Program-made: the position numbers and the translations under genes
Shown: positions 1 through 39,611 of the stretch, one piece after another
How the letters are laid out: every line of letters begins with the position of its first letter
How positions within the stretch are numbered: position 1 is the first letter of the stretch
The notes under the pieces: model-generated
Told to the model about the DNA's origin: nothing
Databases searched by the model: none
The model's input: the letters and a program-made list of their open reading frames with translations, nothing else
Source: a virus
Lineage: Duplodnaviria > Caudoviricetes
Strand: one strand, 5' to 3'
Virus record (IMG/VR): IMGVR_UViG_3300036798_000368
Location: 1 to 39,611 of that record
Length of the DNA: 39,611 nucleotides

Positions 1-127
1 CTTCTTGCAAAGCGAGGGCGCGCTGGACCACCTTCCGCGAAGGACATTCTTCGGCTAAGGCGCGCGTTGCCGCCAGTTCCGCCCGGAACCACTCCCGTAA
101 AGCCGCGACCTCATAGGTAGCCGCCCG
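1..127. repeat. Terminal direct repeat, left copy (assembly circularisation overlap)
   Basis: Identical to 39485-39611; 127 is a common assembler k-mer length. Confidence 0.95.
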
Positions 128-236
128 TCCCCCCCCCCCCCACGCTTGACCCATCAGCACTTTCCCCTTTCGTCTGTCATCATACGTTAACAATCCTTCA
201 TCTTTCAAGGGTGTTGCGATCGATTCCAAAAAATAA

Positions 237-279
237 ATTCCATTCTGGTATTGACATTTTATGCCATTCTGGTATTTAT
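237..279 (+). promoter_or_regulatory. PL-like promoter with two repressor-operator-like sites
   Basis: TTGACA at 251-256; pseudo-palindromes ATTCCA-TTC-TGGTAT (237-251) and ATGCCA-TTC-TGGTAT (261-275), 24 bp apart. Confidence 0.7.
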
Positions 280-304
280 TCCTCCTATAATGGAGGAAGG
301 AAAA

Positions 305-637
305 ATGGGAATTTGCAACGCGCAGGACGCCGCTGTTGCCGCGATCGAGGCGCAAGCCAGGAAAACCGCGGTCGCGATGCTCGGATATCGCGTCGGCGAC
401 TACGTCCGGGAGCCGCGGCAGCTCGACGCCCTTGAGACCGATCCATCCCGGCCCCGCCTTTCGACGCTCCCCCCGAAGAAGCTACGCTATCGGCTCGCCG
501 TGCTTCTTGGCGAAGAACTGACCACCCCCCGCCGGTACATGGGAATGGGCGGCGAGACGATCCAGCTTAACTTGCGCGCCGCCGTCATCTACGCCGAAGG
601 GCTGTGTGAGATCGAGGAAAAGGAACGCGCGCCATGA
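305..637 (+). CDS. Hypothetical early protein
   Basis: ATG at 305 preceded by GGAGGAAGG RBS; ATGA overlap with the next ORF. Confidence 0.7.
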   Translation: MGICNAQDAAVAAIEAQARKTAVAMLGYRVGDYVREPRQLDALETDPSRPRLSTLPPKKLRYRLAVLLGEELTTPRRYMGMGGETIQLNLRAAVIYAEGLCEIEEKERAP

Positions 638-1053
638 GCAGAATTTTCATATGGACCATGCTGGCGATGGCCGTGGCCGTCAATGCGGCCCATGCCGCGC
701 CATCGAAGCTATTGTTCGAAACGGACATAGCGGCCTTTTATACCTGCGCGGATAGAGCGAGGGTTGCCGCGAGAAATCTGCATAATGGCAATTTTCCTCT
801 TTGGAACTGGGCCAAGAATACGTTGTTCCCGTCCAGCGCTGAGGCAATACAAACTCACGACTATAAGATAATCGCATGGACATGCGATACGTATTTTAAA
901 AATGTCGAAGAGGCGATCTTTGGCCCGATGCCACATTTTCCGAATTCGCTTACAAACCTAGGAGTAAACGAACCGCCATCAACGTATGAAGTGGTGATAG
1001 GCTGGTTAATCGAATGGATAAAGATCGATGAGGTTGAAACACAACGGAAATGA
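634..1053 (+). CDS. Hypothetical exported protein
   Basis: N-terminal signal peptide MSRIFIWTMLAMAVAVNAAHA; translationally coupled to both neighbours. Confidence 0.6.
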   Translation: MSRIFIWTMLAMAVAVNAAHAAPSKLLFETDIAAFYTCADRARVAARNLHNGNFPLWNWAKNTLFPSSAEAIQTHDYKIIAWTCDTYFKNVEEAIFGPMPHFPNSLTNLGVNEPPSTYEVVIGWLIEWIKIDEVETQRK

Positions 1054-1241
1054 CCCCGATCGGCCCCCTCGTCGACCAGAAGAACTTCCATCTAATGATG
1101 GTTGCAATCCATCGTAGCTGGGCGCTGGACTATATGCGCCGCGGGCAGTCGCAGAAGGCGAAAATGCAGTTTCGCGCGGCGCAGCGCCGTCTTGACGAAG
1201 CAAGAGCCGCGCGGCTGAAAAACTCAGAGGGGTGTTCGTAA
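1050..1241 (+). CDS. Hypothetical protein
   Basis: ATGA and TAATG coupling with both neighbours. Confidence 0.55.
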   Translation: MTPIGPLVDQKNFHLMMVAIHRSWALDYMRRGQSQKAKMQFRAAQRRLDEARAARLKNSEGCS

Positions 1242-1597
1242 TGAGTAGCACCGAGGATTTTGGCCCAAGGAGCCGCCGCTTTACTAAGCCCGCTTATGAG
1301 CACGGCGGCGAAATCGACTTGCGCGATAATAATCGCGTGGCCTTTCTTGTCGCCAGGCGCACCGAACTCAAAAATCTCGAAACAGCCGCGCGGTACGCCG
1401 CCGAGGAAAGAAGCGTGATTGACGAGGAGCTGATCGCCCTTCTTGGCAACGCCGACCGCGGTTTATTGCGGGACGGCGGCTACCTCGAGGCCCCGGTCAC
1501 ACATCGCCTCGGCTATGCCGTCAAACCCACCATGTTCAGAACTGTCAAGATCAAGAAGGCAAAGGACAAAGCACAAGATGAACACGAACCCTATTGA
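1241..1597 (+). CDS. Protein resembling only the C-terminal region of YqaJ-type phage exonucleases
   Basis: IDLRDNNR...IDEELIALLGNADRG...GYAVKPTMFRTVKIK; directly upstream of RecT/Bet; no PD-(D/E)xK domain visible. Confidence 0.5.
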   Translation: MSSTEDFGPRSRRFTKPAYEHGGEIDLRDNNRVAFLVARRTELKNLETAARYAAEERSVIDEELIALLGNADRGLLRDGGYLEAPVTHRLGYAVKPTMFRTVKIKKAKDKAQDEHEPY

Positions 1598-2510
1598 AAA
1601 TGGGAGACAAGTTGCCGTGACGCCCTCCCGCGCGTCAATCACCGAAACCATGGCGTCTAAATATGGCATGTCGGCGGCGCCGTTCGAGGCCACGGTGCGG
1701 GCCATGTGTTCGCCGCCTGGCAAGGCGCTTACTCGCGAGGAATTCGCCACGTTCTTGCTCACCGCGAACAAGTACAACCTCAACCCTCTGATGCGCGAGA
1801 TTTACGCGCTCCCAAAAAAAGGCGGCGGGATCATCCCAACTGTATCGATCGATGGATGGATGCACTTAGCCAATGCCCATCCCGCATTTGACGGCCTGGA
1901 ATTCGAAAGCGATTTCGATGACGACGGCACGCTCATTTCGACGACATGCATTCTCCATCGCAAGGACCGGGCACATCCCACCCGGCTCACCGAACTTTTT
2001 TCAGAATGTTTCCGTGATACGGACCCATGGAAGGCCATGCCAAATCGGATGCTCCGCCATAAGGCCGCAATTCAGGCGACGCGGTATGCCTTTAGTTTTG
2101 CGGGCATTTACGATGAAGACGAAGCCGCGAGATTTGCGCAAGAGGTCCCGGCCGCCGTCGCATCCCTTAGGGCTAACCACGTCCGCGCCGAGGAATATCC
2201 AAAGGACGAAAGCAACGTGCCGGAAGCTCCAAAACACGACGTGGCAGAACTCACCACGGACGAGGCCGCGGGCCGCCTCAAGGACATGCTCGACGCGCGC
2301 GCGGCCGAACTCCCAAGAGATCATACGGTATGGCTCGAAGCCCTAAAGGCCGAGGCTCACGTAAAGGCCCAGCAAGGCTTCAAACTCTTTTCTCAATGGG
2401 CAAACCATCTAAACAAGCCCGAGGCCAAACTTCTTGCACCCTATATGGATTCCTATCGCCAAGAAGCCACCTATGCGGACAACGCGGATAAAGGACAGGA
2501 ATCCGCTTAA
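1578..2510 (+). CDS. bet: Phage single-strand annealing protein (Bet/RecT family)
   Basis: YNLNPLMREIYALP...VSIDGW...HRKDR...PW..MPNRMLRHKA.IQ..RYAF..AGIYDEDE motifs. Confidence 0.9.
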   Translation: MNTNPIENGRQVAVTPSRASITETMASKYGMSAAPFEATVRAMCSPPGKALTREEFATFLLTANKYNLNPLMREIYALPKKGGGIIPTVSIDGWMHLANAHPAFDGLEFESDFDDDGTLISTTCILHRKDRAHPTRLTELFSECFRDTDPWKAMPNRMLRHKAAIQATRYAFSFAGIYDEDEAARFAQEVPAAVASLRANHVRAEEYPKDESNVPEAPKHDVAELTTDEAAGRLKDMLDARAAELPRDHTVWLEALKAEAHVKAQQGFKLFSQWANHLNKPEAKLLAPYMDSYRQEATYADNADKGQESA

Positions 2511-2554
2511 ATGAGCCGGCGCCCCGCCCACTTCACCCAAGCTATGGCTTCCGC

Positions 2555-2917
2555 ATGAGCCAGGATATTTACCACATGGGGGATGTTGCCGAGAAGCTCG
2601 GCAAGTCCCGGCGCTGGCTGCAGGATTTCCTTCGCGAGAACCCTTGCGGCCGCATGGCCGGCAGAACGCGCTTGTTTACCTCGGCCGATCTTGCAACACT
2701 GATCGACGCTCTCCCGAAAGTGGAAGCCGCACGATGCCTCTCTCGCTCGTCCCGCCAAAACCTGACCGCACACCGAACTATCGCATCCGTGGAACGTACC
2801 TCGGAATCCGAGTGGACCGAAGCGCTGAAACTCGTGACAAAGCCAAGGCGCGCAAGCTGCTCGCAGCCATTGAGACAGCGATCGAACGTGGTGCTTTTGC
2901 ACAAAAGCCAGCCCTGA
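2555..2917 (+). CDS. Excisionase-like HTH protein overlapping the integrase 5' end
   Basis: MGDVAEKLGKSRRWL...GRTRLFT winged-helix pattern; immediately upstream of int. Confidence 0.6.
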   Translation: MSQDIYHMGDVAEKLGKSRRWLQDFLRENPCGRMAGRTRLFTSADLATLIDALPKVEAARCLSRSSRQNLTAHRTIASVERTSESEWTEALKLVTKPRRASCSQPLRQRSNVVLLHKSQP

Positions 2918-3720
2918 CTCTGGCAGCGGCCGTGACATCATATATCCAGGCGGGCGGCGAGAGCCGCTTCCTAGGGCCGATCTTGCGATATTTTGGGAAG
3001 GGCGCGACGGTCGACGAGATCAATCAGGCGGCGGCCGACGCAGTGGCGGCCGCCATCTATCCGCGGGCGAGGCCAAGCACGCGCAATCGTCAATTCTACA
3101 CGCCATTGCTTGCCGTTCTAAGGCACGCCGGGATAACGGCGATGATCAAGCGCCCCAGGGGCGCGGCGGGGAATGCCCGGGCGGCCTGGTTGCGCCCTGA
3201 GCAATTTGAAAGGCTCGCCAAGGCGGCCGCGCGGGAAGATTTGGAATTTTCCTGCCTTGTGACGCTCTTGTGTTTCACCGGCCTCCGGCTCGGCGAGGCG
3301 CTCGGCCTCCGGCGCCAAGATATAGACCTCGATCAATCCGCTGCTTTTTGCGGGAGGACCAAGAACGGCGAGCCGCGCCTCGTCTATCTACCGCCGCGCG
3401 TCGTCGCCACGTTGGCGAATCATCCGCGCGGGCTCGATCGCGACGAGAGGCTCTTCCGCTGGACCAAGAACGGAGAGTTATATTTGCTAGCCGAGAGGTT
3501 CTATGGGGCCGCCGGCGTCGATCATGGCGGGGCACCGTTCCACATTCTGCGCCACACCTACGGCGCCTGGATGACCAGGATAGGCGCCGATCTCGTTGCC
3601 ACTGGCGCTTGGAAAAGTGCCACGGCCGCGCGCGGTTATCAGCATTTTTCGTTCAGCGAGGAAGCGCGAAAGGCGGACGCGCTGCCAGGCTCGGGACGTG
3701 CGCCACACGTGCGCAAATGA
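2734..3720 (+). CDS. int: Tyrosine recombinase / phage integrase
   Basis: TGLRLGE (R), TKNG (K), HILRH (HxxR), W and RGY (catalytic Tyr); followed by attP. Confidence 0.93.
   Translation: MPLSLVPPKPDRTPNYRIRGTYLGIRVDRSAETRDKAKARKLLAAIETAIERGAFAQKPALTLAAAVTSYIQAGGESRFLGPILRYFGKGATVDEINQAAADAVAAAIYPRARPSTRNRQFYTPLLAVLRHAGITAMIKRPRGAAGNARAAWLRPEQFERLAKAAAREDLEFSCLVTLLCFTGLRLGEALGLRRQDIDLDQSAAFCGRTKNGEPRLVYLPPRVVATLANHPRGLDRDERLFRWTKNGELYLLAERFYGAAGVDHGGAPFHILRHTYGAWMTRIGADLVATGAWKSATAARGYQHFSFSEEARKADALPGSGRAPHVRK
3692..3716 (+). repeat. 25-bp direct repeat, left copy (putative integrase arm-type sites)
   Basis: CGGGACGTGCGCCACACGTGCGCAA identical to 3889-3913; built of ACGTGCG units. Confidence 0.75.
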
Positions 3721-3747
3721 ATAAGCTATTGAATATAAATGAGAAAA

Positions 3748-3797
3748 ACTCCCTTGGTAAGGGAGAGGCCGAGAGTTCAATCCTCTCTCGCAGCACC
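3748..3797 (+). other. attP: attP core: 3' half of tRNA-Thr(GGT)
   Basis: Anticodon arm CTCCC-TTGGTAA-GGGAG, T arm GAGAG-TTCAATC-CTCTC, acceptor 3' strand TCGCAGC-ACC; no D arm or 5' half; just downstream of int. Confidence 0.9.
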
Positions 3798-3864
3798 CAG
3801 CAAATCATTGATTTATTTGCCACTTGCTATTTTGCGCACATTGCCTGTCCGGCAGTTGATAGCG

Positions 3865-3879
3865 GAACGGCGCAAGAAC
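3865..3879. promoter_or_regulatory. Alphaproteobacterial LexA (SOS) box
   Basis: GAAC-GGCGCAA-GAAC(A) = GAAC-N7-GAAC. Confidence 0.65.
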
Positions 3880-3888
3880 AAACACGTG

Positions 3889-3913
3889 CGGGACGTGCGC
3901 CACACGTGCGCAA
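3889..3913 (+). repeat. 25-bp direct repeat, right copy (putative arm-type sites)
   Basis: Identical to 3692-3716; an extra ACGTGCG at 3884-3890. Confidence 0.75.
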
Positions 3914-3914
3914 T

Positions 3915-3929
3915 GTTCATGAGTCGTTC
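3915..3929. promoter_or_regulatory. Alphaproteobacterial LexA (SOS) box
   Basis: (T)GTTC-ATGAGTC-GTTC = GTTC-N7-GTTC; 18-bp identity with 4350-4367. Confidence 0.75.
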
Positions 3930-3977
3930 GCTAGCGGCAATGATACGCAGTTACCAAGAATTGAAGGATTACACGCT

Positions 3978-4154
3978 ATGACCGAGGCCCAAGAGCGCGA
4001 ATTTATCGAGGCGATAGCTAAAAGGTTCATGGAAGCCAGACTTATTTTCGCGACCGTCAAGCCCCTCATCGAGAAGGCGATCGCCGACGCCGTGTTCGAA
4101 TATGCCGAGACCGGGCTCTGGCCGGACGAAAGCAAGAGAAAATCATGCGAGTAA
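3978..4154 (+). CDS. Small hypothetical protein downstream of SOS boxes
   Basis: GAAGGA RBS then ATG; MTEAQEREFIEAIAKRF... Confidence 0.6.
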   Translation: MTEAQEREFIEAIAKRFMEARLIFATVKPLIEKAIADAVFEYAETGLWPDESKRKSCE

Positions 4155-4351
4155 AATGCGAGGTCGAGGAAATCGATCTAGACGGCGATTACGGTGGTCA
4201 GATCGAAAGCGTAATGGCAACTTGCTCAAGATGCGGCCATTCCACGGAAAGTTACGGCACCTCTGAGGAGTCTATCAAACGGTGCCTCGTCCTCCTCCGC
4301 CAGGAATGCCCAAACGAGGAAAGCAACTTCTATGTTGCCGATAATGAATAA
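4145..4351 (+). CDS. Small acidic Cys-rich (possible Zn-binding) protein
   Basis: CSRCGH...C...CP pattern; overlaps the upstream ORF. Confidence 0.65.
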   Translation: MRVKCEVEEIDLDGDYGGQIESVMATCSRCGHSTESYGTSEESIKRCLVLLRQECPNEESNFYVADNE

Positions 4352-4352
4352 T

Positions 4353-4367
4353 GTTCATGAGTCGTTC
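4353..4367. promoter_or_regulatory. Alphaproteobacterial LexA (SOS) box
   Basis: (T)GTTC-ATGAGTC-GTTC, 4 bp upstream of a -35 element. Confidence 0.75.
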
Positions 4368-4371
4368 ACTG

Positions 4372-4408
4372 TTGCCAGAGTGGTATTTTCGAGTTACCAA
4401 AATGGAAT
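4372..4408 (+). promoter_or_regulatory. Promoter TTGCCA-N17-TACCAA overlapped by two operator-like sites
   Basis: TTGCCA-GAG-TGGTAT (4372-4386) and TTACCA-AAA-TGGAAT (4394-4408) match the CCA-N3-TGG sites at the immunity region. Confidence 0.6.
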
Positions 4409-4706
4409 GGATGGTCTTCTCCGCAAGATCGCGTTGGCGCGGCGCGCAAGGGCGCGGCGCTTCCGCGAGCGCAAAATGAGCGCGGGCGACGAGGCGGCGC
4501 CGCCTTCGCACATGAGCCGCGCCTCGCGGGCCTATGCCGACGGCTATACGGCGGCGTTCCAAGGCCTTCGCGCCGAGGATGATATGAGGCGCCCGGACAT
4601 CGACGGGGCGACCTCGGCCTATGAAGCTTATGTGGCCGCCCGAGATCGCGACGAGTATAATCGCGGGTATTTGGAGGGCGACGCGGCGCGGCGGGGGGAG
4701 GTATGA
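4407..4706 (+). CDS. Hypothetical protein, probably translated from a leaderless mRNA
   Basis: ATG 6 nt after the predicted -10; MDGLLRKIALARR... Confidence 0.55.
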   Translation: MDGLLRKIALARRARARRFRERKMSAGDEAAPPSHMSRASRAYADGYTAAFQGLRAEDDMRRPDIDGATSAYEAYVAARDRDEYNRGYLEGDAARRGEV

Positions 4707-4936
4707 CCGACGAAGTCCTCGATTTCCTCCGCGAGAAATTTACCCGCCTCGATAACCGCCTCGATCGCATCGAGCTGCGTTTGGGAGAGGTAATCTTACG
4801 CCTCGGCCAACTGGAGCGCGATATCGCATCGATCAAGGTCGATCTTGCGAACCTGCAGACGCGCATGGATAATTTCGACCAGCGCCTGGCCCGGGTCGAG
4901 CGCCGGCTCGATCTGCAAGAAGCCGAAGAAAAATGA
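4703..4936 (+). CDS. Small coiled-coil protein
   Basis: Heptad pattern LDNRLDRIELRLGEV...LARVERRLDL; GGAGG RBS; ATGA overlap. Confidence 0.75.
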   Translation: MTDEVLDFLREKFTRLDNRLDRIELRLGEVILRLGQLERDIASIKVDLANLQTRMDNFDQRLARVERRLDLQEAEEK

Positions 4937-4963
4937 GCCTCAAATTTTTCGGTTAGTTTACCG

Positions 4964-4992
4964 TTGAAAGACACGGCGGCTGCGGCTATAAG
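4964..4992 (+). promoter_or_regulatory. Sigma70-type promoter
   Basis: TTGAAA-N17-TATAAG upstream of the Pro-rich gene; hairpin CGCCCGC-GATTCT-GCGGGCG at 4998-5017. Confidence 0.55.
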
Positions 4993-5043
4993 CGAATCGC
5001 CCGCGATTCTGCGGGCGCAATCCCCCAACAAAAGGAGCACTAC

Positions 5044-5562
5044 ATGGCAGGGCGTCAGGTCATGATCATCGGCGAAATGTTTGACCCAAGCCTCAGCGTC
5101 GGCGGCGGCCCCGTCTATCCGCCTCCCGGCGTCCCGACACATCCGATCGCCCCAGGCGGTCCAGCGTGGTGGCCCGGAAGCCCGCCGCATCCCATCCCGC
5201 CGACCGTATGGCCGACGCCGCCAGGAGGTGGCACGGTCCCTCCGGGTTTCTGGGGAGGCGTCGCGCCGCCACATGTCGATATTGGCTTTCCCAGCCCGCA
5301 ACCCGGCCCGTCACACCCGATCGTGCTGCCGCCGGGAACACCGAAGCCGCCACTGGGCATATGGTCTGAGCCGATCCTGCCGCCGGAAATCTGGGGGCCG
5401 AACGATCCTCGCCCGACCCAGCCGATCTACATTTGGGGCGATCCGATCAAACCAGCAGAAAAGCCCGAAATTTTGGACTGGCACGCGGGATGGTCTATTC
5501 GGACCGGCTGGGTAATTTTTGCCGTTCCGAACGTTCCGGCACCGACCCCAAGTAAGGCCTGA
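5044..5562 (+). CDS. Proline-rich protein with PxHPI-type repeats
   Basis: AAGGAG RBS; PTHPIA, PPHPIP, PSHPIV, PTQPIY; ends tail-to-tail with the holin. Confidence 0.75.
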   Translation: MAGRQVMIIGEMFDPSLSVGGGPVYPPPGVPTHPIAPGGPAWWPGSPPHPIPPTVWPTPPGGGTVPPGFWGGVAPPHVDIGFPSPQPGPSHPIVLPPGTPKPPLGIWSEPILPPEIWGPNDPRPTQPIYIWGDPIKPAEKPEILDWHAGWSIRTGWVIFAVPNVPAPTPSKA

Positions 5563-5856
5563 CTACTCGTCCTTTTGCCCCTTGAAATACATCGCGACGA
5601 TCGCTGAGAACGCCGCAATCAGGGCGCCGACCAGGATATCGCCGCCTTCCGACACCTTGCCGACGAACATGTAGGCGATCGTGCTTATGAACGCGACGAC
5701 AATCAAAAACGCCATGAAGTCGCGGGTCGGGACGCGGAACGCCGGCCCTTGGCGGATCGCTTGATAGACCAGCAACATGATGAACCCGACGATCAGGATC
5801 ATCCCGGCGATCGCGGCCGGCCCGATCGGCAACGGCTTCAGCGCCATCTCGTCCAT
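5563..5856 (-). CDS. Putative holin (3 TM helices)
   Basis: Three hydrophobic segments and a charged C-terminus KGQKDE; downstream of the endolysin; two Met codons (MDEM). Confidence 0.6.
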   Translation of the reverse strand: MDEMALKPLPIGPAAIAGMILIVGFIMLLVYQAIRQGPAFRVPTRDFMAFLIVVAFISTIAYMFVGKVSEGGDILVGALIAAFSAIVAMYFKGQKDE

Positions 5857-5875
5857 CGCTAGGCGCCCCCTTTCC

Positions 5876-5950
5876 GCCACGGCACAACACGGCACTCCAC
5901 ATCACCGCACAACACGGCACAATACTGCACTGCACATCACGTCACAACAT
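5876..5950 (+). repeat. Array D: 15 x NN-CAC pentamers (putative stand-alone guide RNA)
   Basis: GCcac GGcac AAcac GGcac TCcac ATcac CGcac AAcac GGcac AAtac TGcac TGcac ATcac GTcac AAcat; strict 5-bp phase. Confidence 0.9.
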
Positions 5951-6138
5951 CACTTGCTTTTCCCGCGCATGGACCCCTTTCCCGAAGGCGCCGTCCGGCT
6001 GGCCGCGACTTGCCGCGGCGTCGAGGGCGAGTGCGCCTTGCTCGACGTCGGCGCGGCGTGCGCGCACATGTCGTTGACCGGCTTCGAATTCACCGCGGGC
6101 TTGGCGTAATGGTCGGGCTTGTCGGTGAGTTTAGGCAA
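5950..6138 (-). CDS. Small basic hypothetical protein
   Basis: AAAGGA RBS then TTG overlapping the lysozyme stop; ends ...SGKGSMRGKSK*. Confidence 0.55.
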   Translation of the reverse strand: MPKLTDKPDHYAKPAVNSKPVNDMCAHAAPTSSKAHSPSTPRQVAASRTAPSGKGSMRGKSK

Positions 6139-6574
6139 TTTCGATTCCTTTCTTGAACATCGCATATTCCTTCCGCCGCCGCCCCTGAATCTCCGGCGGC
6201 TTGTTCCAAAACAAAATGGCTTCCGCCGCGCTTAGATGGTCGCCAGCATTGAGCCGCTTGACGACGGTCGAGCTCTTGAAGCCGCCGGCGCCGATGTTGA
6301 AGGCCAGCGACACCAGCGCGTCGAATTGCATTTGCGAGATCGGTACCGTGACAGATTCATTCACCGCCTTTTCGAAATGCGCAAGATCGCGCGCCAAAAT
6401 CTCGTGCTCCTCGTCCCGTGTGATGGTCATCCCCGCACACGGCACCGGCGGGCTGCCGGCCTTCGCCGAATGGCCGATGCCGATCGTCCAGACCCCGACC
6501 GAGTCCTTGTAGGCGGTCAGCCTCGACCCCTCAACCTCGATCAGGTGCTTGCGTCCGGCAAGGCTCATATGCAT
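6131..6574 (-). CDS. Endolysin, GH24 phage lysozyme
   Basis: E-x8-D-x5-T catalytic triad (EGSRLTAYKDSVGVWT); FDALVSLAFNIG; GRRRKE. Confidence 0.93.
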   Translation of the reverse strand: MHMSLAGRKHLIEVEGSRLTAYKDSVGVWTIGIGHSAKAGSPPVPCAGMTITRDEEHEILARDLAHFEKAVNESVTVPISQMQFDALVSLAFNIGAGGFKSSTVVKRLNAGDHLSAAEAILFWNKPPEIQGRRRKEYAMFKKGIEIA

Positions 6575-6589
6575 CGCTCAGGCCGCCGA

Positions 6590-6886
6590 TTATCCGCGCG
6601 GCTTCGGCATGAACTTCGAGCTTTGGCTTTCCTTGCTCATCCGGTCGAACCGGCTGCCGCGCTCCTCGCGCTTGGCCTCGCGCTTGCCGCCGGCCTCCTT
6701 GCCCTTGCCTAGGACCTTGTTCGCCTTGGCGAAGATCTTGGCCTTCAGGGCCGGCGAGGCGAATTGCGAGGCTCGGGCCTTCGCATTTGCGGCGTGCGCT
6801 TTATCGGGAATTGGATAGGAGCGACCCGGCCCGGCGAATTGACTCGTCGGGATCTTACTTCTTGCCTTTGCTGTGAGTTTTGCCAT
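6590..6886 (-). CDS. Small basic phage protein
   Basis: [41 protein letters not shown]; AAAGG RBS. Confidence 0.7.
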
Positions 6887-7021
6887 GTGATTTCGCCTTT
6901 CCTTTTGGGTTCGCGGTGTGGAGAGCCGCGGCCACCGCCTGCCGCTGTGGATGACCGGCGGCCACCATTTCACGGATGTTTTTACTAATCACGCTGCGGG
7001 ATTTGCCCTTGGAGAGCGGCA

Positions 7022-7285
7022 TCAGTTTTTCTCCGGGGATGGCGCTGGCGTCTCCGGCGCCGGCCCTGGAGCCGCCGGCAGCGACGTTTTCGGCTGGTGC
7101 TGAATTTCATTCTGCAGCTTGGCGATCGTCGCGGCGACCTCGGCATATGGGCGCGACGTCAGGATGCGGCCGATTTCCTCGACCAGCGGCCCCGATAGGA
7201 CAACGCTGGGAGGGAGGCCGCCCGCTTGCGCCATTGCCGGCAGCGGCCAAGATAGAGCGATGAAAATAACGAGTCTTTTTCTCAT
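7022..7285 (-). CDS. Hypothetical protein with signal peptide
   Basis: [19 protein letters not shown]; ATGA coupling. Confidence 0.65.
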
Positions 7286-7632
7286 CGCGGCGTTCCCGCA
7301 TTGGGGGGAACCGGCGCCGGCGCCGTAAGCTTTTTCGCTATGGCCCGCGTGCTCTTGAGAGCCGGGTTTCGTGCCTCATCCGATTCGGCTTGAGCGGCAT
7401 CTCTTTGTAGCCAGGCCCGATGAATCACGAGGCAATGTTCCCACCCGGGCTTGAACAGCGGCCCATGGGACGCGCTGGCATCGACAACGGCATGGCCGCT
7501 CAGATCGGTAACCGTCCTTGGGGAGATGTCGTTTTTATACGGCAAGCAGGCCTTATAGGCATCGTCGAGCTCGTCCGCTTGGGCGCCGCACCCCAGCATC
7601 ACGGCGAAGAAGAGAAAGGTCGTCACCCGCAT
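7282..7632 (-). CDS. Hypothetical exported protein
   Basis: AGGAGA RBS; MRVTTFLFFAVMLGCGAQA signal peptide. Confidence 0.65.
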   Translation of the reverse strand: MRVTTFLFFAVMLGCGAQADELDDAYKACLPYKNDISPRTVTDLSGHAVVDASASHGPLFKPGWEHCLVIHRAWLQRDAAQAESDEARNPALKSTRAIAKKLTAPAPVPPNAGTPR

Positions 7633-7642
7633 GGTAAATCTC

Positions 7643-9838
7643 CTAATCGTAAATCCAATTTGTCCCGTTGCACGATACCAGCGAATTGACCGTAGTGCCG
7701 CCGCCCCCCGCAAGAATAAGATGATACGTTGGAGCCGCCGATCCAGTAGTGTCCGTCACGAACATCATGCTGCCCTTGTTGCCAGCGTTGCACGTCACGG
7801 CTAAGATGGTCGCGATTGTTTGAGGTATCGAAAGGATACGACCGGACGCCTGAATAAATACGCTGTTGGTCCCAGCGGGAATTTGAAAAGCCTGAATGCC
7901 ATTCGCAAATACAAGCTCGGGGCCACCTGTCGTTGTCTGTGACGTGATAGAGCCGCCCCCGCAACACGCTGTATGGCTTCCCCATCCAATTGACGGGCTT
8001 GTAGTTGCGGGTAAAAGGATGCCGGCGAGGACCGGGTTGCCGGTAATATTGGCGAAATTCATAAACGTGTTGAGAGCCACTGTTGTTGCCGGCGTATCAA
8101 GGAACGTCCCGCCGGCGGCAAGCCCAAATGTGCCGGTGTTGTCGCCAGCGTATAGGTAAGTATTCCACCCTACTCCGCTCGAGATTACATTAATTGCCGC
8201 ATCGATCGTCCCATGCTGCGTTCCAGTGAGATCGGCGACCCTAAGTCCTTCGCGTTCCGTGGCGCCAGGTGAAAGGAGCGTAGAGTCTATTTCTTCACCG
8301 GTGACTGTGGTCGGGGTCATCGCCGCAGGAATATAGACGTAGGGATTATTTGCGGTGAAATTGCCCGAGAGGTTAAAAGCGTTGCAGGTGACGGGCGAAA
8401 GGCATGGCTCCGTCACTTCAAACCCGGCGGTAAAGTAATCGCTAACCGTGCCGCCCACCCCAAGTTGTTGCGATGTCGCCGCTTGCCGAGAGCCGGTGGT
8501 TGTAGATCCAGCAACATTTTTCGTCGCTTGCCCCACCCATCCAAAATGCGTGCTGGTCGAAGAAAAACTGCCGTAGCCCTCACTTTCGAGGAAATTGAAC
8601 GCCGGAGTACTGAAGCTCGCGGCCGCTCCCGTGTTTGTCGCAGTTAGCGTCACGCCCGAGCCCCCACTGACAGTGAGCGCGCCGCTTAGCGTTGAAAGTC
8701 CAGTGACTCCCAGCGTCGTCGAAAATGCCCCGCTTGTGCCGGTAAATGCTCCAGTCGCCGACAGCGTGGTGAACGCCCCGGTGCTTGGCGCCGTGCTGCC
8801 GATCGCCGGCGGCGAGGCGAAGAGATTGGTGAAGCCCGCCCCGGAGACCGCGCCGGATGCCGACAAGGTCGTGAAGGCGCCGGTGGCCGGCGCCGTGCTG
8901 CCAATAGGCGGAGGCGAGTGGAACAGGTTGTTAAAGCCGGTTCCAGTCACCGCGCCGCTCGCCGACAGCGCCGCCACGCTCGTCGCGCCGGTCGCCGACA
9001 GCGTCGTGAAGGCACCGGCTGCCGGCGTCACCGACCCGACCCCGACGGGAGGGGCCGAAATCAGGGACGTAAAGGCCGCCCCGGAGATCGCCCCCGTCGC
9101 CGACAAGGTGGTGAACGCTCCGGTGCTCGGCGCCGTGCTGCCAATAGGCGGAGGCGAGGCGAAATAGTTCGAAAATCCGGCGCCGGAGACCGTGCCCGAG
9201 GCCGATAGCGCCGCCAGGCTCGTGGCGCCGGTCGCCGACAGGGTCGTAAACGCTCCGGTGTTGGGCGTGACCGATCCGATCGGCGGCGGCGACGCGAGAT
9301 AAGCCGAGAATCCGGCGCCACTGACGCTCCCACTTACCGCGAGGTTCGAGAAAAGACCCGTGAGACCGGTGATTGTGCCGGAAGACGAGATCCCCGTGAA
9401 CGCCCCGGTGCTCGGCGCCGTGTTGCCGATGGGAGGAGGCGAGGCGAACAAATTGGTAAAGCCGGCACCGGTCAATGGGCCGGCCGCCGCAAAGGCGCCG
9501 ACCGTCGTCGGCCCGGTCACCGCCAGGCTCCCGGCGATCGTCGCGTTGCCGGACACCGTCAAACTGGTAAAGCTGCCGGCGCCGCCCCCACCGCCGACCG
9601 GCATCCAAGCGCCGGTTCCCGGGTTATATGAGCCCATGACGACGTCGTGGCCGAAGGTGTCGTTGAAGCTCAACGTGTTCGCGCTCGTGTCGTTGGTGAA
9701 CACCGGCGCGACCGTCGCCGCCGAGGCCGAGCCGATGGCCGCCGCCAAGAATAGGGGAACAAGTTTTGTTCCCGAAAAATAATTGCGCCGAATCGCGCCG
9801 CCCAAGTGGCGTAATTTTTTTCCCAAGGTTTTCATCAT
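7643..9838 (-). CDS. Tail fibre / adhesin-like repeat protein
   Basis: Six SPPPIGSTAPSTGAFTTL-type repeats; Gly/Thr/Ser-rich; C-terminus VSCNGTNWIYD; follows the tail-collar gene. Confidence 0.7.
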   Translation of the reverse strand: MMKTLGKKLRHLGGAIRRNYFSGTKLVPLFLAAAIGSASAATVAPVFTNDTSANTLSFNDTFGHDVVMGSYNPGTGAWMPVGGGGGAGSFTSLTVSGNATIAGSLAVTGPTTVGAFAAAGPLTGAGFTNLFASPPPIGNTAPSTGAFTGISSSGTITGLTGLFSNLAVSGSVSGAGFSAYLASPPPIGSVTPNTGAFTTLSATGATSLAALSASGTVSGAGFSNYFASPPPIGSTAPSTGAFTTLSATGAISGAAFTSLISAPPVGVGSVTPAAGAFTTLSATGATSVAALSASGAVTGTGFNNLFHSPPPIGSTAPATGAFTTLSASGAVSGAGFTNLFASPPAIGSTAPSTGAFTTLSATGAFTGTSGAFSTTLGVTGLSTLSGALTVSGGSGVTLTATNTGAAASFSTPAFNFLESEGYGSFSSTSTHFGWVGQATKNVAGSTTTGSRQAATSQQLGVGGTVSDYFTAGFEVTEPCLSPVTCNAFNLSGNFTANNPYVYIPAAMTPTTVTGEEIDSTLLSPGATEREGLRVADLTGTQHGTIDAAINVISSGVGWNTYLYAGDNTGTFGLAAGGTFLDTPATTVALNTFMNFANITGNPVLAGILLPATTSPSIGWGSHTACCGGGSITSQTTTGGPELVFANGIQAFQIPAGTNSVFIQASGRILSIPQTIATILAVTCNAGNKGSMMFVTDTTGSAAPTYHLILAGGGGTTVNSLVSCNGTNWIYD

Positions 9839-10134
9839 GGCCTCGCCGGATAGGCAAACAACCCCGAATAGAACGCGGTCATCTGCGCCGCGGTATAGCC
9901 GAGCTGGGCAGCAATAAAGTTGTAGAGCGCACTGCCGCTCGCAAAGACATCCTCGTACCATCCGATCGTTATGGTGTTCGTCGGGTCGGCAGGGATATTA
10001 TATTTGACGAGCCCGCCGGGATCGACGGCGGCGAGCGCCTGTTTCATTTGCGCCACCGTGGCGAGAGTAGGGCCGGCGCCGAGTGGCGGGAAAGGAACCG
10101 TTGGGGTGACGTGGATCGGCGGGAAGGCGGTCAT
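9835..10134 (-). CDS. Hypothetical protein (tail region)
   Basis: Coupled to the tail fibre start (ATGA). Confidence 0.6.
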   Translation of the reverse strand: MTAFPPIHVTPTVPFPPLGAGPTLATVAQMKQALAAVDPGGLVKYNIPADPTNTITIGWYEDVFASGSALYNFIAAQLGYTAAQMTAFYSGLFAYPARP

Positions 10135-10138
10135 CGGC

Positions 10139-10903
10139 TCATGTCTTGATGCAGGTCAAAACGGCATAGTTTTTGCCGACGGTCTCGGCGCCGCCGGCAT
10201 TGTTGTTTGTCGCGGTCGCGGCGACAACGGTGATTCCGGTCATCGCCGAGCTGGAGGGTGCGCCCGGCGAATAGCCCGGCGCGGTCGCTGCCCCCGGCCC
10301 GAGGCTTTGCGAAAAGTTCCCCGCGGTCGTGGTATGCGTATGACCGGGATCGGTGAGCGTGTGGGTATGGGCCGGCTGCACATGGGTGTGCGACGCGAAC
10401 CCGTCGGCTTGATAGGAGGCGAACGCGCGGCCCGGATCGAGCCCCTTGCCGTTGTCCCAGGTGCGCCGGACGGTGCCGCGAAAGTCCGGAACATTGAAGG
10501 TCGTCGAGCCGTCGCCGACGCCCCATGTCGTCCCGATCGCGGTAAACAGCGGGGCATAGGTCGTCCGCGAATAGGCCGTGCCGTCGCACACCAGCCACCC
10601 CGATGGTGCGGTGTTCATCGCGAAGTCTTGGATCGCGCCGGCATTGAGAAAGGTTCCGACGTCGGCAAGTCGCGCCACGTCGTTTTGCGCCACCGGCGCT
10701 CCGATATTCGAGATCTTGAATCCCGCCATTTGCAGGACGGCCAGCATTGGCGCCCGCCCCAAGCGATCGAGGGAGTTGGTGAGCTCGTTGCCGAGATCGG
10801 TGATCGCCGCCGCGAAGGCGATCGGATCGATGACCGTATTGGAGACCGGCGGATTGACGTCGCTGGGCGGCTGGACGTATACTCCAGAACTATTCCGCGG
10901 CAT
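10139..10903 (-). CDS. Phage tail collar domain protein
   Basis: GAIQDFAMNTAPSGWLVCDG...YAPLFTAIGTTWGVGDGSTTFNVPDFRG...N.A.L.CIK. Confidence 0.9.
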   Translation of the reverse strand: MPRNSSGVYVQPPSDVNPPVSNTVIDPIAFAAAITDLGNELTNSLDRLGRAPMLAVLQMAGFKISNIGAPVAQNDVARLADVGTFLNAGAIQDFAMNTAPSGWLVCDGTAYSRTTYAPLFTAIGTTWGVGDGSTTFNVPDFRGTVRRTWDNGKGLDPGRAFASYQADGFASHTHVQPAHTHTLTDPGHTHTTTAGNFSQSLGPGAATAPGYSPGAPSSSAMTGITVVAATATNNNAGGAETVGKNYAVLTCIKT

Positions 10904-10932
10904 TATGGAATCCCCATGCCCGTTGTTGTTAA

Positions 10933-11139
10933 ATGACCGGTGATCCATTCACCTGCGAGGCTTGCGGCGAGACGTTCGCGAAAGCGTGGACGGATGCAGA
11001 CGCCGTTATGGAGCTGACAAGTAATTACCCGTCCTTTTCCGAGGCCGAATGCGGCGTGCTTTGTAGCAACTGCTTGCGCAAATTTAAAAAATGGAAGCGG
11101 ATGCGCGATCGTCTTCACCTGCGGTTTTCCAATTGTTGA
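10933..11139 (+). CDS. Small zinc-finger protein, antisense to the late operon
   Basis: CEAC...CSNC pairs. Confidence 0.55.
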   Translation: MTGDPFTCEACGETFAKAWTDADAVMELTSNYPSFSEAECGVLCSNCLRKFKKWKRMRDRLHLRFSNC

Positions 11140-11342
11140 TTGCCATGATAGTCTTTGTTATCTTATTGCGGTGTTTGCTCTTTATAGGTTTCATGTCGGG
11201 CCTGCGGATGGCCCTCCACAGCGCTTTTGCGGTTTCGCTGCCGTTCGGGTTCGGATTCTGCGTGTTTTGCCTCATTTTGATCTTTGGCTACGCGATAATT
11301 GAGGACCGCCGGCGAGTGCGGCAGCAAGGGCGCCCCGATTGA
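11091..11342 (+). CDS. Small membrane protein (2 TM), antisense to the late operon
   Basis: Two hydrophobic segments and a basic C-terminus; AT-rich island. Confidence 0.45.
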   Translation: MEADARSSSPAVFQLLIAMIVFVILLRCLLFIGFMSGLRMALHSAFAVSLPFGFGFCVFCLILIFGYAIIEDRRRVRQQGRPD

Positions 11343-13464
11343 CGGCAAACGGCAGGGCGCCGCCGCCTCGCATCAGCTGATTCGCCAACAAGCTTTGCGC
11401 CGGCTGCGACATGAGAGTCCGCGCCGCCAGCGCCGGGAGTGCTACTCCGGCGGCGAGGCCTGGAAGGCCTTCCTCTTTATAGCCGACGCCACCGCCCACC
11501 ACATGCGGAATGGCCGCGCCAAGAACGCGCGCCGCCAGCAAGCGGGGCGCGGTTCCCGATTGCGGGAAGTTGGTGAGAATCGCGTTGCCGGCATTGGTCA
11601 GCGGCGCGAGATCGCCGACCCCGCGCGCATAGGCGCCACGGTTCTTGCCGCTCGCGAGCGCCGTCCGCATTTGCGCCGGCGACAAGATTCCCTCGGCCGC
11701 GCCGGCGCCCGCCGAGGCCGCGGCTTTTTCGATATCCTTGTAGTTCCCATATTGGCTGCGCAGCCGCGCCCATTCTCCAGCGTCCGCCGGATTGTTCGCG
11801 GATATTGACCGGTCCATGGCGTTGTCGAGCGCGTCGCGAATATCGCGATAGGCTTGCGCCTGCGGTGGGTCTGAAAAACGTAGGCTCTGAGCCTGATTGG
11901 TGAGCCTCGAGCGCGTCGCCTGGTAGGCATCGCCGGGGATCGGATCCATCGGTTTTGCGACGCCGCCACTAAGGTGCGAAACCTCGTCCGATCTGTCGAC
12001 GACTACCCGCGCCGGGAACGTTGGATGGCCATTAAGCTGAAGCGCGTCATACCTATTGGCGCCCTCGAGGATGTACGGACCTTTTTCGTCCATCGCGACA
12101 ATAAGGGGATTGATTTCCCCGGACTGCTTTATCGAGTCGGCGAGCGCACGCACTTTGTTGGTCGGCTCGTCCATCCCCGAGAAATCCGAAAAAGGGACCT
12201 CCCTGACGCCGGGCAGAAGATCGCTTTTTGTAAAGGATGATTCGATGGAATCCATGTTTGGGACATAGTCTCTGACTGTCAGGCCGCTTACGGTATCCCC
12301 GGCCATCGGGTAATCTGTCACCGGAAATGCGGAAGGTTGAGCGGGAGCGCGAGCAGAAAAGTCATCTATTATCTTCGAGACGCCGGGCGCCCGCGCCGAG
12401 GGAGAAACCAGGGACTCATAGTTGGTCTGCGCTTTCGCCAGGTCTTGCGAAAGCTGGCCGTCCGGAACGAGGGCGTTCCGCGCGGAAAGCTCCCCGAACC
12501 TATTGCCGAGCGCGTCGTTGGCCGCGGCCAGCGTTTCAGGGTTGGCGAGCTCGCCCTCGATCCCGGCTTTGCCGAGAATCGCTTGGGTGAAGGCGCGGCT
12601 GTTCGCCTCCCGCGCAGCCTCGGCGCCGCCGCCCCCGAACGGAATGTCGGAGGCCGCCGCCTCGAGCTTCGCGAGCGTCCTGTTGCCGGTGACCTGGCCG
12701 GCGGTCGGACTCACCCCGGCTTGCCGAAGCGCATCGACGAGGGCTTGCCGCTCGGGCGAGACGACAAACGGCGAAGCAACTTTCCCGACCAGAGATGCCC
12801 CGACCGGCGCCGCGGCCCCCGCGACAAGGCCAGTTCCGGCGCCGATCGCCGCATTCCGGCCGACGTCCGACAAGTTGGTCAGATCCGGCGATTCGGACGC
12901 GCCTTGAATTCCACCCGTTACCCCGCCCAAGAGGCCAAATTTTCCGGCCTGCGCGGCGAGGCCGCCTTCGCCGACGCCGGGCACCGCGGCGAGCGGCGCC
13001 GAGGCGACGAGACCCCCGACCGCGTTGGTCCATGGGTTTTGCTGCGCAAAAGCCGCGTTCTTGGCCTGCTCGGCGGGAAGGGTTTCCGCGTAAGGCTGGC
13101 CGGTGCCCCCATAGCCTTGCGGCAAGTTGGTCTTCGCTGCGGCGACTGCGCGATCGACGAACGGCAGATTGGCCTCGAGCGCGCGCGACGCGCCTTTTAA
13201 GGCGCCCAATTGGGCAGACAAACCCCCGAGGTAAGCCCCGCCGACCTGCTCGCCAACCGTTGGCGGCGGCTGAAACGGCGCCCCATAAGAGACATCCGCG
13301 CCGAGCTGCCGATTGAACGGGTTGACCGCGGCCGGATGCGGCGCTTGCCCCGCCTCCGGATGTTGCGCCAGAACTTGCATGCGCACGTCCGCATCCGACG
13401 CGCCTTCCGGCCCGTCGATTTGATACGTGTTTCCGTCTGGAGCATCGATTTCGTAAGTTGCCAT
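11272..13464 (-). CDS. Internal virion / DNA-ejection protein with an inserted ParB/Srx-like domain
   Basis: MATYEIDAPDGNTYQIDGPEGASD start; Ala/Gly-rich; insert LADSIKQSGEINPLIV...YILEGANRYDAL. Confidence 0.7.
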   Translation of the reverse strand: MATYEIDAPDGNTYQIDGPEGASDADVRMQVLAQHPEAGQAPHPAAVNPFNRQLGADVSYGAPFQPPPTVGEQVGGAYLGGLSAQLGALKGASRALEANLPFVDRAVAAAKTNLPQGYGGTGQPYAETLPAEQAKNAAFAQQNPWTNAVGGLVASAPLAAVPGVGEGGLAAQAGKFGLLGGVTGGIQGASESPDLTNLSDVGRNAAIGAGTGLVAGAAAPVGASLVGKVASPFVVSPERQALVDALRQAGVSPTAGQVTGNRTLAKLEAAASDIPFGGGGAEAAREANSRAFTQAILGKAGIEGELANPETLAAANDALGNRFGELSARNALVPDGQLSQDLAKAQTNYESLVSPSARAPGVSKIIDDFSARAPAQPSAFPVTDYPMAGDTVSGLTVRDYVPNMDSIESSFTKSDLLPGVREVPFSDFSGMDEPTNKVRALADSIKQSGEINPLIVAMDEKGPYILEGANRYDALQLNGHPTFPARVVVDRSDEVSHLSGGVAKPMDPIPGDAYQATRSRLTNQAQSLRFSDPPQAQAYRDIRDALDNAMDRSISANNPADAGEWARLRSQYGNYKDIEKAAASAGAGAAEGILSPAQMRTALASGKNRGAYARGVGDLAPLTNAGNAILTNFPQSGTAPRLLAARVLGAAIPHVVGGGVGYKEEGLPGLAAGVALPALAARTLMSQPAQSLLANQLMRGGGALPFAVNRGALAAALAGGPQLSRSQRSK

Positions 13465-13465
13465 T

Positions 13466-15376
13466 TTATTTGCTTATCTTCCTAGATTGGCCCCAGCCGC
13501 CCGACGCGGCCGGCCCGGCGCCAACGGCAGGCTGTGTCCCGGCCGCCCCCGCGCCGGATTGTTCTGGCACCGTCTGCCCCCGCAGTCTCGCGACGTTACG
13601 CATGATTTTATCGTAGCTGGCCTGCATCGTCGGCGGCATCTTTTCGTATTTTGCCGCCTCGTCTTCGCCAAGCACGTTGGCGACCTTGGAATGCAGCGCC
13701 TCGAACCGCGCCGGGAAGAGATTCGCCTCGGCTTCGAGCTTGTCGGCAAGCTCGGTCGGCGACATGGCGCCACTGAGACTGCGGGCGAATTCGGTACGCT
13801 CCGGTTCGGCCCCGGGGCCGCCGGTCAAAAACTTCACCTTATCGGCGCCATATGTCCCGGCCGAGCTTAGAAGCGCATTCACCTTGCCGGCCTGTGCCGT
13901 CGATCCCTGGCGAAGGATATTTGCGGCGTGTGCGATCGGGGTTATCCCGACTGGATCCCAATTGCCCAAGTCAACCGCATTATCGCTAGCATTCGCCAAG
14001 TGCGACAACGTCGTATCGCCAAATTGCAGCTGGCCGCCGGTTGAGCTCGGCTGGCTCGAGGCGAGGTCCATCCGCATCTTTTTGCGCGCAGCATAGATCG
14101 TATCATCAACCGGATCACCGATATCGTCGCCATATTTCTGCGCCCACATCTTGACGTTTTGGGTCAATCCCGATCGTGGATTGCCGGTCGGGATCGCCTT
14201 GCCGCTGTGATAATCCTTGATCGCTGCTTGGATTTGCGGCGGGAATTGCGCCACGAAATCCTCGCCCTTTAGATTATAATCGATCCCTGCAGCAGCGCCG
14301 GGGGCACCGGTAGCGGCTGAGGGAGTGAGCGGGTTCAATACCGGCTTCCCGTTCTCGTAAGTGACGGAATAAGACTGCTTCGCCCCGGTAAATGGATCAG
14401 GGGGGCCTTCGACGATCTTCGGCTCGGCGGCGGTCGTATATTTGCGTTCTCCGGTGGTCGCGTTTTCCTGATATTGGAGCCCGGTTTGCGGGTCGACTTT
14501 GGTCGTCCATGTGTCGGCCGGTTCCGTTCCCTGAATCCGAGTGATCGTGCCTTCCGGGCTTTTTTGATAAATCCCACTGTCGGTTATCCCGAGCGCTTTC
14601 GTCTCGTCCGGCGTCAGAGTGTGCGCCTGCTCCTTGATTGTCGCGAGGTAGGCGGTCTCCAATTGCTGATCGTACGCGCTCAGCTTGCCTAATTGATCGG
14701 CGTAAATCTTGGCGACCTCGGGCGACGAGGCGCCGGCAATCTGCGCCCGCAAGGTTTGCTCTTGGGCGCGCAGCGCCTGCCGCGCGGAATAAATCTCGCG
14801 CTGCTGCGCGGTGCCGATGTCCGATGCCTGGCCGGCGATGTTCTGCGCCGCCCCCGGCGCCGTCGGAGCAGCCCCGGCCGCCGGCGCAACGGAAGGCGCG
14901 GGCAGGTTGATCGCCGGCGGCGCGCCCCCAATCCCGATCGACTTTGCCAGGCCGGTGAATGGGCTTGTCAGGGCGCCTATGATGCCGCCCAGCGGGCCTC
15001 CCGCGGCCGTGGCGTCCGGGGCGTCGCGGATCAGCAGCGGGGCGCCCGGGCCTGCCGCGTAATGGGTGCCAGGAGGCGCCGCGCCGGGCATGGCGCCCGG
15101 GGCCACCCCCGCCGCCGGGGGAGGAGCCGGCAGCGGAGGACGCCCGGCCGGCGGCACGGCAACTCCGCCGCCGGCAAGCGCTTGGGCGAGCACGTCGGGC
15201 GGCGCGCCGAGAGGAGTGGGGCCAGGCCCCGGAACGGTTCCAGCAAGTGGCGCCGGCGGAGGGGTGTCTTCGTCCTCGTCATCATCCGATGTCGCAGACG
15301 GCGCCGGCGGCGCCTTGGCGAGGAGCGCGGCAAGCAGCCTCCGTTGCTGGGTCTGATCGTCAGCTTCCAAAGCCAA
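13466..15376 (-). CDS. Internal virion / ejection protein
   Basis: GGAGA RBS then TTG; long Ala/Pro/Gly-rich protein in the ejection-gene block. Confidence 0.65.
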   Translation of the reverse strand: MALEADDQTQQRRLLAALLAKAPPAPSATSDDDEDEDTPPPAPLAGTVPGPGPTPLGAPPDVLAQALAGGGVAVPPAGRPPLPAPPPAAGVAPGAMPGAAPPGTHYAAGPGAPLLIRDAPDATAAGGPLGGIIGALTSPFTGLAKSIGIGGAPPAINLPAPSVAPAAGAAPTAPGAAQNIAGQASDIGTAQQREIYSARQALRAQEQTLRAQIAGASSPEVAKIYADQLGKLSAYDQQLETAYLATIKEQAHTLTPDETKALGITDSGIYQKSPEGTITRIQGTEPADTWTTKVDPQTGLQYQENATTGERKYTTAAEPKIVEGPPDPFTGAKQSYSVTYENGKPVLNPLTPSAATGAPGAAAGIDYNLKGEDFVAQFPPQIQAAIKDYHSGKAIPTGNPRSGLTQNVKMWAQKYGDDIGDPVDDTIYAARKKMRMDLASSQPSSTGGQLQFGDTTLSHLANASDNAVDLGNWDPVGITPIAHAANILRQGSTAQAGKVNALLSSAGTYGADKVKFLTGGPGAEPERTEFARSLSGAMSPTELADKLEAEANLFPARFEALHSKVANVLGEDEAAKYEKMPPTMQASYDKIMRNVARLRGQTVPEQSGAGAAGTQPAVGAGPAASGGWGQSRKISK

Positions 15377-15390
15377 AGGTTTTCTCCATA

Positions 15391-16449
15391 TCAGCCAAAG
15401 TCAAAGCCTCCGTCCGCGCTGCCGAAACCAGGCGTCCCGCCTTGAAGGGCCAGCGCCAGCATGTTGGGATCGACCGCCGGTGCCGGTTGGCCTTGGCCCT
15501 GCGCGAGGGCCGCGGCGAGCAGGGTTTGCTGCGATGGCGGCGGCGGCGCGTTCATGACTTGCAAGAGCGGCGGTCTCGGCGGTTCCTGCCAGGTTCCGGT
15601 TGACATGCCCGGATCGACCAGGCTCCCTCCCGTCCTCGGCATATTCGGATCGATCGACGCGGACAATGGATCGGGCCTGCCTACGACGTCGCCCTGAGAA
15701 CCAGTTGGCGAGGTAGACGAATAAACACGGGATGGCCCTTCCGGCGCGATATCGCCGCGGTTAAAGTCGGCCAAGTTTCCATCCATGCCGGGCGGCGTCG
15801 GCGCAATATCCGGCGGCCGCGCCGGAGGCAGCGGCACCGGCGTTCCGATATCGGCCGGCCGCGCGGGAGGTGTCGGGACGGGAACGCCAATTCCTTCCGG
15901 GCGCGCGGGAGGTGTCGGGACGGGCACGCCGAAGCCGAATGGCCGTGGCGGCGGCAAAGGAGCCGCGCCGAGATCGGCCGGCCGCGCAGGAGGGAGCGGC
16001 ATATTTTGTGGCGGCTGCGCGCCGAGATCGGCGGGCCGCGCGGGAGGCAGCGGGGCCACGGTCGAAGGCGCCGCATCAACGGTTCCCGGCGTCCCCGTAC
16101 CAGGCCGCCACCCCTCATGGACCCGCATCGACTGCAACAGCGCATCCTGTTCGGGCGGCGAATAATCCGCCATGGTCCGGCCGGACGTGTCGCCGCCCAT
16201 CGCGCGGAGATACCCAGGCACGTCGTTTTCCCCGCGGGGCGCCCATTTGGCGATGGCTTGCGGCAGCGTCAAATCCCGGTAGGCGGGACTGTCGAACAAC
16301 TTCGAGCGCTGCGCGTCGGTGCCGACCTCGACGCTCGGGAAGATCGCATAGCGGCCATCCGTGCCGATCGCCCCGTGCGCCCGGGCGAAAGGCCCATACT
16401 CCAGATTCCCCGGATTGTTGTTGCGCCAGGACCGCGAGCCGTCAGCCAA
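15391..16449 (-). CDS. Virion protein with an NNPGN lysozyme-like domain and PxPPARP repeats
   Basis: RSWRNNNPGNLEYG...GRYAIFPS..G..A...KWAP..END; start uncertain (TTG at 16449 or 16476). Confidence 0.65.
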   Translation of the reverse strand: MADGSRSWRNNNPGNLEYGPFARAHGAIGTDGRYAIFPSVEVGTDAQRSKLFDSPAYRDLTLPQAIAKWAPRGENDVPGYLRAMGGDTSGRTMADYSPPEQDALLQSMRVHEGWRPGTGTPGTVDAAPSTVAPLPPARPADLGAQPPQNMPLPPARPADLGAAPLPPPRPFGFGVPVPTPPARPEGIGVPVPTPPARPADIGTPVPLPPARPPDIAPTPPGMDGNLADFNRGDIAPEGPSRVYSSTSPTGSQGDVVGRPDPLSASIDPNMPRTGGSLVDPGMSTGTWQEPPRPPLLQVMNAPPPPSQQTLLAAALAQGQGQPAPAVDPNMLALALQGGTPGFGSADGGFDFG

Positions 16450-18394
16450 AGAAGCCCCCCAGATCTCCGCCGCCAAAGGCGGGCGCCCCGCCGCCCTGCA
16501 GCGCCATCGCCAGCATGTTGGGGTCGACCGGCGGCGGCGCTTGTGGCTGGCTCTGGGCGAGCGCGCTCGCGAGCAAGTCCTGCTGGCTCGGGGGCGCGAC
16601 GTTCATGCTCTGCTGATCGGGACGCGGCGGGGGCAGCGGGACGGCCGCGGCAGCGGGACCGGCGGAGCCCACCACCGCCGGCTGTGGCGATGCCGGCGCG
16701 GCCGCCACGGTCGGCTGCGGCTTGTTGATATCGGCGATCGCCGTGGAGGTCGGAGGCAGCGCCACGGATGGCGCGCCGGGCGCGGGCGCACTGGCAAACT
16801 GATCGAAATAGGGGAGCGCCCCCTGACCTTGCTCCTGCCGCAAAAGCGCGCGCTGGAACGATCGCATCGCTGCCGGATCTCTCAAATTGAGATCATCGTT
16901 GACCCCGACCCCCATGGAATCGGCGACATGCTTGGCAGCCTCCATGTTGCCCGGCGTCCAACCCCTTTCGGCATCCGCGATGATCGATGCAGCGGTTGTC
17001 ATGCCGCCGCTGTATTTCCTCAGGGCGAGATCGCGCGCCGCACCGACACCGGCGCCGTATGACGGATAAACGGCTTGCGGGTCGCCCTGATCGGTGTTCT
17101 TGCTCGCGATAGTTCCAGGCTGGCCGATAAATTTGATGTTGAACGGATTGTTGTTTTCTGGATGCGTCAAGCCGGTGCCGCTGGCGACTGTCGAAGCCGC
17201 CGGCGCGGCGCCATCCTTATTGTAAGTTGGACCTAGCGCCGCCACTTGCGCCGGCGTCGCGTTGGGATTGTCCTGGATGAAATCCTGAACCGCATCCGGC
17301 GGCGCCCGCACGACGCTCCCCGCCGGGAAGGTTTCGGCCGCCACGACTCTTCCTGGGGCATTGCCGGCAATCGTCGCATAGCCGCCGCCCGGCGTCCGCT
17401 CGCCGGTCGCAATCCCGACATGGCCGCCGGTCGCGCCGACCGCGGCGCCTTGCGGATTGATGACAATATCGCCGGGTTGCACCTGTCCCGGCGTTTCCGG
17501 CTCGCCCCATCGCGCATAATTCGTCGCGACATTCCGATTGATGCCATCGGCGAGTTGCGGCATTCCGGCTTGCCTGAGCGTCGAATCGACGAAGGCCGCG
17601 CACCAGGCGTTGGTCTTTGGGTCGAGATTGACGCCGCCGTTGTGGAAATAATCGCCGATCGCCGCCGCGCTCATCCCTTGCTGCGATGCGGCGAGCTTGA
17701 CCATGCTCTTGACCGCGTCGGGGAGCATCGCGGTCGTCACCGCGGCGGACACGTTTCCTTGCGCCATGATCGGCAATGACGTTCCGCCGCCGATCGAAAA
17801 AGGCGCCGAACCACGTATGCCGAGGCCTTGCCCGATGAGCGGATTTGGACCGCCGGCGGGGCCGACCGCCGGGGTGGTGATCGGCGCCGCGCCGGGATAG
17901 GGTGACGGCGGCGCGGCCGCGCCAGGGGCAACGGCTGGCGCCGCTCCCGGCCTCCCGCCACGCGGCTGCAAAGTGGGGAGCGCCGGAACAGCATTGGCCC
18001 TTGCCGCGTTTTCCTGCTCCTGCTTCCGCTTTTCCGCGAGGTCCGAGAGCATCTGCTCGATGCCCTGGCCGAGCTTTTGCAGCCCGGCGGCCTTATACTC
18101 GCCGCCGAGACTTCCCCCAGCGCCCCTCACCGGACCTGGCACCTGCTGCTCCGCTGCGCCCCGCTCGCCGGGGCTCGGCGCAGGAGGCGCAGGCCGGAAT
18201 CTTGGTATAGTCAGTTCGGTCGGGATCGCCCCCCGAAACCCGAACGAGGAGACGTTCGGCCGGATGATCCCGCCGAGCGCCTCGCCGGCATAATTCGGCG
18301 TCGCCGCGACGGCGCGCCCCGGCGCGAGGCCGCCCCCTCGGGAACGCCCCTGCAACCGGTCGAGATAGTCTTGGACCTCTGGATTGACGAGCAT
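16442..18394 (-). CDS. Virion protein with CHAP-like and lysozyme-like domains
   Basis: AWCAAFV...PGDIV...GHVG...GN (Cys/His); second domain NNNPFNIKF. Confidence 0.7.
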   Translation of the reverse strand: MLVNPEVQDYLDRLQGRSRGGGLAPGRAVAATPNYAGEALGGIIRPNVSSFGFRGAIPTELTIPRFRPAPPAPSPGERGAAEQQVPGPVRGAGGSLGGEYKAAGLQKLGQGIEQMLSDLAEKRKQEQENAARANAVPALPTLQPRGGRPGAAPAVAPGAAAPPSPYPGAAPITTPAVGPAGGPNPLIGQGLGIRGSAPFSIGGGTSLPIMAQGNVSAAVTTAMLPDAVKSMVKLAASQQGMSAAAIGDYFHNGGVNLDPKTNAWCAAFVDSTLRQAGMPQLADGINRNVATNYARWGEPETPGQVQPGDIVINPQGAAVGATGGHVGIATGERTPGGGYATIAGNAPGRVVAAETFPAGSVVRAPPDAVQDFIQDNPNATPAQVAALGPTYNKDGAAPAASTVASGTGLTHPENNNPFNIKFIGQPGTIASKNTDQGDPQAVYPSYGAGVGAARDLALRKYSGGMTTAASIIADAERGWTPGNMEAAKHVADSMGVGVNDDLNLRDPAAMRSFQRALLRQEQGQGALPYFDQFASAPAPGAPSVALPPTSTAIADINKPQPTVAAAPASPQPAVVGSAGPAAAAVPLPPPRPDQQSMNVAPPSQQDLLASALAQSQPQAPPPVDPNMLAMALQGGGAPAFGGGDLGGFFG

Positions 18395-18397
18395 GTC

Positions 18398-18814
18398 TCA
18401 ATATCCGCCATACCCGCCGCCGGCGCTTTGCCCGAGGCCGAAGCCGAATGGCAGATAGGGCTGCTGGGCGGCGCCCGGAGCCCCGAGGGCCGGGACTCCT
18501 TGGCCGGCGACCCCGCTCGGCGGCATGACCCCTGGCCCCGGCGGCAGGCCGATCGGCGCGTTGGCCGTTGGGGCTTGCGCGGACGGCACCACCATCGCCG
18601 AGGGAATCCCCGGCGTTCCGGCGAAAGAGCCGGATGGCGGCGCCGCCATCATCGCGGCCCCTTGGCCGGGGGCGCCGCCGTCGCCGCCATAGGACGACGA
18701 TCCCGGCGCCGTCGCGGCGCCGCCGGGGCCCGGCGCAGCCGCCGGCGCCCGGTAATTCGCCAAGGCCGCGGCCAGCGGATTGACGTTCGGTCCGTATCGC
18801 GAAAAGTCCACCAT
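18398..18814 (-). CDS. Ala/Gly/Pro-rich hypothetical virion protein
   Basis: Fills the gap between coupled late genes. Confidence 0.55.
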   Translation of the reverse strand: MVDFSRYGPNVNPLAAALANYRAPAAAPGPGGAATAPGSSSYGGDGGAPGQGAAMMAAPPSGSFAGTPGIPSAMVVPSAQAPTANAPIGLPPGPGVMPPSGVAGQGVPALGAPGAAQQPYLPFGFGLGQSAGGGYGGY

Positions 18815-19825
18815 TTAAGCCGCCCTCGTGTTGATGACCCGGTGCCCGCCGATCCCAAAAGTGGAACCGGGGAATTTTTTCTCAACGTCTTGGGCCATCG
18901 GCCCGACTGATTTCGGATAAGTCTTCGGATCGCCTTTGTAGCGATAGGCGTACATGTCGACGCCGCGATGCTTGCCCAATTTTTCGATGTCGGTCTTGTC
19001 GCGGCGGTCCGACTTTAAAAGGCCGCCGAGCACACTGCCGCCGAGGCCGAACAGGCCGCCCATCATTTGCGATTGGGCCTGGACCTGCGCGTCATATTGC
19101 TGGGTCTGATCGCCGTAAATCGAGGTGACGAGATTGGCGTAGGGCGCCGGCTGCACCGTTTGCTGCGACGTCGGGGCGAGCGTCCCGATGCCGGGCTGGC
19201 CGACCTGCGACCCGGATTGCAGGGCGTTGAGGGCGTTCAAAGGCTCGTTATATTGCGCCAGGATGTCCTGGACCGCGGTGTTCTGCCCTTGCAGATACAT
19301 GTTGTTGTAGGTGTTCGCCTTGTTTAGGCCGAACTGGGTTTGCTGATAGTTCCAGCCCTCCGAGCCGGGCGTCAGGCCTTGATTGGCGAGCTGTTGGTTG
19401 AGCTCCGTCTGGGCCTGCTTGAACTGCGGATCGAGGGTCTGGGTGTTCAATTTATCGAGATAGGCCGCGGTCGCGTTCGGCCCGAGATCGACGTTGCTCG
19501 AGAGCATGTTCTGGACGTTCGTCCCAAGCGTCCCGGCGGTGTTCGCGGAGGTCTGGGCGTTGGCGATTTGCTGGTTGGAGAGGGCTTGCATTTCCGGCGA
19601 CAAGGTGGTCGTCGCCACGGTGGTCGGGACGTTCCGCATCCCGCCCGGCGTCCAGATCGGCGTCGTCTGTCCGGACGGCGTATAGGTCAGCGTGCCGTAG
19701 GGCGTCACCTGGTTGGTGTTATTCAGGATTTGGGTCTCTCGGGCGGCGGCGAAATTCCAGTCGCCTTGGACTGCGGCAGCGGCCGCGGGATCGGGGGCCG
19801 GAGGGGGTGAGGGCGCGCTACCCAT
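18815..19825 (-). CDS. Ejection/pilot-like protein with a C-terminal peptidase S74-type chaperone domain
   Basis: NTNQVTPYGTLTY; Gln-rich; SDRRDKTDI...YRYKGD...GPMAQDVE. Confidence 0.7.
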   Translation of the reverse strand: MGSAPSPPPAPDPAAAAAVQGDWNFAAARETQILNNTNQVTPYGTLTYTPSGQTTPIWTPGGMRNVPTTVATTTLSPEMQALSNQQIANAQTSANTAGTLGTNVQNMLSSNVDLGPNATAAYLDKLNTQTLDPQFKQAQTELNQQLANQGLTPGSEGWNYQQTQFGLNKANTYNNMYLQGQNTAVQDILAQYNEPLNALNALQSGSQVGQPGIGTLAPTSQQTVQPAPYANLVTSIYGDQTQQYDAQVQAQSQMMGGLFGLGGSVLGGLLKSDRRDKTDIEKLGKHRGVDMYAYRYKGDPKTYPKSVGPMAQDVEKKFPGSTFGIGGHRVINTRAA

Positions 19826-20231
19826 GGCGGACATCCTTTGCGATTTTTTGTTCGGATCGGAGCAGCCCATAGACAAGCCCATCGGCTTCGCCGAAATGCT
19901 CGCGCAGCCTTCCCTCCCATTTGAACCCGAGCTGCCGCAGCGCGCGGCGCGCGGCGAGATTGTCTTCCGCGGTGACCGCGGTGCATCGCCGGCACCCGAG
20001 CTGGGAGAACGCGTAGCGGGCGACGAAACGGGCGTCCCGCATCCCGATCGGGGCCGAGAGAACGCAGGTAAAATGCACGTCTTGCTGATCATAGTTATTG
20101 AACACGATCGCCCCGATCGTCTGTTGTCGTTCATTCGTCACGAGGAGGCCGCAGAACGGCTCGCACAGCTTGCGCAGGAGCGCCGCCTCGATGATCGCCC
20201 TGGCCTGATCATTGTCGCAAAAGATGGTCAT
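19818..20231 (-). CDS. GNAT-family acetyltransferase
   Basis: YAFSQLGCRRCT...NLAARRALRQLGFKWEGRLR. Confidence 0.8.
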   Translation of the reverse strand: MTIFCDNDQARAIIEAALLRKLCEPFCGLLVTNERQQTIGAIVFNNYDQQDVHFTCVLSAPIGMRDARFVARYAFSQLGCRRCTAVTAEDNLAARRALRQLGFKWEGRLREHFGEADGLVYGLLRSEQKIAKDVRHG

Positions 20232-21841
20232 CCAAGCAGGTTCCCGGTTTCGAAAAGCACATCAATATTGGTCAACCCGACCGAGGGCGTCGCGACCTGA
20301 TCGAAGGTCAATTGGATCACCGGCGAGATCGTCGCGCCGATGGCCGGCGCCGAAAGCCAGCCCTGCGCCAACACCGTCGTCGTCGGCCACACATCGACCC
20401 CCCACAGCGCCACCCCCCACTCCGCGCCGGTGAGCGTTTGCGGGGCCGCCGCCGGCGGCAGCGGGATCGTCTTGTCGTAATCGACTTTCATCGTGACTTG
20501 CGGGTTAACCGCGCCGAACGTCACCATCCGCGGCCGCGCCATCTTGGTTTGTTTCCGCTCCGCGCTTTGGGAGAGAGACGCGAAGTTGTAATCGGTCTTG
20601 GCCATGTCCGAATAGGACGGGAAGATCGTCATAGTGTACGGATGGCCATCGTCCTGGCCGCCGCTCTCGCCCTGCATCACCCTTCCGTCCGACGTGCCGT
20701 AAAGCAATTGGTCGTTGTTGCTGCCGCCGACCTCGAAGCATTGCGCGTCCCAGCCGACATAACGGCACCACGCGCCAGTGCGGCCATTGGCGACAAATTG
20801 GGTGTTCACGCTGGAGCCGACCTGCGGCAGATTAACGATCACCATCGTCTTCAGGGGCCATTCGAGGATTTGCCAATTGGTGAGCCCGGCGCGCGCCGCG
20901 ACCGCGCTCTGCCAGGCCGGCTGGATCGCGTTGGTGACCGCGGTATTCTGCAGCGCGATCTCCTCGGTCGTTGCGACCTGTGAGATCGCGACGATCCCGG
21001 CGACCGTCACGATCGCGAGATCGCCGCCCGCCTGCATCAGGCAGCGCGGCCCGACCGGCTGCGGAATCTTGTAGACCCCCATCAGGGACCAGGTCAGGGC
21101 CGGGGTGGTGCCGGAGAAGATCGCCGCCTCGCCCTGATCGGTGATGAACACGTTCGCGAACTGGAGGCCGCTCGCCGTCTGGATCGTCCAGGTACCCCCG
21201 GCGATGAGCGAGCCGCCGCGCTTGAAGATCGGCTGCATCGGATAGACCGAGATCGGGCCGCCGATCGCGCTGCCCGGCAGATACCAGGCATTGAGGGAAT
21301 TTCCCTGCAGCGCCCAGACGTTGCTCTCGAACACCCAGAGATAATTCAAAGGCGCTCCGGTGAGCCCGGTGATCGCCGGGGTTATCCCCCAGGAGGTGCC
21401 ATTGTAGAGCTGGACCGGATCGACGCCGTTGGCGGCCATCAGGGTCGGGGCGCCGCTCGCCGCGAAAAGGATATAGGAAAACGGCGCGCTCGGGTTCAGC
21501 CCGGAGACCAGCGCGGCGCCAACCGTCCCGAGACTGGTGACATCGTAAATATTCCCCTGGCAGGCGGCAAACAGCTTGTACACGCCATTGCCTCTATATG
21601 GCATAAGCGTGGTGACCACCGCGTTCGGCATACCGCTGGCGAACACCGAGGCGCCGCCGCGCGCGCGGACGAAATCGACCTCCGGGAAGGCGTTTTCTAA
21701 GAGAACCGCGGTCTGGTCCGGGGCGAGAGCCAAGGGGGCGCCGACATACCAGCCCTTGATCGGCGCGACGAGGGTCCGCGACACCGCGATTTGCGAACGC
21801 GGCTCTTGCTTGGATTTGTCGAGAAGGCCGGTCTGCAGCAT
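20228..21841 (-). CDS. Tail tube / packaged-DNA stabilisation protein (P22 gp10-like position)
   Basis: 537 aa, beta-rich; follows the head-tail adaptor. Confidence 0.65.
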   Translation of the reverse strand: MLQTGLLDKSKQEPRSQIAVSRTLVAPIKGWYVGAPLALAPDQTAVLLENAFPEVDFVRARGGASVFASGMPNAVVTTLMPYRGNGVYKLFAACQGNIYDVTSLGTVGAALVSGLNPSAPFSYILFAASGAPTLMAANGVDPVQLYNGTSWGITPAITGLTGAPLNYLWVFESNVWALQGNSLNAWYLPGSAIGGPISVYPMQPIFKRGGSLIAGGTWTIQTASGLQFANVFITDQGEAAIFSGTTPALTWSLMGVYKIPQPVGPRCLMQAGGDLAIVTVAGIVAISQVATTEEIALQNTAVTNAIQPAWQSAVAARAGLTNWQILEWPLKTMVIVNLPQVGSSVNTQFVANGRTGAWCRYVGWDAQCFEVGGSNNDQLLYGTSDGRVMQGESGGQDDGHPYTMTIFPSYSDMAKTDYNFASLSQSAERKQTKMARPRMVTFGAVNPQVTMKVDYDKTIPLPPAAAPQTLTGAEWGVALWGVDVWPTTTVLAQGWLSAPAIGATISPVIQLTFDQVATPSVGLTNIDVLFETGNLLG

Positions 21842-21845
21842 CGCG

Positions 21846-22580
21846 TCACCCCGGCAGGCGCGAGGTGAGATCGGTAATGATTCCGAGATAGGTTTGCTCA
21901 CCGAGAACGACCTTGCGGGACATGTTGACGACCCGCTCGGTCTGTTGCTGCCCGGCGTTGCGGGCGAGCGACACTTCATAGCCGCGGAATTCCTCGGCGT
22001 ATTGCAGGCCCTTGGCCGCCTTCCAGCGCCAGATGACGCCCTTCAGCACGGTGTCTTCGTTGATCAACGAAAAATCGCTGTCGGCGAGCCAGGACGCTTG
22101 CGATGCGGTCCGCGCCGCATTCATGATCCAAAACGACGAGTAATAGTTGAAGGTGACGAGCTCGCCGGCGGACAGCGCCGGCCAGATTTCGAGCGCGCCG
22201 CCGATGATCCGCCACACCGGGCGCACCGTCGAGGCGGGGAGCGCCTTCAGCATGTTTAAATCTTCGGTGTTGATCGGCCCAAACAATGGGAGGAGCGGGA
22301 ATTTGGTCGAGACCAGGGCGCCGCGCGGGCTCTTGTCGCTTGGGCTAAACCGATCCCAATCGAGCGGCAATTGAAAGAGCGTCGAGGTGCCGTCGCCGGT
22401 CACCGAGCCCGGGGTATCGAGGTTGACCCAATTCGCCCGTTCCATCAGCTCGCGACCGGCATCCTCGGCGAACGCGACCAGCTGCTGAATGTCCGGGTTG
22501 ATGCTCGCGACCGCCTGCGTCGGCACGGAAGAGAACCCGCACCGCATCGCCGCTTTCTGGACTATCGAGAGAATGGACAC
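21846..22580 (-). CDS. Head-tail adaptor protein
   Basis: MSILSIVQ...LPLDWDRF...WRWKAAKGLQYAEEF; synteny. Confidence 0.7.
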   Translation of the reverse strand: MSILSIVQKAAMRCGFSSVPTQAVASINPDIQQLVAFAEDAGRELMERANWVNLDTPGSVTGDGTSTLFQLPLDWDRFSPSDKSPRGALVSTKFPLLPLFGPINTEDLNMLKALPASTVRPVWRIIGGALEIWPALSAGELVTFNYYSSFWIMNAARTASQASWLADSDFSLINEDTVLKGVIWRWKAAKGLQYAEEFRGYEVSLARNAGQQQTERVVNMSRKVVLGEQTYLGIITDLTSRLPG

Positions 22581-22600
22581 GATTCACGCCTGTCCCCATC

Positions 22601-22783
22601 CTAGAGCGTCGCGATCTGCGTCCCCAATGCCGTCACGATCGCCTGCAGCGCCGCCTGCAATTCGATCAGATTCGCCTTCATCGCCGGCGCGCCGCCGGCG
22701 GCCAGCACGCCCTGCGCCTGGCACATCGTAATCAAGGGCTGGACGACGCTGTTCGCTTTGAGGGTAATCCTTCCGCTCGCCAT
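22601..22783 (-). CDS. Small hypothetical protein
   Basis: GGAGG RBS; late operon. Confidence 0.55.
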   Translation of the reverse strand: MASGRITLKANSVVQPLITMCQAQGVLAAGGAPAMKANLIELQAALQAIVTALGTQIATL

Positions 22784-22784
22784 G

Positions 22785-23411
22785 TCAGGCCTCCATGGCC
22801 GGCGCCGGCCGGGCGGCCGGGCGGCGGCGTTTCGGTGGCCGCGCCTTCGCGGCCGGCTTGGCCTTCTCCAATTGCGCCAGCCTGGCGGAAAGCGCCTTGA
22901 GGTCTTCGCGCAACCGATGGTTTTCGGCGGCGTAACGGGCCGCCGCCGCGCCGTCCGCTGCGGACTTCAGCCATGCCGCGGCGCGATCCCGCCAGGCCCG
23001 CCCGTCCGCGATCCGGTCCAAATGGACATCCGCCACCGAGGCCAGGTCATCGACGGAAAGGATATTCAAAAATTCCATTTCCTTGATGAAGCTCGGCGTG
23101 GCGAGCGGCCATTTGGCGAGCGGCGTCCCGTTGACGAGGGCGCGCCCCTTGCTTTTCCATTTGCTATAAGCTTCTTCGAATCGCGCCTTGATCGCCTCAT
23201 TGACCGGATGCACGGCGACCGAAAGAGCGTCGCCGGCGACGTGAATGCGGACCCGCTCCATGTCCTGATAGATCGCGCGGCCGGCCTTTTCCGAGGCGCC
23301 CGGATCGATCACCGACTCGACAAAGAAGACCGGCGTCACCCCTTTGTTGTGCGGCGCGTAATCGACCCCACCCCATTCGTTGACCGAAGCGAAGGCATCT
23401 TGCTGATACAT
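22785..23411 (-). CDS. Conserved phage head-region hypothetical protein
   Basis: GRAIYQDMERVRI...GTPLAKWP...NILSVDDLASV; synteny. Confidence 0.7.
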   Translation of the reverse strand: MYQQDAFASVNEWGGVDYAPHNKGVTPVFFVESVIDPGASEKAGRAIYQDMERVRIHVAGDALSVAVHPVNEAIKARFEEAYSKWKSKGRALVNGTPLAKWPLATPSFIKEMEFLNILSVDDLASVADVHLDRIADGRAWRDRAAAWLKSAADGAAAARYAAENHRLREDLKALSARLAQLEKAKPAAKARPPKRRRPAARPAPAMEA

Positions 23412-23426
23412 CGGCGCCCTTCGCGG

Positions 23427-24464
23427 TTAGCTTGTCGCCGTCGAGAAATAGGGCCAGCGGAGAAACGCCTCGAGGTAATTCGGCGCCGCCACCGTCGGCG
23501 CCGCGACCGTCACATTGATGTTGGCGGCCGACGCCGTGGCATTGGCCGACAGGGTGATCGTATAGGGCGCCGAATTGCCCTGAATCTTTTGAATGACCGA
23601 GCCCGCGGCGATGCCGGTGCCGGCGACGATCTGATTGGGATAGAGCCCGGCGATCGAGGTCACATTGGTCAAGACCGGCGAGCCTGAGGCCGTGGTGACA
23701 TAGGTCGAGCCGTTGGCGGCGGTGATCGCGACCGCGGTGCCGGTGGCGGTCGCCGGGACGTTCATCGTCACGGTGCCGTTGCCGATGTCTTGGATGACCG
23801 CGCCGGTCGGAATGCCGGTGCCGGACAGGGTCTGGCCGCGGACGAGGAATAGGAACGAGGAGACGTTGGAGAGCATCACCGAGCCGGCGACCGTGTTGGC
23901 GTTGAACCCATCCGACTGCGCGCAACTCGCGATCGTCCCGAGCGGCACCTGGTTCGAATGCGTCCCGGCGGCGACGAATCCGATGCCGCCTTTCATCGCG
24001 GCATCGACGGAATCGGTCACCGGCTGGGTCGCTTGGGTGGTGATCGTTCCGGTTTTGAGGAGCGAGGTGCCGGCCCGCTGCGCCCAGATTCCATAAGTTC
24101 CGGCGGCCGGCGCGGTAAACGACCAGACGTTGCCGGCCGCTGGCGCGGCGGCGGCATCGCCGACCCTTCCGCCGAGGAAGATCGTCCCGACGCTCATCCC
24201 GACCGGATAGGCGCCGGCGACCGCCTGCGCCCCGGTGACCTGCGCCCTATAGCCGTTGTCCCAACAGACCGCGTCGCCCTGATTGACGGTCTGCCCGGCC
24301 GCCATGTCGAGATAAAGAAAGGTGAATTCGCTTTCCGAGTCGCCCTCGGTGACGACGCCTGCCTTCCACCCGGGCAGCGGCGTGGTGCCGACCGCCCCGT
24401 AGGGCCCCTCGGGCAGGTAGATCTTGGGGCCGGCGTATTCGTATTGTAGCTGGGCGATGGTCAT
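23427..24464 (-). CDS. Capsid decoration/cement-like protein
   Basis: TGATG coupling to the capsid gene; duplicated GQ.(L/V).GTGI..G.VI beta modules. Confidence 0.6.
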   Translation of the reverse strand: MTIAQLQYEYAGPKIYLPEGPYGAVGTTPLPGWKAGVVTEGDSESEFTFLYLDMAAGQTVNQGDAVCWDNGYRAQVTGAQAVAGAYPVGMSVGTIFLGGRVGDAAAAPAAGNVWSFTAPAAGTYGIWAQRAGTSLLKTGTITTQATQPVTDSVDAAMKGGIGFVAAGTHSNQVPLGTIASCAQSDGFNANTVAGSVMLSNVSSFLFLVRGQTLSGTGIPTGAVIQDIGNGTVTMNVPATATGTAVAITAANGSTYVTTASGSPVLTNVTSIAGLYPNQIVAGTGIAAGSVIQKIQGNSAPYTITLSANATASAANINVTVAAPTVAAPNYLEAFLRWPYFSTATS

Positions 24465-25468
24465 CAGAAGAGCACTCCTTGCAGGCTGGAGTTTGAGACC
24501 GTCATGTTGCCAGCCCACGCATAGAGCCGCACGATGGCGTCTTGGTTGACGTTGGCGCGGTCGCCGCCGATCACCTTGAAATTGCGCTCGCTCGACGGCC
24601 GATAATAGAGATAATCGGTATTGACGAAGTACATCGTGTTGACCGGGATTTGCCCGTTCTTGCCGCCATCAAGAACAACATCGACCGACTTGCCGGCGCC
24701 GTAATATTTGAGGCTCGTGAAGCCGGCGCCGACGTCTTTCTCGTCCCCAATGCCGGTGATCCGCTGGATCGTCTGGAGGGTCGCGAGATAAGCGAGATAG
24801 AAATTGTTGTCGGCGACGATCAGGTCGATGCCGTCGGTGTTGCGCTTCAGCGAGACGGTGGTCGAATTCATGTAGCTTTGGATGTTCGAGCTAGTCACCG
24901 GGCCGCGGGAATCGACCGCCGAATTGACCGCCAGATTCTGCCACCAGAGTTGGGCCGCGCGGTCGATGCCGCCGACTACCCCGGAGGTCGGGGCCTTGGA
25001 GATTAAGAGCGCGAGGCCGCCGATCTGCTTGCCGCCGAATCCGGTCCCGTCCGAATAGATCGATGCGGACATTTGATTCCAGAAGGTATCCTCGGCGGTA
25101 TCAACACGGGCGCGAACCAGCTCGATCATCGCCTCCTCGCCGGAGTTCTGGATCTCCTCGAGGCCGGAGATCACCACCGCGATCGCCGCCTGCTTGATCG
25201 CGTAGCGCGACGCGGTCATCGTGTCGTTGAGCGCAATATTCAGGGGCTCATAGCCGGAATACCAGAGGAAGGTCTGATTCTGCGCGTAGCGCAATTCCTG
25301 CATGATCTCGCGGCCGCCGTGAAACGGCGTTTGGCGGCCGCGCCTCCTCAAAAAATCCAGGAGCGCGTTGTTGTTGGTGATGTTGTCGGCGAGTTTCTTC
25401 GAGCGATTCTCGAGGGTGGTGGTGACCACGTCGCCCCAATCGACGGAGGTAACTAACGGAGAGGCCAT
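24464..25468 (-). CDS. Major capsid protein
   Basis: TTLENRSKKLADNITNNNALL...YSGYEPL...QAAIAVVISGLE...WAGNMTVSNSSLQGVL. Confidence 0.88.
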   Translation of the reverse strand: MASPLVTSVDWGDVVTTTLENRSKKLADNITNNNALLDFLRRRGRQTPFHGGREIMQELRYAQNQTFLWYSGYEPLNIALNDTMTASRYAIKQAAIAVVISGLEEIQNSGEEAMIELVRARVDTAEDTFWNQMSASIYSDGTGFGGKQIGGLALLISKAPTSGVVGGIDRAAQLWWQNLAVNSAVDSRGPVTSSNIQSYMNSTTVSLKRNTDGIDLIVADNNFYLAYLATLQTIQRITGIGDEKDVGAGFTSLKYYGAGKSVDVVLDGGKNGQIPVNTMYFVNTDYLYYRPSSERNFKVIGGDRANVNQDAIVRLYAWAGNMTVSNSSLQGVLF

Positions 25469-25631
25469 GGCTCAAGCCTTTTGGCGCAAATTGCGAGGTT
25501 TGATGGGAGATCGCCGTTCCGGGGGCGAGCCATGCGCGGATGAAGCGCCATTACCGGCCGCGGGCTTGACTCCGCGCGCGCCGGCTATCGGACCATGGGG
25601 GCTTGAGTCGGCCCATTTCCCGATTGCGAAT

Positions 25632-25661
25632 ATTCTACTGTGTTAAAACGAAATCTGTCAA
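25632..25661 (-). promoter_or_regulatory. Sigma70-type promoter for the capsid gene
   Basis: TTGACA-N18-TAGAAT on the - strand, about 160 nt upstream of the ATG. Confidence 0.55.
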
Positions 25662-26752
25662 GCGTTCCCGCGCTGGACCTTGATCGCCGCCCGGATTTCA
25701 TCGTCGAGCGAGAGATTGCGCGCTTTCGGCACGTCGCCGGCGTGGCTGTTCGCCGGCGCCCCGATGACCGCTTTCGCGGCGTTCTGGGCGCGCTGGGCGG
25801 TGGCGGTTGCGGCCCGGTTGGTGCCCGTCCTTGCTTCCTCGAGGAGGATCGCGCGGATGTCCGGGTTGAGCCAGCACGCCGCTTCGTAAGCCGTTTGCAG
25901 ATCGGCGGCCTTCCCGGCCTGCACCAGGATCGACATGTCTTGGCGCACGTTATCGAAAAACCGATTGGCCGGATTCTGGGCAAATACGTCGATCTGCGAA
26001 TTGATTTCGCGGGTCTGGAATTCGGTCCTTATCATGTTTGCGGCGTGCGTCGCGATCGCATTCGGGTCATATTGCGGCTGCGGCGGCGGCTGCGGCTGCC
26101 CCGCCATATTGCCAGCCGTGCCCGCCGGCAGATAGCGCTGCGCCATGGCGGCGAGCAGCGCCTGCGGCTGGACCCCGAGGCGGCGGCACAGGAACTCGAC
26201 GCCGCCGACGAAATCCCGGCGAAGCTCGCTCTCGACCGTCACGTAATCGTTGACGGCGTTTTGCAGGCTCGTCCCGTTGCGCTCGGCCTCGTCGGCAAAC
26301 TTGGATAGGCCGCCGTATCTCTGCAATCCCGCGGCGACTTCCGCCTCGCGCCGGGCCTCGTGCTTGGCGATGTCCTCCTTGACGTGCTCGGGGAGGGCAT
26401 CCCACGCCTGCTTTGAGGCTACCGAGAATCCTGAAGGCGCGCGATGTCTAGGCGGTTCCTTTCCCTGTCCTCCGTCAGCCGCCTTTGTGCCAGGTTCAGC
26501 TCGATCTGCCGGTTCAGCAGCTCGCCCCGCTCCCGTTGCAACGCCCTTAGCAGCCCCTTCCGGTCCTCGAACGCCCTTAGCAGCCCGCTCTGTTGCTGAT
26601 CTGAATCTTCCATCTTCACCACGCTCCCGCTGGGTCTTGACCGCGTCCCTGATATCGGAGGACAGCTGCTCGGCCGGATCGGACGCGGGCTCGCTCGCTG
26701 GGGCCGGCGCGGCTGGCGGCTCAGTGCCAACGTCTTCGGTGTCGTCAGCCAT
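25658..26752 (-). CDS. Capsid scaffolding protein
   Basis: RGEDGRF, APSGFS...WDALPEHVKEDI, DLQTAYEAACW.NP; upstream of the capsid gene. Confidence 0.75.
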   Translation of the reverse strand: MADDTEDVGTEPPAAPAPASEPASDPAEQLSSDIRDAVKTQRERGEDGRFRSATERAAKGVRGPEGAAKGVATGAGRAAEPADRAEPGTKAADGGQGKEPPRHRAPSGFSVASKQAWDALPEHVKEDIAKHEARREAEVAAGLQRYGGLSKFADEAERNGTSLQNAVNDYVTVESELRRDFVGGVEFLCRRLGVQPQALLAAMAQRYLPAGTAGNMAGQPQPPPQPQYDPNAIATHAANMIRTEFQTREINSQIDVFAQNPANRFFDNVRQDMSILVQAGKAADLQTAYEAACWLNPDIRAILLEEARTGTNRAATATAQRAQNAAKAVIGAPANSHAGDVPKARNLSLDDEIRAAIKVQRGNA

Positions 26753-27104
26753 GTGCGATCTTCTCCAATTCAGGGTCCGGCGCCCCTAGGTCAGGTTTAT
26801 AGCCCTCTTTAACTTTATGCAGCGCTTCACCAATCTCAGCACCTTGTACTTCGCTCCTAACGATGTGACCTTTTTCCGCCATTGCTTCCGCCTCATTCCC
26901 GACAATCTCGCAGCCCGCTGCTCTAATAGCCTTATAGTACTCAGACTTAGAGTCATAGACTTTCCCATCCGCGGGGTTTTGCACATCGTCGAGATGATCG
27001 CCGATCACATAGGGGCAAGGCAGCGCCGAGCGCGCCCGCTCGCGCCGCAGCGCGGCGACTTCCGGCCAGGGCCTCAGCGCCCCGTCGTGAATGATGTATT
27101 TCAT
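26745..27104 (-). CDS. Conserved phage hypothetical protein
   Basis: CPYVIGD...NPADGKVYDSKS.Y...GCEIVGNE. Confidence 0.7.
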   Translation of the reverse strand: MKYIIHDGALRPWPEVAALRRERARSALPCPYVIGDHLDDVQNPADGKVYDSKSEYYKAIRAAGCEIVGNEAEAMAEKGHIVRSEVQGAEIGEALHKVKEGYKPDLGAPDPELEKIAHG

Positions 27105-27535
27105 ATCATAACCCCCGTCGCCATCACGCTTGCCGCATCGGTGCTGTCGCCAAAGGCGGCGAGGGTAACCACGATATCGGCGCCCGCCGCCGCTGCCGGC
27201 ATCGGGGCTCCCATCGGAATCGACGAGACATCGCCGCCGGACAGTGGGAAGCCAAAAGTGATCGTGCCGGCGGCCAGGCCGGTGATCGTGAGGGCAGCCA
27301 TCGCCGCGTTTGTCACCAAGCCGGAGATTGCGACGCTGGTCAGATAGACGACCCTGCCGGGGGCGCTGGCGAGAGTTGCGACTGCGTCGGCCGGCTGCGT
27401 CACGATCCCGGACGAGTCAGCAAGCGAGGTCGCCCCGGTCGGGAGGGGTACCGCGGCGACGTTCACCGGGTTCGCCGAGGTGCCATCGGGGGAACCCCCG
27501 TCGGCGGCGTAGTTTTGATGGACCGCGAGAGACAT
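27101..27535 (-). CDS. Hypothetical (possibly structural) protein
   Basis: Beta-rich; coupled to the next ORF. Confidence 0.6.
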   Translation of the reverse strand: MSLAVHQNYAADGGSPDGTSANPVNVAAVPLPTGATSLADSSGIVTQPADAVATLASAPGRVVYLTSVAISGLVTNAAMAALTITGLAAGTITFGFPLSGGDVSSIPMGAPMPAAAAGADIVVTLAAFGDSTDAASVMATGVMI

Positions 27536-27568
27536 CGCCCTAGTACTCCTTCCTATCGTCCGTGTGTT

Positions 27569-27793
27569 TTACAAGCGTAACGAACCGAATGCCGGGACCG
27601 CAATCCCCGCCATTGCCAGCAGTTGAAGAATAACCCACAAAACAATGCACACTGTAATCAAGACTATCAATACATTTACGATAGTGCGAAACGGCTCGCC
27701 CAGCGGGATAAGCGGAAGCAGTTGCTGAACCGCCCACCAGGCAACGCCGAGCAGGATCACCACGATCAGAATACCGATGAGAGTGCCAATCAT
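27569..27793 (-). CDS. Small two-TM membrane protein
   Basis: MIGTLIGILIVVILLGVAWW...EPFRTIVNVLIVLI... Confidence 0.7.
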   Translation of the reverse strand: MIGTLIGILIVVILLGVAWWAVQQLLPLIPLGEPFRTIVNVLIVLITVCIVLWVILQLLAMAGIAVPAFGSLRL

Positions 27794-27807
27794 AAGTTCG
27801 ACCCTTC

Positions 27808-28512
27808 TTAGAATCCTTGTGCGTTGCCGGGCTCGATCGGCCATTTCGGCATCTGATCGATCGCCGCTTGTTGGCGGTCGGCGGCCATCTTGTCCATGGT
27901 CGCGCCGTGTTGCATCAACGCCTCGGCGCCTTTTTGCTGATGGTCGCGGGCATCGGCGGCGATCTTCATCCGCAGCTCGGCGAGCTTGGCTTGGCTCTCG
28001 GCGATGATCTGTTGCAGCTTGGCGGCCGCTTCTTGCTGGCCGGTTTGTGAATCCATTTGCGCCTTCGAGATTTCCGCCTGCGTTTTGGCTTGCGCCGCCT
28101 GCAATTTCACATTCTCGGCCTGGACCTTGGGATCGGCGCCCTTTTGCGCCATCGCCTGTTGCATCGCCTGCGGCGACGACAATTTGTCGGCGGTCTCTTC
28201 GATCACCTCTTCGAGCTCGCGGCCGACGCGAAAAGCCCTTACCCCGAACATCAACAATTGCCCGGCGAGCGGCGCCAGCTCCGGCTTCTGCATGACCATC
28301 GGCCCCCACGCCTCGAGGAACTTGGTCATCGATTCGATAAATTGGGTTCTATCCTGCTTTTCCCGGCTCTCGTCGCCGACGATCGTCGAATCCGTCTCGA
28401 TCTCGATCTTGAACCGCCGCAGCAGATTGTTCTTGAGCAGGCCAAACACATCCTCTTGGGTCGGAGTCTGACCGATCGGGGGGTGTCCGGTCGCCGGCAG
28501 CGGGGGAAGCAT
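27808..28512 (-). CDS. Portal protein, C-terminal part (separate ORF)
   Basis: LLRRFKIEIETDSTIVGDESREKQDRTQF plus a Gln/Ala coiled coil; own GAGGAG RBS. Confidence 0.7.
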   Translation of the reverse strand: MLPPLPATGHPPIGQTPTQEDVFGLLKNNLLRRFKIEIETDSTIVGDESREKQDRTQFIESMTKFLEAWGPMVMQKPELAPLAGQLLMFGVRAFRVGRELEEVIEETADKLSSPQAMQQAMAQKGADPKVQAENVKLQAAQAKTQAEISKAQMDSQTGQQEAAAKLQQIIAESQAKLAELRMKIAADARDHQQKGAEALMQHGATMDKMAADRQQAAIDQMPKWPIEPGNAQGF

Positions 28513-28525
28513 TATCGCTCCTCGA

Positions 28526-30373
28526 TCATCGTGGGCCAGCCCCCATTGCGCCGCTCGCCGGAACGGCGGCCGGCGGTCCCGCGCCGAGTCCCGGCCGGAT
28601 GGGCAGCGGCGGCCGCTGAGTCGGCGTCGGAAGCCCCGGCGCCGGCGCCGGGCTCGGCGCTGTGGGATCGGCGGCGGCCATTTGCAGGTGGCGCTGCGCC
28701 GCGAGATGGGCGAGCATCAAAGTGAGCCTGCTCGGCAATTTCATGTTGCTCATTTCCATGACCGTCGCCGGCGCGCAATATTGGGCGATGATCTGTCCGA
28801 CCAGCCTAGCGATGTCGCGGCAAAATCTCGCGATCTCGGTCTGCCGGTCCTTGATCCGCGTGCCGCCGTATTGCGCTTTGAGTTGCTGCGCCCCCTCGGT
28901 TTCCTGCGGATCGGTGGCGCCGCGCATGATATCCGAGATTCCGATGATCTGGTAGACGTCCTCAACCAATTGCTGGCGCAGCTTGATGCATCCTTCGAGC
29001 ACCGAGATCACTTGCTCGACCGGGACCCACACGATCGGCGCCGCCTTGCCGCCGCCGCCTTCCAGGAATTGCGAAAATCCCTGCACCGCGATCAATTTGT
29101 TCTCGAACCCTGGCGACATCGCCTTTTCGATCTCCGGCGAACCCTCGCCCTGCGGTCCGGCCGGATAGAAGCCGACGAGCTTTAAGGCGTCCGACAGGCC
29201 GCCGATCCGCGCCGTCAATTGATCGATCTCCTCGGCCTGATCTTGATAGAACACGAAGTCCGGCACCGGCACCAAGCTATCCGGCGACAACGTCCCATAG
29301 GCCGGTCGCGGGCAGGGATAAAATCCGTCGAGCTCGAGGTAAGGCTTGCCGCTTTCCAGGATTTCTGGATAGCCGGGCGACACCCACAGCACCTCGTTTT
29401 TCGCCTTGTCCCAGACCTCCCAGACCGCCGCCTTGCGGACCTGGCTGGCGCCGGCGGCGGTGCCCCGCTCGTCCTCGTCGGCCAATGGGTCGGCATCGAG
29501 GGCGATCTCCTTGCCGACCTTGGCGCCGAACCGCTTGGTAATTTCGGCCCGCGTCATATAGGCCCGGAACGCGACCCATTGGCACTCCGACCAGACCCGC
29601 GCCGGTTGATGCCGAAAATCCAATCGTTGGACGAACCTTATTCTGACATTCTCGAATTTGATCTTGCGCGGACTGCTTCCCGGTCCGCAGGGCTCATCGC
29701 GATCAGCTCCCGGGCGCGCGCCTGGAACAGCTCCAATTGCGCCTTGACCGCCGGGTAATCCGGGCATCCCGATGCCGCCAGCTCCTCCGCCAAGAGTTCC
29801 CAGAACACCGAGTCCGGGTGGTAAAATTCCGCCTCCTCCAAGGCCTCCAGCAAATCGGTCACCCGCGTTTCCGCCTGCTTGAGGAAGACCAGGGTTTTCC
29901 GGTCCTTGAATGATGCTTTCGGCACCTGAAATATCCTCGATCTGATCGTCCTCGGTCTCATATTCCGGCTCATAGTAAACTCTTGCGACGCCGCGCGCGT
30001 AGAGCAGGAAATCGTCGCGGACCATCTTGAACTCGGTGTCGAAGTCGGCGGCGTCAAAGGAAAAATTCACCGCCCGCTCGAGCACCTCGCCGGCTTGCCG
30101 GGCGATCGGGTCTTGATCGCGGTAGCGGCGCGACACCACGGCATGCGGCGGCTTGGCGTAGATCGCGCTCTGCATGGTCTGGACGTTCGACCACAACATC
30201 TGATATTTGCGGATTCTGACCAGCGCCGAGCCCTCGTAGAGGTAGCGCCGGCGGATGATCCGGCAGCGCTCCTCATAGCGCGACATCCCATCGTCCCTGC
30301 GGGAGTCCTCGAGGCGGGAGAGCCAGGTCCCGACGTCGTCGCTCGGGCAAAGATCGTTGTCATTAGCAGCCAT
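28526..30373 (-). CDS. Portal protein, N-terminal part
   Basis: LWSNVQT...YAKPP...VSRRY.D.DP; FYPCPRP..GT...PVPDF..YQDQA.EID.LT.RI; IIGISDIMRG; follows terL. Confidence 0.85.
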   Translation of the reverse strand: MAANDNDLCPSDDVGTWLSRLEDSRRDDGMSRYEERCRIIRRRYLYEGSALVRIRKYQMLWSNVQTMQSAIYAKPPHAVVSRRYRDQDPIARQAGEVLERAVNFSFDAADFDTEFKMVRDDFLLYARGVARVYYEPEYETEDDQIEDISGAESIIQGPENPGLPQAGGNAGDRFAGGLGGGGILPPGLGVLGTLGGGAGGIGMPGLPGGQGAIGAVPGARPGADRDEPCGPGSSPRKIKFENVRIRFVQRLDFRHQPARVWSECQWVAFRAYMTRAEITKRFGAKVGKEIALDADPLADEDERGTAAGASQVRKAAVWEVWDKAKNEVLWVSPGYPEILESGKPYLELDGFYPCPRPAYGTLSPDSLVPVPDFVFYQDQAEEIDQLTARIGGLSDALKLVGFYPAGPQGEGSPEIEKAMSPGFENKLIAVQGFSQFLEGGGGKAAPIVWVPVEQVISVLEGCIKLRQQLVEDVYQIIGISDIMRGATDPQETEGAQQLKAQYGGTRIKDRQTEIARFCRDIARLVGQIIAQYCAPATVMEMSNMKLPSRLTLMLAHLAAQRHLQMAAADPTAPSPAPAPGLPTPTQRPPLPIRPGLGAGPPAAVPASGAMGAGPR

Positions 30374-31722
30374 TATGCCCGCTCCCGCCTTTCCCGCTCC
30401 CGGTTGCCATAGGCGACATAATCACCGATCGTCAGCTCCTCGGTCGGAATGAACAGCGGCTTTGGTTCCGGCGTGATCTCCTTGCGGATCATTTTCCAGG
30501 CCATCGCCAAATACCGAAAAGCATCGGCGCCGTGCGAGGCCCAATCATGCTCGGCGACGTCCCGGAACACTCTGAGCCGCTCACTCCAATCCTGCCGGTA
30601 TTGGCGCAGCGCCTCGAGCCCGGCGGCGCACCTCTGGGCGTTGAACTTGGCGATTCTCAAGGTCATCTTGGCGGCATTGATCCCATCGTCGACGCTATGT
30701 TTTGGCACCAAACAAGGCTTCCGCCCGGCGGCGCGCAAGGTCTCCACCCTTGTCCGCCCGGTCTCGAACGAATGCACCTTGGCGTCGTGCGGCAGATAAT
30801 CGAATCCGTCATAGCCCAATTGGGTCAATTTGGCGATATAGTCGTCGAAATAATACCCTTGGACCTGGATGAAATCATGGATGAGCGGGCCGCGCTCACC
30901 GACCTGGAACGCCCAGATCGCCATGTTCGAGCCGTTGCCCAAGTCCCAGGCGCAATGCATCGGCGCCGGCAGCACCGGCAGATCGTCGACGAGGCGCCCC
31001 TCGATCTCGGCCTGCTGCATGTCCTTGCCGTAATAGGCGCCGAGAATCGCGGCATAGGGATCGCATTCGAATTCGGCGGCATAGGCCTCCGGCGTCATCA
31101 GGCGGCGCGCGTCCTCAAGCTCGGCCTCCGGCACGACGCCGGTCTCCGAGGCCTTCAGAAGCAGCGAGAACCAGGCCGGATCATGGGCGACGTTTTTGTA
31201 GAGTTGCCACAATTGGTTGCGGCCCTTGATCGTGCCGATGATCGTGGCAAAGCCGCCGCGGTCGGCGAGCATCGGCCGGATGATCTGGGTCCAGAGAGAC
31301 GGCGCGATGTCGGCGAATTCGTCCAAAACCGCGCCGTCCGAATAGGGGCCGCGCAAGGCGTCCGGATTGTCCGCCCCGAACAGGGTAATCCTAGAGCCGC
31401 CGAGGAGATCGACTCTGAGCTCGGCGATGTTCGGCGGGCAGGCCTGGACCGGCGCGGTGAATTGGGTGAGATAGTCCCACGCCACCGTCTTCGCCTGGTT
31501 GCGCAACGGCGCGATGTAGTGGAACCGCCCGGCCGGCTTTTTGAGGTCGAGGGCGAAATCGATCAGGTCCATCAGGCTCGCCACCGTCTTGCCGCTGCGC
31601 CGATGGGCGATCATGCAGGCCCAGCGTTGGGTGCGATGGTGGAAACCGCGGAAGATCTGGCGCGGCTGGTAGCCGAGCTTAATCTGCGGGGTCGGGGGAA
31701 TCACGGCGGTCTTACTTTCCAC
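30373..31722 (-). CDS. terL: Terminase large subunit
   Basis: Walker A HRRSGKT, Walker B AVLDE, nuclease WDLG...PHD...SHGADAFRY. Confidence 0.93.
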   Translation of the reverse strand: MESKTAVIPPTPQIKLGYQPRQIFRGFHHRTQRWACMIAHRRSGKTVASLMDLIDFALDLKKPAGRFHYIAPLRNQAKTVAWDYLTQFTAPVQACPPNIAELRVDLLGGSRITLFGADNPDALRGPYSDGAVLDEFADIAPSLWTQIIRPMLADRGGFATIIGTIKGRNQLWQLYKNVAHDPAWFSLLLKASETGVVPEAELEDARRLMTPEAYAAEFECDPYAAILGAYYGKDMQQAEIEGRLVDDLPVLPAPMHCAWDLGNGSNMAIWAFQVGERGPLIHDFIQVQGYYFDDYIAKLTQLGYDGFDYLPHDAKVHSFETGRTRVETLRAAGRKPCLVPKHSVDDGINAAKMTLRIAKFNAQRCAAGLEALRQYRQDWSERLRVFRDVAEHDWASHGADAFRYLAMAWKMIRKEITPEPKPLFIPTEELTIGDYVAYGNRERERRERA

Positions 31723-31790
31723 CTACAACAAAATGATTGATTGCGCGCAAGAAATCGTGAACAAGGTCCGACCAACAAAAGGAGCATGGC

Positions 31791-32123
31791 TTGTCGCCCG
31801 CAAAGAGAGTCCTCCAAGAGAAATATGGGAAACCACGCTCTATTTACGCTTTCGGGCTGAAAATGAGCCGCCGCGTAAAAAAAGCGCCCGATCGCGATCG
31901 CGATTGTTCCGCCGCAACGCGAGAGTACACTCTTTATCTTGTGCCGCTCTTGAGAGATGGTATTTACGATTACTGGGACTATTGCGTTATCGATCGTCTC
32001 TTCGAACTTGTCGGGACCACAGGCGTTGGGCGCATCTTCACTAAGTTGGGCCTGATCCATCAATTGATACATTGCCTTCGAGGGCGATTGAGCGATGAGA
32101 CCGTCAATTTCACTATCCACTAA
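31791..32123 (+). CDS. Hypothetical protein, antisense, inside the terS-terL insertion
   Basis: AGGAG RBS then TTG; AT-richer region; competing ORFs in other frames. Confidence 0.35.
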   Translation: MSPAKRVLQEKYGKPRSIYAFGLKMSRRVKKAPDRDRDCSAATREYTLYLVPLLRDGIYDYWDYCVIDRLFELVGTTGVGRIFTKLGLIHQLIHCLRGRLSDETVNFTIH

Positions 32124-32134
32124 GGACCCCCTCC

Positions 32135-32386
32135 ATGGCACCTCACACCCACTGGAAAACATCGAACAATGGTAACGACTTCATCCTCACCGTCACCGGC
32201 GGCCGGTTCACCGTGCTAGCCGAAACGCCGGAAGGGCCGGTTTTGCTGATGCACGAGAATTTCGACACCCCCAAAGAATGCAAGGCGTACGCCGAGCGAT
32301 TGGTCTTGCTCGTCGCCATCGACAGGCTGCGCCAGCGCCGCGATGACGACGACGAGCCGCCGCCGGCACTTGCCGTAGCCGCATAA
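32135..32386 (+). CDS. Hypothetical protein, antisense, inside the terS-terL insertion
   Basis: AAGGA RBS then ATG; converges on 32390-32887. Confidence 0.55.
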   Translation: MAPHTHWKTSNNGNDFILTVTGGRFTVLAETPEGPVLLMHENFDTPKECKAYAERLVLLVAIDRLRQRRDDDDEPPPALAVAA

Positions 32387-32389
32387 AGA

Positions 32390-32887
32390 TCACTGATCTG
32401 CTGGATCATTGCCTTTTGGTCGCACTCCCAGGATCGCGAAGGCCCGCTCGGCGCCATCGATTACCGCGATCTCGACCTGGGTTTTCAGCCGCCGCGTCGA
32501 CAAGGTCTCGAGGGCGCGCTCGTTCCAGATCGTATAGAACGAATGCGCCCGCGCCTGCTCGAGCGAAAGCACCTCCGTCTTTTCGTCCTTGAGAAAGCCC
32601 TGCAGCCGCTTGACCTGGCGCTCGGCCTTTTTAAATCCGCTCGGATAGCTCGTGGTTATCTCGCCCGGCATCAGGCGCTTCAATCCGACCTTGGGAATGG
32701 CGCGGAAATGGATGCCGAAGGTCCGCCGCAGATAGCCGCGCGCGCTGGCGATCTTGCCGTCCGCCCCGTGCGGGACGCGCGCCCCGGCGAGATCGGCGAG
32801 GGTCGAGCGCGCAATGCTTTCGCCCTCGTTCAGCGCCTGCAGCGCATCGATGATCTTGGAGGTGGCCTCGGAACGGGTCGGGATCAT
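32390..32887 (-). CDS. Putative winged-helix accessory protein of the RAMP/array locus
   Basis: AAAGGAG RBS directly after array C; IIDAL...EGESIARSTLADLAG...GIHFRAIPKVGLKRL. Confidence 0.6.
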   Translation of the reverse strand: MIPTRSEATSKIIDALQALNEGESIARSTLADLAGARVPHGADGKIASARGYLRRTFGIHFRAIPKVGLKRLMPGEITTSYPSGFKKAERQVKRLQGFLKDEKTEVLSLEQARAHSFYTIWNERALETLSTRRLKTQVEIAVIDGAERAFAILGVRPKGNDPADQ

Positions 32888-32904
32888 GATGGTTCTCCTT
32901 TACG

Positions 32905-33214
32905 ATGCCGTGTCGTGTTGTGGGGTGCAGTGTCGTGGGGTGAAGTGCCGTGTCGTGGGGTGGGGTGATGTGATGTGTGATGGGGTGTTGTGCCGTGTCG
33001 TGCTGTGGGGTGTCGTGTTGTGAAGTGATGTGAAGTGCTGTGCGGTATAGTGATGTCGCGTGGGGTGCTGTGTGGTGATGTGGGGTGCAGTAGCGTCCTG
33101 TGTTGTGTTGTGGCGTGCGGTGTCGTGTGGGGATGTGGGGTGGCGTGCGGTATCGTGGCGTGGGGTGCAGTGCGGTGGCGTGCTGTGAAGTGACGTGGCG
33201 TAGCGTGGCGTGCT
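32905..33214 (-). repeat. Array C: 62 x NN-CAC pentamers (putative guide RNA array)
   Basis: GTGNN on + strand in unbroken 5-bp phase over 310 bp; starts 4 nt after the RAMP stop. Confidence 0.92.
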
Positions 33215-33218
33215 GACA

Positions 33219-33797
33219 TTACGTCGCGCCTGTTGGAGTTTCGGACCAGACGAATTTGGTGCATTTGAAGCGGCCGCTCGAGCCGCCGTTCTCCGGCCGG
33301 TTCTGGCCGACCCCGACGAGCAGCCCAGCCTCGTTCGCATGCTGCTCGAACACCGCCGGGGTGATCGTCTCGTCGACGACGATCACCTCGAGCTCGCCGC
33401 GCCAGGCCTTGACCTCCGGGAAAAACCGCACCACCCGCTTGCCGGAGCCGGCGACGCCATCGGCGTTGCAGCTCACCGCGATGCGGCCGACTTTCTCCTT
33501 CTTTTGGCCGACCGGAACACCAGCGGGCACCATCACGCCGGCCATGAAATGCTTAGTGTAGGTCGCCTTGCCGCGGTTCTTGATCTGGATCGACAGCATC
33601 TTGGCGGCGCGGTCGAAGGCTTTTTTGAACGCCGCCGCCGGGATCATGATTTCGCCATTGCCGTCGGTCGTGCATTTCTCCCGCCAGGTCCGCTCCTCAT
33701 AGGCGTCGGGGCCTTCTTTCTCTAGCTTCTCAGTAAAGTGCTGGCGGCTCTGGTAATAGGGCGCCCGCGATTCCATTGTGATCATGCATTTTTTCAT
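33219..33797 (-). CDS. Stand-alone RAMP/Cas7-like protein (192 aa)
   Basis: N-terminal beta strand, IMIPAAAFKKAF (cf. RAMP IPxSxxKG), W.G.L.V strand, Gly-rich loop AGLLVGVGQNRPENGGSSGRF; AAAGGAG RBS; flanked by arrays. Confidence 0.75.
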   Translation of the reverse strand: MKKCMITMESRAPYYQSRQHFTEKLEKEGPDAYEERTWREKCTTDGNGEIMIPAAAFKKAFDRAAKMLSIQIKNRGKATYTKHFMAGVMVPAGVPVGQKKEKVGRIAVSCNADGVAGSGKRVVRFFPEVKAWRGELEVIVVDETITPAVFEQHANEAGLLVGVGQNRPENGGSSGRFKCTKFVWSETPTGAT

Positions 33798-33811
33798 GTT
33801 TCAGCTCCTTT

Positions 33812-34116
33812 GTGTTGTGACGTGCGGTGCAGTGAAGTGGAGTGCTGTGGGGTGCAGGGCCGTGTGGTGCTGTGTTGTGCCGTGGCGTGACGTGCCGAGT
33901 TGTGTCGTGCCGGGTCGTGCCGCGATGTGCAGTGACGTGGGGTGACGTGAGGTGCGGTGCTGTGGCGCGATGTGCAGTGCTGTGATGTGGCGTGATGTGA
34001 TGTGGAGTAGAGTGTGGTGCGGTGTGTTGATGTGATGTGGAGTGGCGTGAGGTGCCGTGACGTGAGGTGCCGTGCAGTGTCGTGCGGTAAGGTGCAGTGC
34101 AGTGCAGTGGCGTGAG
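33812..34116 (-). repeat. Array B: 61 x NN-CAC pentamers (putative guide RNA array)
   Basis: Unbroken 5-bp phase over 305 bp; ends directly in the RBS of the RAMP gene. Confidence 0.92.
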
Positions 34117-34126
34117 GGGAGAATCA

Positions 34127-34336
34127 TCATGGCGAAGGATCCTCCTCCGGATCGAGCGCATCCGCCCCGGTCGGCTCGAGGAGCCGCGTCAGGATCGCGA
34201 CCACCGCCCGGTCGACATCGCGCTCGAGCCCTTTCGCCCGGGTCAGGCCCTCCATGCTGCGCTCGCGAAAATATTCCTTCTGGGCATCCCGCATGCGGCG
34301 CACCAGCAGCGCCAAATCCCGTAGCTCGGTGTTCAT
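34127..34336 (-). CDS. Small helical hypothetical protein between arrays A and B
   Basis: LVRRMRDAQKEYFR...AKGLERDVD. Confidence 0.65.
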   Translation of the reverse strand: MNTELRDLALLVRRMRDAQKEYFRERSMEGLTRAKGLERDVDRAVVAILTRLLEPTGADALDPEEDPSP

Positions 34337-34360
34337 GATGTCAAACCTCGCGCTCCTATT

Positions 34361-34525
34361 GTGTTGTGTCGTGCAGTGCCGTGCCGTGACGTGCCGTGGT
34401 GTGATGTGACATGTTGCGACGTGACGTGGCGTGAGGTGGCGTGGAGTGGAGTGCGGTGCGGTGCCGTGGCGTCCTGTGATGTGCTGTGGGGTGCGGTGCG
34501 GTGCAGTGTTGTGATGTGACGTGAT
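34361..34525 (-). repeat. Array A: 33 x NN-CAC pentamers (putative guide RNA array)
   Basis: Unbroken 5-bp phase; starts 15 nt after the terS stop; followed by AATAGGAG. Confidence 0.92.
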
Positions 34526-34540
34526 GAAAAGCGGGCATCG

Positions 34541-34876
34541 TCAGGATCGAACTCCGGTCAAAACGTTGACGATTATCGTTTGCCGCGGGTCGCTGCTATC
34601 GCCGTCGAACGGCGCCGGCCTTCCCCAGGCATAGGCCAGAACATCCCGACACGCCGCCGCGCGCACCGTCTCGACCTTGGCATGGAGTGCCAACCTAATA
34701 AGTTCCGCCGCCACCTTCGGCGCCGCGTCGATCGCGAGCTGACGCCCTAGCCGCTCCGAGAGCTTGCCGAGCGGCCGGCCGCCCTTCTTGCCGTTTTCCG
34801 CCGAGGCCTTGGCCTTGGCCGCCGAGGCGCCTTCGAACGGCTTAAAATGCCGCGTTCCGGGCAGGCTTCCGGTCAT
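34541..34876 (-). CDS. terS: Probable terminase small subunit
   Basis: ENGKKGGRP, ELIRLAL.AK.ETVR.AA...AWGRP, C-terminal IIVNVLTGV; first late gene, upstream of terL once the insertion is removed. Confidence 0.6.
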   Translation of the reverse strand: MTGSLPGTRHFKPFEGASAAKAKASAENGKKGGRPLGKLSERLGRQLAIDAAPKVAAELIRLALHAKVETVRAAACRDVLAYAWGRPAPFDGDSSDPRQTIIVNVLTGVRS

Positions 34877-34980
34877 TTGATTGAACCAAATTGGTACTGG
34901 CGCATTTTGCGATTCGTCTAGTGTTCCTACACGCTGGATGATACTTGCCCCAATACTACACAGAAAAGGAACTAAGCCAA

Positions 34981-35250
34981 ATGTCAAAAGATCGAACAAG
35001 ACAAGCGCTGGCGCTTTCCGCAAGACTGTCGCGGCCGTCCCCGGCGGCCCTTCCCGGCATCACCGCCGGCGCGATCGCGTCGCTCGAGGCCGAGACCGTC
35101 CGCGTCCTGCGGGAGGCCACCGCCGCCGCCAATGGTCACGCCAGCGCCCACATCGTCGTGAGCGACGGCGCGCTCTCCGGCTACGTCCAAGACGGCCACA
35201 CCACGGTCCGCTTCGGCGGTGGCGCGGTCGCCGTCACGACCCGCGCTTAA
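34981..35250 (+). CDS. Hypothetical protein divergent from terS
   Basis: AAAGGA RBS then ATG at 34981. Confidence 0.5.
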   Translation: MSKDRTRQALALSARLSRPSPAALPGITAGAIASLEAETVRVLREATAAANGHASAHIVVSDGALSGYVQDGHTTVRFGGGAVAVTTRA

Positions 35251-35561
35251 ACCGCCAGCGGAGGCCGCTGAAGGCACCCTTTGGCGGCCCCCGCACCTCC
35301 CCCCCTCATTTTAGGTTTGTTGCGGAGCCAGTCCTCGATCGCCGCGTCGAGGTAATCTCGACCGTAGCTTTCGTCCCCCATTGCATCGGAAATTCGCGCC
35401 ACAAGCCCACAGAGAACCGACAACAGCATGGACTGGGCTCGTTCCCCGGAAATTTCGGCATAGCGCATCACCTGCAGATTTCTGGCGATCGCCGTCTGCA
35501 GGTCGTCGAGCAGCTTCATGCCGAGGTCTCGCTCTAGCCCGCTCGGATAAAATTCTTGCAT
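35247..35561 (-). CDS. Hypothetical protein
   Basis: AGGAG RBS; follows the initiator gene. Confidence 0.55.
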   Translation of the reverse strand: MQEFYPSGLERDLGMKLLDDLQTAIARNLQVMRYAEISGERAQSMLLSVLCGLVARISDAMGDESYGRDYLDAAIEDWLRNKPKMRGGGAGAAKGCLQRPPLAV

Positions 35562-35564
35562 CGC

Positions 35565-36260
35565 TCAGGTCTCCTTTGGCACCTTGGCGCCAAACAGCTG
35601 TTTGGCGGCGGGCGAAAATTGCACCGGCTGGTCGCGATAGGCGGCGAGCTTCGCCTCGTCGAGCGCCGGGATGGTCGCGTCTCCATTGCCCGGCCGATCT
35701 CTGGCCTTTTTCGCCTTGCTTTGCGCGCTAGCCCGCCTCTCCAGCGGGCGCGGCGACGCGCGCGGCATTCTGGTAGAAAGATTCAGATTAGACTCTGGTT
35801 CTGGTAGTGGGGGGAAATTTTGCTTGGATTTTTGCTTGAAATTTTGCTTGGATTTTGCTTGAGGTTTTGCTTGAGGTTTTGCTTGGCGCACCACCGTTGA
35901 TTTTATTCCACCTTCCCGCCCAGATGCCACCCTTTCCCTGGCTTTTTTCAGCTCACGTTCTACGCGATTATGGCGCCACATTCCGATGGGGTTATCGGGG
36001 GGTATATCGGGGGGTATATCGGGGGGTATATCGGGGGGTATATTCTCAAAGTACCCTTCCAGAAATGGCCGTAAGCGCTTCCATTTGTTGACATGCACGC
36101 GAACCAGCCTAGCTAAAGTTTTATCGTCGGAAAAAAGAGGGCCACCGTTTGTCCAATAGGAATCAATTAGGCGCCGATAGGCCCCGTCTTGTTCAAGCGA
36201 AAGGGCCATCGTGTCGCGCAAATAATCGCCCGGATAAAACGGGAAATGATTGAGGCTCAT
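35565..36260 (-). CDS. DUF1376/YdaU-type replication initiator
   Basis: FPFYPGDYLRDTMALSLEQDGAYRRLIDSYW..GGPL; internal iterons. Confidence 0.82.
   Translation of the reverse strand: MSLNHFPFYPGDYLRDTMALSLEQDGAYRRLIDSYWTNGGPLFSDDKTLARLVRVHVNKWKRLRPFLEGYFENIPPDIPPDIPPDIPPDNPIGMWRHNRVERELKKARERVASGREGGIKSTVVRQAKPQAKPQAKSKQNFKQKSKQNFPPLPEPESNLNLSTRMPRASPRPLERRASAQSKAKKARDRPGNGDATIPALDEAKLAAYRDQPVQFSPAAKQLFGAKVPKET
35818..35885. repeat. 6 x TTTTGCTTG iteron-like repeats (candidate origin)
   Basis: Copies at 35818, 35830, 35842, 35853, 35865 and 35877. Confidence 0.75.
35993..36040. repeat. 4 x 12-bp tandem repeat TATCGGGGGGTA
   Basis: Perfect tandem copies encoding IPPD x4. Confidence 0.85.
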
Positions 36261-37738
36261 CCGGCGGCCTCGCGCGCATCGTTGCCAAACGGCCCGTCAT
36301 CGCCATTCCGGAGGCATCCAGTCGGCCATAGATGCCGCGATACGTCACTTCCCCCAAACAGCGGCCCGTCATCGCGCGGCCTGCCTTGGGCCTTGATGCT
36401 TTCGCGCGAACGCTCGTCAGGTCCGGCAAGAACAAGCGCCATGCGACGCTGAATGTCACTAATATATTCTGGCTCGCGTTCAATAAGAACGGCGCGGAAA
36501 CCTTCGCGAAAACACGCTTCGCCAGTCGCGCCGGTGCCAGCAAACAAATCCAGGCATGTTCCACCTTTTGGTGTGGCTAAGCGGACGAGATATTGAATGA
36601 GGTCGATGGGCTTGACGGTAGGGTGTTTCGATCCTAGCCGATCATCGGAGTCCGCCTTCGCGGAATAAAAAAAGCGCGCGGCAGAGCCGGAGTCGCCAAC
36701 ATATGACGCATTACTTCCAGCCCTTGGCGTTATGCCGCTATCAAATATGCTCGTTTTGCTGTCGTTTTTCTTCGCAGACCCGCATGGTTGACAGCTCTCA
36801 GGAAACGCCGCGAGCACTTCCTCGCTGCCGTCGTGGATGAGATTGGCCGGCCAGCGGCCGAGAGCACTATCAGGCGTTGGCTCACGCTCATAATTTGGGC
36901 CGCTCATGCAGGTGTTGACGGATGCCTTGCTGCCGCTCTTTGACCATCCGCTTTCAAACTGGCCAGGAATCTTGCACGCCCCAACATTGATAGCGCCGGT
37001 CCCCCATTTGAGAATATTTTGGATGCCGTTCAATCCGCGCTCGAAAGGCTTTTGCCCCATGTAGATTGGCTCAAGTGCGGGCTTGAGCGATTGCGTGCCA
37101 TAGAACCATCCATCCCATTCACGGGAGGAAGCGGTGGCGGGGGCCGTTATGTCCATCGTTGTTACTCCTTCAGCCCATGGTCGCTTCCACCCTTTGTTTA
37201 TATTCTCGCTGCCAGCACTTGGAGTTTTCTTTATCGTTCTCACAACCTCCCTTTCCACCCCAGCTATCCGATCAATATGCTTGCTCACCGAATGCGCTTT
37301 CGGAAATCCTGTTCCAAAACACCAGCCGATCATCGGATGCGTGATGAGTCCAGCGTCCTCGATCGCGCAGGCCATCCGATGGTAGGTGCGAGAGCTGGAG
37401 AACGCGAGGAGGTATCCGCCCGGCTTGAGGACGCGCAGGCATTCGGCCCATAATTTGATATCGAATGCGATATCGCCGCCATCCCATTTGGCCCCCATGA
37501 ATCCGCCGGACAGACGCTTATATTGGCCGGCATTTATATACTCCAAGTTCTTTGTCTTTGGTTGCTCAAGATTAGATCGCCGCTCATTGGAGAAGCGCTT
37601 GACAATTGATTGGAGGTGGTAAGGCGGGTCACAACAGATTGAATCGATGGAATTATCCGCAAGATTACGCAAAACTTCGCGACAATCACCGGCATGCAAA
37701 ATCACGCGGCCATCGAGAAAAGATTGCGGCGCGCTCAC
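36257..37738 (-). CDS. DNA methyltransferase (N6-A/N4-C, beta-class order)
   Basis: DPPY catalytic motif N-terminal; HPTVKP; LDLFAGTG SAM motif C-terminal; no cognate restriction gene seen. Confidence 0.9.
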   Translation of the reverse strand: MSAPQSFLDGRVILHAGDCREVLRNLADNSIDSICCDPPYHLQSIVKRFSNERRSNLEQPKTKNLEYINAGQYKRLSGGFMGAKWDGGDIAFDIKLWAECLRVLKPGGYLLAFSSSRTYHRMACAIEDAGLITHPMIGWCFGTGFPKAHSVSKHIDRIAGVEREVVRTIKKTPSAGSENINKGWKRPWAEGVTTMDITAPATASSREWDGWFYGTQSLKPALEPIYMGQKPFERGLNGIQNILKWGTGAINVGACKIPGQFESGWSKSGSKASVNTCMSGPNYEREPTPDSALGRWPANLIHDGSEEVLAAFPESCQPCGSAKKNDSKTSIFDSGITPRAGSNASYVGDSGSAARFFYSAKADSDDRLGSKHPTVKPIDLIQYLVRLATPKGGTCLDLFAGTGATGEACFREGFRAVLIEREPEYISDIQRRMALVLAGPDERSRESIKAQGRPRDDGPLFGGSDVSRHLWPTGCLRNGDDGPFGNDAREAAG

Positions 37739-37926
37739 GGCTCTACCGGCTCCCCAAGTTTTATTTCCTCGCGCTTTTTCCGCGCAAAGGCGCGGGCCGC
37801 GGTCCGGCGCTTTTCGACGTAATCGGGATCGGTCTTGGAGCGCTGCAGATAGTAATCGTGATAATATCCATTCCGAAGCTTCCGTTTATATTCCGCATAG
37901 ACCTTGGGCCCTTTCGCGACGCTCAT
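37735..37926 (-). CDS. Small basic hypothetical protein
   Basis: ATGA coupling on both sides. Confidence 0.55.
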   Translation of the reverse strand: MSVAKGPKVYAEYKRKLRNGYYHDYYLQRSKTDPDYVEKRRTAARAFARKKREEIKLGEPVEP

Positions 37927-38366
37927 CGCCCAGCCTCCCGCGAAACGACCTTGACCCGCACGCATCCCCACCCGTCAAACGTCTGGAGAACCTGATTGAT
38001 CTTCCAGGCGACGACATGCGGAATCCCCACCTTTAGGCACCACCGGCGCAGTTCGTCCTGTTCTTCGCTCAGCTCCTCGCCGAGGCGTTTCAACTCAAGA
38101 AAATGGGGGAGCGCACGGGGCGAGATCAGCAAGATGTCGGGCCAGCCTCTTTGCAGGCCGAATCTTTTCATCCGCGCCGCCGTGATGATGTCCCGGAGGC
38201 CGCCGCTCGGCATGTGAGTCCAGCGCCAATCCGGCAGGCAATGGGCGCGCAGCAGGTCGGCGACAGCAATTTGTAATTCGCACTCTTCCGGCGTCGGGAC
38301 GCGCAACTTGCGGAGGCGCGGCTTGCCGCCGGCGGCAAGCACCAGGAGGGGCGGATCGGCGGTCAT
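37923..38366 (-). CDS. VRR-NUC family nuclease
   Basis: EECELQ...GWPDILL...FLELKR....LSEEQ. Confidence 0.82.
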   Translation of the reverse strand: MTADPPLLVLAAGGKPRLRKLRVPTPEECELQIAVADLLRAHCLPDWRWTHMPSGGLRDIITAARMKRFGLQRGWPDILLISPRALPHFLELKRLGEELSEEQDELRRWCLKVGIPHVVAWKINQVLQTFDGWGCVRVKVVSREAGR

Positions 38367-38737
38367 GGCCGCACTTCGCCACGCATCCTGCTTGCCCCCG
38401 CCTCGCCGAGCGCCGTCGTCGCGAAATCGCCCAGGGCGGATAGATATTGCTCAAGGAGCGCGTCGGCCGCCTCGCGCTGTTCCTCGGTGAGCTTGCGGCG
38501 CCTGACGATGGCGCGCACGGTGTCGCGATCATAGCCGGCTTGCTTCAGCTCCTTGAGAACTTGCTGGCGGTCAGAAGTATTTTCTTTTTGCTCGGCCTCC
38601 AGAACCTCGATCCGCTCGATATAGCCGCGCAGATCCTCGCCGCTCACCGTATTCCGCAGCGGCTCGCCGCTGTCGTCGCCGTAGCTGGTGGCCCAGTCAT
38701 CTTTGGGCTTATTCTTGCTGCCTAGCCGCGTTGCCAT
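38363..38737 (-). CDS. GapR/DUF2312-family DNA-binding protein
   Basis: LRGYIERIEVLEAEQKE...ELKQAGYD..TVRAIVRRRK.....EADALLEQYLSALG. Confidence 0.85.
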   Translation of the reverse strand: MATRLGSKNKPKDDWATSYGDDSGEPLRNTVSGEDLRGYIERIEVLEAEQKENTSDRQQVLKELKQAGYDRDTVRAIVRRRKLTEEQREAADALLEQYLSALGDFATTALGEAGASRMRGEVRP

Positions 38738-38749
38738 TTTCGTTTCCTT

Positions 38750-38989
38750 TCATTCCGCCGCCTCGTCCTTTGGCGCGGGCAGCAGGAAATCGTTGGGGGT
38801 CACCGCGCCGTCGGTCGCTTTGGCGATTTTGACCATAACGTCAGGGGCCGGAACGCGCGTGCCGGCCAGATACCTGTTGACGGAAATGTGGCCCACGCCG
38901 ATGCGCCGCGCGAAGTCTGCTGGGGAGATCCCTTCGCGAGCCATAAAATCTGCAAGCTTCACACCGCGCATAAAATCTGCAAGCTTCAT
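38750..38989 (-). CDS. cro: Cro-like HTH protein
   Basis: ISPADFARRIGVGHISVNRYLAGTRVP...ATDGAVTPNDF; divergent from cI. Confidence 0.85.
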   Translation of the reverse strand: MKLADFMRGVKLADFMAREGISPADFARRIGVGHISVNRYLAGTRVPAPDVMVKIAKATDGAVTPNDFLLPAPKDEAAE

Positions 38990-38994
38990 ACCGC

Positions 38995-39023
38995 ATCAAT
39001 GCCATAATGGAATTAAAAAGCAA
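38995..39023 (-). promoter_or_regulatory. PR-like promoter with operator
   Basis: TTGCTT-N17-ATTGAT; operator ATGCCA-TAA-TGGAAT (38999-39013); ATG 5 nt after the -10. Confidence 0.55.
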
Positions 39024-39092
39024 CTGATTTTTCCCAAAAATTGATACCCCCATTTGAGTATTCATGCCTATTCCGGCCCGGAACCGCGCGTG

Positions 39093-39107
39093 CTACCATT
39101 CTGGCAA
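39093..39107 (+). promoter_or_regulatory. Operator overlapping the cI -10 element and start codon
   Basis: CTACCA-TTC-TGGCAA; ATG at 39107. Confidence 0.55.
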
Positions 39108-39604
39108 TGAATCCAATGAATCGGCTCATGTTCTTCCGCAAGCGCCTCGGAATAACGGCGTCCGAGCTCGCGCGCCGCGTCGGCGCGCAGCAGCCGGAAA
39201 TATGGCGGCTTGAGCGCTGGCCGGAGCCCGGCGGCCGCAAGATGACCCGCGAATGGGCCGACCGCCTGGCGAAGCCGCTGGGCGTGTCGCCGTTCCAGCT
39301 GCTGTATAGCGATCTCGATGAAATGATGGGCGATGCGCTCCCGCCCGCGGTGCTTCCGGAAAAGGAGTTTATCGAGCGATTTCTGCCGGTTATTGCAGAC
39401 TGTGCGGCGCTGCTTTGCGGCGTTTTCGAGATTCCCGTGGAAAGCCCGGAGGCGGTCGCGGCGCTTGCGGAAGGGCTTGCACGACTTCTTGCAAAGCGAG
39501 GGCGCGCTGGACCACCTTCCGCGAAGGACATTCTTCGGCTAAGGCGCGCGTTGCCGCCAGTTCCGCCCGGAACCACTCCCGTAAAGCCGCGACCTCATAG
39601 GTAG
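39107..39604 (+). CDS. cI: CI-like XRE-HTH repressor without a recognisable S24 peptidase domain
   Basis: NRLMFFRKRLGITASELARRVGAQQPEIWRLE...LAKPLGVSPFQLL; divergent from cro. Confidence 0.78.
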   Translation: MNPMNRLMFFRKRLGITASELARRVGAQQPEIWRLERWPEPGGRKMTREWADRLAKPLGVSPFQLLYSDLDEMMGDALPPAVLPEKEFIERFLPVIADCAALLCGVFEIPVESPEAVAALAEGLARLLAKRGRAGPPSAKDILRLRRALPPVPPGTTPVKPRPHR

Positions 39605-39611
39605 CCGCCCG
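39485..39611. repeat. Terminal direct repeat, right copy
   Basis: Identical to 1-127. Confidence 0.95.

Follow-up and report, generated by a model that had tools for sequence, protein, structure and literature searches.

A detached, probable VIPR guide array of the CAC type beside a near-matching gene end in its own phage genome

VIPR systems have been described in recent preprints, cited here from the portions of text available, as weapons against satellites, prophages and other VIPR systems. The type II VIPR of Escherichia phage SUSP1 and that of a Pseudomonas fulva prophage (10.64898/2026.04.26.720920, 10.64898/2026.04.26.720927) are phage-borne and comprise a RAMP protein, a DNA-binding accessory gene and guides made of 5-nt repeats with a variable dinucleotide (NN). 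One Vipr protein binds each repeat and the resulting filament blocks transcription without cutting (10.64898/2026.04.26.720920, 10.64898/2026.04.26.720927). The guide is read by a skip-one code, in which the skipped nucleotide is aligned to the wobble base; silencing works from either strand, and no self-target at ≥80% was reported in the clades tested (10.64898/2026.04.26.720920). R-loop assembly starts at the 3' end of the guide (10.64898/2026.04.26.720927). A six-unit footprint of vrRNA4 works in SUSP1, and guides that target vrRNAs match rivals better than self (10.64898/2026.10.15.759431). Variant units of the form CAC/NN have been described beside a Vipr-like fold (10.64898/2026.10.21.760802), and solo vrRNAs, which lie away from vipr, are known from F5 satellites and VIPR-null phages of the SUSP1 family (10.64898/2026.10.15.759431). 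Thus the skip-one code, the CAC/NN units and the solo guides are already in the preprints. Outside VIPR, the free-standing homing endonucleases of phage T4 show intronless homing and marker exclusion (PMC2988022).

We analysed a viral DNA record of 39,611 nt (IMGVR_UViG_3300036798_000368), the whole of which is called the window below. This phage genome is circular, has a terminal repeat of 127 nt and encodes terL, a major head gene and an endolysin. Its VIPR cassette contains the following features.

32390..32887, minus strand: vap-like accessory gene, with a winged-helix-like N-terminal domain plus helices (weak matches, E 0.01 or worse)
32908..33212, minus strand: array C, 61 units, between vipr and vap
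33219..33797, minus strand: vipr (RAMP/Cas7-like), with a profile match to the solved SUSP1 Vipr (36pp_D, E 1.5e-5)
33810..34114, minus strand: array B, 61 units, upstream of vipr
34359..34523, minus strand: array A, 33 units

The profile behind the vipr match (A1) was built from 45 of the 371 homologues of the product. The Vipr model has a pLDDT of 92.8, and its best fold matches are type VII Cas7 and Csm3. The vap-like family has 100 distinct homologues in Vipr loci. No homing nuclease was among the fold matches of the Vipr and vap models, and the vap-like model showed no nuclease fold. There is no CRISPR-type repeat among the repeats listed in the window, and the Vipr-family RAMP protein lies outside a CRISPR locus. 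Arrays A-C are tandem pentamers of a fixed trinucleotide and a variable NN, are co-oriented with vipr and extend to the next ribosome-binding site. The homologous RAMP protein, the DNA-binding accessory gene, the 5-nt repeats with NN and the 1-nt skip at the wobble base are shared with the systems of SUSP1 and the P. fulva prophage, as far as these are described in the text available; those systems use GGY whereas CAC is used here, and no conserved pseudoknot tail is evident here. The CAC/NN repeat beside a Vipr-like fold is shared with the non-canonical clusters (10.64898/2026.10.21.760802), but the available text on these gives neither targets nor detached arrays. The cassette also includes a 69-aa gene (34130-34336, minus strand; phrog_15937), placed between arrays A and B.

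Four 5-nt periodic CAC/NN arrays were found in the window, A-C on the minus strand and D on the plus strand, and no further run of four CAC units was present. Array D is detached from the operon and, unlike the guides of SUSP1 and the P. fulva prophage, lies beside a near-match in its own genome.

5873..5947, plus strand: array D, a detached, vrRNA-like CAC/NN guide of 14 CAC-type units and one degenerate leading unit
5947..5985, minus strand: full target-like site of array D; an extra Gly codon at 5962-5964 shifts guide units 8-12 out of register
5950..6138, minus strand: gene of a 62-aa basic protein with a TTG start, whose C-terminus is spelled by guide D
5966..5982, minus strand: exact skip-one match to guide D units 2-7, codons GKGSMR with the wobble base skipped (12/12 nt)

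The 14 CAC-type units (5878-5947) include 13 exact ones, and the degenerate leading unit occupies 5873-5877. An earlier reading of this DNA, made from the sequence only, had listed the dinucleotides of the array, and the string is exactly as listed there. It had also placed the array in CAC orientation on the plus strand. This is the sense orientation, as 110 of the 112 distinct CAC arrays in Vipr loci, which come from viral contigs and genomes, are on the vipr strand; the plus strand is thus the guide strand, antisense to the lysis genes. Use of the array in the GTG orientation on the late mRNA was rejected on the same ground, since the arrays of the clade are CAC on the vipr strand. We assign array D to a VIPR system, with units of the non-canonical CAC type and without an evident tail; the stretch 5860-6000 folds worse than its shuffles (z +2.06). 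Of the 112 CAC arrays of Vipr loci, 69 have AA or GA in the last unit and 82 in the penultimate one, and for this reason the last 2-3 units of array D are probably a non-targeting end. The array was said to be far from the RAMP gene. This is so on the linear record (27 kb), but on the circular genome the distance to vipr is 11,565 bp. A solo vrRNA is defined by the lack of vipr on the contig or within 20 kb (10.64898/2026.10.15.759431). Array D fails this definition and is not a solo vrRNA, although by analogy it may work like one. The targets of solo vrRNAs in the available text are REP elements, vipr, vrRNAs and satellites, whereas here the putative target is an allele of the gene next door.

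The claim that units 2-7 match codon positions 1 and 2 of GKGSMR held true. This match lies 19 nt from the end of the array and is the only skip-one run of at least five units that array D has within the window; no such run was found under skip-0 or skip-2, and one five-unit run under skip-3. The match was also said to resume after one skipped codon and to continue through the stop, and it does: with codon 5962-5964 skipped, units 2-12 match the gene end at 21/22 nt. Units 1-12 score 22/24 when the gap is allowed and 16/24 without it. The final triplet of the match, TGT beyond the stop, already belongs to the array itself, being the reverse complement of its end. The guide was proposed to encode AGKGSMRKGK-stop. 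This is a possible reading but one of several, since AA can stand for K or N, AT for I or M, and TG for C, W or stop.

It is conceivable that the real target of array D is an unrelated element and that the neighbouring match arose by chance. Six-unit runs do arise by chance for longer arrays; array B has one under skip-0, and array C has one under skip-one at 2655-2671. Metagenome sites unrelated to this gene reach 22/24 against guide D without a gap. For array D, the six-unit run alone is not significant window-wide, and significance comes from proximity and the gapped extension. In the shuffling test that the sequence-only reading had proposed, a run of at least six units in the 100-nt flanks was reached by 9 of 20,000 unit shuffles, and a gapped score above 17/22 by none of 400 (observed 21/22). 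In addition, the alignment follows the wobble positions of a real ORF and ends at its stop, the layout recurs in other loci as described below, and no pattern match in the viral contigs or metagenomes extends to 12 exact units. We thus consider a chance match very unlikely. The match of array C involves its units 9-14 and is exact; it lies on the plus strand inside a small HTH-like gene (2555-2917), which precedes an integrase-family gene. Given the 61 units of array C, this match could be by chance.

The small gene is placed in the lysis neighbourhood, together with the following features.

4964..4992, plus strand: candidate sigma-70 promoter by sequence (TTGAAA-17-TATAAG)
5563..5859, minus strand: holin-like membrane protein with three hydrophobic stretches by hydropathy and weak Pfam matches only
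6131..6574, minus strand: endolysin (phage lysozyme; PF00959, E 8.7e-36)

The product of 5563..5859 is inferred to be holin-like from its position. The 62-aa protein has no Pfam or PHROG family. The gene has an SD-like sequence before its TTG start, a GC3 of 0.87 and a product with one protein homologue (P0121, 77% identity), and it is judged to be real on these grounds. P0121 ends in RKGKG, and this RKGK end equals the reading of the 3' half of guide D; the homologue fits the 3' half only. A promoter at 4964-4992 had been proposed to reach array D by read-through. The motif is present, but the consensus scanner listed another site (4845-4873) instead. The candidate promoter could drive 5044-5562 and, by read-through, array D; the transcript must cross the holin-like gene antisense. 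No plus-strand terminator was called between 4600 and array D, and back-to-back stop codons at 5560-5565 are compatible with read-through. The gene at 5044-5562 (plus strand) encodes a proline-rich 172-aa protein without a family match, is convergent with the lysis genes and has many variable relatives in both soil metagenome runs (X1 and X2), of which X1 may be the source of the window.

The position of the site might fit another role, self-repression in cis. Vipr loaded with guide D would bind the six exact units next door, and the roadblock would delay the holin-like gene and set the timing of lysis; array A would likewise reduce the read-through that enters the vipr cassette. The contiguous 12/12 self-match at 19 nt from array D is consistent with this idea, as are the working six-unit footprint in SUSP1 (10.64898/2026.10.15.759431) and the location of the site between the endolysin and the holin-like gene, given that VIPR silences from either strand (10.64898/2026.04.26.720920). 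Against it stands a relative in run X2. This contig (depth 6.7) covers 5872-6110 with six differences in 239 nt and no gap. Five of the differences are listed (5978, 5980, 6022, 6058 and 6061) and the sixth is not displayed. Position 5978 is a read base (Lys to Arg) and 5980 a skipped base, both in the guide footprint, and none of the listed changes is in array D. The X2 carrier therefore matches its own guide less well within the six units while it keeps the extra codon. Furthermore, a regulator would have no need for the fit of units 8-12 to the gene, which persists past the gap; local matches in the other cases lie beside portal, HNH and helicase ends and have mismatches spread along the site; and in the text available on published clades no self-target at ≥80% was found among those checked (10.64898/2026.04.26.720920). 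We consider regulation in cis unlikely. Since the six exact units left in the resident site equal the size of the working SUSP1 footprint, escape by the resident allele is not certain.

The same X2 relative diverges to the left of 5872, with 41 differences and 10 gaps over 5730-6192. This indicates that array D moves with the small gene and independently of the holin-like gene. A second X2 relative aligns on both sides of 5728-6115 and not inside. A 9-nt direct repeat flanks array D (5866-5874 and 5974-5982). It was rejected as a target-site duplication, for the left copy overlaps, and would itself serve as, the probable ribosome-binding site of the holin-like gene, and it is lost in the X2 relative. 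RNA self-folding of array D onto the downstream site gave no stable structure.

The sequence-only reading had called array D an independent second case of a guide sitting at its target, and array A, too, is found at a target-like site. The terS C-terminus lies directly upstream of this array, whose late units spell a variant of it.

34551..34570, minus strand: terS C-terminal site matched by array A (13/14 nt; 18/3000 shuffles)

Among ten terS homologues, the I read from guide A is found in 4/10 and its later G in 8/10, where the resident has L and S; the closest homologue (88%) has L and S as the resident does. Of the 85 matches of the array A pattern in viral contigs, none was terS or beside terL by tblastn. 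In a contig of run X2 that matches 5878-5916 of the window, a CAC array runs directly into a frame resembling the terL start of this phage, which suggests, from the sequence, a relative with its cassette between terS and terL.

Local placement was then surveyed in 346 de-duplicated arrays from Vipr loci, of which four are from the window. A skip-one match within 150 nt at p≤0.005 was found for 10/346 arrays, and none was found under skip-0 or skip-2. When the top 13 were shuffled 3000 times, six arrays from outside the window stayed at ≤4/3000 (two in L183 and one each in L066, L148, L181 and L207). The cassettes of L181 and L183 resemble each other in layout, and these loci are possibly not independent. 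L246, L191, L147, L162 and L209 weakened to 14-99 of 3000 shuffles and were dropped as cases. Without the arrays of the window, 8/342 passed a 100-shuffle test (p≤0.0099) in the nearest 150 nt where 3.4 were expected, and further bands gave 3/342, 0/325 and 2/320; the enrichment is confined to the nearest 150 nt. With the unit order reversed, 2/342 passed. The local-match effect is real and concerns about 2% of arrays. Both orientations occur, and in the strongest cases the target is within about 70 nt of the array.

Mismatches between guide and resident site were compared in six cases selected by hand, of which two share a contig; L181 and L207 were left out. On the best reading, 18 of 21 were conservative (null 9.7, P 1.5e-4), and five were synonymous first-position swaps of Leu or Arg codons (null 1.5, P 0.009). 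As the mismatches are mostly conservative or synonymous, the guides spell protein alleles. A self-derived guide that aged while its gene drifted would also give conservative mismatches. In L183 (IMGVR_UViG_3300046517_002064), a CGC/NN array (2224-2303) immediately follows its target-like site and is in frame within the ORF of a 459-aa helicase-like protein; a second array, past the stop, addresses the helicase C-terminus, and several mismatches are synonymous Leu/Arg swaps. L246, on a Xanthobacteraceae contig, has a detached 23-unit CGC array (629-743) on the strand opposite vipr and 5.4 kb from it, a layout like that of array D. Diverse CAC arrays on fragments (L024/L088, L026, L043, L078, L081, L084 and L114) had no Vipr match in the contigs searched and are candidate solo guides.

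Empty sites were found for two other cassettes. In L148 (G001), a complete 1.66-kb VIPR cassette (4501-6162) separates the 3' end of the portal gene from a small HTH-like gene; among 11 portal loci compared, L435 and L437 lack this cassette and have the portal end joined directly to the far-side gene. In L066, a 1.6-kb cassette (2482-4092) with a 70-unit array lies at the end of an HNH gene; among 16 HNH loci, L420 lacks it, and the junction is the end of the guide target. The guide matches the empty site at 19/22 in L435 and L437 against 18/22 in the carrier G001, and at 21/24 in L420 against 20/24 in L066. L420 has the D, F and I of the guide at three of the four units mismatched in L066, but carries a two-base mismatch of its own. 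The empty-site alleles thus beat the carriers by one base only, and a perfect target is not among them; the scores of more distant homologues do not exceed 16.

These cases also bear on the idea that the match is a relic of guide writing. Arrays would be templated from the DNA beside which they arise or insert, and D would once have been a perfect copy of the ancestral gene end, which then mutated away to escape. This needs no present rival target and is compatible with a guide that acts in trans. It accords with the short distance (about 70 nt) in the strongest cases, with the end of the L066 target at the cassette junction, and with the in-frame array beside the target-like site in the L183 helicase ORF. 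On the other hand, no guide-writing enzyme is evident (vap is winged-helix-like), about 98% of arrays have no local match, both orientations occur, and the empty-site relatives match the guide at least as well as the carriers do. Such an origin seems to us rather unlikely.

If array D acts in trans, a relative should carry a better-matching allele, and the database search suggested for it by the sequence-only reading gave 12 pattern matches in viral contigs and 41 in metagenomes, none of them a homologue. The 12 matches to an eight-unit pattern of guide D in viral contigs included none homologous to the small gene by translation, and the 41 matches to a nine-unit pattern in metagenomes included none to it better than E 0.22 by tblastn. 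Many of the 41 belong to a single conserved family of host proteins. The best viral match (L002) has 10 exact units; it is out of frame in a genome of 36% GC and was treated as chance. Searches for related loci gave no relative among 25 candidate stretches of viral contigs and 67 candidates in metagenomes. The small gene had four tblastn matches in 50,697 phage records, all at E 3 or worse, and HMMER over 1.84 billion proteins returned P0121 and two repeat-rich long proteins only. An empty site for array D was not found among its relatives. In L380, L381, L384, L403, L410 and L411, a spacer-like stretch between repeats, which we take to be CRISPR-like, matches guide D over 10 units, probably by chance.

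Taken as a whole, it is rather probable that array D is a trans-acting guide against alleles of sister phages, linked to its own resistant allele in a nuclease-free system resembling marker exclusion. The evidence for this consists of the shuffle tests, the membership in a VIPR system, the layout of array A and terS, the survey, the conservative mismatches, the empty sites and the X2 relative that keeps array D with the small gene. The evidence against it includes the six exact units left in the resident site, the one-base margin of the empty-site alleles, the small share of arrays with a local match, and the fact that a sensitive allele of the small gene was not found in viral, metagenome or protein searches. 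A Vipr homologue is present in this phage along with CAC/NN arrays, of which array D is on the plus strand in the loading orientation. Read-through from 4964-4992 would transcribe it, antisense across the holin-like gene. If the published mechanism applies, one Vipr would bind each repeat, the NN bases would pair with DNA and leave out each third base, and the filament would block transcription and leave the DNA uncut. The target would be a relative's allele that ends roughly in GKGSMRKGK-stop between the endolysin and the holin-like gene, and binding there would block the rival's lysis transcript. The extra codon would uncouple the 3' units of the guide, where the SUSP1 R-loop starts, from the six matching 5' units, and the mismatched resident copy likely escapes. 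The guide may lie beside the resistant allele because recombination in a mixed infection must not part them. The pair would then spread jointly at this locus, in the manner of the free-standing homing endonucleases that cause marker exclusion.

Like the T4 homing endonucleases (PMC2988022), array D adjoins the gene whose allele it would address in a related phage, and empty sites exist in relatives, here for the two other cassettes. Unlike them, its specificity would lie in an RNA guide. Array D resembles a free-standing homing element but is not one, because no nuclease was found. It is possible, though doubtful, that VIPR guides in general act between sister phages as a gene drive that is programmed by RNA and needs no nuclease. 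The guide, by itself or as part of its cassette, would lodge beside a gene or in frame inside it and address the rival allele; the Vipr roadblock would bias survival or recombination so that the guide and the recoded allele replace the empty allele, and one vipr might serve several satellite guides around the genome. If this is true, the adjacency would be a first handle on how VIPR guides are written.

We found no paper on VIPR guides beside an allele of their target. The available text of 10.64898/2026.10.15.759431 makes no mention of alleles, homing or recoding, and its supplementary tables 16-18 may bear on adjacency. In the literature as available to us, what appears new is the placement of the guide beside its near-match gene end. 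Guides beside a recoded copy of the addressed gene suggest competition at the level of alleles between near-identical phages and a homing-like spread without cutting. The adjacent pairs are ready guide-target pairs for CAC-type Vipr, for which no tested target was found in the accessible literature. The placement makes it testable how much mismatch or gap protects self and how new guides originate.

Elsewhere in the window, 12-nt tandem repeats, presumably iteron-like, are found at 35814-35885 and 35988-36043 within a replication-initiator-like gene (35565-36260). The fixed trinucleotide in arrays of Vipr loci is CAC, CGC, GGC, GAC or CTC, and in the loci L163-L292 a single Vipr clade uses CGC, CAC, GGC, GAC, CTC, GTC and ATT. 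This variety is useful for mapping the specificity residues of Vipr.

Follow-up and report, generated by a model that had tools for sequence, protein, structure and literature searches.

Predicted silencing of sibling terS alleles by a CAC/NN VIPR array in a soil phage

Eleven consecutive units of a pentamer array in a soil phage (IMGVR_UViG_3300036798_000368, the entire 39,611-nt sequence of which was analysed and is referred to as the window) are predicted to constitute a VIPR guide RNA that is closer to the end of the small terminase subunit gene (terS) of sibling phages than to that of the phage itself, and that would silence such siblings, a reading based on sequence comparison to which a probability of about 0.7 is assigned. 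Since the code of the guide is closer to the sibling terS than to the resident one, silencing of close rivals is its likely effect.

A VIPR locus with CAC/NN repeats

VIPR, a phage-borne gene-silencing system related to CRISPR, was described in 2026 (bioRxiv 10.64898/2026.04.26.720920, 10.64898/2026.04.26.720927), and the locus analysed in the current work belongs to this class, its repeats being of the CAC/NN type. On the minus strand, the likely terS gene (34541..34876, 111 aa; phrog_2538 terminase small subunit, a weak match with E 0.0038) is followed by array A (34361..34525, 33 NN+CAC units), a 69-aa ORF (34127..34336; phrog_15937), array B (33812..34121, 62 NN+CAC units), the vipr gene (33219..33797, 192 aa, Cas7/RAMP-like fold), array C (32905..33214, 62 NN+CAC units), a 165-aa ORF (32390..32887) and the large subunit gene terL (30373..31704; phrog_2, E 5.7e-31), the end of which overlaps the portal start (TAATG). 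An orphan array of 15 CAC units, array D (5876..5950, plus strand), is located 27 kb away. A promoter and terminator scan gave a result at chance level.

The sole PDB sequence match of a family profile (118 sequences) of the 192-aa protein was the Vipr of SUSP1 (36pp_D, E 2.2e-6), while its predicted model (pLDDT 94.7) was matched by Foldseek to Cas7/Csm3. Relatives of vipr were obtained by an alignment-based scan, a single-sequence scan having given none. No further cas-like match was found among the 13 scanned proteins of the region, which indicates a stand-alone RAMP/Vipr outside a CRISPR locus. Neither vipr nor the 165-aa ORF was matched in 50,697 phage records, and no cultured isolate was found; vipr is also absent from the records of the relatives L001, L002, L003 and L007, an absence made uninformative by their partial nature (12-76% complete).

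Of 80 vipr homolog loci, 65 had period-5 arrays on the same strand as vipr, the fixed trimer being CGC in 40, CAC in 11, the canonical GGC in 9 and GAC in 5. The canonical GGY is absent from the phage studied here, in which the pentamers are of the CAC/NN type, with an exact CAC in 30/37 (array A), 53/64 and 53/65 of the units as parsed. The 165-aa ORF is a candidate for the vap accessory gene, its homologs being located directly after vipr in 7 of the 80 loci; it gave no Pfam or PHROG match and its winged-helix resemblance was sub-threshold. Family scans of vipr, the 165-aa ORF, the 69-aa ORF and three small ORFs of the insert between terS and terL retrieved no nuclease family, although an unrecognised nuclease is possible.

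Code of array A and its fit to terS alleles

Units 21-31 of array A (34371..34425, minus strand) read, from 34425 to 34371, GT GT AA GT AT AC GG GT GG GG TG, a decoding taken from a preliminary description of this DNA and confirmed here, as was its proposal of a guide that skips one base per unit and points at the terS of related phages. The skipped base falls on the codon wobble position, such that the codon frame is kept, and the terS stop codon is in register with the guide. This 1-nt-skip rule fits CAC arrays statistically: a skip of one alone outperformed shuffled unit orders (in 5/5 tests), the signal being absent for skips of 0, 2 and 3 nt. When the search was confined to the 300 nt beside the array, the match to the phage's own terS at a 1-nt skip was reached by 16/2000 shuffles, as compared to 315, 500 and 57 of 500 shuffles for the other skips.

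The phage's own copy of the target corresponds to the last 11 terS codons including the stop (34573-34541, minus strand; IVNVLTGVRS*), which agree with units 21-31 at 17/22 letters. A better fit is offered by the closest relative, L001, in which array A is missing from the corresponding site and whose terS tail (VINVVTGVRG-TGA) agrees at 19/22, with 18/22 for L015-L017; when whole units are counted, 8/11 are matched in L001 versus 7/11 in the phage itself. No exact target was found, and the margin between the best target (L001) and self amounts to two letters. Two of the three L001 mismatches place a guide G against a target A and could pair as G-T, a tolerance that we infer. Considering the TGVRG-TGA end of L001, the array tail GG TG corresponds to the last codon and stop of the family: among 159 terS-like proteins, 12 end in TGVRG* and two in TGVRGP*, while TGVRS is found solely in this phage and in P0002. 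The last sense codon encodes G in most of the family and S, away from the guide, in these two.

Sequencing run X2 contains L001 (an identical contig, the run perhaps being its source; this array-less contig was left out as a second sibling) together with contigs of a vipr-bearing sibling, and one of its contigs with an array A variant appears to have a P0002-like terS end, judging from a 30-nt loose end. A relaxed terS-end pattern searched in GTDB genomes gave 10 matches, approximately the chance expectation, none of which was terS-like when translated.

That the terS likeness is accidental, with units 21-31 aimed elsewhere, is highly improbable. Such a coincidence would agree with a first 14-locus scan, in which the L001 score was reached by 5/30 shuffles of the whole of array A, and with matches as good or better across the window, such as one of 15/16 at position 21138 in an 8-unit search, versus 14/16 for terS; that match was rejected as lying inside the shuffle range. 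It is contradicted by the L001 terS end, the match to which was reached by 0/2000 shuffles at a 1-nt skip and which was the top match when 102 terL-family loci were scanned with units 21-33 (0/30 shuffles), by the stop codon in register, and by two more neighbour matches within the same phage family. The resemblance of the own terS exceeds chance only because terS adjoins the array.

The self-match, above chance and located where the packaging genes begin, could also be read as autoregulation, in which weak binding of the guide would tune the phage's own packaging operon. We regard this as quite unlikely, given the better fit of sibling alleles, the change of the own last sense codon away from the guide, and the fact that a self-match of 80% was not seen for published guides. 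Somewhat less improbable, though still unlikely, is that array A is a relic of guide birth, copied from nearby DNA, either of its ancestor or of a sibling with which it recombined, and since drifted, with no present effect on rivals. Consistent with a relic are the adjoining position of array and terS, the lack of an exact target, and a divergence of guide footprints equal to background: other windows of the same genes were equally divergent in 91/430, 18/102, 150/445 and 88/442 cases, and directed recoding of the footprints is hence unsupported. A relic does not readily account for a wobble-skipping register that is kept with CAC exact in most units, for an intact vipr, or for the better fit of sibling alleles to most of the guides compared below.

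The preliminary description had placed the target elsewhere, namely at an insertion-free terS|terL junction encoding TGVGG, with the 2.8 kb insert protecting its carrier by splitting that site in the manner of intron homing. Both of its flanks exist, i.e. the IVNVLTGVRS* end of terS and the nine bases GTA GGT GGA at 31718..31726 (minus strand), and their fusion agrees with ten units at 18/20, versus 17/20 for L001. Over the eleven units that had been decoded, the TG unit meets AAG and the agreement falls to 18/22, below the 19/22 of L001. In further support of a junction, the insert contains a single GT.GG.GG, located 22 nt ahead of the likely terL start, and an equally good tail is present in just 1.3-2.9% of random windows of 40-100 nt and at 0/24 other ORF starts. 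Relatives without a TGVGG junction had been named as evidence that would count against this proposal, and this is what the relatives examined proved to be: TGVGG was found in 0/159 terS-like proteins and 0/91 terL-start regions. The best junction score in these 91 regions was 15/22, and adjacent ORFs with a TGV tail continue as TGVPR in 10/12 cases. The fused 10-unit pattern had no match in IMG/VR, and no joint of a terS end to a terL start was present among 15 of the 18 joints obtained from two runs.

The geometry of the locus likewise disagrees with a split junction. The nine bases, rejected as a part of the target, were not confirmed as a conserved terL flank, as they lie outside the block shared with L001 and L018, which starts at 31674, and a fused terS would not overlap the terL start as had been claimed, since the likely start codon, GTG at 31704, is homologous to the ATG of L001 and would be missed. 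L001 lacks array A, yet its terS and terL are still separated by ~1.8 kb; its terS is followed, after a spacer of about 18 nt, by the 69-aa ORF, which places the real empty site between terS and the 69-aa ORF rather than between terS and terL. Finally, the 11-codon site including its stop is intact and contiguous in the array-bearing phage and differs from the guide by point changes, so that self-protection does not come from interruption; a target across the insertion junction that is intact only when empty, as in intron-type homing, is not what is seen. The junction reading is accordingly held to be very improbable, although its broader notion of a homing-like layout holds.

Reciprocal guides and their predicted use

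With silencing of sibling terS as the preferred reading, a mechanism may be sketched by analogy with the published SUSP1 system. Array A would be transcribed together with vipr, Vipr protomers would coat the array RNA (one per pentamer), and the complex would bind double-stranded DNA and block transcription without cutting. In a co-infected cell, it would sit at the terS end of the rival and stop expression of terS and of the terL-portal genes that follow, the own allele, which differs at 5/22 letters, being spared. Guide and own allele are about 115-170 nt apart, likely because such linkage keeps both through recombination; tight linkage would let guide and immune allele survive recombination jointly. 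This logic resembles that of free-standing homing endonucleases, with repression in place of cleavage.

An orphan CAC guide is, for its part, present in L001, inserted between its terL and portal genes, where the present phage has none. This orphan guide agrees at 21/24 with the terL end of the present phage (predicted target 30494..30529, plus strand; 0/2000 shuffles) versus 18/24 with that of L001 itself, and at 21-22/24 with three siblings. A point against this reading is that the W..S terL variant of L001 is also found in four other phages (5/46 parsed). The distinctive contribution of this locus is the pair of siblings with reciprocally directed guides. From these alignments, it is likely that such guides, located next to a copy of the target that is mismatched in their own phage, silence siblings. 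A more far-reaching possibility, which we consider doubtful, is a natural RNA-guided allele drive, in which guide cassettes of 90-190 nt that land next to essential genes would repress the rival's allele in co-infection and spread, nuclease-free, with their own; the present phage and L001 would then target each other reciprocally (anti-terS versus anti-terL), the orphan guide of L001 turning the Vipr of the present phage against that phage.

The remaining arrays gave a less clear picture. For array A units 1-20 and arrays B, C and D, no target was found in the 102 terL-family loci, the observed scores being reached by 4/30, 7/12, 1/12 and 5/30 shuffles, respectively. Six units of array D agree at 12/12 with the end of the convergent ORF beside it (5950-6165, minus strand), after which the register is lost (2/2000 shuffles). 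The array D pattern had no match in IMG/VR and a sibling target was not found; as the lone homolog of its neighbour ends differently, the target of array D is unproven.

In a second phage family (L028/L039/L041), four guides match the neighbouring gene in the version carried by a sibling, with scores of 19-25.5, and among ten hand-picked guides the sibling allele was the better match in seven, tied in two and inferior to the own allele in one. Overall, scores of at least 16 were obtained by 7/198 arrays versus 1/198 shuffles. In an independent CAC set (132 loci, reduced to 86 arrays by removal of duplicates, first-set arrays, arrays of fewer than nine units and those with less than 200 nt of flank), the pattern was seen in 1/86 arrays and 0/14 orphans, and outside the two families in 5/163. 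Neighbour targeting as a general rule of CAC arrays was rejected on the 1/86 result; from the sequences compared, the pattern is lineage-bound.

Comparison with known systems

The predicted pair provides CAC-type VIPR with a natural guide and target, so that both the code of one skipped base and how many mismatches separate self from rival are testable with two real alleles. Targeting of a neighbour gene or of terminase by VIPR was not found in the literature, where target tables sit in supplements beyond this search. In the two VIPR biology preprints, 'homing' does not occur and 'terminase' occurs in one only, twice, in methods as far as seen.

As in the type II VIPR of SUSP1 (Vipr, vap and vrRNA; 10.64898/2026.04.26.720920, 10.64898/2026.04.26.720927), a lone RAMP gene with one candidate accessory gene is carried by a phage, together with pentamer arrays that skip one nucleotide on the wobble base and have predicted targets on either strand in competing phages. 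The fixed trimer differs (CAC here, GGY in SUSP1), as does the array form, with unbroken runs of 33-62 units here versus separate RNAs of 9-16 units, and the predicted target here belongs to the core packaging genes of a close sibling and lies beside the insertion site of the guide, in place of a satellite or a regulator of lysis and lysogeny. Non-canonical VIPR arrays with the same CAC/NN unit beside a Vipr-like fold have been reported (bioRxiv 10.64898/2026.10.21.760802); in the part of that report available, their targets are not decoded, whereas the 1-nt-skip rule was found here to fit CAC arrays statistically. Like the solo vrRNAs of VIPR-null SUSP1-family phages (bioRxiv 10.64898/2026.10.15.759431), array D and the L001 array are orphan guides presumably directed at relatives, with a self-match lower than the non-self one; targets of the former are vipr, vrRNAs, satellites and REP elements, while here they would be adjoining terS/terL ends, reciprocally between two siblings.

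The free-standing homing endonucleases of T4 (intronless homing, marker exclusion; PMC2988022) are likewise located between conserved genes and have their target in the neighbouring gene of relatives, apart from the insertion site. The same layout is found here, array A being missing in L001, the L001 array missing in the present phage, and a neighbouring gene the predicted target. If the linkage model is true, VIPR guides would shape which core-gene alleles are inherited, as T4 homing endonucleases do, yet through silencing: the T4 enzymes cut and spread by break repair and gene conversion, whereas here a nuclease was not detected and recognition would be by RNA.

A VIPR locus between terS and terL

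The minus strand of the window, which covers the entire virus record, carries in order a likely terS (34876-34541), array A, a 69-aa ORF, array B, a 192-aa ORF, array C, a 165-aa ORF, small unassigned ORFs spanning ~0.7 kb, terL and portal, with overlapping terL stop and portal start codons. Arrays A, B and C are minus-strand tracts of NN+CAC pentamers of 33, 62 and 62 units, respectively, while an orphan array D (15 units) is located on the plus strand at 5876-5950. Tandem repeats of 11-12 nt are present within a DUF1376 replication gene (35793-36047), where such repeats are ordinary.

A profile derived from 118 of the 371 homologs of the 192-aa protein retrieved a single PDB sequence match, the Vipr protein of SUSP1 (E 2.2e-6), and the structure predicted for this protein (pLDDT 94.7) resembles Cas7/Csm3 folds. 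Period-5 arrays were present on the vipr strand in 65 of 80 homolog loci from IMG/VR, with CGC (40), CAC (11), GGC (9) or GAC (5) as the fixed trimer. The window locus is a VIPR system, and array orientation in the homolog loci indicates the probable strand of its guide RNA.

Within one Vipr clade (loci L019-L098), the fixed trimer takes at least four forms (CGC, CAC, GGC, GAC), and an alignment of the clade could serve to locate the residues that determine it. Many arrays (34361-34370 and 33812-33816 in the window; also L028, L039 and L041) finish with a single or double AA unit, which may represent a constant tail instead of targeting letters. Units 1-5 of array A (34525-34501) decode to IVINW, a string resembling the C-termini of other terS families, and this motif was found in 0/159 fetched terS-like proteins. 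In L162, a 70-unit CAC array (2499-2848), possibly an anti-vipr guide, lies 12 nt from vipr and nearly matches, over 12 units, a stretch at the end of vipr ~50 nt upstream.

Predicted target of the array A guide

Scores given here are the NN letters matching a target in which two bases are read and one is skipped. The letters of array A units 21-31 were confirmed on re-reading; the preliminary description had taken them to recognise an insert-free junction of terS with the terL start, ending TGVGG, which the locus would interrupt in its own genome for self-protection. The fused junction reaches 18/20 without and 18/22 with the eleventh unit, and the best argument for this reading is that such a tail is uncommon by chance, being equalled in 1.3-2.9% of random windows and at 0/24 other ORF starts. 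However, all comparative evidence runs against it. The closest sibling phage, L001 (terL 94% identical), has neither array A nor vipr between terS and terL, and these genes are not contiguous, being separated by the 69-aa ORF and a 519-aa ORF; its terS end outscores the fused junction (19/22 versus 18/22), and the nine "terL-side" bases are not common to L001. TGVGG was found in none of 159 terS-like proteins, and the best guide score was 15/22 at 91 terL starts (93 loci, two being left out for lack of upstream DNA), so that the junction is not borne out as target. Self-protection by interruption fails likewise, as the site is uninterrupted in the window genome, which possesses a different allele instead.

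The phage's own terS end scores 17/22 against units 21-31 as a whole and 14/16 against 8 of them, the TG unit falling on its actual TGA stop; this match is nothing unusual across the whole window, was reached by 16/2000 shuffles in the adjacent 300 nt, and beats shuffles only at a 1-nt skip. The L001 terS end (VINVVTGVRG-TGA), at a score reached by 0/2000 shuffles, is also the best match for units 21-33 across 102 terL-family loci (0/30 shuffles). Three further terS relatives, which end in TGVRG-TAG and have unrelated DNA behind the gene, score 18/22, and a TGV tail is present in 27 of the 159 terS-like proteins, 12 ending in TGVRG. Because L001 and these relatives end in TGVRG-stop and the junction sequence is absent from the relatives examined, GG TG is the last glycine of the terS family plus its stop. 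Units 21-31 of array A are likely a genuine VIPR guide, with terS of sibling phages as the predicted target. An 80% match line is used in the VIPR paper (10.64898/2026.04.26.720920), the available wording of which fits either letter or whole-unit counting: by letters, the sibling allele (86%) lies above and the own allele (77%) below this line, and by whole units both lie under it (8/11 and 7/11).

A reciprocal guide and neighbour matching

Between its terL and portal, where the window phage has the overlapping stop and start codons, L001 carries an orphan CAC array of 15 units (L001:7323-7397), whose first 12 units correspond to the opposite strand of the terL 3' end, with wobble bases skipped. 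This guide scores 22/24 on terL of the relatives L002 and L007, 21/24 on that of the window phage (0/2000 shuffles) and 18/24 on that of L001 itself (20/2000). Its predicted target is the common terL end DAFRYLAMAWK, 11 of 91 terL loci scoring at least 21/24, and the L001 terL variant also occurs in other phages (5/46). In sequencing run X2, a contig identical to L001 is accompanied by others that cover the regions of vipr, the 165-aa ORF and array A in a sibling; therefore, the L001 type and the vipr-bearing type co-occur in one soil sample. A contig skipping array A is present in run X1 as well.

A match to the array's own 400-nt flanks at p<=0.01 was obtained for 12 of 198 distinct arrays at skip 1, compared with 3 at skip 0 and 2 at skip 2, and a rerun with 500 shuffles gave 13, namely 7/27 lying >1 kb from vipr and 6/171 closer. 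Seven of these 13 belong to one family (L028/L039/L041), in which guide cassettes carried by one sibling are absent from another or replaced there, and four of whose guides match a sibling allele far above chance. For ten guides hand-picked from the array-flank and sibling-match results, the sibling allele was better in seven, tied in two and worse than self in one. An independent set of CAC arrays displayed no enrichment of neighbour match (1/86). The neighbour-targeting pattern is real yet lineage-bound. Since guide footprints are not divergence hot spots and the L001 terL variant recurs elsewhere, guides may exploit standing allele differences instead of forcing recoding.

CGC arrays are situated in frame inside a SNF2-family helicase gene, between its two Pfam domains (L039:5197-5256, L041:2222-2306 and L028:8589-8648), and the L041 guide matches the L039 helicase allele just upstream at 27/28 versus 22/28 for self. 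A canonical GGC array (L042:15724-15803) stops 12 nt before a gene which, by its motif, may encode an HNH nuclease, and resembles the start of that gene as a foreign allele. Array D and a small ORF (5950-6165) are convergent, and the array spells the last codons of this ORF plus one extra codon, which takes the own allele out of register; it matches the end of this neighbouring gene at 12/12 over six units (2/2000 shuffles), and a sibling allele fitting better was not found.

Proposed action and relation to known systems

Packaging specificity often lies with TerS, and a phage carrying the guide would thereby gain a cis advantage. Conservation of the terS C-terminal motif means that escape from the guide would cost amino-acid changes. 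Tight linkage of guide and mismatched own allele is proposed to explain why guides lie next to their targets. In SUSP1, according to the available portions of the reports (10.64898/2026.04.26.720920, 10.64898/2026.04.26.720927), Vipr coats RNA, NN pairs read two bases out of every three, and binding to either strand represses transcription without cutting. By analogy, the Vipr-guide complex would act at the terS end of a rival, blocking it along with the packaging genes that follow.

CAC/NN arrays are already known (10.64898/2026.10.21.760802, available portion). Of the likeness to homing proposed earlier, the terS|terL junction as target is wrong and the layout stands: with a guide predicted to be aimed at the sibling terS, the window locus resembles free-standing homing elements (PMC2988022) in its layout.

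Follow-up and report, generated by a model that had tools for sequence, protein, structure and literature searches.

The pentamer arrays of the phage genome described here are best read as guide RNAs of the VIPR type, built on a CAC scaffold and predicted to pair with two bases and skip the third along double-stranded DNA, the matches found lying in codon phase, probably because guides in phase keep fitting the drifting genes of rival phages; we give this reading a probability of about 0.7. The underlying rule, two bases read and one skipped with the skip on the wobble base, held in unbiased searches across related loci. It is not new, being already in print for VIPR, whose skipped bases fall overwhelmingly at the wobble position, an alignment that would defeat synonymous escape (10.64898/2026.04.26.720920); the original prediction had made the same argument, that third-position synonymous changes would be tolerated. 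The less-known part is the targeting of rival alleles of the gene beside the array, on which no statement was found in four 2026 VIPR preprints, three of them available in part (10.64898/2026.04.26.720927, 10.64898/2026.10.15.759431, 10.64898/2026.10.21.760802); what is said below of these three and of PMC2988022 refers to the parts available.

The locus and its VIPR-type components

The window, that is, the whole stretch of 39,611 nucleotides analysed, is a whole phage record (39.6 kb) with a terminal overlap of 127 nt, and carries terL, portal, capsid, lysozyme, RecT and integrase genes. It holds four arrays of a fixed CAC triplet followed by two variable bases (NN), three of which (A, B and C) lie between the putative terS and terL, around ORFs of 192 and 165 amino acids (Table 1). 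Sequencing run X1, which may be the source of the window itself, confirms the arrays. The terS ORF had no Pfam or PHROG match, and a promoter scan returned 0 sites. Elsewhere in the window, the portal family phrog_12082 matches two adjacent ORFs (28526-30373, profile 20-491; 27808-28512, profile 508-708), two 12-nt tandem repeats inside a DUF1376 ORF (35814-35885 and 35988-36043) are possibly replication-origin iterons, and a proline-rich ORF on the + strand (5062-5562), without Pfam or PHROG match, adjoins the membrane-protein-like ORF that flanks array D.

Table 1. Positions of the arrays, the VIPR-type genes and their neighbours in the window.
Feature	Position	Strand	Remarks
Array D, 15 CAC/NN units	5876..5950	+	27 kb from vipr
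62-aa ORF after lysozyme gene	5950..6138	-	5965-5982 matches array D 12/12, in phase
Terminase large subunit (terL)	30373..31722	-	Downstream boundary of the VIPR-type locus
Accessory gene, vap-like, 165 aa	32390..32887	-	Predicted N-terminal winged helix and helical tail
Array C, 62 units	32905..33214	-	32920-32959 antisense to GQSGNPSG (DUF5681) coding motif
Vipr-like stand-alone RAMP (Cas7/Csm3 fold), 192 aa	33219..33797	-	Fold matches
Array B, 62 units	33812..34121	-	Pentamer array
69-aa ORF	34127..34336	-	Homolog directly follows terS in L081
Array A, 33 CAC/NN units	34361..34525	-	Directly after terS; absent at corresponding site of relative L081
Guide segment of array A, 11 CAC/NN units (20-30 of 33)	34371..34425	-	Matches terS 3' ends through stop codon, codon phase
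Putative terS (terminase small subunit)	34541..34876	-	Named by position upstream of terL; self site 34541-34573

The arrays, the RAMP-fold gene and its partner likely constitute a VIPR-type system, an RNA-guided silencer of DNA. Of 526 candidates, 371 proved homologous to the 192-aa protein, whose structure model (pLDDT 94.2) matches the RAMPs of the Cas7, Csm3 and Cmr type (best E 2.6e-7; Z 12.2, rmsd 2.7 over 150 residues). As in VIPR, this RAMP-fold protein stands alone, has a size of about 20 kDa and is not encoded in a CRISPR-cas locus; no CRISPR-type repeat family was found among the 20 largest repeat families of the window. No published Vipr structure was among its fold matches, the comparison with published Vipr gave one weak tblastn match in the phage collection, and the protein matches phrog_4652, a family of unknown function (E 5e-10). 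An accessory (vap) gene is likewise present, since the 165-aa neighbour belongs to a conserved family with homologs in 20 other vipr loci; its model is confident in the N-terminal domain and of low confidence beyond residue 100, and the best fold matches of that domain are winged-helix regulators, all weak (best E 0.037), with no nuclease among them.

Related vipr loci numbered 137 (80 viral, 56 from genomes, and the window), and arrays were called in 101 of them with our own array caller. The flanking pentamer arrays of VIPR, a fixed triplet plus variable NN, are found in the window, on a CAC scaffold instead of the canonical GGY. Across the loci the scaffolds were CGC, GGC, CAC and GAC, nearly all on the vipr-sense strand, GGC being dominant in 16 of 87 related loci; because GGC on that strand fits the canonical GGY, the RNA of the window likely reads CAC/NN. 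The VIPR literature accepts alternative, non-GGY scaffolds (10.64898/2026.04.26.720920, 10.64898/2026.10.21.760802), and CAC/NN arrays have been catalogued beside Vipr-like folds (10.64898/2026.10.21.760802). In VIPR, 9-16 repeats are followed by a conserved 3' tail. Short repeated tails occur in the relatives, 143 of 288 arrays ending in AA, and the arrays of the window are long and unbroken. Arrays B and C are the longest of the 288 (median 12 units) and lack a repeated internal tail; their non-CAC units recur at a spacing of about 4-15 units and might be guide boundaries. Two loci (L024, 14627-15785; L052, 14077-14293) combine CGC arrays beside vipr with GGC arrays about 4 kb away.

Skip length and codon phase across related loci

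The original prediction held that the NN pairs fall on codon positions 1-2 in three segments. These phase calls proved correct; a trio found by translation cannot show enrichment, and the accompanying caveat, that translating NNx favours in-phase targets, was right. In the unbiased gapped search, 288 unique arrays (362 before identical ones were merged, minus-strand arrays of related loci being dropped) were compared on both strands, at skips of 0-3, with 2.96 Mb of non-array DNA, a pool without loci L095-L179 and L314 onward, which had been fetched by guide pattern or were off-target; codon phases were assigned afterwards from our own simple gene caller. Six arrays reached a best score of at least 17 at skip 1, against 1.0 after shuffling and 0, 0 and 1 at skips 0, 2 and 3. 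All eight matches scoring at least 16 skip codon position 3 (five sense, three antisense), compared with 15/40 in the shuffled set, about four matches at this score being expected by chance. At scores of at least 14 there was no excess (52 vs 46.5) and the phases were close to the shuffled mix (position 3 in 20/52 vs 172/465), and no guide of the window scored 16 or more in the pool search.

The homologs of the genes flanking the arrays gave a similar picture, with 7 of 278 arrays matched, array A to L081 among them, against 0.5 after shuffling and 0 at other skips; all seven matches skip position 3. In a control with non-flanking genes, which searched less DNA (11.6 vs 19.6 kb on average), 1 of 254 arrays was matched. 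Three related CGC-scaffold loci (L007, L021, L023) account for six of the seven flanking-gene matches, whose independence is therefore low, and the sets of eight and seven strong matches overlap. At the level of the clade, then, the 1-nt skip of VIPR was recovered in silico, mostly in CGC-scaffold loci plus array A, and among the strong matches the skip falls at codon position 3 as is general for VIPR.

Besides the caveat on translation, a second bias was found: in diverged database relatives most differences lie at position 3, which makes out-of-phase guides less likely to be detected. Between the window and L081 the identity of terS at codon positions 1, 2 and 3 is 86%, 91% and 61%. The skip-1 code could accordingly be real and the wobble alignment a matter of ascertainment, guides arising in any phase and only those in phase still matching diverged relatives. 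This was simulated by placing perfect guides in all phases on seven gene pairs, with self-to-relative divergence as a proxy and matches treated as independent. At 40-80% amino-acid identity, 90-96% of the detectable perfect guides were in phase despite equal phases; across the seven pairs the chance that a detected match is in phase was 0.35-1.00, with 85-100% for two vipr-targeting pairs and 0.58-0.80 for the window's own pair, which is weak evidence alone. Three matches to close relatives, for which this chance is only 0.35-0.43, are all in phase nonetheless, and after correction the joint chance of seven in seven was P 0.014-0.029. The same position-3 bias was found in published work on E. 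coli (10.64898/2026.04.26.720920, 10.64898/2026.10.15.759431), where wobble alignment is seen in nearly 90% of the orphan guides that target vipr (10.64898/2026.10.15.759431). Ascertainment as the whole cause is thus unlikely; the phase effect survives bias correction, modestly.

Candidate targets of the arrays in the window

The segment of array A at 34371-34425 had been delimited correctly, comprising exactly 11 units, and its NN string on the vipr-sense strand is GT GT AA GT AT AC GG GT GG GG TG. Of its 22 read bases, 17 agree with the terS end of the window itself (34573-34541; best core 13/14), the skipped base being codon position 3; with the terS end of L081 the agreement is 19/22, through the stop codon, a result equalled by 3 of 3000 shuffles. 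The segment is thus predicted to fit terS best as rival phages carry it, better than the allele of its own genome. L081 shows the empty site: its terL is 94% identical to that of the window, and terS is followed by 18 nt and then the homolog of 34127-34336, without an array in between. Further along, in place of the VIPR cassette of the window, L081 carries an ORF of about 520 amino acids between the small ORF and terL (4887-6446). Four of ten terS homologs end in IVNVITGVRG, agreeing with the guide where the own allele differs; judged from these protein ends, such alleles would give a match of about 20/22. Sequencing run X2, which may be the source of the L081 stretch, contains that stretch unchanged together with contigs like the window's terS/array edge, vipr and accessory gene, and array-less and window-like phages therefore occur within one run.

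Wider scans were also made with this guide. The extended array-A pattern matched 0 viral contigs and, at 2 mismatches, one of four records scanned, that of L081. An exact 8-unit scan of viral contigs gave 85 matches, all with at most 3 agreeing bases among the following 6; 55 of the 85 belong to one unrelated family and, although in phase, read mostly K for N, and the set was rejected as targets. The latter substitution illustrates that the claim of the original prediction that the guide effectively recognises a peptide motif was overstated: two-base prefixes are read, not amino acids, which merges N/K, I/M, D/E, H/Q, F/L and C/W and splits Ser, Leu and Arg. A metagenome scan with terS returned 37 loci that essentially share a short KKGG motif and was set aside, and among 401 genomes of a Beijerinckiaceae-centred family terS had two matches, neither with the target end.

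Within the window itself, a self search with 9-unit windows at 15/18 or better gave 16 matches at skip 1 and 12, 4 and 15 at skips 0, 2 and 3, that is, no skip-1 excess. The genome-wide best was 13 for array A, not at terS and reached by 3 of 60 shuffles, and 12 for array D, reached by 4 of 60. Within 250 nt of the array, A and D were significant (P=0.006 and P=0.003; 1500 shuffles each), arrays B and C gave nothing (P 0.88 and 0.97) and no other skip was significant. The self matches of A and D are at or near chance genome-wide and draw their significance from lying beside their targets, a proximity prior that is post hoc for this window and recurs in related loci, where 7 of 273 arrays have such a self match within 250 nt against 0.33 expected (21-fold); six of the seven skip position 3 and one (L043) skips position 1.

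This proximity would also be expected if the matches were footprints of guide origin, copied from the DNA beside the array and drifting since, and not weapons against rivals. In 7 of 9 strong matches examined a self homolog does lie 12-321 nt from the array, yet in all seven, as for array A, the relative is matched better than self (24/24 vs 18/24 and 27/28 vs 19/28, for example), and copying alone predicts no codon phase; such an origin as the full account is rather improbable.

Array D reads 12 of 12 bases of the adjacent 62-aa ORF over 6 of its 15 units (5982-5965), position 3 being skipped. The array (5876-5982 region) lies on the strand opposite the late genes, with the site just 3' of it in inverted orientation, and read-through RNA would consequently carry both the guide and its complement. 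This perfect self match and the 13/14 core of array A could suggest that the guides are autoregulatory, tuning the phage's own terS and lysis-region gene by partial self matches. That is very improbable, since the full guide of array A matches self at 77%, published controls were without self matches at 80% or more (10.64898/2026.04.26.720920), and the one homolog of the gene beside array D ends in RKGKG, which fits the guide units at places where self does not. An 8-unit scan with array D gave 12 chance-like matches in short or unrelated frames, which were rejected.

For array B no target was found in the near-array self search with shuffles. The segment of array C at 32920-32959 spells G-Q-S-G-N-P-S-G on the opposite strand only, and no site was found for it in its own genome (best 13/18). 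Eight of its units matched at least 120 stretches of viral contigs among the matches listed (about 230 estimated), against 15 at skip 2; 33 of 40 matched ORFs scanned (the first 43 of 98 distinct, minus three near-duplicates) passed the DUF5681 cut-off, and the GQSGNP match is a common motif of that domain. We take DUF5681 proteins to be terS-like, an assumption partly backed by ten matched loci with a window-type terL downstream. Upstream of 89 terL relatives the GQSGNP segment reached 14/18 at best, with no site, and no rival was found for array C; because it was chosen for translating to a known motif, this segment cannot test phase. No perfect DNA target was seen for any guide of the window in the viral-contig scans of the array-A and array-D patterns, nor for array B. 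An action of the arrays on mRNA, or a role of the arrays in encoding peptides, with the phase reflecting translation and not DNA recognition, is hardly credible: arrays B and C do overlap stop-free reading frames of 109-146 aa, but the strong matches lie on both gene strands, array C is antisense to its motif, and published VIPR binds double-stranded DNA (10.64898/2026.04.26.720920, 10.64898/2026.04.26.720927).

Proposed mechanism and relation to known systems

A RAMP-fold gene, NN-variable pentamer arrays and skip-1, in-phase matches on both strands of genes were found. By analogy with published VIPR, in which a filament on the RNA sequesters the triplet and every third target base is flipped by the thumb and helical bundle (10.64898/2026.04.26.720927), Vipr subunits would coat the RNA, hide each fixed triplet and flip out every third base of the target; transcription would be blocked, with the accessory protein presumably binding DNA without cutting. 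The period of three would then be fixed by the protein and the phase would not, being set by selection or by the origin of the guide. VIPR silences transcription on either strand, and targets placed in a 5' UTR were silenced (10.64898/2026.04.26.720920); because the published skip is set by protein geometry and 5' UTR targets are silenced, phase would be a matter of guide persistence and not of the reader. The 34371-34425 guide may be directed at the 3' end of terS in related phages, array-less ones included, and the carrier's own allele would be spared by its additional mismatches. More tentatively, at somewhat less than even odds, arrays of the CAC/CGC clade may be placed beside the gene that they police, with the rival allele as their in-phase target, here the terS stop region of array-less relatives. 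If so, neighbour-gene targeting would amount to RNA-guided marker exclusion, with the logic of homing endonucleases and without the nuclease, and would offer a handle on how vrRNA guides arise.

Published type II VIPR (Escherichia phage SUSP1, a Pseudomonas fulva prophage; 10.64898/2026.04.26.720920, 10.64898/2026.04.26.720927) shares with the window a phage-borne stand-alone RAMP of about 20 kDa, NN-variable pentamer arrays, the 1-nt skip at the wobble base, targeting of both strands, an accessory gene with a predicted DNA-binding fold and targets in rival phages. The window differs from it in its CAC scaffold in place of GGY, its arrays, which run unbroken for 33-62 units (clade median 12) and in which no repeated internal tail was seen, the position of arrays between terS and terL, and one array 27 kb from vipr. 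The non-canonical CAC/NN and GAC/NN arrays of 10.64898/2026.10.21.760802 have the same scaffold as the window and lie next to Vipr-like folds; the parts available name neither targets nor a skip rule for those clusters, whereas skip 1 and phase were tested computationally here. The locus adds computational support for extending the skip-1, wobble-aligned code to non-GGY scaffolds, as well as a measured detection bias for which any phase test on databases must correct.

Free-standing homing endonucleases of T-even phages (PMC2988022) act from an insert on the rival's nearby allele in co-infection, as is proposed here; unlike in those systems, no nuclease fold was found, recognition would be RNA-guided and the outcome, by analogy, silencing and not cutting. 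The guide at 34371-34425, its own terS and array-less L081 provide a concrete pair for studying whether one co-occurring phage silences a packaging gene of another in an allele-specific way. In the contest of SUSP1 VIPR with satellites and solo vrRNAs (10.64898/2026.10.15.759431), wobble skipping likewise serves as escape-proofing, guides are directed against the vipr genes of rivals, and vrRNA-targeting guides score lower on self than on non-self, as here; the SUSP1 target is a satellite recombinase, whereas the targets described here are homologs of the array-adjacent gene (the terS end, the lysis-region ORF).

Two further observations concern the related loci. A 12-unit guide of L023 (4832-4906) matches 995-1030 of L251, a contig fetched by terL homology, at 24/24 (HYTAHPSGVECI), with 18/24 for its own upstream homolog. 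In L007 (7731-7785) and L023 (1364-1463), guides located directly after vipr aim at the G-rich 3' end of vipr in rivals.
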